From positions 1-42,078 of the IMG/VR virus record IMGVR_UViG_3300048599_000790: 42,078 nucleotides of DNA; one strand, given 5' to 3'. Source of the stretch: a virus. Lineage: Duplodnaviria; Caudoviricetes. Position numbers and translations under genes: made by a program. Positions 1-42,078 of the stretch are shown here, one piece after another (position 1 is the stretch's first letter; every line of letters starts with the position of its first letter). The notes beneath the pieces are model-generated. The model was not told the origin of the DNA. It did no database searches and saw only the letters and a program-made list of their open reading frames with translations.

Positions 1-357
1 TTGTTGGGAGAGGCGGAAATCCCATGCGGCGATCTCCATTCCAAAAAGCAGACATTGCGGCGACATGATGCGATCGAAAACGGCATTGCCGGCGTGGACG
101 ATCTGGACCTCAAGGATCGCATAGAGACTCTCGAGGCGACAAGCGATCAGGCAGAGACCGCCGCGGCATGGGCGACGGCGTCGCTCAGCGCTGAATGCCC
201 GAAGGCGGTTGCACAGCAGGTGAAAGTGCCGGCTGACGAGGTTCGAATTCTCGGCTCCAAGCGCAATCTGCTGCAAGCGCTCGTCGCGGAGGTTGCGAAA
301 AAAATCGTGCGCGGTGCCCGGCTTTGTTCCGAAATGGTGCCCCTGGCCGGACTGTAG
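1..357 (+). pseudogene. Degraded C-terminal remnant of a large serine recombinase from a neighbouring, older integrative element
   Basis: DAIENG..DDLDLKDRIETL and EVRILGSKRNLLQAL resemble the C-terminal region of alphaproteobacterial resolvase-family recombinases; a shifted frame reads VPGFVPKWCP into the att site; no catalytic domain is present in the window. Confidence 0.6.
335..353 (-). other. att core: displaced 3' end of a tRNA (probably tRNA-Leu)
   Basis: Minus strand reads AGTCCGGCCAGGGGCACCA (T-arm 3' half, acceptor stem, CCA); the upstream GTTCG and the rest of the tRNA are absent. Confidence 0.8.
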
Positions 358-385
358 TAAAACCTTGGTTTCAGGACTTTAGCCC

Positions 386-445
386 TGTCCAACCGCAGTT
401 TTTCACCCATGGATTCCTGCGGCTTCCCGGAGCGATTGTCCAACC
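386..445 (+). repeat. Candidate integrase arm-type sites TGTCCAACC (386-394, 434-445)
   Basis: The same motif recurs at 42013-42022 and 42036-42047 at the other prophage end. Confidence 0.6.
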
Positions 446-510
446 TAAAAAGCGAGCCGGAACGCGTCGGCAAACGCGCCCGGCTCTGACCAACGATGAG
501 GTGACATCGC

Positions 511-1818
511 ATGGCTAGCGCCACACATGGGGCCAACGTCCCCGCAATGCAACGAACGGTCCTTGATCTCATCCATGAGTATGAGGACAAGGCAGCTTAC
601 ATCCCGCAAGCGATCGCCGATTTTGAAGCTGCCTTTGAACGTCTCGGCATGGCCGCGACCGTGCAGGGGTGCTTTGTCGCGCCAGTCGGCAGCAAGTCCT
701 ATCTCCACGAGCGCGAGATGCAAAAGAACCTGCTCTCGTCGGGCTGGAGGGCGATATACAACCGTCTCGACATCGCTAAGATCGCGAGCGCGAAGGACAA
801 GCAGCTTTTCGACCGCACGCTTGCCGACCCGCCGCCGCTGACGTTCGACAACGCCAAAGCTACCTTTCGCGACTATCTAGAGCGCCCGCGCTTCCATATC
901 TTGAAGGGGCTGGCGGAAGTGTTCGCCGACCTCGACCCGGCTTACAAGTCGCACAGCAAGGTTCGGATCGGCGTCAAGGGCCTGCCCAAGCGCATCATTA
1001 TGACCGGCTGGGGCGAGTATAGCAGCGGCTGGGCCGTGGATCGCTTTCAGGATATGGTCAACGCCCTCGCGACCTATCAGGGCAAACCGGCGATCGGCTG
1101 GGGCGAGATACGCGACATCGACCGTCGCGGTGATACCGTCATGGAAGGTCGCGGGATCACGGTTCGCCGTTTCCAGAACGGAAACGCGCATGTCTTCTTC
1201 GACAAATGGACCTTGTTCGACATCAACAAGGCGCTGGCCGAGTTCTACGGCGAAGTCCTTCCCGACGCCGAAGAGGATGGGGTAAAGCCGAGCGGCAGCA
1301 CGGCGGTTGCCAATGATCTACAATTCTACTGGTCACCGCCCGCCGTGGTCGAGGAAGCCCTGTCCTTCGCGGACGTATGGGCGCGCACTCAGTATAGCGG
1401 TGACCGTCCCGCCCTTCGGGTACTAGAGCCGTCGTGCGGTGACGGTCGCATTCTCGACGCTATAGCCGAGCGTGGCTATCGGTCGCTTGGCGTCGAATAT
1501 CATCCCGAGCGGGCGGCACAGGCTCGCGCCAAGGGTCACTCCGTTGTGACCGGGAATTTCCTCGAGCAAGCGCCCGTCCCTGAGTTTGATCGGGTCGTGA
1601 TGAACCCGCCGTTTTACGGGCGCCACTACGCCCAACATGTAAGGCACGCTTACAAGTTCCTGAAACCCGGCGGCACGCTGGTCAGCATCCTGCCCGCCAC
1701 GGCTCACTATGACCACGGCGAGCTTAAGGGCGAATGGCGCGACCTTCCGGTTGGCAGCTTCTCCGACGCCGGGACGAACGTGCCGACCGGACTTCTTCGC
1801 ATGAGGAAAGCAGCATGA
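511..1818 (+). CDS. DUF4942-type domain fused to an amino (N6-adenine) DNA methyltransferase
   Basis: Motif I VLEPSCGDG and motif IV VMNPPF in the C-terminal half; RFQNGNAHVFF segment in the N-terminal domain; RBS GAGGTG. Confidence 0.85.
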   Translation: MASATHGANVPAMQRTVLDLIHEYEDKAAYIPQAIADFEAAFERLGMAATVQGCFVAPVGSKSYLHEREMQKNLLSSGWRAIYNRLDIAKIASAKDKQLFDRTLADPPPLTFDNAKATFRDYLERPRFHILKGLAEVFADLDPAYKSHSKVRIGVKGLPKRIIMTGWGEYSSGWAVDRFQDMVNALATYQGKPAIGWGEIRDIDRRGDTVMEGRGITVRRFQNGNAHVFFDKWTLFDINKALAEFYGEVLPDAEEDGVKPSGSTAVANDLQFYWSPPAVVEEALSFADVWARTQYSGDRPALRVLEPSCGDGRILDAIAERGYRSLGVEYHPERAAQARAKGHSVVTGNFLEQAPVPEFDRVVMNPPFYGRHYAQHVRHAYKFLKPGGTLVSILPATAHYDHGELKGEWRDLPVGSFSDAGTNVPTGLLRMRKAA

Positions 1819-2081
1819 ACCCTTACGCTGGACCGCTCTTCTATCCGCCTGTCGGCAAGACTGCCGTAATGGGAACCGGAAGCCGTATCGAGATTTGGCC
1901 GAACGAGTCGGAAAGTGCGGACTGCTTCACCGGATTACTCCTCAAGGACGGGCGCACCGAAGCTCAGCGCGTCGTCTTTGACCTGTCCGTCATGTGGGAC
2001 CGGACGCAGATCGAGCGCATCGAGGAACCGACCCCCGATGATCTGCGGCTTGGCTGGCTTCCTCGCGAGGGCAGCGCATGA
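1815..2081 (+). CDS. Hypothetical phage protein
   Basis: ATGA-coupled to the methyltransferase stop codon (MNPYAGPLFY...). Confidence 0.6.
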   Translation: MNPYAGPLFYPPVGKTAVMGTGSRIEIWPNESESADCFTGLLLKDGRTEAQRVVFDLSVMWDRTQIERIEEPTPDDLRLGWLPREGSA

Positions 2082-2160
2082 CCCTCCTCCTGATCGCGTT
2101 CATCGGCTGCGCTGCCGCTCTTCGCGCCCGAGCTTCCCACGATAACAGGATAGAGAGACC

Positions 2161-2364
2161 ATGAGCGAGAGAGAGCAGATCGTCGCTTGGTTGCGCGCTG
2201 AGGCGAAGCTTTGTGATTGCCATGCACACAGCGCGAGCGAATGCGTCTGCGGGGCATGGGATGGCTTGTTGGACGAGCGCAGCTTCAAGCGCGTTTATGT
2301 CGAGGATGTTGCAGACGCAATCGAGCGCGGCGACTATCGAGGAACCCTAACCCATGACCGATGA
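2161..2364 (+). CDS. Hypothetical protein with Cys/His cluster
   Basis: CDCH...CVC; overlapping-gene operon layout. Confidence 0.65.
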   Translation: MSEREQIVAWLRAEAKLCDCHAHSASECVCGAWDGLLDERSFKRVYVEDVADAIERGDYRGTLTHDR

Positions 2365-2608
2365 CTTGATAAGCATCCACACTTGCCACGCCGAGTGCCC
2401 GCGCCCTCTGTGTGTCGCACAACGGACCATCGCCACTCAACAGGAAGCGATAGACGAGCTGGTCGTGGGGCTGCGGGCCATGTCGGAATACGCCGATCAA
2501 CAGCAAAGCGGCGATAGAGACGACTGGGCCGCCGGAGCCGATCATGCGTACCGCGATATGGAAGGCCAGATCGACGCCCTCCTCTCCAAGCACGGACAAC
2601 GGACATGA
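2354..2608 (+). CDS. Hypothetical protein
   Basis: Overlaps both neighbours; HTCHAECPRPLC. Confidence 0.65.
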   Translation: MTDDLISIHTCHAECPRPLCVAQRTIATQQEAIDELVVGLRAMSEYADQQQSGDRDDWAAGADHAYRDMEGQIDALLSKHGQRT

Positions 2609-2835
2609 CCGATGAAGTCTGCAAGCTGTGCGGGGAAAACGTGGAGGCTCACAGGCTTGGGCATTACTGCGGCATGTTCGTCACCGACGAAGACCCGCGC
2701 ACCAAGGCCCTCCGCACCCGTATAGCTGAGCTGGAGGGGGCGTTGAAAGCTTGCGCCGAAGCGCCCCACAGCGGCTGGACGATTGCCCAAGCGCTCGCCC
2801 GCGCCACCCTCAACGGGGAGAAGAAAGATGGATGA
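2605..2835 (+). CDS. Hypothetical protein
   Basis: ATGA-coupled; CKLC..H..C followed by a coiled coil. Confidence 0.65.
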   Translation: MTDEVCKLCGENVEAHRLGHYCGMFVTDEDPRTKALRTRIAELEGALKACAEAPHSGWTIAQALARATLNGEKKDG

Positions 2836-3058
2836 GCTGGCGACGACATTCCCCGGCGGTGCGCCGGATCGGGAAACCTTCGACCTGATGAAGCGACTCT
2901 CGGACTTGCAGGGCTGGTGCGTCCTGATGGCTAGCAAGGACAGCGGCGGCCTGCCCGCTGCGCAATTGGTGCAGGACGTCCGCGCCTACATCGTCGAGCG
3001 TCAATATCCTCGCGCCCGCGCCGCTCTACAGGCAGCAGGAGGGAAAAAACGTGCGTAA
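2828..3058 (+). CDS. Hypothetical protein
   Basis: RBS GGAG before ATG 2828 (MDELATTF...). Confidence 0.6.
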   Translation: MDELATTFPGGAPDRETFDLMKRLSDLQGWCVLMASKDSGGLPAAQLVQDVRAYIVERQYPRARAALQAAGGKKRA

Positions 3059-3155
3059 TCTCGAACGCGCCGGCCAACGCTTCGCCATAGGCCTAGCCCT
3101 CGTCCTCTTTGCTGCGACGGTGCTGGGCTTGTTGCAGATGTTCGGGGTGCTTTAA
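3051..3155 (+). CDS. 34-aa single-TM peptide
   Basis: GGAGG RBS and GTG start; MRNLERAGQRFAIGLALVLFAATVLGLLQMFGVL; too short for the ORF track. Confidence 0.5.
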   Translation: MRNLERAGQRFAIGLALVLFAATVLGLLQMFGVL

Positions 3156-3204
3156 CGCTGGCTTCAATTAGCCTGGGAGTTTTCAAGTGATTTAAGGCTG
3201 GGTT

Positions 3205-3440
3205 GAATAAGGCGGCGAGCCGACCGGGAACCCCCTGTCACAACTCGCCGCCGTGCCTTCTTTCAGGCTGGCAGCGCGGCGCCCGTGGAGACGTTGAAGG
3301 CGTTCACACCGTAGTGCCATCACCCCTCGAACTGGACCTTCGGGGTTGCGCCCCTCGCCGGATGTTGGCTGCCCTGTTGCCGAGGTCGTTATCTCCCGCC
3401 ACGGGTCGGGTCTTGCGATCTTTCGCCCGCCGCCGCGCCC
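3205..3440 (-). ncRNA. Candidate structured non-coding RNA, family unknown
   Basis: Nested long-range stems, cUACGg and GCAA loops, G-U pairs favouring the minus strand, upstream promoter and 3' hairpin. Confidence 0.6.
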
Positions 3441-3444
3441 ATTC

Positions 3445-3473
3445 TCGGTAGCACAAGAGGCGCGGAATCGCAA
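3445..3473 (-). promoter_or_regulatory. Sigma70-like promoter for the candidate ncRNA
   Basis: TTGCGA-17 nt-TACCGA with extended TG; predicted start ~3440 coincides with the 5' strand of the closing stem. Confidence 0.5.
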
Positions 3474-3474
3474 G

Positions 3475-3714
3475 TTATTCCGCGGCTTTTATCGCTGCCA
3501 GATGCCTCGCCCCGCACGCGCCATAGAGGCGGATAATCTCTGCCTCCCACACGGCGCGCGCGGGGTCTATCAGCGGGATCGGCGGCTCAGGGATTGGCGG
3601 GCAAGGCTGACGGATCGCTGCCGGTAACAGCGGCGTTGGTCGCGCGAGTTGCCGCCCGCAGGCTGTCAGCGACAGGCTCAGGAGCAGCGCACTCAGCAGG
3701 TACGGGTATTTCAC
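3475..3714 (-). CDS. o-spanin (Rz1-like lipoprotein)
   Basis: GTG start, signal peptide with lipobox LTAC, Pro-rich; overlaps the 3' end of the Rz-like gene. Confidence 0.8.
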   Translation of the reverse strand: MKYPYLLSALLLSLSLTACGRQLARPTPLLPAAIRQPCPPIPEPPIPLIDPARAVWEAEIIRLYGACGARHLAAIKAAE

Positions 3715-3961
3715 GGAAGGTCTCCCGAATAACAGTGTTCGTGGCGTAGTTCTGGCGGTCGACGGCATCGCGATTGATCTCGAACCCCGAGGCAGCCGCG
3801 TCCGCCCTCGCCCGCTGCCTGGCGGCTTCTTCCTCAAGCTTGCGTTCGATCTTCGCGGTGTCTGCGTCGGCTTTCCAGCCGCGCACGGTCCAGCCACCAG
3901 CGATGCCGATCGCAAGCAGGGCTGCGCCGCCAGCGCCATATGCCCATAGAGGGATCACCAT
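3587..3961 (-). CDS. i-spanin (Rz-like)
   Basis: N-terminal TM, GWTVRGWKAD, coiled coil, C-terminal Cys; in the lysis cassette. Confidence 0.8.
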   Translation of the reverse strand: MVIPLWAYGAGGAALLAIGIAGGWTVRGWKADADTAKIERKLEEEAARQRARADAAASGFEINRDAVDRQNYATNTVIRETFREIPVPAECAAPEPVADSLRAATRATNAAVTGSDPSALPANP

Positions 3962-4140
3962 TCTTCATCCCTCCCAAAGCCCATAGGGTTTGGCGCGCGC
4001 CAGATGCTGTTGCCGTCCGCGTCCAGAAGCCCCGTGTCGACCGCCACATGTTCGTCCACGGTCAAGCTGGTGCAGATCGGGCTTTCGGGCCAATAATCGT
4101 CATCGAACGAGCGCGGGCGCTTGGCGAAATAGCGGGGCAT
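3955..4140 (-). CDS. Hypothetical protein within the lysis cassette
   Basis: TGATG-coupled to the holin candidate; GGAG RBS. Confidence 0.65.
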   Translation of the reverse strand: MPRYFAKRPRSFDDDYWPESPICTSLTVDEHVAVDTGLLDADGNSIWRAPNPMGFGRDEEW

Positions 4141-4421
4141 CAGCCCTCCCCTCCCTGATCACTGACTTCGATACCGTCCTTGCCCACCTTGACCGTCCGC
4201 TTCACGAACAGCGCGATAAACCCGGTGATGCAGGTGAAGATGATCCCCATCGCCGCCATGCCGAGCCAGAAGGCTTTGTCGGCAATCCCGCGCACCAGAA
4301 TCAGGACGATAAATGCGTAACCCGTCATCACGATGCTGCCGCCAAGGATCGCAGCAAAGGCGAGCGCACGGCGTCCGTCAGGGGTCATGAGCGAGGGGAG
4401 CTTCACGGGTACTTGCTCCAC
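4140..4421 (-). CDS. Putative holin, two TM segments
   Basis: Two hydrophobic helices and a charged C-terminus, directly after the endolysin. Confidence 0.65.
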   Translation of the reverse strand: MEQVPVKLPSLMTPDGRRALAFAAILGGSIVMTGYAFIVLILVRGIADKAFWLGMAAMGIIFTCITGFIALFVKRTVKVGKDGIEVSDQGGEG

Positions 4422-4804
4422 GGGAGCTGCCAGTGCGGACCATCCTTGAACGATCGCCAGTCACCGCCCCACTCGATCGGGACGCCCTCGTCCTTCGCCG
4501 CCTGTTTGATGATGGGCGCGAGCTTGTGATAGAGCGGCCACGACCACGACACTTTGCCGCCAGCGTCCAACGGGGCGATGTCTACCGCGCAGCTCTTGCC
4601 AGTCTTGCCGGGAAGGTGGCGGCTGTTCATGGTCTTGGACGCACCAGTAGCAACAAGATGCTTTTGCCGCTCGACCGTGCGCAGAACCTCCAGGACAGTG
4701 AAGTCGATGTTGCTGATCGCCGCGGCACGCTTGATGACGCGCTGCAAATCCGGGTGCGCCCCGTCAAGGCGCGAGAGCGAGCGTTCGCCGAGAATGATGC
4801 TCAT
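4403..4804 (-). CDS. Endolysin, M15-family (L-Ala-D-Glu type) peptidase
   Basis: RT.ERQ, SKTMNSRHL, AVDI and WGGDW..FKDGPHWQL motifs; start taken at ATG 4804 (MSIILGERS). Confidence 0.9.
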   Translation of the reverse strand: MSIILGERSLSRLDGAHPDLQRVIKRAAAISNIDFTVLEVLRTVERQKHLVATGASKTMNSRHLPGKTGKSCAVDIAPLDAGGKVSWSWPLYHKLAPIIKQAAKDEGVPIEWGGDWRSFKDGPHWQLPWSKYP

Positions 4805-4983
4805 AGGATGTTCCACCCCTTCAACTGCCGGTGCGCGAGCCAGAAGGCTCCCGCCACCAGCGCAGAAACAATGATCAGCGGCGCGCACAGCCAGAGCCAT
4901 GCCGCGCTGTCGAAAATGCCGCCGACGAGACCCGCGAGGAAAAGCAGGCCAAGGACGATTGCGATCTTGTCACCAAGAGCCAT
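4801..4983 (-). CDS. Small two-TM membrane protein (holin or antiholin candidate)
   Basis: MALGDKIAIVLGLLFLAGLVGG...; coupled to the endolysin start. Confidence 0.55.
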   Translation of the reverse strand: MALGDKIAIVLGLLFLAGLVGGIFDSAAWLWLCAPLIIVSALVAGAFWLAHRQLKGWNIL

Positions 4984-5153
4984 CAGGTTTTCCTTTCCAT
5001 CATCCTGCCGATCTGGCGGACCAGCCGACCCCAATTTTCGGGAGGGTCGCCGCATCGAAGATGGCGAACCACGTCCTCCAGCAACTCGACGGCGGCTTGC
5101 GCGTGATCGGTGATCTCGATGCGTGCAGCGATCTGGCGTTCGGTGGCGTTCAT
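4983..5153 (-). CDS. Hypothetical protein
   Basis: ATGA-coupled to the upstream gene; MNATERQIAARIE... Confidence 0.55.
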   Translation of the reverse strand: MNATERQIAARIEITDHAQAAVELLEDVVRHLRCGDPPENWGRLVRQIGRMMERKT

Positions 5154-6313
5154 GCGGCCTCCAGCATCTCGGGTGAAACCGTGACCGTGCCGACCTCGCC
5201 AAACTCGCGGTGATAGGACACGGCAGTAATTGCTCGTTCGCTCCACCAGCCACCGCGCGCCGCATGGGCATCCCTCGCCGCCAGCGTCGGATGCTGGATC
5301 ACGCGGCAGCCGCTATGCTCCTTGTCCTCCTTGTGGTGGCGGTGGCCGGTGTGGATATAGACCTTGGGACAGGCGCCCCACATTGCGCGAAACTGCGCCG
5401 CGAACAGTGCGGGAAGCTGGTCGTTCTTCCTGAGGTGGCCGTGGTGGAAGCCGAGCATGGTCTTGCCCCACTGGATCGCGGTATAGGGCAATTCGCTGTC
5501 ATGGACCGACAGGCGCGGCTCGTTCTCATAGAGCGCGCCGAACAGCTTGCGAAGCCACAGGGACGAGGCGAGATCGTGGTTGCCCTCAGCGATATGCAGG
5601 ATGACGTTCTGGTGCTTCGTCAGGGCCAAGGCGCATAGCTGGCGGATCAGGGCGATGGAGACGTCCACGACACGCCCGAAACGGCTGTCGGCGTCCAGTA
5701 CGTGCCCATGGGTCGGCGTGACGGGAGCGTGCCCGTCATAGTGCATCCAATCGCCTTGCACGTTGACGATGCCGGTATCCGATGCCGGGGAACCAGCGAC
5801 GAGCGCAGCCATAGCCTTCTCGCCCATGTCCTTTGCGATCGTGACGTCCCAGTCGGCTCCGCCCTCTTTGTGCCAACACAAGGCGCCAACATGGTAATCG
5901 GTGAAGGTATAGAGCGTCGCCAGAGCGGGCAGAGACGTGGCCGGCGCATCAAGTGGCGGAACGGGGCGTATATCGGCCGCCAACGCATCCACAGCCTCCC
6001 TCAGAGCCTCAAATGCCCGTTGCTGATCCGGTGACTGGCGCTCCCACACGCGCTCTACGGCGCCGTCTGGACCGCGCTGGACCGTAACCTTGCCCATGAG
6101 GTAGCCCGGCGCCACCCCATGTTCGAAATGACCGGGCGCATACCCTTCTCGGGCTGCGCGCTTCTTGACGCGGCGCACCGCCTTGCTGATCGTGTCATTG
6201 CTCAGGCCAAGCGCGCGTTCAGCGGCAGCCCCGCCGCCATGCTCCGCAACAGCATCCAGCGCCCGGCGCTCGACGTCCGTTGCGAAGCGATAGAGGTTTT
6301 CATCGACAGCCAA
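5150..6313 (-). CDS. Calcineurin-like metallophosphoesterase with N-terminal HTH-like region
   Basis: Metal motifs DYH, GDWMH, GNHD, HGH and GHRHH. Confidence 0.85.
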   Translation of the reverse strand: MAVDENLYRFATDVERRALDAVAEHGGGAAAERALGLSNDTISKAVRRVKKRAAREGYAPGHFEHGVAPGYLMGKVTVQRGPDGAVERVWERQSPDQQRAFEALREAVDALAADIRPVPPLDAPATSLPALATLYTFTDYHVGALCWHKEGGADWDVTIAKDMGEKAMAALVAGSPASDTGIVNVQGDWMHYDGHAPVTPTHGHVLDADSRFGRVVDVSIALIRQLCALALTKHQNVILHIAEGNHDLASSLWLRKLFGALYENEPRLSVHDSELPYTAIQWGKTMLGFHHGHLRKNDQLPALFAAQFRAMWGACPKVYIHTGHRHHKEDKEHSGCRVIQHPTLAARDAHAARGGWWSERAITAVSYHREFGEVGTVTVSPEMLEAA

Positions 6314-6316
6314 GCA

Positions 6317-6439
6317 TCACCTCTTGAGAAGCGCCCCGAACAGGGCGGCCAGAATCACGAAGGGCACGACAGCGCCGCGCGCGTAGAAAAGAATGAGGAA
6401 CAGCCCGCACAGGCCTAAGACCCGACGAGCGCGGACCAT
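6317..6439 (-). CDS. 40-aa hydrophobic peptide
   Basis: MVRARRVLGLCGLFLILFYARGAVVPFVILAALFGALLKR fills the gap between two genes. Confidence 0.4.
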   Translation of the reverse strand: MVRARRVLGLCGLFLILFYARGAVVPFVILAALFGALLKR

Positions 6440-6684
6440 GCCTTGCTCAGCACTGCTCCGACGGTCCCGCCAGCAAGGCCGACCCCGATCAGCAGACCCG
6501 TCCCCTTGTTCTTGAGCGCAGCAAGGTCGGCCTTGTCCGCCTCCATGTCCTTGCGGAGAGCTTCGACCTCTTTACGCAGCGCCTCGTTCTCGCGACGCTG
6601 CGCCGCGCGGTCCTCTTCCATGCGCTTTGCGATGCCTTCCACCAGTGTCTCAATGCGGGCGGTGCGCTCCGCTTGGGTGGTCAC
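6415..6684 (-). CDS. Coiled-coil protein with C-terminal TM (XhlA/holin-like)
   Basis: GTGA-coupled start; heptad-rich body followed by LLIGVGLAGGTVGAVL. Confidence 0.65.
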   Translation of the reverse strand: MTTQAERTARIETLVEGIAKRMEEDRAAQRRENEALRKEVEALRKDMEADKADLAALKNKGTGLLIGVGLAGGTVGAVLSKAWSALVGS

Positions 6685-6935
6685 GGCAGCGGCCAAAAGG
6701 TGCAGTTGAACAGAACGTTATCGCTGTCACCCGGCCCGAAATTCTCGTCGCGGTAGAGGATGCGGCCATAGGTAATCTTGCCCGCCTCTTCGCTTGGCCC
6801 GAACGTCCGCGTTTCGCCGTCTGCAAAGGTCAGCGTCAGCGTGTTCGCCGCCTCGTCCCAATCGGGATCGCCAACGACATCGGGGTAGAAACTGTGCCCG
6901 CCCGCACCGTCCGAATGTCTGTAGGTCATCGTCAT
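6681..6935 (-). CDS. Hypothetical protein
   Basis: AGGAGG RBS; downstream of the tail genes. Confidence 0.7.
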   Translation of the reverse strand: MTMTYRHSDGAGGHSFYPDVVGDPDWDEAANTLTLTFADGETRTFGPSEEAGKITYGRILYRDENFGPGDSDNVLFNCTFWPLP

Positions 6936-6946
6936 GTCGGCCTCCT

Positions 6947-8008
6947 TCAGGGAATGCTCGCCGGAGCGGTGGGAAGCGTGTCGCCGTAGTGAGCGCCGCC
7001 CGGCGCGAAGGCGCGGTTCATCGCCGCGCGCAACTGGTCGCGAACGCCGAATATGTCGCCGTAGAGGTGGCTGTAGTCGGTCCCGGTGATGCCGCGGAAC
7101 GCCTGCCCATAGGGGTACAGATTATCGTGCCACAGATCGATGATGTCGTAGCGATAGAGGACGTATGACATCGCCGCTTGCTGAAAGCCCGCCGCGCCTT
7201 GCCCCGGCAGCGCCCCCGCACCGACGATCCCCATGAAGGCATTCGCGTCGACTGGGGCAGCATTGAACCAGCCCCGCGTCGCGATCCACTTCATCTGCGG
7301 AACACCGACAGTCGGCACGCCGCTCGGCCAATTGGAGTTGCCGATGAGCGTACCAATCGCCGTTGACTGTCCTGTGTCCTCGCTCCCTGTGATTGGGTAA
7401 GCGGGAGTGTTCGTCGCTGATCCGAGTCCGCCAAATCCCGGAATGCCCGCGATATTCCCTGCGCCCGAAATGGCCGAGATCAGGAGATTGTTGCCCACCT
7501 TTCCGCTGTCGGTCCGGTAGGCGCGTGTCATCGTGATCCACGCGACCTGCGCAAAGCGGTGGTTCGCCGGGGTGTTCCACACTTGCCCGGTATCGGTGGC
7601 GCTCGACCCGCCAACCGTCGAATTGGCGAAGATATACGCCCGGATCGCGGCGGGGATCGTCGCATACCAGTGCGTCTGGTTGTTGCCGAGCGTCTGCGAA
7701 ATGATCGTGTGCAGCCCGCCCTTCGGCGTCAGCTCCAGCTTGAAGCGGTCGGCGCCGGTATCGGACCCGAGCGTGTGCGTGCCGTGCAAGGTCGATTCCG
7801 ACGCTGCTGACAGGCCAAGGATTTTCGCAGCGTTGCGCCACGCCGCGTTCTTGGCGACCCCGCCATTGGTCGGGACGCCGCCATAGACAGGGTGTCCCGG
7901 CTGATAGGACCAGATCGTGCCCGGAAAGAAGCCGTCCGCGTCATAGAGCGGCATCGAACCGTCGAAGGCGTCGGGGTTACTCGCCCCGAAGAGGACCGAT
8001 TTTACCAT
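6947..8008 (-). CDS. Tail-associated protein (putative receptor-binding or accessory subunit)
   Basis: TAATG-coupled to the tail fibre gene; Gly/Thr/aromatic-rich. Confidence 0.7.
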   Translation of the reverse strand: MVKSVLFGASNPDAFDGSMPLYDADGFFPGTIWSYQPGHPVYGGVPTNGGVAKNAAWRNAAKILGLSAASESTLHGTHTLGSDTGADRFKLELTPKGGLHTIISQTLGNNQTHWYATIPAAIRAYIFANSTVGGSSATDTGQVWNTPANHRFAQVAWITMTRAYRTDSGKVGNNLLISAISGAGNIAGIPGFGGLGSATNTPAYPITGSEDTGQSTAIGTLIGNSNWPSGVPTVGVPQMKWIATRGWFNAAPVDANAFMGIVGAGALPGQGAAGFQQAAMSYVLYRYDIIDLWHDNLYPYGQAFRGITGTDYSHLYGDIFGVRDQLRAAMNRAFAPGGAHYGDTLPTAPASIP

Positions 8009-9795
8009 TAGAGCCACCCCTTCGGACGATAGTGAAATTCGATGAGGGCCTTCCCCAGCCACCAGTTCGTGTCTTCGTGGAAGTGGTTCACGTCGGAGCC
8101 GCCGAGATGGATCGACATCCAGCGGCGCGGGATGCGACCCAGCGTTACCCAGTCACCGGGCGTGACCCAATCGTTGGAAGCCTGCGTCGAGCTTTCGCCG
8201 GTCAACTGCCAGATCGAGGCGTAGACCGTCCCGTCATAGGGATATTCGCCGCGCAGGAACTTGTAGACGTCGAAGAAGTCGGGGCCGAACAGCTCACGCA
8301 TCTTCGCATTCTTCGCCAGCATGTTGTTGTGCGTCGTGCTGCCCGCATCCTGCGATCCGGTCGCGAACGGCCAGTCTCCCATGACAATGAACCGGCGCTC
8401 ATCAGGCGGCAGCTTTCGCACCATCGCCTGGATCATGTCGATCGACAGCAGATTGTCGCCGTCGTTCTCGGTCGCCCACAGGATGTTGATGCCATAATCG
8501 GTATCGAACGGGTCGAGCCAGAAGGGCGTGCCGGGGATGATCGCGATGTCCCCCGTCCCGCCGACTTGCTCGATCGTATATTGCTTGGGATTGGTAGACG
8601 TGTTGTCCACCGCCTTGAGAAGGCAGGCCTGTCCGGCGATCTTACCGGCATAGACATCGGGCGCATTGTTCCGCTGGTTCGAAGGCCCGTTGACGCCGGG
8701 TGATGTCGTGCAAGCCGCGACGGTGGCGACGGGCAGCGTCGTGCCGCTTGAAAGCGTGATGTTCATGGGGATGGCGCCCATACGCGCCGCGATCTCGTGG
8801 CTTTTCTGCGCCGACTGCCCACGGTTGGCGACGCTATGCTCCGGGTTGAACTGCTTGAGCAGAAATTCCAGCTTGCGGGGCAATGACCCGGCGATGCCGC
8901 CCGTAGGCTTTACCGACGCGCCCGCATTGACAACGCCCGATCCCGCGACCGCGCTATGCCCCCATGCGATCGACGCCCGGCGCATCCGCGCGCGCTTCGT
9001 CGAAAGAAACTGGTTCGCGACAGCCCCCCGCGCCGGAACCGAATAGGCCTGCACCGCGCGCCGCTGCGAACTCAGGTCGGGGTCAACTCCCCCGATGGCT
9101 CCACGCGACGCGGGATTGCCGGTATCGAGGCCGACCGTCGCCGCGGCGCTTTCAACGCCAGCGACCGCGGTAGACAGAAATGCGCCGCTGGTCGAGATAA
9201 ATTGCGGGTCGCCGATCGGCGTCGCGACGCCCCCGACATTGCGCCACAGCACCAGATTGCCGTCATCGTCGGGCACCAGAAAGGGCATCGTGTCGGCAAC
9301 GCCGGTGACGGGATCGACGCCTTCCGCTTCGGTGTCGAAGATCGCGCCGTCCATGTATGCGCCAGCCGCGACCGAAAAGGTTTGCGCCTGATCGCGATAG
9401 CCCTGCGCTTGGTTGCGATAACCGATGGTCAACGCCTTATCTGCCGCTACCACCGCTTTATCCGCTGCCACGGCAGCTTTGTCGACTTGGACTTGCGCCG
9501 CATCCGCGGCCACCTGCTCGGACGCCATCGCAAGCGAGAGGTTGGGGTCGCCGATAAATACCCCGTTGTCCTTGAACACCTTTCGTCCGCCGAACCAGAC
9601 GACATGCTGGTAAAAGCCATCAGGAGCGCGGTAGGCAAAATTGCCGTCCGCGTCCGTGCGAAGCGGTTGCGTCGCGATGACGTCGTTGGTGTCCGTGATC
9701 TCAGCGAGATCCCCGTCACGGTCGTAGACGAACACGTCCGCGCCCTCGACTACGCGTCCCTTTTCATCGGTATAGTTTCCGTTGTACTGTGCCAT
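8008..9795 (-). CDS. Tail fibre/spike with SGNH-like esterase domain
   Basis: N-terminal adaptor (PLRTDADGNF), Ala-rich coiled coil, WGHS (GDS-like), NRG, TEND and late D..H motifs. Confidence 0.7.
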   Translation of the reverse strand: MAQYNGNYTDEKGRVVEGADVFVYDRDGDLAEITDTNDVIATQPLRTDADGNFAYRAPDGFYQHVVWFGGRKVFKDNGVFIGDPNLSLAMASEQVAADAAQVQVDKAAVAADKAVVAADKALTIGYRNQAQGYRDQAQTFSVAAGAYMDGAIFDTEAEGVDPVTGVADTMPFLVPDDDGNLVLWRNVGGVATPIGDPQFISTSGAFLSTAVAGVESAAATVGLDTGNPASRGAIGGVDPDLSSQRRAVQAYSVPARGAVANQFLSTKRARMRRASIAWGHSAVAGSGVVNAGASVKPTGGIAGSLPRKLEFLLKQFNPEHSVANRGQSAQKSHEIAARMGAIPMNITLSSGTTLPVATVAACTTSPGVNGPSNQRNNAPDVYAGKIAGQACLLKAVDNTSTNPKQYTIEQVGGTGDIAIIPGTPFWLDPFDTDYGINILWATENDGDNLLSIDMIQAMVRKLPPDERRFIVMGDWPFATGSQDAGSTTHNNMLAKNAKMRELFGPDFFDVYKFLRGEYPYDGTVYASIWQLTGESSTQASNDWVTPGDWVTLGRIPRRWMSIHLGGSDVNHFHEDTNWWLGKALIEFHYRPKGWL

Positions 9796-10268
9796 CAGAT
9801 GGGCGTCCCATAGTTGATCGCGTAAGCGCCAACCGCAGCAGACACGACGACATGGCCGTTCGCGTCGGTGACGGTGCAGGTGAAGGTGGCAGTGTGCGCG
9901 TCACCCGGCCCGACCGCGGCAGCGCGGAAGGTGGTGACGAGGCTGGCGGGCGAGATGATTGTCCACTCTTCGGGGTTCGCGTCGGTACGCTCCCACAAAC
10001 ATGAATATGGGGCCGTGCCGCCGTTCGGAGTTGCAACGACTTCCGATGTCGTGACGCCCCCGGCAAAGGTGCTGGTACGCGCGCCGAAGCTATCCGGCGT
10101 GACATCTACTGTGAACGCGCCGCCGCCGCCCTCGGTCGGGCTGAACAGCTCCTTGAGACCGGAGGCATCCCTGATATGGACTTCGCCAATGTCGGTCAGC
10201 CCCGCGGCTTCGCGGAGAACCAGAGCGCCGATCGAGGCCACGCCGGACGCGTCGCGCATTGTGATCAT
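9795..10268 (-). CDS. Tail-associated Ig/PKD-like protein
   Basis: GGTAPYS.W and TCTVTDANG beta-sandwich signature. Confidence 0.65.
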   Translation of the reverse strand: MITMRDASGVASIGALVLREAAGLTDIGEVHIRDASGLKELFSPTEGGGGAFTVDVTPDSFGARTSTFAGGVTTSEVVATPNGGTAPYSCLWERTDANPEEWTIISPASLVTTFRAAAVGPGDAHTATFTCTVTDANGHVVVSAAVGAYAINYGTPI

Positions 10269-10867
10269 GGCGCAGCCCTCTTAAGCCAGATATCTCCAAC
10301 AAGGCTGGTCGGGTCGGCCGCATCGTGATCGGTGAGGAAAACGCGCCCCGAGACCATCGCGCCAGCGGCATGGTACAGATGGACGCCAGCCCCCGAGCGC
10401 GTGATGTTACCGGTGACAGTGCCGCCAGCGAGCGGAAGCGGATCAGGAATGCCAGTCGCCGCCCGGAGCGCTGCCTGATTGGCGAGCAGAAGCAAGCCAC
10501 GCCCGTACGCTGTCGTCGTCAGTGCAGCGAGCGCGGTAAGCGTACTGCTGAGCGGCTGGTACTGCTGCCCCGTGACCTTGATCGAAGGGACGTAGAAGAC
10601 GATCTCGTCATCCGCATCCCTGACACGGATCGAGTAATCGTCCCCGTCCGCGAACACGAATGCCGGACTGTCGCCATTGTGGATCAACCCGCCGAGCACC
10701 TGAAAGGGTTGTGCGGCAGCGATCGTCAGGCCTTCATCCCAGAAAGTGGCGAGAGGGTTCGCCTCGGGGTCTTGCCCGGCAACGCCAACGAAGACCTTTC
10801 CGCCAAAGAGCAAATCGCCCTTGTCGTTCAGGAACAACGGAAAGGGATTGTCGATACGCTGAGCCAT
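10265..10867 (-). CDS. P22-like tailspike head-binding domain protein (short adaptor)
   Basis: NPFPLF..KG..L.GGKVFVG.AGQDP..NP resembles the P22 gp9 N-terminal head-binding domain. Confidence 0.75.
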   Translation of the reverse strand: MAQRIDNPFPLFLNDKGDLLFGGKVFVGVAGQDPEANPLATFWDEGLTIAAAQPFQVLGGLIHNGDSPAFVFADGDDYSIRVRDADDEIVFYVPSIKVTGQQYQPLSSTLTALAALTTTAYGRGLLLLANQAALRAATGIPDPLPLAGGTVTGNITRSGAGVHLYHAAGAMVSGRVFLTDHDAADPTSLVGDIWLKRAAP

Positions 10868-10890
10868 GCTAGAATAGCTCCGTGAAAATG

Positions 10891-13770
10891 CTATTGCGCG
10901 TCATCGCGTTTCCCATCTGCTGGTGGTGTTTTGACGGCATCGCCTTTTTCTTCTTCGGCATAGGCTGACACGGGGGTGCGCTGAGCGGCGCCGCTGAGCT
11001 GATTTTGCAGCGCGGATTGGAGGCTGAGTACATCGTTCGCGATGGCCGGCTCAGCCTTGGCGATGGCCGTCAACCGGCTCACGTGCGCCTTCTGGGCCGC
11101 CACGTTGGGCTTTTTCGCCGCCCCGGCCAGCCATCTGACCATCGCTTGTGAGGTGAGCATGCGCGCCGTTATGTTCGTGGCGCCCGCCGAGCCGCCAAGT
11201 GTCAGGACACCCAGCCCCCATTCGGGGATCATGTTGATCGCGCCGCCCGAGTTGCTGTGGTTCGCCCACCGCTGTGACAGCTTGGAACCTTCCGCGACCT
11301 TCGCCAGATCGTTGAGCGCTGCCCGCCCATCCTTGCCGAAGTAGGCAAGCTTGGCCGTCTCACCGATTTTGTTCCATTGCGTCAGAAAATCGGCTGGGCT
11401 GAATGCCTGTCCCGCCGCGTCCTGCCGACCCGGCGCCGCGCGCCCCATCGACTGAATCAGACTCGCTCGCGCTATGGCCTGCTCTTCTGACGGAAGGGCA
11501 TTTAGAAGCTTGACCGCGCGAGCATTATTGCCCTGCAAGTCGGCCATCATGCGCTTTGCGACCTGTTCCCCGCTGGCATTCCCGTCTTTGCCGATCAGCG
11601 GGGTTACGACGTCATCGGTCAGTTCGATGTAAGACGCCCACTGCCCGTCCCCGCGCTGATACAGATCAGCAGCGTCGGCGCGCCCTTGGGCGCGCAACCC
11701 GTCGTCGATGTCTTTGGTTATGGCGCCCATGACTCGCTGAGCGCGCGCGTTGGAAACGCCACCGCGGACATTGAACGTGGCCAAGTCCGCGCGGATTTCG
11801 CTACGGATCGCCCGCAGTGTCTCGGTGGTCATCGGCCCTTCGGCCATGCGGTCGCGGACGCGCTTGAAGATGTTCGCCGCGGTCTCGGAAAGGCCGGTTT
11901 CAGCCATCGCGTCGATTTCATCCGAAAGGGTCTGGAAAGACTCAACGGGCTTTATCCGCACACCCTCCGCCATCCGGTCAGCCGCCTTGTACAGCGCCTG
12001 ACCTTTGTCATGCTCCCGCTTGATCGCCTGTTTGGCGCCCTCAGCGACGCGATATCCCAGCGCCTCGCCGTCCATCGGAGTGCCAATGGACTTGGCGATG
12101 CGATCTCGCGCAGCCTGAAAGGTTTCCAAAGTCTTCTGGGCTTTCGCCACAATCGGACCGACGCCAGCCTGCGTCTGCGCGAGCTTGCCCGAGAGAGCAG
12201 CGGCGCGAGGATTCATATCCGGCGCGTATGGTTCAATCCCCTGGCGCTCGGCTGCCGCTGCATATTCGGCGGCCTGATCAGCAGCGGGGGAGACTGGCCG
12301 AGAACGATTTGCCTCGGCAATTTTCCCTCCGGCTGCGCCGAGAACGCGGCCCCCGGCATATCCCATCGCCGCCTCAGTCGCCGCGCCCGCCAACCGATCG
12401 CCGACATCGCCTTCGGTCGCGCCGAATCCATGCACCCCGCCATAGGCACCGGCCTCAGCAGCCATGCGCTTCGCGCCAGCTCGCGCCGCCGCCGTGCGGG
12501 CGGCGCTCATAGCGGCGCCGCCGCGCAGCGCCTGTTTCCCGGCAGTGCTTGCCGTGGAAGCCGCACTAGTCGGCAGGAACAACGCAGCGCCGAGTTGCCC
12601 GGCCATGTAAGCGCCGGGACGCTCTTGCCGGGAATAGTCCCACAAGGCGTTAGCCTCATCCCCGTATATCGCGCCTACGATCTCATCACCGAACCCCGCA
12701 GTCGGGATATCCGCGGCGCCGAGAGCGACGGCGGCAGCCGGGCTGTCCATCACGTCGCCAAGCAAACTCTGTTCGGAGTTGTCCGGGAGGAGGTGAAAGC
12801 TATCCCATCCCGGAGCCAACGACTTGATCGGTTTCGATGGGTCCTGCTTATGGAGCCGGATGACCTCTGCAATCTTAGCTTGCATGGGGGTCCCAGCTTC
12901 CACCCCGTAGGGTTTATACTGCTCGTCAAGATAGGCAGCGATTTCGGCTGCGCTCCGGCCTTGCCGGATCATGTCTGCGACAGTGTTCCCGAGGTGATAG
13001 AGCTTCGGTTCAGGGCGGAACCCAGTCCCCTTCGGTGAAACCCCATCTACCGGCGTCCCGCCCTGATCGTGGGCGCCCTTTGCGAGAGGCAGCGCGCCCG
13101 GACCTACGCCGAGCGGACCTTCGCCTTCCTCGTCGCCTTCTGTACTAGACTGAAACCCCGCGGCTTTAAGAGCCTTGTCGATTTGAGGCGCCGCCGCGCC
13201 AGCCTTTACCCGAGCGGACTCAAGGAGCAGGCCGAGGCGCTTCCGCTTGTCGGCAATGGTGGCAGGCGTGTCGAATATTTGGGCGAAATGCGACTGTCGG
13301 TAGCCCTCAAGCTGCTCTGGGGTGTAGGCGGCCCCCGTCCCCAATGTCAGCGCGGCGTCGAGGATATCGCGCTGCGCAGCCTCAATCCGCTGGCGCTTTT
13401 CGCTGTTGAAAGCATTTCGCGCGGTGTCGCCCAAAACACCTGCAATCGCAGCATCAATTTCCGGCCCCGTGTCTTCAAACTGGGATAGAGTTTGCAGGCC
13501 GCCCGCAACTCGCGCCGCCAAGAACGCCGCGGTCCTTTCAGACTCGCCGGTTTCCACGCCGCCGGTAATGTCGGCTTTTTTCTGCGTCCGAGACTCAGCC
13601 TCGGCCGCGCGCGCCTCGGCCGCTTCGGCGCGACGGTTCGCGGCCTCCGCGCGGCGGTTGGCGTCTTCGTCCCGCTCCTCCGCACGCTGCCCGACAGGAT
13701 TCGGAATAAACACCGGTCCCGGTGCCTTTTCCGTCGCGACAGGATCATTTGCCCAGAACTGTTCAGCCAT
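10891..13770 (-). CDS. Large DNA ejection/internal virion protein (gp16-like position)
   Basis: 959 aa, Ala/Gly-rich and helical; third gene of the ejection cluster. Confidence 0.75.
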   Translation of the reverse strand: MAEQFWANDPVATEKAPGPVFIPNPVGQRAEERDEDANRRAEAANRRAEAAEARAAEAESRTQKKADITGGVETGESERTAAFLAARVAGGLQTLSQFEDTGPEIDAAIAGVLGDTARNAFNSEKRQRIEAAQRDILDAALTLGTGAAYTPEQLEGYRQSHFAQIFDTPATIADKRKRLGLLLESARVKAGAAAPQIDKALKAAGFQSSTEGDEEGEGPLGVGPGALPLAKGAHDQGGTPVDGVSPKGTGFRPEPKLYHLGNTVADMIRQGRSAAEIAAYLDEQYKPYGVEAGTPMQAKIAEVIRLHKQDPSKPIKSLAPGWDSFHLLPDNSEQSLLGDVMDSPAAAVALGAADIPTAGFGDEIVGAIYGDEANALWDYSRQERPGAYMAGQLGAALFLPTSAASTASTAGKQALRGGAAMSAARTAAARAGAKRMAAEAGAYGGVHGFGATEGDVGDRLAGAATEAAMGYAGGRVLGAAGGKIAEANRSRPVSPAADQAAEYAAAAERQGIEPYAPDMNPRAAALSGKLAQTQAGVGPIVAKAQKTLETFQAARDRIAKSIGTPMDGEALGYRVAEGAKQAIKREHDKGQALYKAADRMAEGVRIKPVESFQTLSDEIDAMAETGLSETAANIFKRVRDRMAEGPMTTETLRAIRSEIRADLATFNVRGGVSNARAQRVMGAITKDIDDGLRAQGRADAADLYQRGDGQWASYIELTDDVVTPLIGKDGNASGEQVAKRMMADLQGNNARAVKLLNALPSEEQAIARASLIQSMGRAAPGRQDAAGQAFSPADFLTQWNKIGETAKLAYFGKDGRAALNDLAKVAEGSKLSQRWANHSNSGGAINMIPEWGLGVLTLGGSAGATNITARMLTSQAMVRWLAGAAKKPNVAAQKAHVSRLTAIAKAEPAIANDVLSLQSALQNQLSGAAQRTPVSAYAEEEKGDAVKTPPADGKRDDAQ

Positions 13771-14939
13771 TACGGTTTCACCCGCTTGGTGCCGTCAGGG
13801 GCGATATATTCGGTGCCGCTCGGGAGCTTCGCGTACTGCTGTTTGGTCATGACCTTGCGAGGCCCTTTAGGGCCGCCACCGAGAACGACATGCCAATGCG
13901 GCCCGGTGGAGTGGCCAGACGGGTTCGTCACCTCATCGCGCGCCTCAAGGATCGTGTACCCCGCATCGCGATAGCGCTGGACATACTGGTCGAACGTCAT
14001 CCCCTGCACCGGGGCGACATCCACAGCGGCACCGCTCTTGTTGTGCCAGCTCTTGGGGTTCTTCTTGCCAAGCGCGCTATTCGGATCGCGGCGGACCTGC
14101 GTCACCTGAATGTCTGGAAACAGCGAGCGCGCCACAGACCCAGCGTCGGCCACCGGCTTTCCCTTTGGGGCGCTATCGCCCTTCGTCGGTGCAGCCTCCC
14201 CGCTCGGAGCGTTCGAAGGGTCGAGCTGCGATGATCGATAAACCGAGGTGCCGTACTGGTTCGTGATCGGCGTGAGCGGGTCGTATTTGTTCTTCGCGAA
14301 CGTATCGGCCGCTTCCTGCCCATAGTCCCGCTTGATGAACTCGTACTGCTTTTCAAATTCGGTTCTGTCGGGGACCAACGCGCCATAAGCTGACGCAAAC
14401 TTGTCCGGCCCCGCCGCGGCGGCGAGTGCCATGCCGACCTGCGCCTGAACCTGCCCAACGGCGGCAGGGTCGCCGCTATCGAGAAGGTCGAGCAAACCCT
14501 GCTCGTCCGGCTCAAGCCCCGCCTTGCGCTCGGCGTCGACCCGCGCCCGGAGAACCGCCTTGGCGCGATCGACGTTACCAGACTTGAGGTAGCTGAAAAC
14601 CTCGCCGAGTTGCCCCATGTCGCGGGTGCGCTTTTCCTCGGAACCGGCGTCCCACGCGCGCTTGAGGCCTTCCGAAAATTCAGGGTAGCGCGACATCAAG
14701 CCCGCAATCCGATCCGGCGATGGGTCTGCGCCGAGTACATCGATTTCGGCTTGAAATGCCTGCTGGCGCTCGAACTTACGCCCGGCCTCGGCCAGAAGCC
14801 GGCCTTGCTCCCGCTCTTGAACAGCGACTTGACGGCGCTGCAAATCGGCAAGCAATTGCTGCTGCTGCTGCGCGGCGTAGTCCGGGACGATAGCCATCCC
14901 CGAACGGATGATGGCGCCCTGATCGATCGGTTGGACCAT
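13770..14939 (-). CDS. Ejection protein (gp20-like position) with C-terminal M15-like peptidase domain
   Basis: Gln-rich helical N-terminus; R..KSWH..G.AVDV...HWHV zinc-peptidase motif. Confidence 0.7.
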   Translation of the reverse strand: MVQPIDQGAIIRSGMAIVPDYAAQQQQQLLADLQRRQVAVQEREQGRLLAEAGRKFERQQAFQAEIDVLGADPSPDRIAGLMSRYPEFSEGLKRAWDAGSEEKRTRDMGQLGEVFSYLKSGNVDRAKAVLRARVDAERKAGLEPDEQGLLDLLDSGDPAAVGQVQAQVGMALAAAAGPDKFASAYGALVPDRTEFEKQYEFIKRDYGQEAADTFAKNKYDPLTPITNQYGTSVYRSSQLDPSNAPSGEAAPTKGDSAPKGKPVADAGSVARSLFPDIQVTQVRRDPNSALGKKNPKSWHNKSGAAVDVAPVQGMTFDQYVQRYRDAGYTILEARDEVTNPSGHSTGPHWHVVLGGGPKGPRKVMTKQQYAKLPSGTEYIAPDGTKRVKP

Positions 14940-15565
14940 CAGCCGCCACCGCCGAAAATGGCTTTAAGCGCATCCTCGATCCCGTTCCCGGCGTTCACCC
15001 AGTTTTGCGCGTTGATCCCGCCACGCGTCAAAATCCCGCCAGCGCGAACTTGCCCTTGCTGGCCGAAGAGATTGGAAATCTGATTGGCCTTGTTTGCCCC
15101 GAACGACGAAACGGCGTCAGTCGCGCCCGAACCGAGCCCCGCCGCGCCTGCGAGTTGAGCGAGCTTGCGGTCCAACTCGTCGGCGAATAGGACGGCGCGG
15201 TTATTGAACAGGGCATCTTGCATGTTGCCTCCGCGCAGTCCGCCTGTCGCCGAAGCATTGGCAAGCATCGCCTCCTCTCCATTGCGGATACGCGAGGCGA
15301 GTGCCGGGCTCGTCTGGACCAAATCCATGAAAGCTTGTTGGTTTTCGGTGCCATTTAGACCAATGCCATCCGCCAAGCCCTCAACTGAGGGAGCGAGTAG
15401 CTTGAGAAGTGGGCCGTAATCAGCGCGCGTAACGTCAAACTGGCGCTGTTGCTCGGCAAGAGCCTTGTTCAGATATTCGAGTTGCGCGGCTTCGGCGTTG
15501 CGGCTGGCCTTCTTGGCCTTGCCGCCCCCGATCAGGCCACCGATGAAGGAGAAAAAGCCCATCAA
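14939..15565 (-). CDS. DNA transfer/ejection protein (gp7-like)
   Basis: Gly-rich N-terminus, QQRQFD and ASATGGLRGGN motifs. Confidence 0.8.
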   Translation of the reverse strand: MMGFFSFIGGLIGGGKAKKASRNAEAAQLEYLNKALAEQQRQFDVTRADYGPLLKLLAPSVEGLADGIGLNGTENQQAFMDLVQTSPALASRIRNGEEAMLANASATGGLRGGNMQDALFNNRAVLFADELDRKLAQLAGAAGLGSGATDAVSSFGANKANQISNLFGQQGQVRAGGILTRGGINAQNWVNAGNGIEDALKAIFGGGG

Positions 15566-15629
15566 AATCCCGCGCGGTTGCTACGGCATTGTGAATAGTC
15601 CCTGCCGCTGCGCGGGGCATTTGGGCAAA

Positions 15630-16142
15630 TTACGCGACGCGAACCATCAGGTGAGAGCCGTTGCGGTACATGCCCCCTACGGGAACACCCCCGGAAGCCG
15701 CGGCGGCATCGTCGGCATAGTTTCCGAGCCCCGAAACGATTGGCGCCGCCAGCGTCTTGCCCGAAAGTGTTTCTACACCTTCCGTGGTCGCCATCGTGCC
15801 GGTTAGGGGAAGCAGGATGGCAGCATTCCCTCCCACGGTAAAATTGACCGTGAAGCCACCGTTTACCAGCGGCACGGACTGGCTTGTCCTAATGGTCAGC
15901 CGCGCCCCGTCATCTACCGCTGAAAGGCCCTGCCCCAACACCAGTTGCCGCTCATTTGTGAACGCGCCATTGGGAGAAAGAACAATGACGGTCGCGTCTT
16001 GGAGGTTTTCCGTCGCTGTCGCTGTCGTTCTCAGTCCGTCCGCGGTCGCCTCCACGGCGATCGATTGCGCCTCGAAGGCCCGAAGCAGGCGAGGCTCGCG
16101 CCCAAAGTACTTCTCAAGGAGGTGCCGCGGGATACCAGCCAC
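15630..16142 (-). CDS. Virion structural protein (tail needle-like position)
   Basis: Follows the gp10-like gene; YADDAAAASGGVPVGGMYRNG C-terminus. Confidence 0.6.
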   Translation of the reverse strand: MAGIPRHLLEKYFGREPRLLRAFEAQSIAVEATADGLRTTATATENLQDATVIVLSPNGAFTNERQLVLGQGLSAVDDGARLTIRTSQSVPLVNGGFTVNFTVGGNAAILLPLTGTMATTEGVETLSGKTLAAPIVSGLGNYADDAAAASGGVPVGGMYRNGSHLMVRVA

Positions 16143-17506
16143 TATTCGATGTCCTCGACCAGCTTGGAAATGCCCGCAAGCGAGGTGTCAAAGCCCCTGA
16201 TCCGCAGCGTTGCGTGTGTCGCGAAACGAACGCGCGGGCGCCACTGCATTTTCTCACCCCGATTCCCGGCGGCGCCCAGCGGCAACGCCATTTCCTGCCC
16301 GAACGTCTGCCCATCCCGAGACCAGGAGAGAAACATCACCGCCCGCTGTCCATGGGGGACGCGTCCCGGCAATCCGATCAGTTCAAGCGCTTTCAGGACG
16401 AACGGCTGCCCGTCTCCCTCGATCAGGGGCGTGTCGAAATACCACTCAGCGGGCTCGCCGAAATGCGTCGATTCATCGTGAACCATACGCCCTACGGCGC
16501 TGCTTTCCGTATCGCCGCAGAACCAGTCCCCATCGCTTTCCACGGCATTCCGAAGCCGATATGGCTTCCCGTAGCCTGACCTGCATCGATACCAGACCGG
16601 CTGCTTGAAAAAATTCGATGCGGTCTCGCAAAACACCCATGACTCGTCCGGCAAATGGACAACAAGGCGGCGCTCCTTGCGATATACCCGCTGCTCCAGC
16701 TCAATCGCGGCTGGGTTCCCGATTTTCGACAGGGCTGTGTCGAGCGCGCGGGTGCTGATGTTCGTGGCGGTCCCCTGCCCCGCAACATAAACGCTGATCG
16801 CCTCGCCCTTTGCAGAACCGATGAACGCGAAGCTCTCCCCGAATGCGCATTTCGCGCTCGCGGACACACAGCCGAAGGGAATAATTGCCCCCTCCACAGC
16901 AGCGAACGGGAAGCCATTCCCGCCCACATTCTGCATCACCTCAATGGTGTGGCGGCCGAGCACATACACCTCGCCCCGAATCTCTATCAGGCCAGTAACC
17001 ATGTCGGGGTCTTGTTCGGCGCTGCCATATTTCAGAGGATCAACCGCCGTGGGGTCGGTGAGCTGGGTCACAACGATCGACGTGCCATCCGTCGTCATGA
17101 AATAGCCGTCTATCCACAGCAGGTCTCGGACCGGGCCGAGGTCAACGTCTGTCACCTGCGCCAGTGTCGAGCCGGTCCAGTACCAGAGGGCTTCGCCGGA
17201 GCGGATGGCTAGGCGGTCAAAGCCATAGTCGAAAGAGCATCGCCCCTCGCCGCCCACGTCGCCGATCTCAGTCACGACGCCAGCGGTGATGCTGACCAGC
17301 TTCGTGCCCATGACTCGATAGTGCGCACCGTTCCAATGGACGCCGCCGCGGTCGATGCCCGGCCCCGTCGCATACGCCACCGCACCGACAGGCGAACGGA
17401 ACTGGCCCAGCTTCCCATCAGGGGTCATCGGCTCAAGGTTGAGCGGGACGCTTTCAACGAACTCGGCCTCAGACGAGCCGAGCAGCCCTCCAAGGAGCGG
17501 GATCAT
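16142..17506 (-). CDS. Packaged DNA stabilisation protein / tail hub (P22 gp10-like)
   Basis: 454 aa; WIDGYF, YGSAEQDPD and SWSRDGQTFG motifs; synteny. Confidence 0.9.
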   Translation of the reverse strand: MIPLLGGLLGSSEAEFVESVPLNLEPMTPDGKLGQFRSPVGAVAYATGPGIDRGGVHWNGAHYRVMGTKLVSITAGVVTEIGDVGGEGRCSFDYGFDRLAIRSGEALWYWTGSTLAQVTDVDLGPVRDLLWIDGYFMTTDGTSIVVTQLTDPTAVDPLKYGSAEQDPDMVTGLIEIRGEVYVLGRHTIEVMQNVGGNGFPFAAVEGAIIPFGCVSASAKCAFGESFAFIGSAKGEAISVYVAGQGTATNISTRALDTALSKIGNPAAIELEQRVYRKERRLVVHLPDESWVFCETASNFFKQPVWYRCRSGYGKPYRLRNAVESDGDWFCGDTESSAVGRMVHDESTHFGEPAEWYFDTPLIEGDGQPFVLKALELIGLPGRVPHGQRAVMFLSWSRDGQTFGQEMALPLGAAGNRGEKMQWRPRVRFATHATLRIRGFDTSLAGISKLVEDIE

Positions 17507-17958
17507 CAGCCTGCCTCGGGGAAATACGGGTTCCGGCTCGTCGTCCAGCCCCGCGCACCAGCACCCCGGATCGTGCCCGGAGCATAACCTGCGACAAGGC
17601 CGCTGACAGCATAGCGAGCGGAGACCTGCAATACCGCCCGAGTGTAGGCGGCGCGGAACGCGGTCTTTGGTTCACGATCAAAGGTCGCGAACAGCCGCAT
17701 AGCGAGATGCTGCGCAACCGCTGCAAGCGCGTCGGACGCGATGCCCGATGGCTCCTCGGCCTCCCCGTCACCATATGCAGGCTGAATGTACCCCATGCGC
17801 GACCAAGGCTCTTCGGTCATGGCCGTGTTGAGCCGACGCAGCGCCAGGGACTTTTCCTCCGGCGTTACGCTCAGGTCCGACATGCCCAAATCCTCGAAGG
17901 CCAGCGAGATAATCGCGCTCTTCTTCGGACCGTCGCCTACAAGAGGGATTTCACTCAC
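17506..17958 (-). CDS. Head completion/stabilisation protein (P22 gp4-like)
   Basis: II.LAF..LG, ALRRLN.AM and GAG near the C-terminus; synteny. Confidence 0.8.
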   Translation of the reverse strand: MSEIPLVGDGPKKSAIISLAFEDLGMSDLSVTPEEKSLALRRLNTAMTEEPWSRMGYIQPAYGDGEAEEPSGIASDALAAVAQHLAMRLFATFDREPKTAFRAAYTRAVLQVSARYAVSGLVAGYAPGTIRGAGARGWTTSRNPYFPEAG

Positions 17959-17967
17959 GGCGGGAAC

Positions 17968-18144
17968 TTATTCGCCAGCCTTCTTGCGTGCCGGGGCTTT
18001 GTAGCGCGCCCAGCCAGCCTTCACAGCATCAGCCTCGTCGTCCGCGCTTTCGACAATGTGCGTGTCGTAGCCCTTGCCGTCGATGACGACATCGCCGCCT
18101 TCCTTGAAGAGCATCGCGGGATATTTGCTAACTTCATCCGACAT
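17968..18144 (-). CDS. 58-aa protein after the coat gene
   Basis: GGAGG RBS; MSDEVSKYPAMLFKEGG...AVKAGWAR; below the ORF-track cutoff. Confidence 0.7.
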   Translation of the reverse strand: MSDEVSKYPAMLFKEGGDVVIDGKGYDTHIVESADDEADAVKAGWARYKAPARKKAGE

Positions 18145-18191
18145 GGGACTGCCTCCAATTCAGCGGTCAGGGTTTGGCCGCTCAAATGGAG

Positions 18192-18213
18192 GGCGGGAGC
18201 CGAAACCCCCGCC
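18192..18213 (-). terminator. UUCG hairpin after the coat gene (weak terminator or stabiliser)
   Basis: GGCGGGGGT-TTCG-GCTCCCGCC on the minus strand; short U tract. Confidence 0.45.
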
Positions 18214-18218
18214 GCCCG

Positions 18219-19484
18219 TCAGGCTTGGCCGAACATCTGGCAGCCGGCCATTTCCGGGTTGACCAGCGCCGTGCCGAAATCGATATCGAAGCGAGCCTTC
18301 ACCGACAGATCGTTGATGTTGCCCTGTCGCGTATAGGTGATGCTGATGCCAAAATCGGTCGTCGCCGTCATCGACTGCCAGCCATCCTCGGGATCGACCG
18401 CGTAGCTGCCGGGGAGGATCAGCAGCGACTCCTTCTTGAAGAAGGGATTGAGGTCGGCCGCAGTGGTGTTGAGCCACGTCAGCGGCGCGTCGTCTGCCGG
18501 ACCCGCCGACACGTTCGCATATTCCTTCGATGCCGCCGAACCTTCCGCTGCATCAATGATCGCCGGGTAGACGCGGATCGTGTTCGCAGCAGGCTTGCCG
18601 ACGACACGGAACGTCTTGAGCTGACCGGTGCTCTGCTTCGTGATCAGGTGGATCGAAAACACGTTCGCGATCGTGAAGGCGTCGCCAACCTTGATATTGG
18701 CATAGGTGCCGCCATCGACGACAAGGTCCGTGTAGCGGTTGTCCTTGTTTTCCGTCTCGCCGGTCGAAGCGGTGGTTGTCGCAGCCGGGACCGTGCGCTG
18801 GTTGGCGCCGTTGATCAGGACCGCGCCGCCGGTTGCCGCGGCCAGACGAATCGACTGGTCGTTCTTGAACACCGCGATACCGGCGACGTCCGAGTTGATC
18901 AGCGCACGCTCATATGCGGTGCGACTGCGCTTCGAGTCCTCTGCACGGCTGGCAAGGTTGCCCGCCATGCTGTTCATCGATCGCGGACTGTAGAAGGCCA
19001 TGCGGTCATCCAGACCGATGCCGATTTCAGTCATGCGCGCATCGATGTCCGCCACGTCATCGAATCCCGCGGGCGCGGCGGTGCGCTTTGAGAAGATGCC
19101 GCCCTGGAGCGCCGCCGTGTTGAACAATTCAAGATTGACGTCGCTCGCCAGCTTCTGCTTGGCTGCCTTACCCCACTGATCAAGCGCGAACTGGTTGCGC
19201 AGGTTCTTCGAGGTGAATGCCTTCGCCGAGTGCCGATGGAAGCCGATCGAAGCGGGCACGGAAATCTGAGTAACGTCGCCGAAGTTCGCCGACGCGTCGA
19301 ATCCCGAGAAAGACGAGCCGATCATCGGGGCAGGGAGCCAGAACTTGTCGCGAGCGCGATCCTGATCCTGTGCGGAGGGCGGGTCGAACTTCTCGGCGCC
19401 CTTGGCAATGACGAGCATGTCATCGAAGCCCTCGATAACATTGTCGAACATCACCTGCTCTTGCTTCGTGAAACTATTGGCCAT
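18219..19484 (-). CDS. Major capsid protein (P22 coat family)
   Basis: 421 aa; GDAFTIANV and C-terminal RFD..FG....NPEMAG; synteny. Confidence 0.92.
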   Translation of the reverse strand: MANSFTKQEQVMFDNVIEGFDDMLVIAKGAEKFDPPSAQDQDRARDKFWLPAPMIGSSFSGFDASANFGDVTQISVPASIGFHRHSAKAFTSKNLRNQFALDQWGKAAKQKLASDVNLELFNTAALQGGIFSKRTAAPAGFDDVADIDARMTEIGIGLDDRMAFYSPRSMNSMAGNLASRAEDSKRSRTAYERALINSDVAGIAVFKNDQSIRLAAATGGAVLINGANQRTVPAATTTASTGETENKDNRYTDLVVDGGTYANIKVGDAFTIANVFSIHLITKQSTGQLKTFRVVGKPAANTIRVYPAIIDAAEGSAASKEYANVSAGPADDAPLTWLNTTAADLNPFFKKESLLILPGSYAVDPEDGWQSMTATTDFGISITYTRQGNINDLSVKARFDIDFGTALVNPEMAGCQMFGQA

Positions 19485-19603
19485 GTGAAAACACTCCGGA
19501 ATTGGATGGTTTTCCGCGTGGCACTCCCGTTTCAGCCGGAGGTCGCTGGGTTGCGGACGGGGGCAGTATTACTCGCCCCCGCTTCCGCCTTCATTTGGGC
19601 AAA

Positions 19604-20395
19604 TTACGCCGCTTCACGAAGCTTGCGCCGATAGGCGATGAGCGCAGTTCGGTTGCCGGTGCGCTCGGCCTCTTTTTCCAGACGAGCAAGCTCCTTGTCG
19701 GCTCCCTTGGGCATGGCGTTGCCCTGAGGAATGCGCTCGGGGTTCGGGGCAGACTTCTTTCGGACTGTCATGCTGGCCTCCATCAGTGCCACCTTGGCGA
19801 TGAATTTCGCCGGATTTGTAACGCCGACCAGCTCCCGCAACTTGGACGGATTGCGACCCAAAGCGTAGAGAAGCTTGCCTGCGTCGGCAGAGACGGATGC
19901 GATCATATATTCCTGTTGCGGCGTCAGGGACGCGCGAACATCGGAAATGACCTCGGATGCGTCGCTGAACGTCAGGCCCGATACACTGGCCTCATAGCGC
20001 TGCACGTCCTGCCGCGCCTCGTCTTCGGCGCTGGTTGGTTGCTGCCGCTGCGCGAGCTGCGCCTGCACCTTGCGGTCAGACCATTCGTCAACGGCGGCGT
20101 CGAACTTTTCCTCGTCATAGTCGAAATCTTCGAGCCGCGGGCGGGCGCCCACTTCGACAGGCACTGGCTTGGCCCGCTCTTCGGCGTCGGCCGCTCGTCG
20201 CGACAGGGCGGCAATGGCGCGATCACGTTCGCGAATCTCATTGCGCAGACGCTTCGGAAGGTCAGCAGGGTCGCCTTCATCCTCGGCTTCTTCACCAAAG
20301 CCGATCTCCTCTTCTCCGGCATCCTCGTCGATGTCGCCGATCTCTTCTTCTCCGACATCTTCGGTCAGCAGCAGTTCTTCTTCTTCGGGGTCCAT
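19604..20395 (-). CDS. Scaffolding protein
   Basis: Acidic N-terminus, RPRLEDFDYDEEKF, C-terminal LIAYRRKLR; between portal and coat. Confidence 0.88.
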   Translation of the reverse strand: MDPEEEELLLTEDVGEEEIGDIDEDAGEEEIGFGEEAEDEGDPADLPKRLRNEIRERDRAIAALSRRAADAEERAKPVPVEVGARPRLEDFDYDEEKFDAAVDEWSDRKVQAQLAQRQQPTSAEDEARQDVQRYEASVSGLTFSDASEVISDVRASLTPQQEYMIASVSADAGKLLYALGRNPSKLRELVGVTNPAKFIAKVALMEASMTVRKKSAPNPERIPQGNAMPKGADKELARLEKEAERTGNRTALIAYRRKLREAA

Positions 20396-20438
20396 AGTCT
20401 CAGCTCCTTACGCGGCGATAGGCTCGCCGGAGGCCACC

Positions 20439-22475
20439 TCAAGGCAGTTGGTTGCCTCGCAGGATTCGGGGAGCGGCAGCATCGTTGGCGGGCTGCCCAA
20501 TTCCGGTAAGCGTTTCGACGGTCTTCGCCTTTGATAGGCCTGTGTCGGCCTCGGCCTTTTTCGCCAGTTCGATGTCCTTGACTGCCGCAGCCTCAAGAGC
20601 CTTACCCTGAGCATCCGCGAGCACCGACGCCGGGTCCGGCTGCGCGGCCTGCTCGGCAAGCGCCTTCTGCTCTTCTTCGTTCGGCTCGACCGCGCCCATC
20701 TGCACAAGAGCTTTGCGCACCCACGTCTTGACGTCGGCAAGGCCCTCACCGTCCTGGTTCATTACCGCGGTGCGCAGACAGATTTGCGCCAGCTCCATAT
20801 CCTGCGCAGCGACGGCGGCCTCAGCCGTTGCCAGCATCGATCGCACAGTCTTGTCCCGGCGCGTTGCCGTGGCCTCAGAGACGGACGCGATCACTTTGTA
20901 TTTCGCGCGGGTCAGGTCGTTGCGGAGCTTGTGCTCGCCTTCGGTGGTGGCGTAGCGCTCGGAGAGGACGGCGATCCCATCGTCTCCATCCTCCGACATG
21001 GTTTCGACCTCACGCCCCTCATCGGCGTAAATTTCCGAGGCCATCGACAGGTAAATCTCGCCCTCTCGCTGCACGGACTGGCGCATATTATCGAGATAGA
21101 TGCCAGACTTCGCATCAACACGGCTCGCGGCGATATCCATGGCCTCGGCGCTGGTGTTCGCCTTGACTTCATCGGCGCCGTCGCGGTCTTCCTCGGTAAG
21201 GTCTCCGTTCGTAAGTTGGAGCAAGGCAGCCGTCACCTGTGGAACATCAGGCGGCTTCACGTATCCAATCGGTCCGCCGCCATTGACGAGCGCGCCGGAT
21301 TGCGGATCGGTCAGGGGGTTCGCTAGGGCGTAGGCATGCCGCTCGATGTGCATGTTAGCCCACATGTCACCGAGACCGCCCTGCATCTGCTCGGGAGCGA
21401 AGATCGGGATTTCGCGGGGGCTGAGCGCGTTGATCTCGGCAAGGCGGCTGACATTGCTATTGTAGACGCGCTGGACGTCCATGCGGTCCTGCGTCTCGCC
21501 TTTCCAGCGCTCCATGCCGTCGACAAACTCACGCTTGCCGTAGACCGGGACGATGGGGATGCAGCAGCCAGCGATGTACCCCTCGTCGCTGAGCACACGC
21601 GCGCCCGACATGATATATTTGTGGACGCGCTTGCGTTTGCGGCGCTGCGTTCGGTGCATCCACCCTGCCGCAATCTTGTCCGCGATGCCTGCTGCGTCGA
21701 TTTCGTCAGACCACAGCCGCTCCTCGTCCCCGGTCAACGTCTGGTTGAAGATGTGAAGCACGGCCGCCTTGTGCTCGATCTCGTAATACTCGGCCGCGTA
21801 CCAAGTCTCAGGCGCGAACCAATCCCACTTGGGGCGGTCGACCGCCTCGGGCCAACCATCGCAGGTCTCGTCCCATTCTTCCCGGTAGGCGTCAGGCGTG
21901 TAAGGCAGCAACACAAAGGCAAAGCGGGCGTCGGACTTGTCATAGAGACGCGACTGAGCGTCGAAGTAGACGAGTTGGTCCGCGTCCGCGATCAGGACGC
22001 CGGGGTTCACCCGCTGATTGTCGTTCTCCGGGTCTTCCTCGTCCTCAAAGACGTTGGCGAGGCGATAGGCGCCAAAGCCGCCACTGACCGCCTCGTAAAA
22101 TGCATTATCGCGCGCCTGCTGCGCCTTGTAGCGGTAGCTGTCTGCGCGGTGCATGCCGTCAAGCGTGTCGGCCGTGTCCTGATCGGCCTCAGGACCGTCC
22201 GGTCGGAAATCTGGCGCGATCCGGTTCTGCCGATAATCTGTCTGAATCTTGCTGATCCGACGCCCGATCTTCGGCACCTCAATACGGATGCTGTTCTCGA
22301 ACTGCTCGCCCCACGACCCCTCCCACTGGGCGCCGGGGATCGAAGCGAAGCGGCGAGCCGCGAGCGATTGGCGCCGCAAATCCTGCTGGGGCATGGCCGT
22401 ATCGTCGAAGCGACGCAGGGCGCGCACATGAACGTCGCTTAGCGCATCGCTGCTGGTTGTCGTATCGTCGGCCAC
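20439..22475 (-). CDS. Portal protein (P22-like)
   Basis: 678 aa; G.QW, IPIVPVYG and ANTSAEA motifs; follows the terminase. Confidence 0.92.
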   Translation of the reverse strand: MADDTTTSSDALSDVHVRALRRFDDTAMPQQDLRRQSLAARRFASIPGAQWEGSWGEQFENSIRIEVPKIGRRISKIQTDYRQNRIAPDFRPDGPEADQDTADTLDGMHRADSYRYKAQQARDNAFYEAVSGGFGAYRLANVFEDEEDPENDNQRVNPGVLIADADQLVYFDAQSRLYDKSDARFAFVLLPYTPDAYREEWDETCDGWPEAVDRPKWDWFAPETWYAAEYYEIEHKAAVLHIFNQTLTGDEERLWSDEIDAAGIADKIAAGWMHRTQRRKRKRVHKYIMSGARVLSDEGYIAGCCIPIVPVYGKREFVDGMERWKGETQDRMDVQRVYNSNVSRLAEINALSPREIPIFAPEQMQGGLGDMWANMHIERHAYALANPLTDPQSGALVNGGGPIGYVKPPDVPQVTAALLQLTNGDLTEEDRDGADEVKANTSAEAMDIAASRVDAKSGIYLDNMRQSVQREGEIYLSMASEIYADEGREVETMSEDGDDGIAVLSERYATTEGEHKLRNDLTRAKYKVIASVSEATATRRDKTVRSMLATAEAAVAAQDMELAQICLRTAVMNQDGEGLADVKTWVRKALVQMGAVEPNEEEQKALAEQAAQPDPASVLADAQGKALEAAAVKDIELAKKAEADTGLSKAKTVETLTGIGQPANDAAAPRILRGNQLP

Positions 22476-22519
22476 GGCAGCGGTTTACCCTGCGGGCCGC
22501 GCCCCTTCATTTGGGCAAA

Positions 22520-24055
22520 TTACCGCCCCGCTACCATGCGGGTAGAGGGGATGCTGACAGGCTTCGCGACTTGCTTCGGAATGCCCTTGCGCACAGCGGC
22601 TGTCTCAAACGCCTTGTAGCCGTGGCTGAACTGGTCATGCAGCGGCTTATCTTTCCAGACCCCAAGCCGCTCATCCCACTCCTTACGGTAGCTATCGAGG
22701 CAGTCGATCAGCCGCTGGCAGCGCTCTTCGTCGATCCATACCGTCGCAAGGAACGCGCGAGACGCCTCGACGCCATCCTGTTCGGTGGCGATGCGCGGCA
22801 CGATCCTGACCGGCTTGATACCGCATTCCTCGGCATGCTGCTTGGCGCTCTTCGCGTCCCTGCCGAGGCGTCGGTGATCCGCGTCATGCGGCATAAAGTG
22901 CTCGCTGTAGTTGTAGCCCTTGTCGGTCAGCACCTTCGCGTAATGCTCGAAACCCTCGCCGCTGTTTTCGTAGTAGTCGATTAGCCGCCGCTCCAAACCC
23001 ACGTCTTGCCAGAAGCAAATGGTCATCGCGTCGCCGACGCCTAGATCCCATGTCGTGTAGACCGGAATGCCGAGGATCGGGATGCGGCAGATGCGGCCCT
23101 CGGCCCGAACTTTGGCCATCTGCTTGTTGAAGTATGCGCCCTCGACGCTAGCTTGGAACGCCTCGTCAGGATGAGATGGATGCTCTTGCGTCATCTTCTC
23201 GCCCTGCTGCTCGGCCTTCTTGACGTACCACGCCTTTTGCTCGGGGCGCAGATTGACCGCGCGCGCCTTAAGCCAAGGATGTTCCTCGATCTTGTCGAAA
23301 TACTCCTGCCATTCCGATGTTATCAGCACCTCGTCATGCAGAACGTTCCCATCGTCCTGCCACCATGCGGTGAAGTGGAACTTGAAGTCCAGCGCGGTCA
23401 GGCTTCGCCCTTCTTCCGCATGATTTCGCGCCCGCTTCACCATGTCGTGAAACTCGCCAGCCCGGCCCTCGGCTGTCGATTCCACGGTGATGCTCTGCCC
23501 CACCGCGACGGTATTGAAGGCGCCGGTCTTTACCTCGTCGGCGCGATCCGGGAACTTGGCGCACAACTTCCCATACTCCGAAACGTGTAGCCGCTGGAGC
23601 GTACCCGACCGCAGCGACACGCCAACGCGGATGCTTGATCCGTTGTTGAAGCGCAGGCTCTCCGCGCTGTCGTTCTCAGCCGACACAACCTTGCGAAAGA
23701 CCAGCGGCAAATTGTCATAGGCGAACTTGATCTTGTCTTTGAAGAAGGCCTTCGCATCAACAAGATTGTGGGCGATCACGCCTGCGCTGAGGTTCGGGGT
23801 AAACAGGCAGTCGTCCAGCATGTCGAGCTGAATGACGGTGGTGTATCCAAGCTGGCGTGCCTTGAGGACAACGTCCATCCCATGTCGCTCGGCAAGAAAC
23901 TGCTCTTGGTGCGCGTTCATGCGAAACGGCACCTTCTTGCCCGTCTTGTCCTTGATATCGTAGAAGCCGCCGCGGAGCCTGCTCAGCTTGTCGGGGAACT
24001 TCTGGCGGATCGCATCAAGCAGCGCCGCCTCGTCGGCTACCGCTGCCCCAGCCAC
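22520..24055 (-). CDS. terL: Terminase large subunit
   Basis: Walker A LKARQLGYTT, Walker B LHVSEYG, ESTAEG coupling motif, WDLG nuclease motif. Confidence 0.95.
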   Translation of the reverse strand: MAGAAVADEAALLDAIRQKFPDKLSRLRGGFYDIKDKTGKKVPFRMNAHQEQFLAERHGMDVVLKARQLGYTTVIQLDMLDDCLFTPNLSAGVIAHNLVDAKAFFKDKIKFAYDNLPLVFRKVVSAENDSAESLRFNNGSSIRVGVSLRSGTLQRLHVSEYGKLCAKFPDRADEVKTGAFNTVAVGQSITVESTAEGRAGEFHDMVKRARNHAEEGRSLTALDFKFHFTAWWQDDGNVLHDEVLITSEWQEYFDKIEEHPWLKARAVNLRPEQKAWYVKKAEQQGEKMTQEHPSHPDEAFQASVEGAYFNKQMAKVRAEGRICRIPILGIPVYTTWDLGVGDAMTICFWQDVGLERRLIDYYENSGEGFEHYAKVLTDKGYNYSEHFMPHDADHRRLGRDAKSAKQHAEECGIKPVRIVPRIATEQDGVEASRAFLATVWIDEERCQRLIDCLDSYRKEWDERLGVWKDKPLHDQFSHGYKAFETAAVRKGIPKQVAKPVSIPSTRMVAGR

Positions 24056-24465
24056 TCGGCCAAGTCCTTGCTGACGTTATGCTCAACCTCTGTTTTGTCG
24101 CGCCACGCGGCGGACCGGCGATTTTTGAGCCAGAAGATCGCCGCAGTCGTATCGGGCGCTACCTTGGCACGGAACGGCGCATAGACTGGCTCTTCCGCAC
24201 CCGAGGGCATGAATATCTTCACCTCGTCTTGCTCATAGCCGATAGCCTTCTGGTACAGGCTGCGCTCTACGCGCTCGTCTGCCACATCCTTCCCTGCCTT
24301 TAGGGCCTGACAAAATTCGGCATGATCGTGCTTCCATCGGTATATGGTCCGCACGTCGACCTCGAAGAAATCGGCAAGCTCTTGGTCGGTCGCACCGAAC
24401 TCGCACAGTTTCACCGCTTGGGCCGCATATTCGTCGCGATACTCAGTTGGTCGTCCTGCGGGCAT
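24037..24465 (-). CDS. terS: Terminase small subunit
   Basis: GRPTEY, HTH (ATDQELADFFEV), PDTTAAIFWLKNR. Confidence 0.92.
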   Translation of the reverse strand: MPAGRPTEYRDEYAAQAVKLCEFGATDQELADFFEVDVRTIYRWKHDHAEFCQALKAGKDVADERVERSLYQKAIGYEQDEVKIFMPSGAEEPVYAPFRAKVAPDTTAAIFWLKNRRSAAWRDKTEVEHNVSKDLAEWLGQR

Positions 24466-24469
24466 GACT

Positions 24470-24805
24470 CTATTTCTCTACCTTCGGCCCGCCCTTGCCG
24501 ACACTGCGCAATTTACGCAGGTGGCGAAGGCGCGACCGAGCTGCCGTTTCCGTTATGCCCATCTCGGCGGCGGTGGCGATAACCCCGCGCTTCTGCCATT
24601 GCCTGCTCCAAAGCTTGCGATCCTCGGCAGGCGTCCACGTGTGATAGACCCGGGGGGCGCGCCGTCTCTCTCGACGCACAATCTCCGCGATTACATCGCT
24701 CTCGTCATCCCAGAGTGCCCGCATCTTTTCGATACGGGCAATCAGCTCCAACACCATGGGTTCTGCATCCGCGGGGATGCCGGTAAGGGCGCCAGCCAGG
24801 TTCAT
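24470..24805 (-). CDS. Myb/GcrA-like HTH protein (candidate late regulator)
   Basis: WTPAEDRKLW...AAEMGITETAARSRL; last gene before terS. Confidence 0.55.
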   Translation of the reverse strand: MNLAGALTGIPADAEPMVLELIARIEKMRALWDDESDVIAEIVRRERRRAPRVYHTWTPAEDRKLWSRQWQKRGVIATAAEMGITETAARSRLRHLRKLRSVGKGGPKVEK

Positions 24806-25038
24806 TCTCGCTCTTCGTCCTTCTTCCGCCGGGCGACCCAGCGCTTGCTTGGCAGGATGGTGATGATGAGGCCGCTGCGAATGACCGCCCTGTGGCCTGT
24901 GGGAAGAATGACGTCAGCGCCGATGCTGGATGCGATATCGAAAGCCCGGCCAGACAAGCGCCTGTGGATTTCGTCGGTCGGGACATTCTCGACTCGCTCC
25001 CGGTATCGCTCGATCGCATGGGCAGTGACGTGGAGCAT
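24802..25038 (-). CDS. Small protein with HAIERYRER motif (possible RNase-like fold)
   Basis: MLHVTAHAIERYRERV...IITIL. Confidence 0.6.
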   Translation of the reverse strand: MLHVTAHAIERYRERVENVPTDEIHRRLSGRAFDIASSIGADVILPTGHRAVIRSGLIITILPSKRWVARRKKDEERE

Positions 25039-25040
25039 CC

Positions 25041-25346
25041 CTACTCTGCCTTTCCTGTGGTGGTTGCTGCGCGGATCATGCCCTTGTAGACGTGGCCCGG
25101 GAGGCACGCCGCCGCGCTGGTCCAGTCGTCGGTGCAGCACTCAGCCTCGAACGTGCCCGCCTCCAGCATCGCCTCTGTCGGTTCCCTCGGTACGATGGCG
25201 TAACCGGCATCGTGGAGAGCGGTGATCGCGGCCTGCGCGCCATCGAAGTACAACTGGTGCCGCTCGTCGCCGCGCCAATCATGCTCGGTCTCTGGTGCGG
25301 TCCAGTCCCACATCGCCCTCGCGATTGTTTGGATGAGGTCAGTCAT
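25041..25346 (-). CDS. Hypothetical phage protein
   Basis: VPREPTEAMLEAG motif, common in phage accessory proteins. Confidence 0.7.
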   Translation of the reverse strand: MTDLIQTIARAMWDWTAPETEHDWRGDERHQLYFDGAQAAITALHDAGYAIVPREPTEAMLEAGTFEAECCTDDWTSAAACLPGHVYKGMIRAATTTGKAE

Positions 25347-25522
25347 TAATCCACCCCCGAAAGCAGCGACAGCGCGCCCCAGAAAAACATGAGGATGAAG
25401 CCCGCAACGAGCGCCGCTGCGAACGCTGCGTCAATTGTCAGTGGTGCATCGCCCGTAGATGCAACCATGACCCATGTGAGCGGGTACATCGCCAGCCATT
25501 TCCCCGTCTTCCCCTCTTTCAT
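25346..25522 (-). CDS. Small membrane protein
   Basis: MKEGKTGKWLAMYPLTWVMV...; coupled on both sides. Confidence 0.55.
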   Translation of the reverse strand: MKEGKTGKWLAMYPLTWVMVASTGDAPLTIDAAFAAALVAGFILMFFWGALSLLSGVD

Positions 25523-25674
25523 TTCACTCTCCCCGCGCTGATTGCCGCCTCGACACAGAACTTTGCCTCCTCAGCCTTCACTTTCCACGTCGCGTACCGC
25601 TTCCGTAATTCCGTCATGTCGATTGCTCCCCGGCGGTAGTCGATGATGTCGTTCGTCATCTTCTGGAAGGTCAT
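25519..25674 (-). CDS. Hypothetical protein (51 aa)
   Basis: ATGA-coupled; MTFQKMTNDIIDYRRG... Confidence 0.55.
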   Translation of the reverse strand: MTFQKMTNDIIDYRRGAIDMTELRKRYATWKVKAEEAKFCVEAAISAGRVK

Positions 25675-26180
25675 TCAGCGTGGCCGGGGTGGCGCGGCGG
25701 GATCATTTCACGCGACGGCTTCACCCAAGGATCGGTGCCGATAAGCTTGAGCTGCCCGCCCGCATCATAGACCCATTTCATCCCCCGCTTGCCCTCGCTG
25801 GCGAGACGCGCGTTGTATTTCGCCGCCAGGTCGATCTCGTTGCGCTTCGGGCCGCGAGCCTCCTTGATCAGGTCGATCAGCTCGGACGCCTTTGGCAGCC
25901 ACCGTTCGCGCTGCGCCCACTCGTCTGCCGCGGCTTTCAGCGCGTGCGGGTTGACGTGGGCTAGGTCTTTGGTGAGCAGCGCCACCTTCGCCTGAAACGG
26001 CTCGTTCTCTGCCGCGTTATTGGGCCGGTAGCGCGTAGCCAGTTCCAAAACCGCCTGACGGATCAGAGGATGGATATTCGGCTGCTGCGGCCTCGGCGGT
26101 GGCGCGGCGGAGTGCATCCACGATAGGGTCTGGCCCGCTATCTCGCGGCCTTCCATGGGGCTGTGGTCGGGGTTGTCCAT
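25671..26180 (-). CDS. Replication-associated protein (helicase loader/inhibitor-like); start uncertain
   Basis: DLAHV....LKAAADEW....RWLPKASEL; directly downstream of the initiator. Confidence 0.6.
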   Translation of the reverse strand: MDNPDHSPMEGREIAGQTLSWMHSAAPPPRPQQPNIHPLIRQAVLELATRYRPNNAAENEPFQAKVALLTKDLAHVNPHALKAAADEWAQRERWLPKASELIDLIKEARGPKRNEIDLAAKYNARLASEGKRGMKWVYDAGGQLKLIGTDPWVKPSREMIPPRHPGHAE

Positions 26181-26676
26181 TTCGGGGGGCTTTCATCTCG
26201 TCGGTCTCGAAAACGGTGGTCCAGCCGCGCTCAGCGGCGGCGGCGACAATCGGCCCGGGGGGCCAGCCGTCCCTCGCCCACTGGTCGAGTTTGCGGACAA
26301 TCTGCCGGTAGGCCCCCTCGGTCAGCGGAGCCTTTTTGGCTTTTCGGTTGGCTTTCAGAGCTGCCCAGTCGGTCTCATCGACATCAACCGGACACGGAAA
26401 CGGATCGGCCTTCGCGCGCGGGGTAGTATTCTCGGGGGTATGGGTGGGGGGGTTAGAATTATTTTCATTGGGGGGGCGGGAAAGGGGTTCGGCTGTGACA
26501 TCCGCGGTGTCACGTGACATCACGTTACGGCGGCGGGCCTGACGCTCCCGGTCAGCAGAACGGCGGGCTTCAATGGCCTCACGCTCAACTTCTGCGCGGG
26601 CCAACTCGCGCGCCACTTCGGCGACAAGGTGCCCCGGCGTCCCCGCTTCGATCAGGCGCGTCAGCAGATCGCTCAT
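26017..26676 (-). CDS. Putative replication initiator
   Basis: ADRERQARRR, low-complexity linker with iteron-like DNA, W..L..NRKAKKAPLT and RGWTTVF motifs. Confidence 0.7.
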   Translation of the reverse strand: MSDLLTRLIEAGTPGHLVAEVARELARAEVEREAIEARRSADRERQARRRNVMSRDTADVTAEPLSRPPNENNSNPPTHTPENTTPRAKADPFPCPVDVDETDWAALKANRKAKKAPLTEGAYRQIVRKLDQWARDGWPPGPIVAAAAERGWTTVFETDEMKAPRNGQPRPQPHGRPRDSGPDPIVDALRRATAEAAAAEYPSSDPSGGFGTGYALPAQ

Positions 26677-26996
26677 CCGAGCACCACCTGACAGGCCGCC
26701 ACGGTGCGGTCCCGGTAGACGTGCAGCTCATTGACCCACTGGTCGCCCTCAAGCACGCCGTGGCGCACCAGAAGGTCCAGAACGGCCTTCACGCGGTTGT
26801 CGATGTCGCCGCGGTGATCCATGTTGAGGCGGATCGTCACCGTGAAGGGCTTCGTCGGCATGTCCCATGACGCGAAGGTCAGCGAGGCGCTGGCCTGACG
26901 CTCCCACGCCTTGTAGGCGCCGGAGCGCACCCTGCCCTTGCCGGGCAAGTTGATGAACAGGTTGTTCGTGGACGGCGGGAGCGGAAGTTCGATCAT
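26673..26996 (-). CDS. rusA: RusA-like Holliday junction resolvase
   Basis: LPLPPSTNNL, DIDNRVKAVLDLL and GDQWV motifs. Confidence 0.88.
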   Translation of the reverse strand: MIELPLPPSTNNLFINLPGKGRVRSGAYKAWERQASASLTFASWDMPTKPFTVTIRLNMDHRGDIDNRVKAVLDLLVRHGVLEGDQWVNELHVYRDRTVAACQVVLG

Positions 26997-27565
26997 GCGG
27001 CAAGCTGCTTCCACTCGTCAGCCGACCAGCCCTTGCGCTCCGCCTTCGCGATCAGCTCGGCCTCGGTAAGCACAAGGCTGCCAAAGCCGTACTTCCAGTG
27101 GCCGCCCTTGGGATCGGGGGCTCCCTCCTGGGTGGTGCGGTAGACGGCGGTGCGGTCATGGGCGCGGATGAAAGCAGCCGCCATGTCGGCATAGGATTGC
27201 ACCCGTCCGCTCACATTGGGCTTGCGGTCGCGGGTGAAGCCAAATTGTGGGCGGAAGGTCGACCTTTGCAACCCAAGCACCCTAGCCCGCGACTTGACCG
27301 CGTTGATGCTGCGACCGAGGCGCGCGGCGAGATCGCCCGCCGTGACCACGCCATAGGACTGCTTGAGGCATGCGTCGTCATCGTCCGACCAAGCGACGCG
27401 CCTGCCTTGGGCAATCGCTGTTTCGCGACGCCATATCGTCAGTGTGCTACGACTGATCCCGAAGTGCGGGCACAGTTCGCGCCAGCTCTTGTCGCGCGAA
27501 TATTCAGCGAAGTCGGCAGGGATCGGAATGTTGCGCCCGGCGCGTTCGGCTTGCTCTGGCATCAT
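26993..27565 (-). CDS. HTH/Myb-like DNA-binding protein
   Basis: HFGISRSTL..W and WSDDDD.CL...LAARLGRSINAVKSRARVLGL. Confidence 0.7.
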   Translation of the reverse strand: MMPEQAERAGRNIPIPADFAEYSRDKSWRELCPHFGISRSTLTIWRRETAIAQGRRVAWSDDDDACLKQSYGVVTAGDLAARLGRSINAVKSRARVLGLQRSTFRPQFGFTRDRKPNVSGRVQSYADMAAAFIRAHDRTAVYRTTQEGAPDPKGGHWKYGFGSLVLTEAELIAKAERKGWSADEWKQLAA

Positions 27566-27723
27566 CGCGCCAACTCCTTCGGCACGTCGCGGCCCATGGC
27601 TGCGCACATGTCACGGCACTTGGCGTGAACAGCGAGCTTGTGGGGCGATAGAAAGCGGCCGCTCTCGTCGCGGGGAGCGACCCGGGGCGCGCGATGGAGG
27701 AGGCGGCGGAGGGCGGCGATCAT
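27562..27723 (-). CDS. Hypothetical protein
   Basis: ATGA-coupled; RDESGRF (NUMOD3-like) motif. Confidence 0.55.
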   Translation of the reverse strand: MIAALRRLLHRAPRVAPRDESGRFLSPHKLAVHAKCRDMCAAMGRDVPKELAR

Positions 27724-28448
27724 GCAACCACCTCCACCGGGGCGCGCCAGTGCCAATGGGCGGGCACGCCGGATATTTCGCTGATGTATTTCCCGTCCTG
27801 CTTGTCGGGGCGGACGTATTTGGCGAGGAAGTCGAACGCACCGCGACGCTCGATCCGATAGACCAAGCCTTCGACCGCCTCGCGAGCGCCGTGGCGGCCG
27901 TGAACGCCCATGAGGGTTAAGGCATCGGCAACGGCAATCGGCGCGCCGTCGTGTATCACCGCCGGGGTCGTGACGGCATAGCGGTCGCAGCGTGCGAATA
28001 GTTCGTCGTGGGGAACGCGCTTGCCGCCGGTCGTCAGATCGAAGGCAACGAACGGCTCATGGGCGAGGTCGTAAATCGTGCCGTGAGCCATTGCGAGCCA
28101 TTCGCCGTGGACCGCCTCGCCCTCGTCCAGCATCGCCGACCAACGGCCCAGACCGGCCTTGACCCACCAGTCGAAATGATGATGTTGCTCGAAAGGGCTG
28201 GTGATCGCCGGGTAGCCCGCGCGACCAAGAGCGATGATCTGGCCGCCGACCTTGGCGATGGCGACGTTTCCGCCGTCTAGCTTTTCGGTTACAATCACCC
28301 GGTCGTGCCGGTCACGAGGCTTCGTAGTGCAAATCGCCTCCTGCCCGTCATGGCAATGGTGATCGCCCGGTCCGAGCCGACTGCCGGGAAGGTGCGGGAT
28401 AGAGCCATAGGCCTTGCGCCCAAGCGGCTTGACTGGTTTGTCGCTCAT
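27720..28448 (-). CDS. RNA ligase-family nucleotidyltransferase
   Basis: Motif I TEKLDGGN, III GEW, IIIa FVAFDL, IV EGLVYR, V AKYVR. Confidence 0.85.
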   Translation of the reverse strand: MSDKPVKPLGRKAYGSIPHLPGSRLGPGDHHCHDGQEAICTTKPRDRHDRVIVTEKLDGGNVAIAKVGGQIIALGRAGYPAITSPFEQHHHFDWWVKAGLGRWSAMLDEGEAVHGEWLAMAHGTIYDLAHEPFVAFDLTTGGKRVPHDELFARCDRYAVTTPAVIHDGAPIAVADALTLMGVHGRHGAREAVEGLVYRIERRGAFDFLAKYVRPDKQDGKYISEISGVPAHWHWRAPVEVVA

Positions 28449-28735
28449 GGCAGCTCTCCGCGCAGGATTTTGCAGGCCTTCTTCAAGCCATGGGCAGCGT
28501 TAGGGGTCTCGCACGCAAGGGCGCGATCCCGCTTGTCTTGAAGCTGGCCGATCAGGTCGGTTTGGCGGGCGATGGTGGCGTTGGCGGCGCACCATTCACG
28601 CGTCCGGCGGTCAGCCCAAGCGGCGAAATGGTCAGCTTGTCGTCGCGCGTCGGCTACCTTGAGGCGCATCCACGCCCACATTCCCGCCGCCCCTACAGCG
28701 ACCAATATGCCGCTTCCGATGAGGTTGTAGATCAT
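28445..28735 (-). CDS. Hypothetical protein with N-terminal TM and coiled coil
   Basis: ATGA-coupled on both sides. Confidence 0.65.
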   Translation of the reverse strand: MIYNLIGSGILVAVGAAGMWAWMRLKVADARRQADHFAAWADRRTREWCAANATIARQTDLIGQLQDKRDRALACETPNAAHGLKKACKILRGELP

Positions 28736-29226
28736 GCTGCTCTCCTCCCGCGCGGACGTTCAGCCATCGCGACCAACTGCATCCCGCGCTCGATCTTGCG
28801 CTGGCCGACCACGCGGAGCGCCTGCCGGTCATTCGTGCAAAACTCGCCGTCAGCAGCACGGCGGGCGACCTCCGCGCCGTCGCCGACAACATCAGCGGCA
28901 AACTGGCCCGGAAGGGGCTCGTCCTCGTCGGGAAGCTCAAAAGCCCCCTGCCCCGCCAGATGGAGCCATTCGTTCGTGAAGTCGGCGCCGAGGAACGCTG
29001 CGATCGACAGGATCGCCTCAAGCGGCATCGGGCGGAAGTCGACGCTATCGGGCGCGGTCATCGCGCACTCGATCACGCGATCCTTGACCCCCGTCGCATT
29101 GGCGAGCTGCTTGACCGTGTATCGACGGCCCCGGCCCACATAGAGACGCAAGGCACTTCCGAATTTGTTCCACGCATGTTCGCGGGAAACGTTGGGCGAC
29201 AAGTTCGCGGACGTGTTGTCAAGCAC
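28732..29226 (-). CDS. CII-like HTH regulator
   Basis: YTVKQLANATGV HTH; lambdoid cII-like position upstream of the replication genes. Confidence 0.6.
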   Translation of the reverse strand: MLDNTSANLSPNVSREHAWNKFGSALRLYVGRGRRYTVKQLANATGVKDRVIECAMTAPDSVDFRPMPLEAILSIAAFLGADFTNEWLHLAGQGAFELPDEDEPLPGQFAADVVGDGAEVARRAADGEFCTNDRQALRVVGQRKIERGMQLVAMAERPRGRRAA

Positions 29227-29364
29227 GGGCTACTCCATCAGCATGAGAAAGGATGAACAGAACCGGGGCGGCGAGCCGCGTCCCGAAGAGGCGAAAACCA
29301 TCGGTGAGATCGTCGCTTCCCTCCCCGTGGGGGTGGTCATGACAGGGGTGGGGCTGGTGAGGCT

Positions 29365-30171
29365 TCATGCTGCCTCCCGTTCGAGGCCGAAGCGATGAGC
29401 AAGGATTGCGCGGCCGATAAGCTCGGGTATCTGCGGGACTACGGCGTTTCCGAGGGCCGTAAGTTCGTCCACCGATCCGGTAGGCCCATCATGCCCTCGA
29501 CACACGAACGGCAAGGCACCCCTTTGAAAAGCATCGACAAGGTAATTTGCTTCCCGATACGCATCCGGCGTTGGACTGACACTGTGGACACGTCGCCCCG
29601 ACTGCGGTTGTCCGACGCCAGTGGAGTTCGCAAGAATCCAGGCCCGATCCCTTCGGTGAGGGGCGCCAACGGCGCTAGCTGGTATGCAATGCCATTCCGC
29701 ATCATACCCGAGCGAGGCCAGCGCGCCGAGAACGTCTCCCATCCATCGATCAAGCAGCTCTGGGCTGTTTTCCACGATGACAAAGTTGGGTCGAAGCTCG
29801 CGAATGAGGCGGAGGTATTCATACCACAATCCGCTTCGTGCGCCGGCGAGGCCAAGTCCGCTTCCGCTGGACGACAGATCCTGGCAGGGGAACCCTCCGC
29901 AGATGACATCAACGGCAATTCCATCGGCAGCAAGTCGCTCGCCGGTAAGCTCTCGCACGTCCCGGTAGCAGGGGACGTCGGGCCAGTGCTTTGCAAGGAC
30001 ACGGCGGGGGAACTCCTCTATTTCACAGAAGGCGACGGTCTCGAAACCGCCCGTGCGCTCAAGCCCAAGGCTGAAACCGCCGATCCCCGAAAAGAGATCG
30101 AGCACCCGCAGCTTCTCGCGCGGTTGATCGCCCTCCCCTCTCATGGGTGCAGAGTGCCGATTGTCGCCCAT
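29365..30171 (-). CDS. C5-cytosine DNA methyltransferase, alpha chain (lacks motif IX)
   Basis: Motifs I DLFSGIGG, IV GGFPCQD, VI VEN, VIII HRRDR and X LGNAV. Confidence 0.92.
   Translation of the reverse strand: MGDNRHSAPMRGEGDQPREKLRVLDLFSGIGGFSLGLERTGGFETVAFCEIEEFPRRVLAKHWPDVPCYRDVRELTGERLAADGIAVDVICGGFPCQDLSSSGSGLGLAGARSGLWYEYLRLIRELRPNFVIVENSPELLDRWMGDVLGALASLGYDAEWHCIPASAVGAPHRRDRAWILANSTGVGQPQSGRRVHSVSPTPDAYREANYLVDAFQRGALPFVCRGHDGPTGSVDELTALGNAVVPQIPELIGRAILAHRFGLEREAA
29439..30002 (-). CDS. Methyltransferase beta chain in an alternative frame nested in the alpha gene
   Basis: SSWKT.Q, WPRSGMMRNG and motif IX-like VEGMMGLPDRWT; same arrangement as M.EcoHK31I beta; exact start uncertain. 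Confidence 0.75.
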   Translation of the reverse strand: MSLQSTGPTSPATGTCESLPASDLLPMELPLMSSAEGSPARICRPAEADLASPAHEADCGMNTSASFASFDPTLSSWKTAQSCLIDGWETFSARWPRSGMMRNGIAYQLAPLAPLTEGIGPGFLRTPLASDNRSRGDVSTVSVQRRMRIGKQITLSMLFKGVPCRSCVEGMMGLPDRWTNLRPSETP

Positions 30172-30174
30172 AAT

Positions 30175-30840
30175 CTAGGCCGCCCGCGCATTGTCGAAGA
30201 CGGGGCCGTCGATCTGCTGCAACGCTATGTCGCGAGCCTCAGGACAAGCGCGGTTCCACGCGGCGACGATGGCGTTCGCCTGTGCGAGAATGACATCGTG
30301 ATCGCTGCGAACGGGCTTAGGTTGCAGCGACGGCGGGTTGAGCGCTCGGCGCACAGTGTCTACACTGAGACCCGTTTCTTCTGCGATCTGCCGAGGGATG
30401 CCGGTTGGCCTTCCGCCCTGAGGGCCACTTTTGGGTTTCGACGCAATTTGCTGCGAAACCACCCGGCGCGCTTCGAGCAATTCAGCGTAGCGACGGATAT
30501 GCTCGTCGCGCTGTTCCTTGGTGAGGTCGAGCCGGTGAAGGTTTTCGGCAATCTCCCACAGTTCGGCGGCAATGGCGTCGTCCTCGATCTCTATGCAGTC
30601 GATATGTGTCCAGCCCAGCATAGTGGCCGCCGCGAGGCGATGACGCCCCGCGACCAAGACAGGGACGCCAGAAACAACCGCCCCGTCGATGACCATTTCG
30701 TCAACAACCCTTATGCTGATGGGTTGGCGCAGGCCGATGTCCTTCATCGACGCAGCGAGGCGCTGCACCGCATCTTCGGAGAGCGCGCGATGGCGCTCGC
30801 CGATTTCGATGTCACCAACATGCAGGCTATGACTCTTCAT
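30175..30840 (-). CDS. ParB/Srx-domain protein with C-terminal HTH
   Basis: IGLRQPI, LVAGRHRL, AENLHRLDL and IAEETGLSVDTVRR. Confidence 0.88.
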   Translation of the reverse strand: MKSHSLHVGDIEIGERHRALSEDAVQRLAASMKDIGLRQPISIRVVDEMVIDGAVVSGVPVLVAGRHRLAAATMLGWTHIDCIEIEDDAIAAELWEIAENLHRLDLTKEQRDEHIRRYAELLEARRVVSQQIASKPKSGPQGGRPTGIPRQIAEETGLSVDTVRRALNPPSLQPKPVRSDHDVILAQANAIVAAWNRACPEARDIALQQIDGPVFDNARAA

Positions 30841-30843
30841 GTC

Positions 30844-31713
30844 TCAGACCAGCGCCGGGAAGTTACCGTTGACGCGGATAAGGCGAAGCGTCCCGCCAGC
30901 CCGAAATTTGTTCCAGCCATGGAAAATAACTTCGAGTTTCGACTGGCGCGCACCCTTGCCCATTTTCAGCAAGGTTTCGCGCACGGTGAACGGGGGCTGA
31001 TGGATGCGCAGCCCTTCGCCGACGCAGACCCGATCCATGTAATCGCGGGCCTCCATGACATTGATATCAGCCAGCAGGTAAAAGGCGGCGCCTACCACGG
31101 CGGGGGCAGCGAATTTGGAGGTATGCTTCCCGACACGGGCGGCATATTCGGCCGCCTTGAGAATGCCGTCGTCGGCGGCGATGCGAGCGAGAATTTGCGC
31201 GTTGGTAAAGCGCCCCGCGTCGCGGATGTGGCGCCCGTCACTCGCCTCGAAAGCGAGGATGACGCGGGCGATGGATGCGCACTGGTTTCCGTAGGTTGCC
31301 CCGTCCATATGGAGGTAGTCACCAGCGGTGCGCGCCGACCCTTGATCCAAGGTGGTGCGTGTGGACCGCTCGACGCCAAAAACCACGATCATGGGAAGAG
31401 CGAGGTTTGCATCGACCATCGCCTGCATTCGATGCTGCCCGTCATTAAGCAGCCCGTCTTGCGAAACGATGATACTTTCTCCGTTGAAGGCCCAGCGACC
31501 AGCCGCCATGTCGGCGGCGAAGTGGGCCGACTTTACCGACTTGGGAACACGATTGTCCGGGTTGCGACGCAAAAGCTCAGCGGCGACGCCGGGATTCATC
31601 ATCACAGTTTCAGAAAAAACCTCGCGCTTTCCGCGCTTGATGCATTCGCTCAGCCAAGAAATGTTGGCACTTTCCAGTTGCCCCTTAACGGGGAGTTTTG
31701 CTACAGTAGCCAT
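30844..31713 (-). CDS. ParB-like (DGQHR) domain protein
   Basis: NPDNR, GRW.FNGESI and DGQHR; RBS GGAG before ATG 31713; the frame is also open from ATG 31806. Confidence 0.8.
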   Translation of the reverse strand: MATVAKLPVKGQLESANISWLSECIKRGKREVFSETVMMNPGVAAELLRRNPDNRVPKSVKSAHFAADMAAGRWAFNGESIIVSQDGLLNDGQHRMQAMVDANLALPMIVVFGVERSTRTTLDQGSARTAGDYLHMDGATYGNQCASIARVILAFEASDGRHIRDAGRFTNAQILARIAADDGILKAAEYAARVGKHTSKFAAPAVVGAAFYLLADINVMEARDYMDRVCVGEGLRIHQPPFTVRETLLKMGKGARQSKLEVIFHGWNKFRAGGTLRLIRVNGNFPALV

Positions 31714-31802
31714 GCTTTGTTCTCCGGGGCGCGTGTTGCGGTTAGACGCTGCGAGCGCGCCCCGAATTTTTCTCGCAGCGAAATTGATTGCCCCGCCCAA
31801 GG

Positions 31803-32018
31803 TCATTCTTGGCGACCTTGCTCGGTGGGGCGGCGGGCGGCGGCAGCGGCGAGCTGCTCAAGCGTTGCAGCGCCATCCTTGGCAAACGCTTCCCAATGTT
31901 CGGGCGGAATGCTGTCGCGCTTGATCCACGACCGAACTGTGTGGACCGAAACCCGGCGTCGCTCGGCGACCGCTTCGGCGGTCCCGGCGTTTTTCACGAT
32001 TGCGGAGTGACTGTGCAT
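31803..32018 (-). CDS. cro: Cro-like repressor
   Basis: Small HTH (AVAERRRVSVHTVRSW..RDSIP) divergent from cI. Confidence 0.85.
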   Translation of the reverse strand: MHSHSAIVKNAGTAEAVAERRRVSVHTVRSWIKRDSIPPEHWEAFAKDGAATLEQLAAAAARRPTEQGRQE

Positions 32019-32066
32019 AGTGCAATAGTGCATTACGCACTAGCAAAAGACAAGTGCCTTTTGCAC
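32013..32066. promoter_or_regulatory. Right operators (three GTGCAT-N-ATGCAC-like sites)
   Basis: 32013-32025 GTGCATAGTGCAA; 32026-32042 TAGTGCATTACGCACTA; 32054-32066 GTGCCTTTTGCAC. Confidence 0.75.
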
Positions 32067-32090
32067 CATCCACCGCGCTATGCGAACTGG

Positions 32091-32723
32091 ATGGACGACA
32101 CTCCCGGCGAAAGACTCAAAAACGCGCGGATCGCAGCTGGCTACGCATCAACGGTTGATGCGGCTAACGCTTTGGGCGTGTCACAATCGACTTATGCCCA
32201 GCACGAGAACGGCATCAGAGGCATTCCGAAGGACAAGGCCCCCCTTTACGCAAGGCGATTCAAGGTCTCTGAGGAATGGCTCCTCTATGGCAAGCGACGC
32301 GGGGAAGCGCAGATCGATGGCGCGGAACCGACAATGCCTATTCCGCTTTTGGGCGAGGTTCCCGCCGGGCCATGGCGTGAAGCGGTGCAAAAAAGCCGTC
32401 AATTCATCCCTGCGCCGCAGGCGGGGATGCCGCGGTCTGCGTATGCTCTTAAGGTTAAAGGGGATTCGATGGATAGGGTAGTCGCGGATGGCGCGACAAT
32501 CATCATTGACCCGACCGATTTTGACCTATTCGATAAGCGCTTCTTTGTCGTTCGCAACCCAGATGGCGAGGTCACATTTAAGCAGTACCGTGACGGTCCG
32601 GCGCGCCTCATCCCCTGCTCGACCAACCCCAAGCATCAGGTGATTCATATCGCTGGCGGCGGCTATGCAATCATCGGAAGGGTCATCAAAACCATATCCG
32701 ACCCCTTCCTAGCGCTCGATTGA
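32091..32723 (+). CDS. cI: CI-like repressor (HTH plus S24 autopeptidase)
   Basis: HTH-XRE, VPAG cleavage site, GDSM catalytic Ser, TFK catalytic Lys; no obvious RBS, possibly leaderless. Confidence 0.92.
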   Translation: MDDTPGERLKNARIAAGYASTVDAANALGVSQSTYAQHENGIRGIPKDKAPLYARRFKVSEEWLLYGKRRGEAQIDGAEPTMPIPLLGEVPAGPWREAVQKSRQFIPAPQAGMPRSAYALKVKGDSMDRVVADGATIIIDPTDFDLFDKRFFVVRNPDGEVTFKQYRDGPARLIPCSTNPKHQVIHIAGGGYAIIGRVIKTISDPFLALD

Positions 32724-32893
32724 TGGTGAATGCGGTGCGTCTCTATTTCGGCGAGGGCGTCGGTATAGAACGTTCCCCAATCGTCGAAACTGCCCAATTC
32801 ACTTTCAATAAGGTCTTGTTGAGCGAGCGCCCTATCGCTGCGCCACGGCCCTACCGGCCTGCCAAAACAGACTGCTCGGTATAATGTCTGCAA
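32663..32893 (-). CDS. Small LexA-box-controlled protein convergent on cI
   Basis: GGAGG RBS and TTG start (MQTLYRAVCFGRPVGPWR...); promoter with SOS box upstream. Confidence 0.6.
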   Translation of the reverse strand: MQTLYRAVCFGRPVGPWRSDRALAQQDLIESELGSFDDWGTFYTDALAEIETHRIHHQSSARKGSDMVLMTLPMIA

Positions 32894-32924
32894 ATCCGCC
32901 TCCCGAATCGACACCCGAATGATG

Positions 32925-32948
32925 GAACTAAACGGGAACAAAGGTCAA
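32925..32948 (-). promoter_or_regulatory. Alphaproteobacterial LexA box GTTC-N7-GTTC within a sigma70 promoter
   Basis: Plus strand GAAC-TAAACGG-GAAC at 32925-32939; -35 TTGACC at 32948-32943. Confidence 0.75.
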
Positions 32949-33001
32949 TGCGGGACGACCGTTAATCTGTGGATAAGCTGCAAGGGGGGAGTGCGCAGAA
33001 A

Positions 33002-33379
33002 ATGAACCGAGGTGCCGCCATCCTATTTTCTGCAGCGCTTATGGCTGGCTGCGACGGCGCGCCCGCAACGCGCGGCGATCTAGAGCGAGAGACAGCGGAC
33101 AGGATCAACAACCATGTCAAATTGCAGTCCAAGGTTGAGGACATGGAGTTGAAAATAAAGCTTTTGCGCGAAGAGATCGAATTTACTCAACGGCAGTTAG
33201 CCAAGCTGGGCGAAGTGAAATCAAGAAGCTCGGGCACCAGTTTGCAGGAGCTTTCCCTCAAGGCTCAACTCAAGGACATGACGGCGCGAGGCGCTTGCGG
33301 CCAATACCCACCTGAGCCGATCCCCGGCGGGGGCGTCTTTCTGCGCAATAAGGAATGCACGGCGAAGGATTTGCAGTGA
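33002..33379 (+). CDS. Lipoprotein with coiled coil (immunity-region cargo, possibly superinfection exclusion)
   Basis: Signal peptide with MAGC lipobox; GGAG RBS. Confidence 0.7.
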   Translation: MNRGAAILFSAALMAGCDGAPATRGDLERETADRINNHVKLQSKVEDMELKIKLLREEIEFTQRQLAKLGEVKSRSSGTSLQELSLKAQLKDMTARGACGQYPPEPIPGGGVFLRNKECTAKDLQ

Positions 33380-33723
33380 GCCGGGCGCCAGACGGGACAA
33401 ACTGGGGATGCCTGGCCATGCTATTCGTCGGCTTGGGCTTGTGGTGGTGGTCGGGCAAGGGAGGTTGTGATGACTACACCTCTGATTACTCGTGCTCATA
33501 CATCAAAGAGCGGGCCGAATATGAGGTCTGGTACTGGCGGAATTTGGAGAACGACAGGCCGGATGATGAAACCTATATCGGTCGAGCGATCGGCATCAAA
33601 ATGTGCGAAAACAACGCGCGCGCCTTTGCGGCTGCGATTGACGAACCTTGGAATTATCGAGCCTACATTTGCATCTTGATGGATGATGGCCGACGAATGG
33701 AAAAGCACCGCAATTTGGGATGA
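33376..33723 (+). CDS. Membrane-anchored Cys-containing protein
   Basis: GTGA-coupled; N-terminal TM. Confidence 0.7.
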   Translation: MSRAPDGTNWGCLAMLFVGLGLWWWSGKGGCDDYTSDYSCSYIKERAEYEVWYWRNLENDRPDDETYIGRAIGIKMCENNARAFAAAIDEPWNYRAYICILMDDGRRMEKHRNLG

Positions 33724-33932
33724 CAGGTATCATGCCCCTACGATCCGATCTAGAGCTGGCAGCGATCACCCTGCCCCTTGATGTGGTGCTCGATCTGTGC
33801 TCAGCAGCAAAGGGAAAGCTCTCCGAAGAGACAGCAGCCCTCCTCAAAGTCGAGGTGGCGCATGTGCTGGCTTCCCTGCCAAGGGTAGAGGAGGAAGTGG
33901 TGAAGGCGATTTTCAAAGAGGCGTTCGATTAA
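33720..33932 (+). CDS. Hypothetical protein (70 aa)
   Basis: ATGA-coupled to the upstream gene. Confidence 0.55.
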   Translation: MTGIMPLRSDLELAAITLPLDVVLDLCSAAKGKLSEETAALLKVEVAHVLASLPRVEEEVVKAIFKEAFD

Positions 33933-33933
33933 C

Positions 33934-34170
33934 CAGCTCGACCGGCAGGCCTAAGCGACCCAAGGCCTGCTGGGGTGGGGGCGATGCTAGTCATCGTCGG
34001 GGCGGCGTAAGCTAGGGGCTTGCGTCGCCCCAATGTGAAGTTGGGCCGCCGCGGCTAACGCCCCCGATCGGGTTCGGGTGATTCGGGTTGCAAATCCTTA
34101 AGGTGACTAACTCTTTACGGTGAGGCGCCGCGCCGAGGGCCGGAAGCTACTCGCGACCTAGAATTCCTAC
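33934..34170 (+). ncRNA. Candidate structured RNA or 3' UTR element
   Basis: Three consecutive strong hairpins whose mismatches form G-U pairs on the plus strand; no convincing ORF; a terminator follows. Confidence 0.45.
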
Positions 34171-34184
34171 AATTGACCCCCAAC

Positions 34185-34211
34185 AACCCCGCCCTCACCG
34201 GCGGGGTTTTG
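34185..34211 (+). terminator. Rho-independent terminator
   Basis: AACCCCGCC-CTCACC-GGCGGGGTT followed by TTGT. Confidence 0.8.
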
Positions 34212-34240
34212 TGTGGATGGGATCGCCACCGCACAAAATT

Positions 34241-34283
34241 AGTGCATAATGCACTTGACAGCCATTGGTGCATAATGCACTAT
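34241..34283 (+). promoter_or_regulatory. pL-like promoter with two perfect operators
   Basis: GTGCATAATGCAC at 34242-34254 and 34268-34280, flanking TTGACA (34255-34260). Confidence 0.85.
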
Positions 34284-34336
34284 TCCTCCATACCCCGGCG
34301 AGCCGCGAGGGCCCGGACAGGTGATGGAGAGACGAA

Positions 34337-34537
34337 ATGGGAAAAGATGCACGGGACGAGGTATCGGGCGCTTCGGCTAAAGGCGCGATCATCGACACCT
34401 ACGCCATCTGGCCGAATGGCAAGCGTCGCCTTTACGCTGTCAACAACTGCTTCGCCTCGACCAGCGAGGCTGAGGCTTTCTACGGGAAGACAAACAGCTA
34501 CCTTCGTTTTGTCGCTCAGGTTCGGGGCGTAGCATGA
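34337..34537 (+). CDS. Hypothetical protein, first gene of the early operon
   Basis: GGAG RBS; coupled to the next gene. Confidence 0.65.
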   Translation: MGKDARDEVSGASAKGAIIDTYAIWPNGKRRLYAVNNCFASTSEAEAFYGKTNSYLRFVAQVRGVA

Positions 34538-35136
34538 ACACCCCCCTCGCTCTGACGCTCGCCGCTGTCCGCAAGTTCAAGCCCTGCGACGAAGCGATGA
34601 ACCGCCTGTCGGAAACCCTGCCCAAGCGCGGGAAGATCGATGCAGCGAAGGCCCGCGAACTCGGTGCCTCATACGAGGACATCATCTGGATCGCCTCGGC
34701 CGTCGCGATGGACAACGAAGCGGTTGCCCGGCGGCTGACGGCCTACGTCAACGACTGCGCCAAGCGGGTACTCCACTTCTGGGAAGAACGCTGGCCGGAT
34801 GATCTACGCCCGCGCAAGTCGATTGAAGCTTGTGATGGCTTTCTTGCTGGCACGGTCAGCGAGGCGGACTGGAAAGAGGCCGCATGGGCCGCACGGGCCG
34901 CATGGGCCGCACGGGACGCATGGGCCGCATGGGCCGCATGGGCCGCATGGGCCGCATGGGCCGCACGGGACGCATGGGCCGCATGGGCCGCATGGGCCGC
35001 ACGGGACGCATGGGCCGCATGGGCCGCACGGGACGCATTCTATGAATGGCAGTTCGATCGCCTCATCTACTGGCTGACCGAGGCTGATCCCAAGGCCCTT
35101 CCGATGCCGGAGCTGGCGAAGGAGCTTGCAGCATGA
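34534..35136 (+). CDS. Imm5-like domain protein with AAW/AAR/DAW repeats
   Basis: [11 protein letters not shown]...[10 protein letters not shown] followed by tripeptide repeats. Confidence 0.75.
34879..35040 (+). repeat. 18 x 9-bp tandem repeat (GCCGCATGG / GCCGCACGG / GACGCATGG)
   Basis: Units counted directly from the sequence. Confidence 0.95.
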
Positions 35137-35468
35137 ACGCGCCCTTCCCGTCCGCAGACCTCGCAAAGGCACTCGGCAAGACCAGCCTGTCGCCTGAGGT
35201 GCAGCGCCAGCTCGACATGCGGGACTTCATCAGCCGTTCGCGCAACGATTTCGCGGTCCTCTTCTTCGGCGCCCGCACGGGTCAACCGCTCGCGCCCAAG
35301 CCGCTCGGCTGTAACCTCGGCTTTGCCAAGTCGGCCGCCATCATGCTCACCGATGCCGAGCGCGTTGCCCTGATGGTCCATCTTCTGGACGTCACCGAGT
35401 TCGATGCCCCCGACCTTCGCACGGAAGCGGAAACCATCCTCAACGACATTGCAGGAGCGGTGGAATGA
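35133..35468 (+). CDS. Hypothetical protein
   Basis: ATGA-coupled early operon. Confidence 0.7.
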
Positions 35469-35782
35469 GCCCCGACCTTATCGCCTTTCTCAAGGCTTGG
35501 CACGATTGGGCGACCAGTGGGGCGCCGGATGGGGAGCCGTTCTGGCGGAAGCACGGATTGTGCGGAAGCGCCAAGCGATTTGCCAAAACAGAGGATGCTG
35601 CGGATACCCTTTGGGAGGATTTTGCTGAAACCTTCTGGGAAGGTGCCGAATTAGAAGTAATTTATCCGTTCGGGGTCAGTGACTACCGCAGACGCTTAAA
35701 ATCAGCCACCCAACACGAATGCCCCAAGCGCCTCGCATGGGTCCGTGAACGGCTGATCGAAGCCGGGGAGCTTGTCGCATGA
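35465..35782 (+). CDS. Hypothetical protein
   Basis: ATGA-coupled; GLC...PF...RLAWV pattern. Confidence 0.7.
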   Translation: MSPDLIAFLKAWHDWATSGAPDGEPFWRKHGLCGSAKRFAKTEDAADTLWEDFAETFWEGAELEVIYPFGVSDYRRRLKSATQHECPKRLAWVRERLIEAGELVA

Positions 35783-36021
35783 TGCTCCTCGACCCCGCAC
35801 CCCTCTCCGAGCCTGTGTGCGATCCGTTCTACGACTGGAACACCCTTGGTGAGGCCATCGAGCAGCACGGTCGCGATATCGACGCCTACCAGCGCCAGCA
35901 CCGCGCCGCATGGGCCGAGCGCCATCAGGAACGTCTAGCCATCATCGCCCGCTTCGGACTGCCTGACAGCCTGTTCCTGCGCGGTCCTGACCATCCCACC
36001 CTTACCGGAGCCCCCGCATGA
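35779..36021 (+). CDS. Hypothetical protein
   Basis: ATGA-coupled. Confidence 0.65.
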   Translation: MMLLDPAPLSEPVCDPFYDWNTLGEAIEQHGRDIDAYQRQHRAAWAERHQERLAIIARFGLPDSLFLRGPDHPTLTGAPA

Positions 36022-36338
36022 CCGCTCGCCGCTTCCAATTCACCGTCGATCATATGGTCGGGCGCCGTGAAATCGAACTGGTCGTTACCTACAGCGTGAC
36101 GCCCTTTGTCGCCGCGACCTACTGGCAGCCTGCCGAGGGCGGAGAATGCGAGATCGTTTCCGTCAAGCGCGATGGCAAGGAATTCCCGCTTTCCGCCGAG
36201 GAAGAGGATGCGCTGCTTGAACAGGCCATCGCTCGCTCGGCTGAGGATTGGGCGGAGGATGCGGCCGCCGAGGCTGACTGGCGGTACCAGGAATATCGCG
36301 ACCGGCTTCTCATGGAGAAATGGGAGGATCGGGTATGA
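36018..36338 (+). CDS. Acidic hypothetical protein
   Basis: ATGA-coupled; PAEGGECEI motif. Confidence 0.7.
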   Translation: MTARRFQFTVDHMVGRREIELVVTYSVTPFVAATYWQPAEGGECEIVSVKRDGKEFPLSAEEEDALLEQAIARSAEDWAEDAAAEADWRYQEYRDRLLMEKWEDRV

Positions 36339-36592
36339 GCAATCCGCATAACCCGCCCGCGTTCCCAAACAGCGGCGCTTACGGGCATACTGGCGAGTAC
36401 CTCCCCGAAGGCGGCATGACCCTTCGCGACTGGTTCGCTGGGCAGGCGCTCGCGATCCTCGACCAGACCACTGCCCTCACGATTGCAAAGATGGATCGGA
36501 CGACGCCTGCGGCTGTCCTCGCCAAAAACGCATACGCTATCGCCGACGCCATGCTCGCCGCCCGCGGCCCCAATCCCGGGGAGGCTGTGTGA
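36335..36592 (+). CDS. Conserved phage protein (GMTLRDWFA family)
   Basis: PAFP...GMTLRDWFAGQAL...AYAIADAMLAAR. Confidence 0.8.
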   Translation: MSNPHNPPAFPNSGAYGHTGEYLPEGGMTLRDWFAGQALAILDQTTALTIAKMDRTTPAAVLAKNAYAIADAMLAARGPNPGEAV

Positions 36593-36750
36593 TGGACTGG
36601 CCCGCTCGCTTCCTGTGCTGGCCCATCTCTGTCGGCTTCCTGATCGCCACCGGAGCCAATGCCGACGCCGGTCACACTGGAATGACGTTCGCGTGTCTCA
36701 CGGGCTTCATTGGTCATGTGCTGCTCGGCCTGTTCGGAGAGCAGCTATGA
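36592..36750 (+). CDS. Small membrane protein
   Basis: MDWPARFLCWPISVGFLIA...; coupled on both sides. Confidence 0.5.
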   Translation: MDWPARFLCWPISVGFLIATGANADAGHTGMTFACLTGFIGHVLLGLFGEQL

Positions 36751-36890
36751 TCCGCGCCTTCAACCACCATCGCCGCCTCGTCTCCGACCCGATGACAGAG
36801 GCCTATCGCGAGCAGCCCTCAGACTGGCTCGCCGTCCCGATGACTACCGTCTTGGTCGTTGTTCTCACTATCGTTTGGGCCGTGTCGTGA
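36747..36890 (+). CDS. Small protein with C-terminal TM
   Basis: ATGA-coupled; MIRAFNHH...VLVVVLTIVWAVS. Confidence 0.5.
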   Translation: MIRAFNHHRRLVSDPMTEAYREQPSDWLAVPMTTVLVVVLTIVWAVS

Positions 36891-36999
36891 TGATTCCGGC
36901 GCATCGCTACGCGACCGGGGCTTTCGCCGCTTCGCGGCCGAGCCAGCTTCGCCGTCTCGCCCCTTCGGGCTTCAATCCCCTTGCGAAAGGAAAATACCA

Positions 37000-37833
37000 G
37001 TGAACGCTCTTGTTCCTGTCTCGGCTGCGCCAGCGCTCAGCATGGACGACATCAAACAGGTGGCGCTTGCCATCGCCAAGGGAGGATTGTTCGGCTCGAC
37101 CGACCCCAATGCCGTCCTGACGCTTTGCCTTTTGGCGCAAGCTGAGGGTCAACATCCCGCGGTCGTGTTCCGCGATTATCATATCATTCAGGGCAAGCCC
37201 GCGAAGAAGGCTGACGCCATGCTGCGCGACTTCATCACGTCGGGCGGCAAAGTCGAATGGCACGCGCTCACTGACGAATGCGCCGACGCCACCTTTACGC
37301 ACCCGAGCGGTTCGGCGAGAATCGACTGGACATTGGAGCGCGCGAAGGCCGCTGGCATCAACAACCCCATGTGGCGCAAATACCCGCGCCAGATGCTTCG
37401 CAGCCGCGTCATCAGCGAGGGCGTCCGCACCGTGTTTCCCGGCGCGACCAGCGGCCTCTACGAAGTTGATGAGCTGCGGGACGTGGCAAGCGAAGCCGCT
37501 GCCCCGGCGCCCGCCGACGAGCCAGCGACGAAGCGCGGTCTTGACGGCCCGTACACCTCGAAAAAGGCACTTAAGGACGCCGTGGAGGCTCACCAGCGCG
37601 AGATGATGCGCTGCGGCGACGAGGACACGCTGACCTGCCTCATGGCGACCGACGACGCCAAGGCGCTGTTCGCTCAGTGCGAACGCGATGCTCCCCATTA
37701 TCTGCACGGCGGCGAACCCGCCCCGCCCGAGTGGATCGGCATCTACCAGCGCGAAAAGGAAATGCTCGACCAATTCCGGATCGAAGCCGCGACCTACGAA
37801 CCCGCCGAAGAAAAGGAAACTACCGATGCCTAA
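37000..37833 (+). CDS. recT: RecT/Redbeta-like single-strand annealing protein
   Basis: HIIQGKP and WRKYPRQML.SR...R..FP...GLY motifs; AGGA RBS before GTG 37000. Confidence 0.8.
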   Translation: MNALVPVSAAPALSMDDIKQVALAIAKGGLFGSTDPNAVLTLCLLAQAEGQHPAVVFRDYHIIQGKPAKKADAMLRDFITSGGKVEWHALTDECADATFTHPSGSARIDWTLERAKAAGINNPMWRKYPRQMLRSRVISEGVRTVFPGATSGLYEVDELRDVASEAAAPAPADEPATKRGLDGPYTSKKALKDAVEAHQREMMRCGDEDTLTCLMATDDAKALFAQCERDAPHYLHGGEPAPPEWIGIYQREKEMLDQFRIEAATYEPAEEKETTDA

Positions 37834-38152
37834 GAAGATCAAAGACCTCGCCGTCGCGACCGGCACCTATCGCAACTCGTACAACGAGGAAAAACGCCGT
37901 TACATGAACTGCGGCGCGCTCATGGAAGGTGACGAGGGCGGCATGTTCATCATGCTCAACAAGTACATCGACTATGGGAAAATTCCATCGCAGGGCGACA
38001 GTCTTCTTATCTCGGTGTTCGACCTCAAGGACCGCGACCAGTTGGGCGGCAACAATGCCGCCGGCCATCAGAACCAGAATGGCATGGGCACCCGCGACGA
38101 TATCAGCCGCGTTCAGACTCGGGACGATCTCGACGACGACGTTCCGTTCTGA
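37826..38152 (+). CDS. Putative single-stranded DNA-binding protein
   Basis: Acidic C-terminal DDLDDDVPF tail; follows the annealing protein. Confidence 0.75.
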   Translation: MPKKIKDLAVATGTYRNSYNEEKRRYMNCGALMEGDEGGMFIMLNKYIDYGKIPSQGDSLLISVFDLKDRDQLGGNNAAGHQNQNGMGTRDDISRVQTRDDLDDDVPF

Positions 38153-38154
38153 CC

Positions 38155-38463
38155 ATGGGCGCGCTCCCCAAACCCTGCAAGCCAGCGAAATATCCCGCGC
38201 ACCTCGATTACGTGCGGTCTCTGCCTTGCTTGGTTTGCGGACGCAAAGCGCAGGCGCACCACGACCGCTCGGGGCTTCGTTCCAAGGATGACCGGAAGTC
38301 GGTGCCGCTCTGCGAGGAGCATCATACTGGACGCTGGGGCATCCACGGCCTCGGCAGCGTCAAGGCCTTTTATCAAGAGCATGGGATTTGGATACCGACC
38401 GAGGCGGACCGGATCGAAGCCGATGGGGTCGAGAAGGGATATTTGCCGTGCCTCACCGCGTAA
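38155..38463 (+). CDS. DUF968-like HNH nuclease
   Basis: YVRSLPCLVCG..AHH...DD...VPLC..HH...H. Confidence 0.8.
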   Translation: MGALPKPCKPAKYPAHLDYVRSLPCLVCGRKAQAHHDRSGLRSKDDRKSVPLCEEHHTGRWGIHGLGSVKAFYQEHGIWIPTEADRIEADGVEKGYLPCLTA

Positions 38464-38912
38464 TCAACAACAAGGACGACCTCGACCAGCTCGTAACCTT
38501 GTTCAATGGGCTGGCACTTCCGTTCACCGCTGAGTGGCAGCTAGGCCGCGACCGATCGCTCGACCAGAACCGCTTGCAATTTCTGTGGGCTCGGGAGGCA
38601 GCCGAGCAGCGCGGAGACATGACGCCCGACGAGGTGCGGTGCGAGTGGAAGCTGATTTACGGCGTGCCGATCATGCGGGAGGTTGCGGACTGGCGCGCGG
38701 ACTACGACGCGACAGTGAAGGGCCTTCCCTATGCCCTCAAACTCAAGCTGATGCGTCGATACGATGTCACCAGCGATATGAAGGTGCCGCAGATGGTGCG
38801 CTACCTCGACACGATCCAGCGGGAGTGCGCCGAGCAAGGCATCCGGCTCACCGACCCCGACCCTGACCTCAACAGCTACCACGCGCGGTATCGCTCGAAG
38901 CAAGCCGCCTGA
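38448..38912 (+). CDS. NinB/Orf-like recombination mediator
   Basis: RSLDQNRL..W, TSDM.V.QM..YLD.I and GIRL motifs. Confidence 0.75.
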   Translation: MPHRVINNKDDLDQLVTLFNGLALPFTAEWQLGRDRSLDQNRLQFLWAREAAEQRGDMTPDEVRCEWKLIYGVPIMREVADWRADYDATVKGLPYALKLKLMRRYDVTSDMKVPQMVRYLDTIQRECAEQGIRLTDPDPDLNSYHARYRSKQAA

Positions 38913-38988
38913 CTTCCCCGCCGACGCGCCGGCCATCCGTCAGCGAAGCGCGATCCCCCATTTCGCTGACGGTAGAAGGATCAAGACG

Positions 38989-39570
38989 ATGGACACCCCC
39001 GAGACAGCAACGGTCGAGGTAACGCAGTGCATGACGAAACGTCAGAAGCAATGGGCGACCCGGTACGCCCGTTACGGTGAGTCCGGACTTAAACCCCGCC
39101 CGCGTTCTGAGCCTGTAAAGCCGGCACCTGACAGGATGCTCCATAGCCGCCCTATCCCGCCGTTGGGTCCGGACGACATCGCCCGCTTCTGGGCGGAAGT
39201 CGAGAAAACTGACAATTGTTGGAACTGGCGACGCAGCGTCAGCGGGAATGCTACGCATCGGTACGGCGACTTCCGATGCGCGGGCAAGTCCTACCGCGCA
39301 CACCGAATTTCCTATCACATCGCCCATGGGGGGATTCCAGACGGCATGGTCATCGACCATCTGTGCCGCAACGTCCGCTGTGTAAACCCAGCCCATCTGG
39401 AAGCTGTGACGAGCGGCGAGAATACCAGGCGTGGCCTATCATTTCCGACGCACTGCAAGCGTGGGCACGTACTTTCGGGCAGCAACGTCCGGCTCGTCGG
39501 GCATCAACGCCGATGTCGCGCGTGCCAGCGCATCCGAACCCAAAAATGTCGGGAGAAGAAGAATGGTTGA
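38989..39570 (+). CDS. HNH homing endonuclease
   Basis: CWNW, YG.F, AHRISY, IDHLCRNVRCVNPAHLE.VT..EN, THCKRGH and CRAC. Confidence 0.92.
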   Translation: MDTPETATVEVTQCMTKRQKQWATRYARYGESGLKPRPRSEPVKPAPDRMLHSRPIPPLGPDDIARFWAEVEKTDNCWNWRRSVSGNATHRYGDFRCAGKSYRAHRISYHIAHGGIPDGMVIDHLCRNVRCVNPAHLEAVTSGENTRRGLSFPTHCKRGHVLSGSNVRLVGHQRRCRACQRIRTQKCREKKNG

Positions 39571-40081
39571 GGTCACTCAAGCTGACCACGATGCGGCGCA
39601 GGAGTATATGCGGCTCTTCCCGGACCTTCGACTGCCCGAAGCCTTCGCCCGCCACCGCACCTGCGCCACCCGACAGGATGAGTTGAGGGAGGCGCTGGCG
39701 CACGAGGAACGCAAAGCCGTCCTGCAAAACAAGCGGGTCAACGACGCGATCCAGACCGCTCTTGAGCGTGGCGAGCTGACCGTCACTGGCAACGGCTATC
39801 TCGCCGCCCTTTCGGACAGCAGCACCCGAGAGGAGAGCGGGGCGGACACCAACGCGGGGGACGCGTTGAGGGAGGCAGGCTGGTCCTATGTCGCCGCGCT
39901 TCCCATGTGGTCCGTTGCAGTCGTCACCGACGGCGAGCGCGTTGCCATCGCTCAGAAGGCCGAGGCGGACTTCGACGGCTACTATTGGGCTATCGAGCCT
40001 GAGGATGCGCTTGACTGGGAGCCGACCCATTGCATCGCGCTTCCCGCCGCCCTCTCCGCTTCCCCCGAAGGAGAGGGGTGA
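39563..40081 (+). CDS. Hypothetical protein (C-terminal PTH motif)
   Basis: RBS GGAG; overlaps the HNH stop codon. Confidence 0.65.
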   Translation: MVEVTQADHDAAQEYMRLFPDLRLPEAFARHRTCATRQDELREALAHEERKAVLQNKRVNDAIQTALERGELTVTGNGYLAALSDSSTREESGADTNAGDALREAGWSYVAALPMWSVAVVTDGERVAIAQKAEADFDGYYWAIEPEDALDWEPTHCIALPAALSASPEGEG

Positions 40082-40287
40082 TGGCCTATCCCAAAATCCT
40101 GCCGTGCAAGTGCGGCAACGCCGATCTGGAAATCTACAAATACGAGAATGGCTGGCAACACGTCGAATGTGACGAATGCCACTATATGGGGCCGGGACAG
40201 GGTTCAAAGTTGTGGGCCATCCGCCGCCATAACGAGCATATTCGTGCCGTTGCTACCCCCGACAAAGAGAAGGGCGCAGGGCAATGA
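40081..40287 (+). CDS. Lar-like restriction-alleviation zinc-finger protein
   Basis: LPCKCG...VECDEC...G...AIRRHN. Confidence 0.65.
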   Translation: MAYPKILPCKCGNADLEIYKYENGWQHVECDECHYMGPGQGSKLWAIRRHNEHIRAVATPDKEKGAGQ

Positions 40288-40670
40288 GCCGCGACCTGAT
40301 CGAGCGGCTGCGAGCCGATGCGGCCAGTAGCGGTGAAGGCTACCAGTGCGTCTGCTATGTGCGGACGATCAACGAAGCCGCCGACGAGATCACCCGCCTC
40401 CGCGCCGAACTCTCCTCCCTACGCGGGGAGGGGGAGCACACCGTACTGGAGGTGTTTCGCGCAATAATGGTCGCCAATGGCGATACAGACCCGGGTGGCG
40501 CGTCCAAGGGCATGTTTGAAAACCTCCATCCGAACGAACGAGGATATGTCGAGGCAGTTACTGCCGCCCTCGCCTCGATCCCCAGCACAACTATAGATTC
40601 TCAACCCGACCGTGCCGGAAAATCCGCCAGCGTTGCACGGAGCCCCCAGACGCTGGCGGGAAAGGAATAG
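40284..40670 (+). CDS. Hypothetical protein
   Basis: DLIERLR...EAADEITRLRAE motif. Confidence 0.7.
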   Translation: MSRDLIERLRADAASSGEGYQCVCYVRTINEAADEITRLRAELSSLRGEGEHTVLEVFRAIMVANGDTDPGGASKGMFENLHPNERGYVEAVTAALASIPSTTIDSQPDRAGKSASVARSPQTLAGKE

Positions 40671-40817
40671 GACGATGACTTATGGATCGACCTCCCGCAA
40701 CTTTGACCGCCTGACCCGCTCTGCGCCCCGCGAGACGCAGGCACAATGGTCTAGGCGAACCGGCCCCCTCCTCCCCTTGGAACAGCCCCGCAAGGGATGG
40801 CTGGGGAGGATATTCGG

Positions 40818-41000
40818 GTGACGGCGCCCGCGCGTGTAACTCAGGCTGACTATGACCGCGCGGTGAAGGCTTGCCGTGATGGCGGCTATCAGGGCGCGCG
40901 CATTCGGATTGACCTCGCCGCGCAAACCATCGACATCTTCCTCGGCGACGCCGCGAGTAGCGCGCCGCCCGACCACACCGAGGATGATGACTATGACTAA
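40818..41000 (+). CDS. Putative excisionase / recombination directionality factor
   Basis: Small gene overlapping the int start; VTQADYDRAVKA motif. Confidence 0.6.
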   Translation: MTAPARVTQADYDRAVKACRDGGYQGARIRIDLAAQTIDIFLGDAASSAPPDHTEDDDYD

Positions 41001-42078
41001 GGACTGGCCTCCCCCGCATGTCAGCATTGTGACCGATCGGCACGGCAAGAAGCGGTTCCGCTATCGCCGCGCCGGAGTGAAGGGCGGCTATATCGGCGCA
41101 GAGCCGAAAACGCAAGAATTTTGGCAGATTTACGCCGATTTTGAAGCGCAGGGCGTGGCCGAAAAGCAGCCCGTCAAGCGCGAGTTCAAGCCCTATAGCA
41201 TGGACGACTTGGCCGCGAAAGTGAAGCGCACGCGCAAATGGAACGAGATGCTCCCGCGAGGGCAGGCCGTCAAAGGCCGGATCATCGAGCGCCTGCTCGA
41301 CAAGCGCAACAAGGCTGGCACGCGGCTCGGCGACCGCGACGCGCGCACCGTGACGATTGCGACCTTGGACGGCATCCTCGGCAAGCTGACGCACGGAACC
41401 GCCGGGAACTTCCGCAAGGAGATGAAGCGCCTGTTTGCCTATGCCGTGAAGCTGAAATGGCGCGCGGATAATCCCGCCAAGGACACCGACCCGGTAAAGC
41501 AGGGCAAAGGCTGGCACACATGGACGAACGAGGAAATCGAACAGTACCGGGCCACGCACCCCTATGGGACGACGGCCCGGCTCGTTCTGGAACTGGCGCT
41601 CAATACGACGGCGCGCCGCTGTAATCTGAACGACCTTGAGCGACGGCAAATCGTTGGAGACAAAATCGAGGTGGCCCACGCAAAGGGCAATGACGAAACC
41701 AAAGTGCCGATCCTGCCCGAGACGCGGCTCGCGCTCGACGCGATGCCTACGACCCACATAAAATATCTGATCGTCGGCGCCCATGGGAAGCCGTACACGG
41801 TCGAAGGATTGGGCAACAAGATGCGTCGCTGGTGCGACCGCGCCGCCCTTCCCCACTGCTCCCTTCACGGCCTGCGGAAAGCCACCAGTCGCCAGCTTGC
41901 CGAGTCGGGTGCGAGCGATGCCGAGGGCCGCGCCGTCACCGGGCACAAGAAGGACGCCACCTTCGCCTACTATGCCGCGAAGGCCAATCGCGAGGCGCTT
42001 GCGGACCACGCCTTGTCCAACCTTGTAGCTAGCCGGATTGTCCAACCCGAAAAAAGCGATGGAACTACAGATGCTTGA
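40993..42078 (+). CDS. int: Tyrosine recombinase (phage integrase)
   Basis: N-terminal DRHGKKRFRYRR arm-binding region; catalytic R (ARR), K, HGLRK, GH and Y. Confidence 0.95.
   Translation: MTKDWPPPHVSIVTDRHGKKRFRYRRAGVKGGYIGAEPKTQEFWQIYADFEAQGVAEKQPVKREFKPYSMDDLAAKVKRTRKWNEMLPRGQAVKGRIIERLLDKRNKAGTRLGDRDARTVTIATLDGILGKLTHGTAGNFRKEMKRLFAYAVKLKWRADNPAKDTDPVKQGKGWHTWTNEEIEQYRATHPYGTTARLVLELALNTTARRCNLNDLERRQIVGDKIEVAHAKGNDETKVPILPETRLALDAMPTTHIKYLIVGAHGKPYTVEGLGNKMRRWCDRAALPHCSLHGLRKATSRQLAESGASDAEGRAVTGHKKDATFAYYAAKANREALADHALSNLVASRIVQPEKSDGTTDA
42013..42047 (+). repeat. Candidate integrase arm-type sites TTGTCCAACC (two copies)
   Basis: Match the motifs at 386 and 434. Confidence 0.6.

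Follow-up and report, generated by a model that had tools for sequence, protein, structure and literature searches.

The window, that is, the whole stretch of 42,078 nucleotides analyzed here, is a complete virus record and represents a temperate P22-like phage. Family searches against the PHROGs collection identified genes for terminase, portal, major head and head closure proteins, an integrase, a RecT-like protein, an endolysin and an Rz-like spanin. The minus strand carries the late genes, which end at 3475, and a group of small plus-strand genes ends at 3155; the element described in the following lies inside the convergent gap between them. Upstream of it, on the minus strand, is the lysis module (3475–4804), which contains the endolysin gene (4403–4804), a gene of PHROG 23102 (3955–4140), the Rz-like spanin gene (3587–3961), and two ORFs with no family match: a holin-like ORF, assigned from its hydrophobicity, and a lipobox-bearing, o-spanin-like ORF that ends at 3475, assigned from its lipobox and hydrophobicity. 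The PHROG 23102 gene has relatives of 54–63% identity in four of 301 Sphingomonadaceae genomes, and a chromosomal copy of the element comes from the same family; judged by these matches, the host therefore probably belongs to the Sphingomonadaceae.

Several other features were observed in this phage. The last gene of the plus-strand operon is a 34-aa hydrophobic ORF (3051–3155, plus strand) with a good ribosome-binding site; it matched no PHROG or Pfam family, and its region is about 95% kept in contigs of several runs. Three 11-nt direct repeats resembling TTTAAGGCTGG (3151–3161, 3191–3201 and 3261–3271) run through the convergent gap with spacings of 40 and 70 nt, and the segment 3166–3186 is duplicated in one contig of run X1. 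At 27723–28448, the minus strand encodes an Rnl2-type RNA ligase (PF09414, E 9e-19); the phage carrying it is temperate and has no tRNA genes.

An initial annotation had proposed that the gap encodes a multi-branched RNA of about 170 nt on the minus strand. Besides the window, two full homologues were found. The first, L142, resides in G251, a chromosome of the Sphingomonadaceae family, and was the one real match by BLAST in 401 genomes of that family, being 74% identical over 3436–3320 (E 1e-13); short or coding matches in 20 other genomes were not counted. Over the core of the element, the window and L142 are 71% identical. The second, L165, in the prophage record G726, was found in IMG/VR with a gapped pattern built from the window and L142, for which one of five matches was real. 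The window and G726 are 89% identical over 3253–3439 (189 columns) with unalignable flanks, and in G726 the element occupies the same slot, where a PHROG 23102 gene precedes it together with a spanin-like pair. The two phages are otherwise unrelated: only 3253–3439 and the PHROG 23102 gene could be aligned at the DNA level, and tblastn of the whole genomes gave three protein-coding ORFs in common, besides two spurious ORFs over the element. A covariance model made from the window sequence and the proposed structure alone detected L165 (E 1e-35) and L142 (E 8e-20) and had no other match in 100 sources.

Additional material came from contigs of runs X1, X2, X3, X6 and X20, among which the RNA-labelled runs are flagged as possibly DNA. 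A 247-nt contig of X20 (depth 3.75) contains a fourth, partial copy that matches 3331–3397 with nine differences; one of its loose ends holds the tail of the side domain, and at the other there is a P7 stem not seen in the other copies (GCACC/GGUGC) with UUAAAC behind it (see below for the helices). A 216-nt contig of X3 (depth 3) spans 3117–3186, 3321–3427 and 3433–3462 of the window. In this contig, 3321–3427 is exact but joined to 3186, with the 3' half of the core missing, and an inverted piece of the promoter region is present too; it is either a deletion variant or a chimera.

In G251, the core stands alone on the strand opposite its neighbors, and the locus is not a prophage. The region (L326:8162–12340) is a polysaccharide-synthesis locus, in which the copy is flanked by a membrane-protein gene on one side and a cysH-like ORF, itself split, on the other. 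Splits affect many nearby ORFs, possibly through assembly errors, and the indels in L142 may be errors as well.

Further searches produced few matches. BLASTN of INPHARED phages and PLSDB plasmids with the window element and with the L142 copy gave only matches of 22–44 nt. In IMG/VR, exact patterns of 20–21 nt had no matches, and GAAGGTCCAGTYCGRG had 119 (63 of 64 parts scanned), one of them real and on the same G726 contig. None of the 37 matches to the gapped pattern in JGI metagenomes was real, a search with the promoter pattern gave two chance matches only, and one for the spanin returned no loci. Further, overlapping GTDB samples of 401, 9, 151 and 401 genomes returned only G251 itself, and samples of 63 and 151 genomes contained no copies. 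Among the whole records behind the endolysin and hairpin loci, only G726 of 50 had the element, and none of 32 in a further, mostly fragmentary set; the core was also absent within 1.5 kb of the four Sphingomonadaceae PHROG 23102 loci. Exact patterns miss diverged members, so the rarity seen is a lower bound, and the family appears to be either rare or too diverged for exact-word scans.

Every motif listed in the initial annotation was present on the minus strand, and comparison of the three full sequences allowed the structure to be refined. The conserved RNA unit, delimited by identity to G726 and L142 and by the model matches, extends over 3253–3440 (minus strand, as are all features of the element) and consists of a core, 3440–3274, and a small hairpin, 3268–3255. 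The core is closed by the annotated stem P1 (3438–3431 with 3281–3274), which has two pairs changed on both sides, one changed on one side, and one mismatch in L165. Next comes a side domain (3407–3429) with two tetraloops (GAAA or UAAG in one, GCAA in the other), each closed by an invariant C–G pair; the hairpin TC-GCAA-GA annotated here (3418–3411) is present, but only its C–G pair is conserved. The annotated stems CCCGTGG/CCACGGG and GGAGAT/GTCTCC both exist but have a common 3' CC (3288–3287) and cannot both form at full length. The comparison resolved them into a 6-bp helix, P2 (3405–3400 with 3287–3282), and a 5-bp helix, P3 (3395–3391 with 3292–3288), with a 4-nt bulge between them. P2 showed a U–A/U–G/C–G series in a hand alignment. 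In L142, P3 has one two-sided and two one-sided changes on the hand alignment, in a register chosen by the analyst, and two broken pairs on the model-fitted alignment.

P4 (3385–3380 with 3330–3325), which includes the annotated stem CCTCG/CGAGG (3385–3381 and 3329–3325), closes a conserved junction and has two two-sided changes and no breaks. The junction strands, CAAYAGRGCA (3379–3370) and GAAGGUCCAGU (3341–3331), are conserved, and between them lie P5 (3369–3357) and P6 (3354–3342), each with one two-sided change and no breaks. P6 is the annotated hairpin GGGG-CGCAA-CCCC, while P5, GCC-N7-GGC, had been overlooked, as had a lower stem, GGTG/CGCC; both covary. The latter belongs to P7 (3299–3324 together with a following UUMAAC linker), a hairpin of variable length that carries a UACG loop in the window, within the annotated GCAC-UACG-GTGT (3317–3306); its lower stem is GGUG/CGCC, AGGG/CCUU and GAUG/CAUC in the three copies. 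The small hairpin GCCU-GAAAGA-AGGC, at the annotated place (3268–3255), is common to the two phage copies only: it reads GCCG-GAAAGA-CGGC in G726, with one two-sided change, and was not seen in L142. Of additional 4-bp helices, a single one is possible in all three copies; it would pair GRCC (3412–3409; GACC in the window) with GGUC (3338–3335). With one one-sided change (A–U to G–U), this pseudoknot is a candidate only. CAAYA might be read as a T-loop or C-loop; GCAAU appears as a C-loop strand in PMC4551918, but the strand opposite CAAYA does not fit.

Covarying homologues, whose absence the initial annotation had named as one refuting outcome, were found, and the helices covary in the three full sequences. 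In the model-fitted alignment, which leans toward the proposed structure, nine of 46 pairs changed on both sides and 96.2% of 131 cells were paired, compared to 36–52% in controls with slid partners, which are not probabilities. In a structure-blind MAFFT alignment of P1, P4, P5 and P6, 59 of 60 cells were paired and five of 20 pairs had changed on both sides, whereas the slid controls gave 40–47% with no two-sided changes. All five of these changes came from the divergent copy, L142; with three full sequences, two of them 91% identical, most of the covariation rests on that one copy. The hand alignment kept all P2–P6 pairs and all but one of P1. Invariant positions made up 26 of 28 in the P4 junction strands and P6 loop, versus 23 of 36 in helices P3–P6. 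One-sided changes between G–C and G–U favored the minus strand. The window and L165 differ by five single-base indels, and there is therefore no conserved ORF on either strand; a protein-coding gene, whose frame these indels break, was rejected.

The folding energy gave a different result. According to the initial annotation, an energy no better than that of shuffled controls would count against the RNA, and this is what we found: for 3205–3445, z was −1.70 and 14 of 200 shuffles folded at least as well; for the core, z was −0.51 and 73 of 200 did so. Because the energy was no better than that of the shuffles, the proposal fails on this point. The homologues had z-scores of −1.95 and −0.83, and single-sequence folding gave P3–P5 a near-zero probability in L142 and P1–P4 a weak one in L165. 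By sequence comparison, then, the element is more than chance by its conservation, not by its energy, and we are highly confident that it is a real structured element.

The initial annotation had also listed a long 3' hairpin (3211–3252, minus strand) behind the core. However, this hairpin occurs without the core and the core without the hairpin, so the conserved unit ends at 3253 (3440–3253) and the hairpin is a separate module. It has a nearly invariant apical part, GACAGGG-loop-CCCRGUC, a varying lower stem and a weak U-tail. It recurs without the core in six viral loci (L001:4405–4454; L084 and L087:1189–1233; L088:1184–1229; L082:1189–1230; L013:6105–6146) and in a contig of X20; the cores in G726 and G251 have no such hairpin behind them. 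It is likely a 3'-end element of such RNA cassettes and may by itself serve as a signal for termination or for the 3' end, with a protein bound to it. The original description stands as regards a branched, non-coding minus-strand element with covarying homologues, but not in the 3' hairpin and the overlapping stems.

We also observed a second structured module of about 75 nt at L082:1021–1094 (plus strand) and L013:6149–6224 (minus strand), behind promoter-like sites and with the same 3' hairpin after it. Two of its 19 pairs changed on both sides, and it had no Rfam match. In L082, this module is part of an array that also contains additional hairpins, the 3' hairpin and, at 1340–1418, a tRNA-like gene.

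The promoter-like site of the initial annotation, TTGCGA (3473–3468)-N17-TACCGA (3450–3445), is present on the minus strand, with TG at −15/−14 and no T at −7; as judged from these letters, it could drive transcription of the element. Promoter-like sites occur 5–7 nt before P1 in all three full copies, in three different upstream sequences, those of like spacing being TTGCCC-17-TATAGG in L165 and TGGACA-17-TAGCCG in L142. A strict sigma-70 scan of 2000–6500 found no promoters; the scan demands a T at −7, which is absent from the sites of all three copies. According to PMC8407463, T at −7 is missing from most alphaproteobacterial sigma-70 promoters. The homology with G726 begins at 3439, which is the predicted start. 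A 14-bp inverted repeat surrounds the −35 region (3455–3468 and 3477–3490), right after the last lysis stop codon, and is a possible late terminator or operator; it was not seen in G726 or L001.

The stretch 3433–3474 is kept with no or one difference in contigs of X1, X2 and X6. Locus L001, whose endolysin is 91% identical, has a like site at the same place and the same 3' hairpin, with about 65 different nucleotides between them. The contigs of X2 and X3 are unlike right after the promoter, and one from X6 has 287 letters in place of 3213–3429, which might hold a copy below 80% identity. The slot after the lysis genes appears to be swappable, in that related phages keep the promoter and carry other inserts. 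No gene travels with the element between the window, G726 and G251, and in each of these loci a different convergent gene comes next (the 34-aa ORF, an HNH gene and a cysH-like ORF).

As to known classes, ARAGORN found no tRNA or tmRNA genes in the window, and there were no matches to Rfam 15 at the gathering threshold in the window, which agrees with the earlier failure to recognize a known RNA. The families covered include riboswitches, ribozymes, 6S, RNase P, SRP, ROOL, GOLLD, manA and wcaG. By E-value, the best local matches over the element were noise (14–15 bits, E 3–4), and L142 and L165 had none at E ≤ 1. An Antizyme_FSE match at 3507–3580 was below gathering and inside the spanin gene. 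The hammerhead core, CUGANGA plus GAAA in either order, is absent in all three copies. A pairing GACCU/AGGUC, which we took to resemble the core of a group I intron, does not hold in L142 and uses bases of the covarying P4; nor is there an interrupted gene. We further rejected a riboswitch or cis-regulatory leader (a convergent neighbor in all three loci, and no conserved ORF on the same strand that has a ribosome-binding site), a type I antitoxin (the hydrophobic 34-aa ORF is found in one of three loci only), a tie to the phage RNA ligase (absent from G726) and an RNA antisense to its own genome (with one mismatch allowed, nothing else in either phage is complementary to the conserved single strands).

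A literature search for the element found no description. Its motifs were not found in the four supplementary files of PMC10690425 that were searched; an earlier listing as an unnamed candidate is possible. The main text of PMC11109978 contains neither "phage" nor "Sphingo". With no Rfam family and no description found, this is apparently an undescribed structured phage RNA motif with a thin comparative base. In kind, it would be a stand-alone structured phage ncRNA, as ROOL and GOLLD are; the covarying multi-helix structure is seen in three full sequences only.

The element is likely to be a transcribed RNA gene. Our tentative overall reading is that it is a conserved multi-branched ncRNA, likely transcribed from its own promoter, that would act in trans as a decoy for a host factor. 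The decoy or aptamer mechanism as such was reached by elimination and is possible rather than probable. The RNA would start at about 3439 and be released as free RNA; it would then fold compactly through its tetraloops, the P4 junction and perhaps the GRCC/GGUC pseudoknot, and the invariant junction would bind and decoy a host protein or small molecule, to the benefit of the phage in its conflict with the host, as with other accessory ("moron") genes. The convergent, differing next gene in all three loci argues against a riboswitch, leader or antiterminator, and, in contrast to a seed region, the conserved single strands form part of a closed multi-way junction. The element has been exchanged between unrelated phages and a chromosome; optional, exchanged elements are the pattern of accessory genes in phage–host conflict. 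The decoy in trans is suggested because what is left is a free RNA, optional and exchanged, with its shape and junction bases under selection. Against a role in conflict counts the chromosomal copy, which lies in a polysaccharide-synthesis locus rather than a prophage and is left unexplained by such a role. A bolder and distinctly doubtful extension is that Sphingomonadaceae phages keep an "RNA moron" slot behind their lysis genes, with a fixed promoter and 3' hairpin and swapped folded RNAs, whose occupant is a protein-free anti-defense aptamer, sponging an immune nucleotide signal or blocking a defense protein as the RNA counterpart of phage sponge proteins.

Among the alternatives, a catalytic RNA that trims the transcript of an RNA cassette by self-cleavage or processing, with the invariant P4 junction as its active site, survives best, although we consider it unlikely. 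Size and near-invariant junctions of this kind fit ribozymes, the pseudoknot candidate is compatible with all three copies, and the module arrays of the sibling slots, which include a tRNA-like gene, might require processing. However, there is neither a Rfam ribozyme match nor a hammerhead core, the group-I-like pairing is broken in L142 and clashes with P4, and an RNA that begins at the predicted start and stands alone in G251 leaves little to cleave.

Rather improbable is a cis-acting role on transcription where the late and early transcripts meet, as a put-like antiterminator, an insulator or a source of antisense RNA. A promoter-like site does immediately precede the element, which sits at the late operon's convergent end, and the 14-bp inverted repeat spans the −35 region; but no same-strand gene follows the element in any of the three loci, the convergent neighbors differ, related phages manage without it, and its conserved single strands find no complement in the rest of either phage genome when one mismatch is allowed.

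Similarly improbable, and a shade less credible, is a selfish or DNA-level mobile element that pairs in single-stranded DNA, or else a base-pairing antisense RNA or type I antitoxin. The patchy spread over unrelated phages and a chromosome would suit such an element, and in the window the 34-aa hydrophobic ORF converges on it; the other two copies have no such peptide beside them, and there are no terminal inverted repeats, no target duplication and no common mobilizing gene, while the G–U changes and tetraloops are RNA-like.

We give low credence to a small relative in kind of ROOL and GOLLD, an RNA-only assembly that oligomerizes by tetraloops and kissing loops. GNRA-type loops are conserved in the element, and ROOL and GOLLD are prophage-borne, ornate, non-essential and often near tRNA islands, according to 10.1101/2024.12.08.627333; yet the element is a quarter of their size, matches neither in Rfam, and has no conserved 6-nt palindrome in its loops.

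Chance, in the form of a GC-rich spacer with similarity from recent exchange and stems picked by eye, would fit the folding z-scores of −0.5 to −1.95 and the few sequences, but is very improbable given that two-sided changes preserve every tested helix of a 71% identical copy in a structure-blind alignment, that the fourth copy brings a different P7, and that the predicted start site marks the limit of the homology.

Time and again, intricate RNA structures with invariant junctions have been recognized as ribozymes, aptamers or RNA-only assemblies; from phages of Alphaproteobacteria, few such structures are known. The element is small enough for direct synthesis and assay. The locus also hints at a general search route, namely the promoter-to-hairpin slot after the spanins, whose occupants differ between phages and include, as a minimum, one other covarying module without annotation. 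Should the decoy interpretation be correct, it would represent an RNA-only phage route against host defense, beyond tRNAs and CRISPR-repeat mimics.

The element shares features with several known systems. Lambdoid late-region sRNAs and morons and the put RNAs of HK022 have their own promoters, occupy accessory positions near the lysis genes and are swapped between phages. The element resembles them in its promoter-like site, its accessory place near the lysis genes and its exchange, but is far more branched, has invariant junctions instead of a seed region, follows rather than precedes the lysis genes, and has no operon to antiterminate. The Rfam motifs manA and wcaG are phage-borne structured RNAs located 5' of genes, with wcaG tied to polysaccharide genes. 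The G251 copy, in its polysaccharide-synthesis locus, recalls the latter association; unlike manA and wcaG, the element has no same-strand gene downstream, and it matches neither at the gathering or E-value level. ROOL and GOLLD are RNAs of prophages for which neither a function nor a protein partner is known (10.1101/2024.12.08.627333). Like the element, they are stand-alone, multi-branched and patchily distributed in phages and prophages; the element differs in its size (about 170–190 nt versus 600–800), in adjoining lysis genes with no tRNA island in this phage, and in having no Rfam match. The candidate structured RNAs of viruses and phages reported by Fremin et al. (2023; PMC10690425), from the largest screen for phage RNAs, are orphan phage RNAs supported by covariation, and the element belongs with them in resting on the same kind of data.
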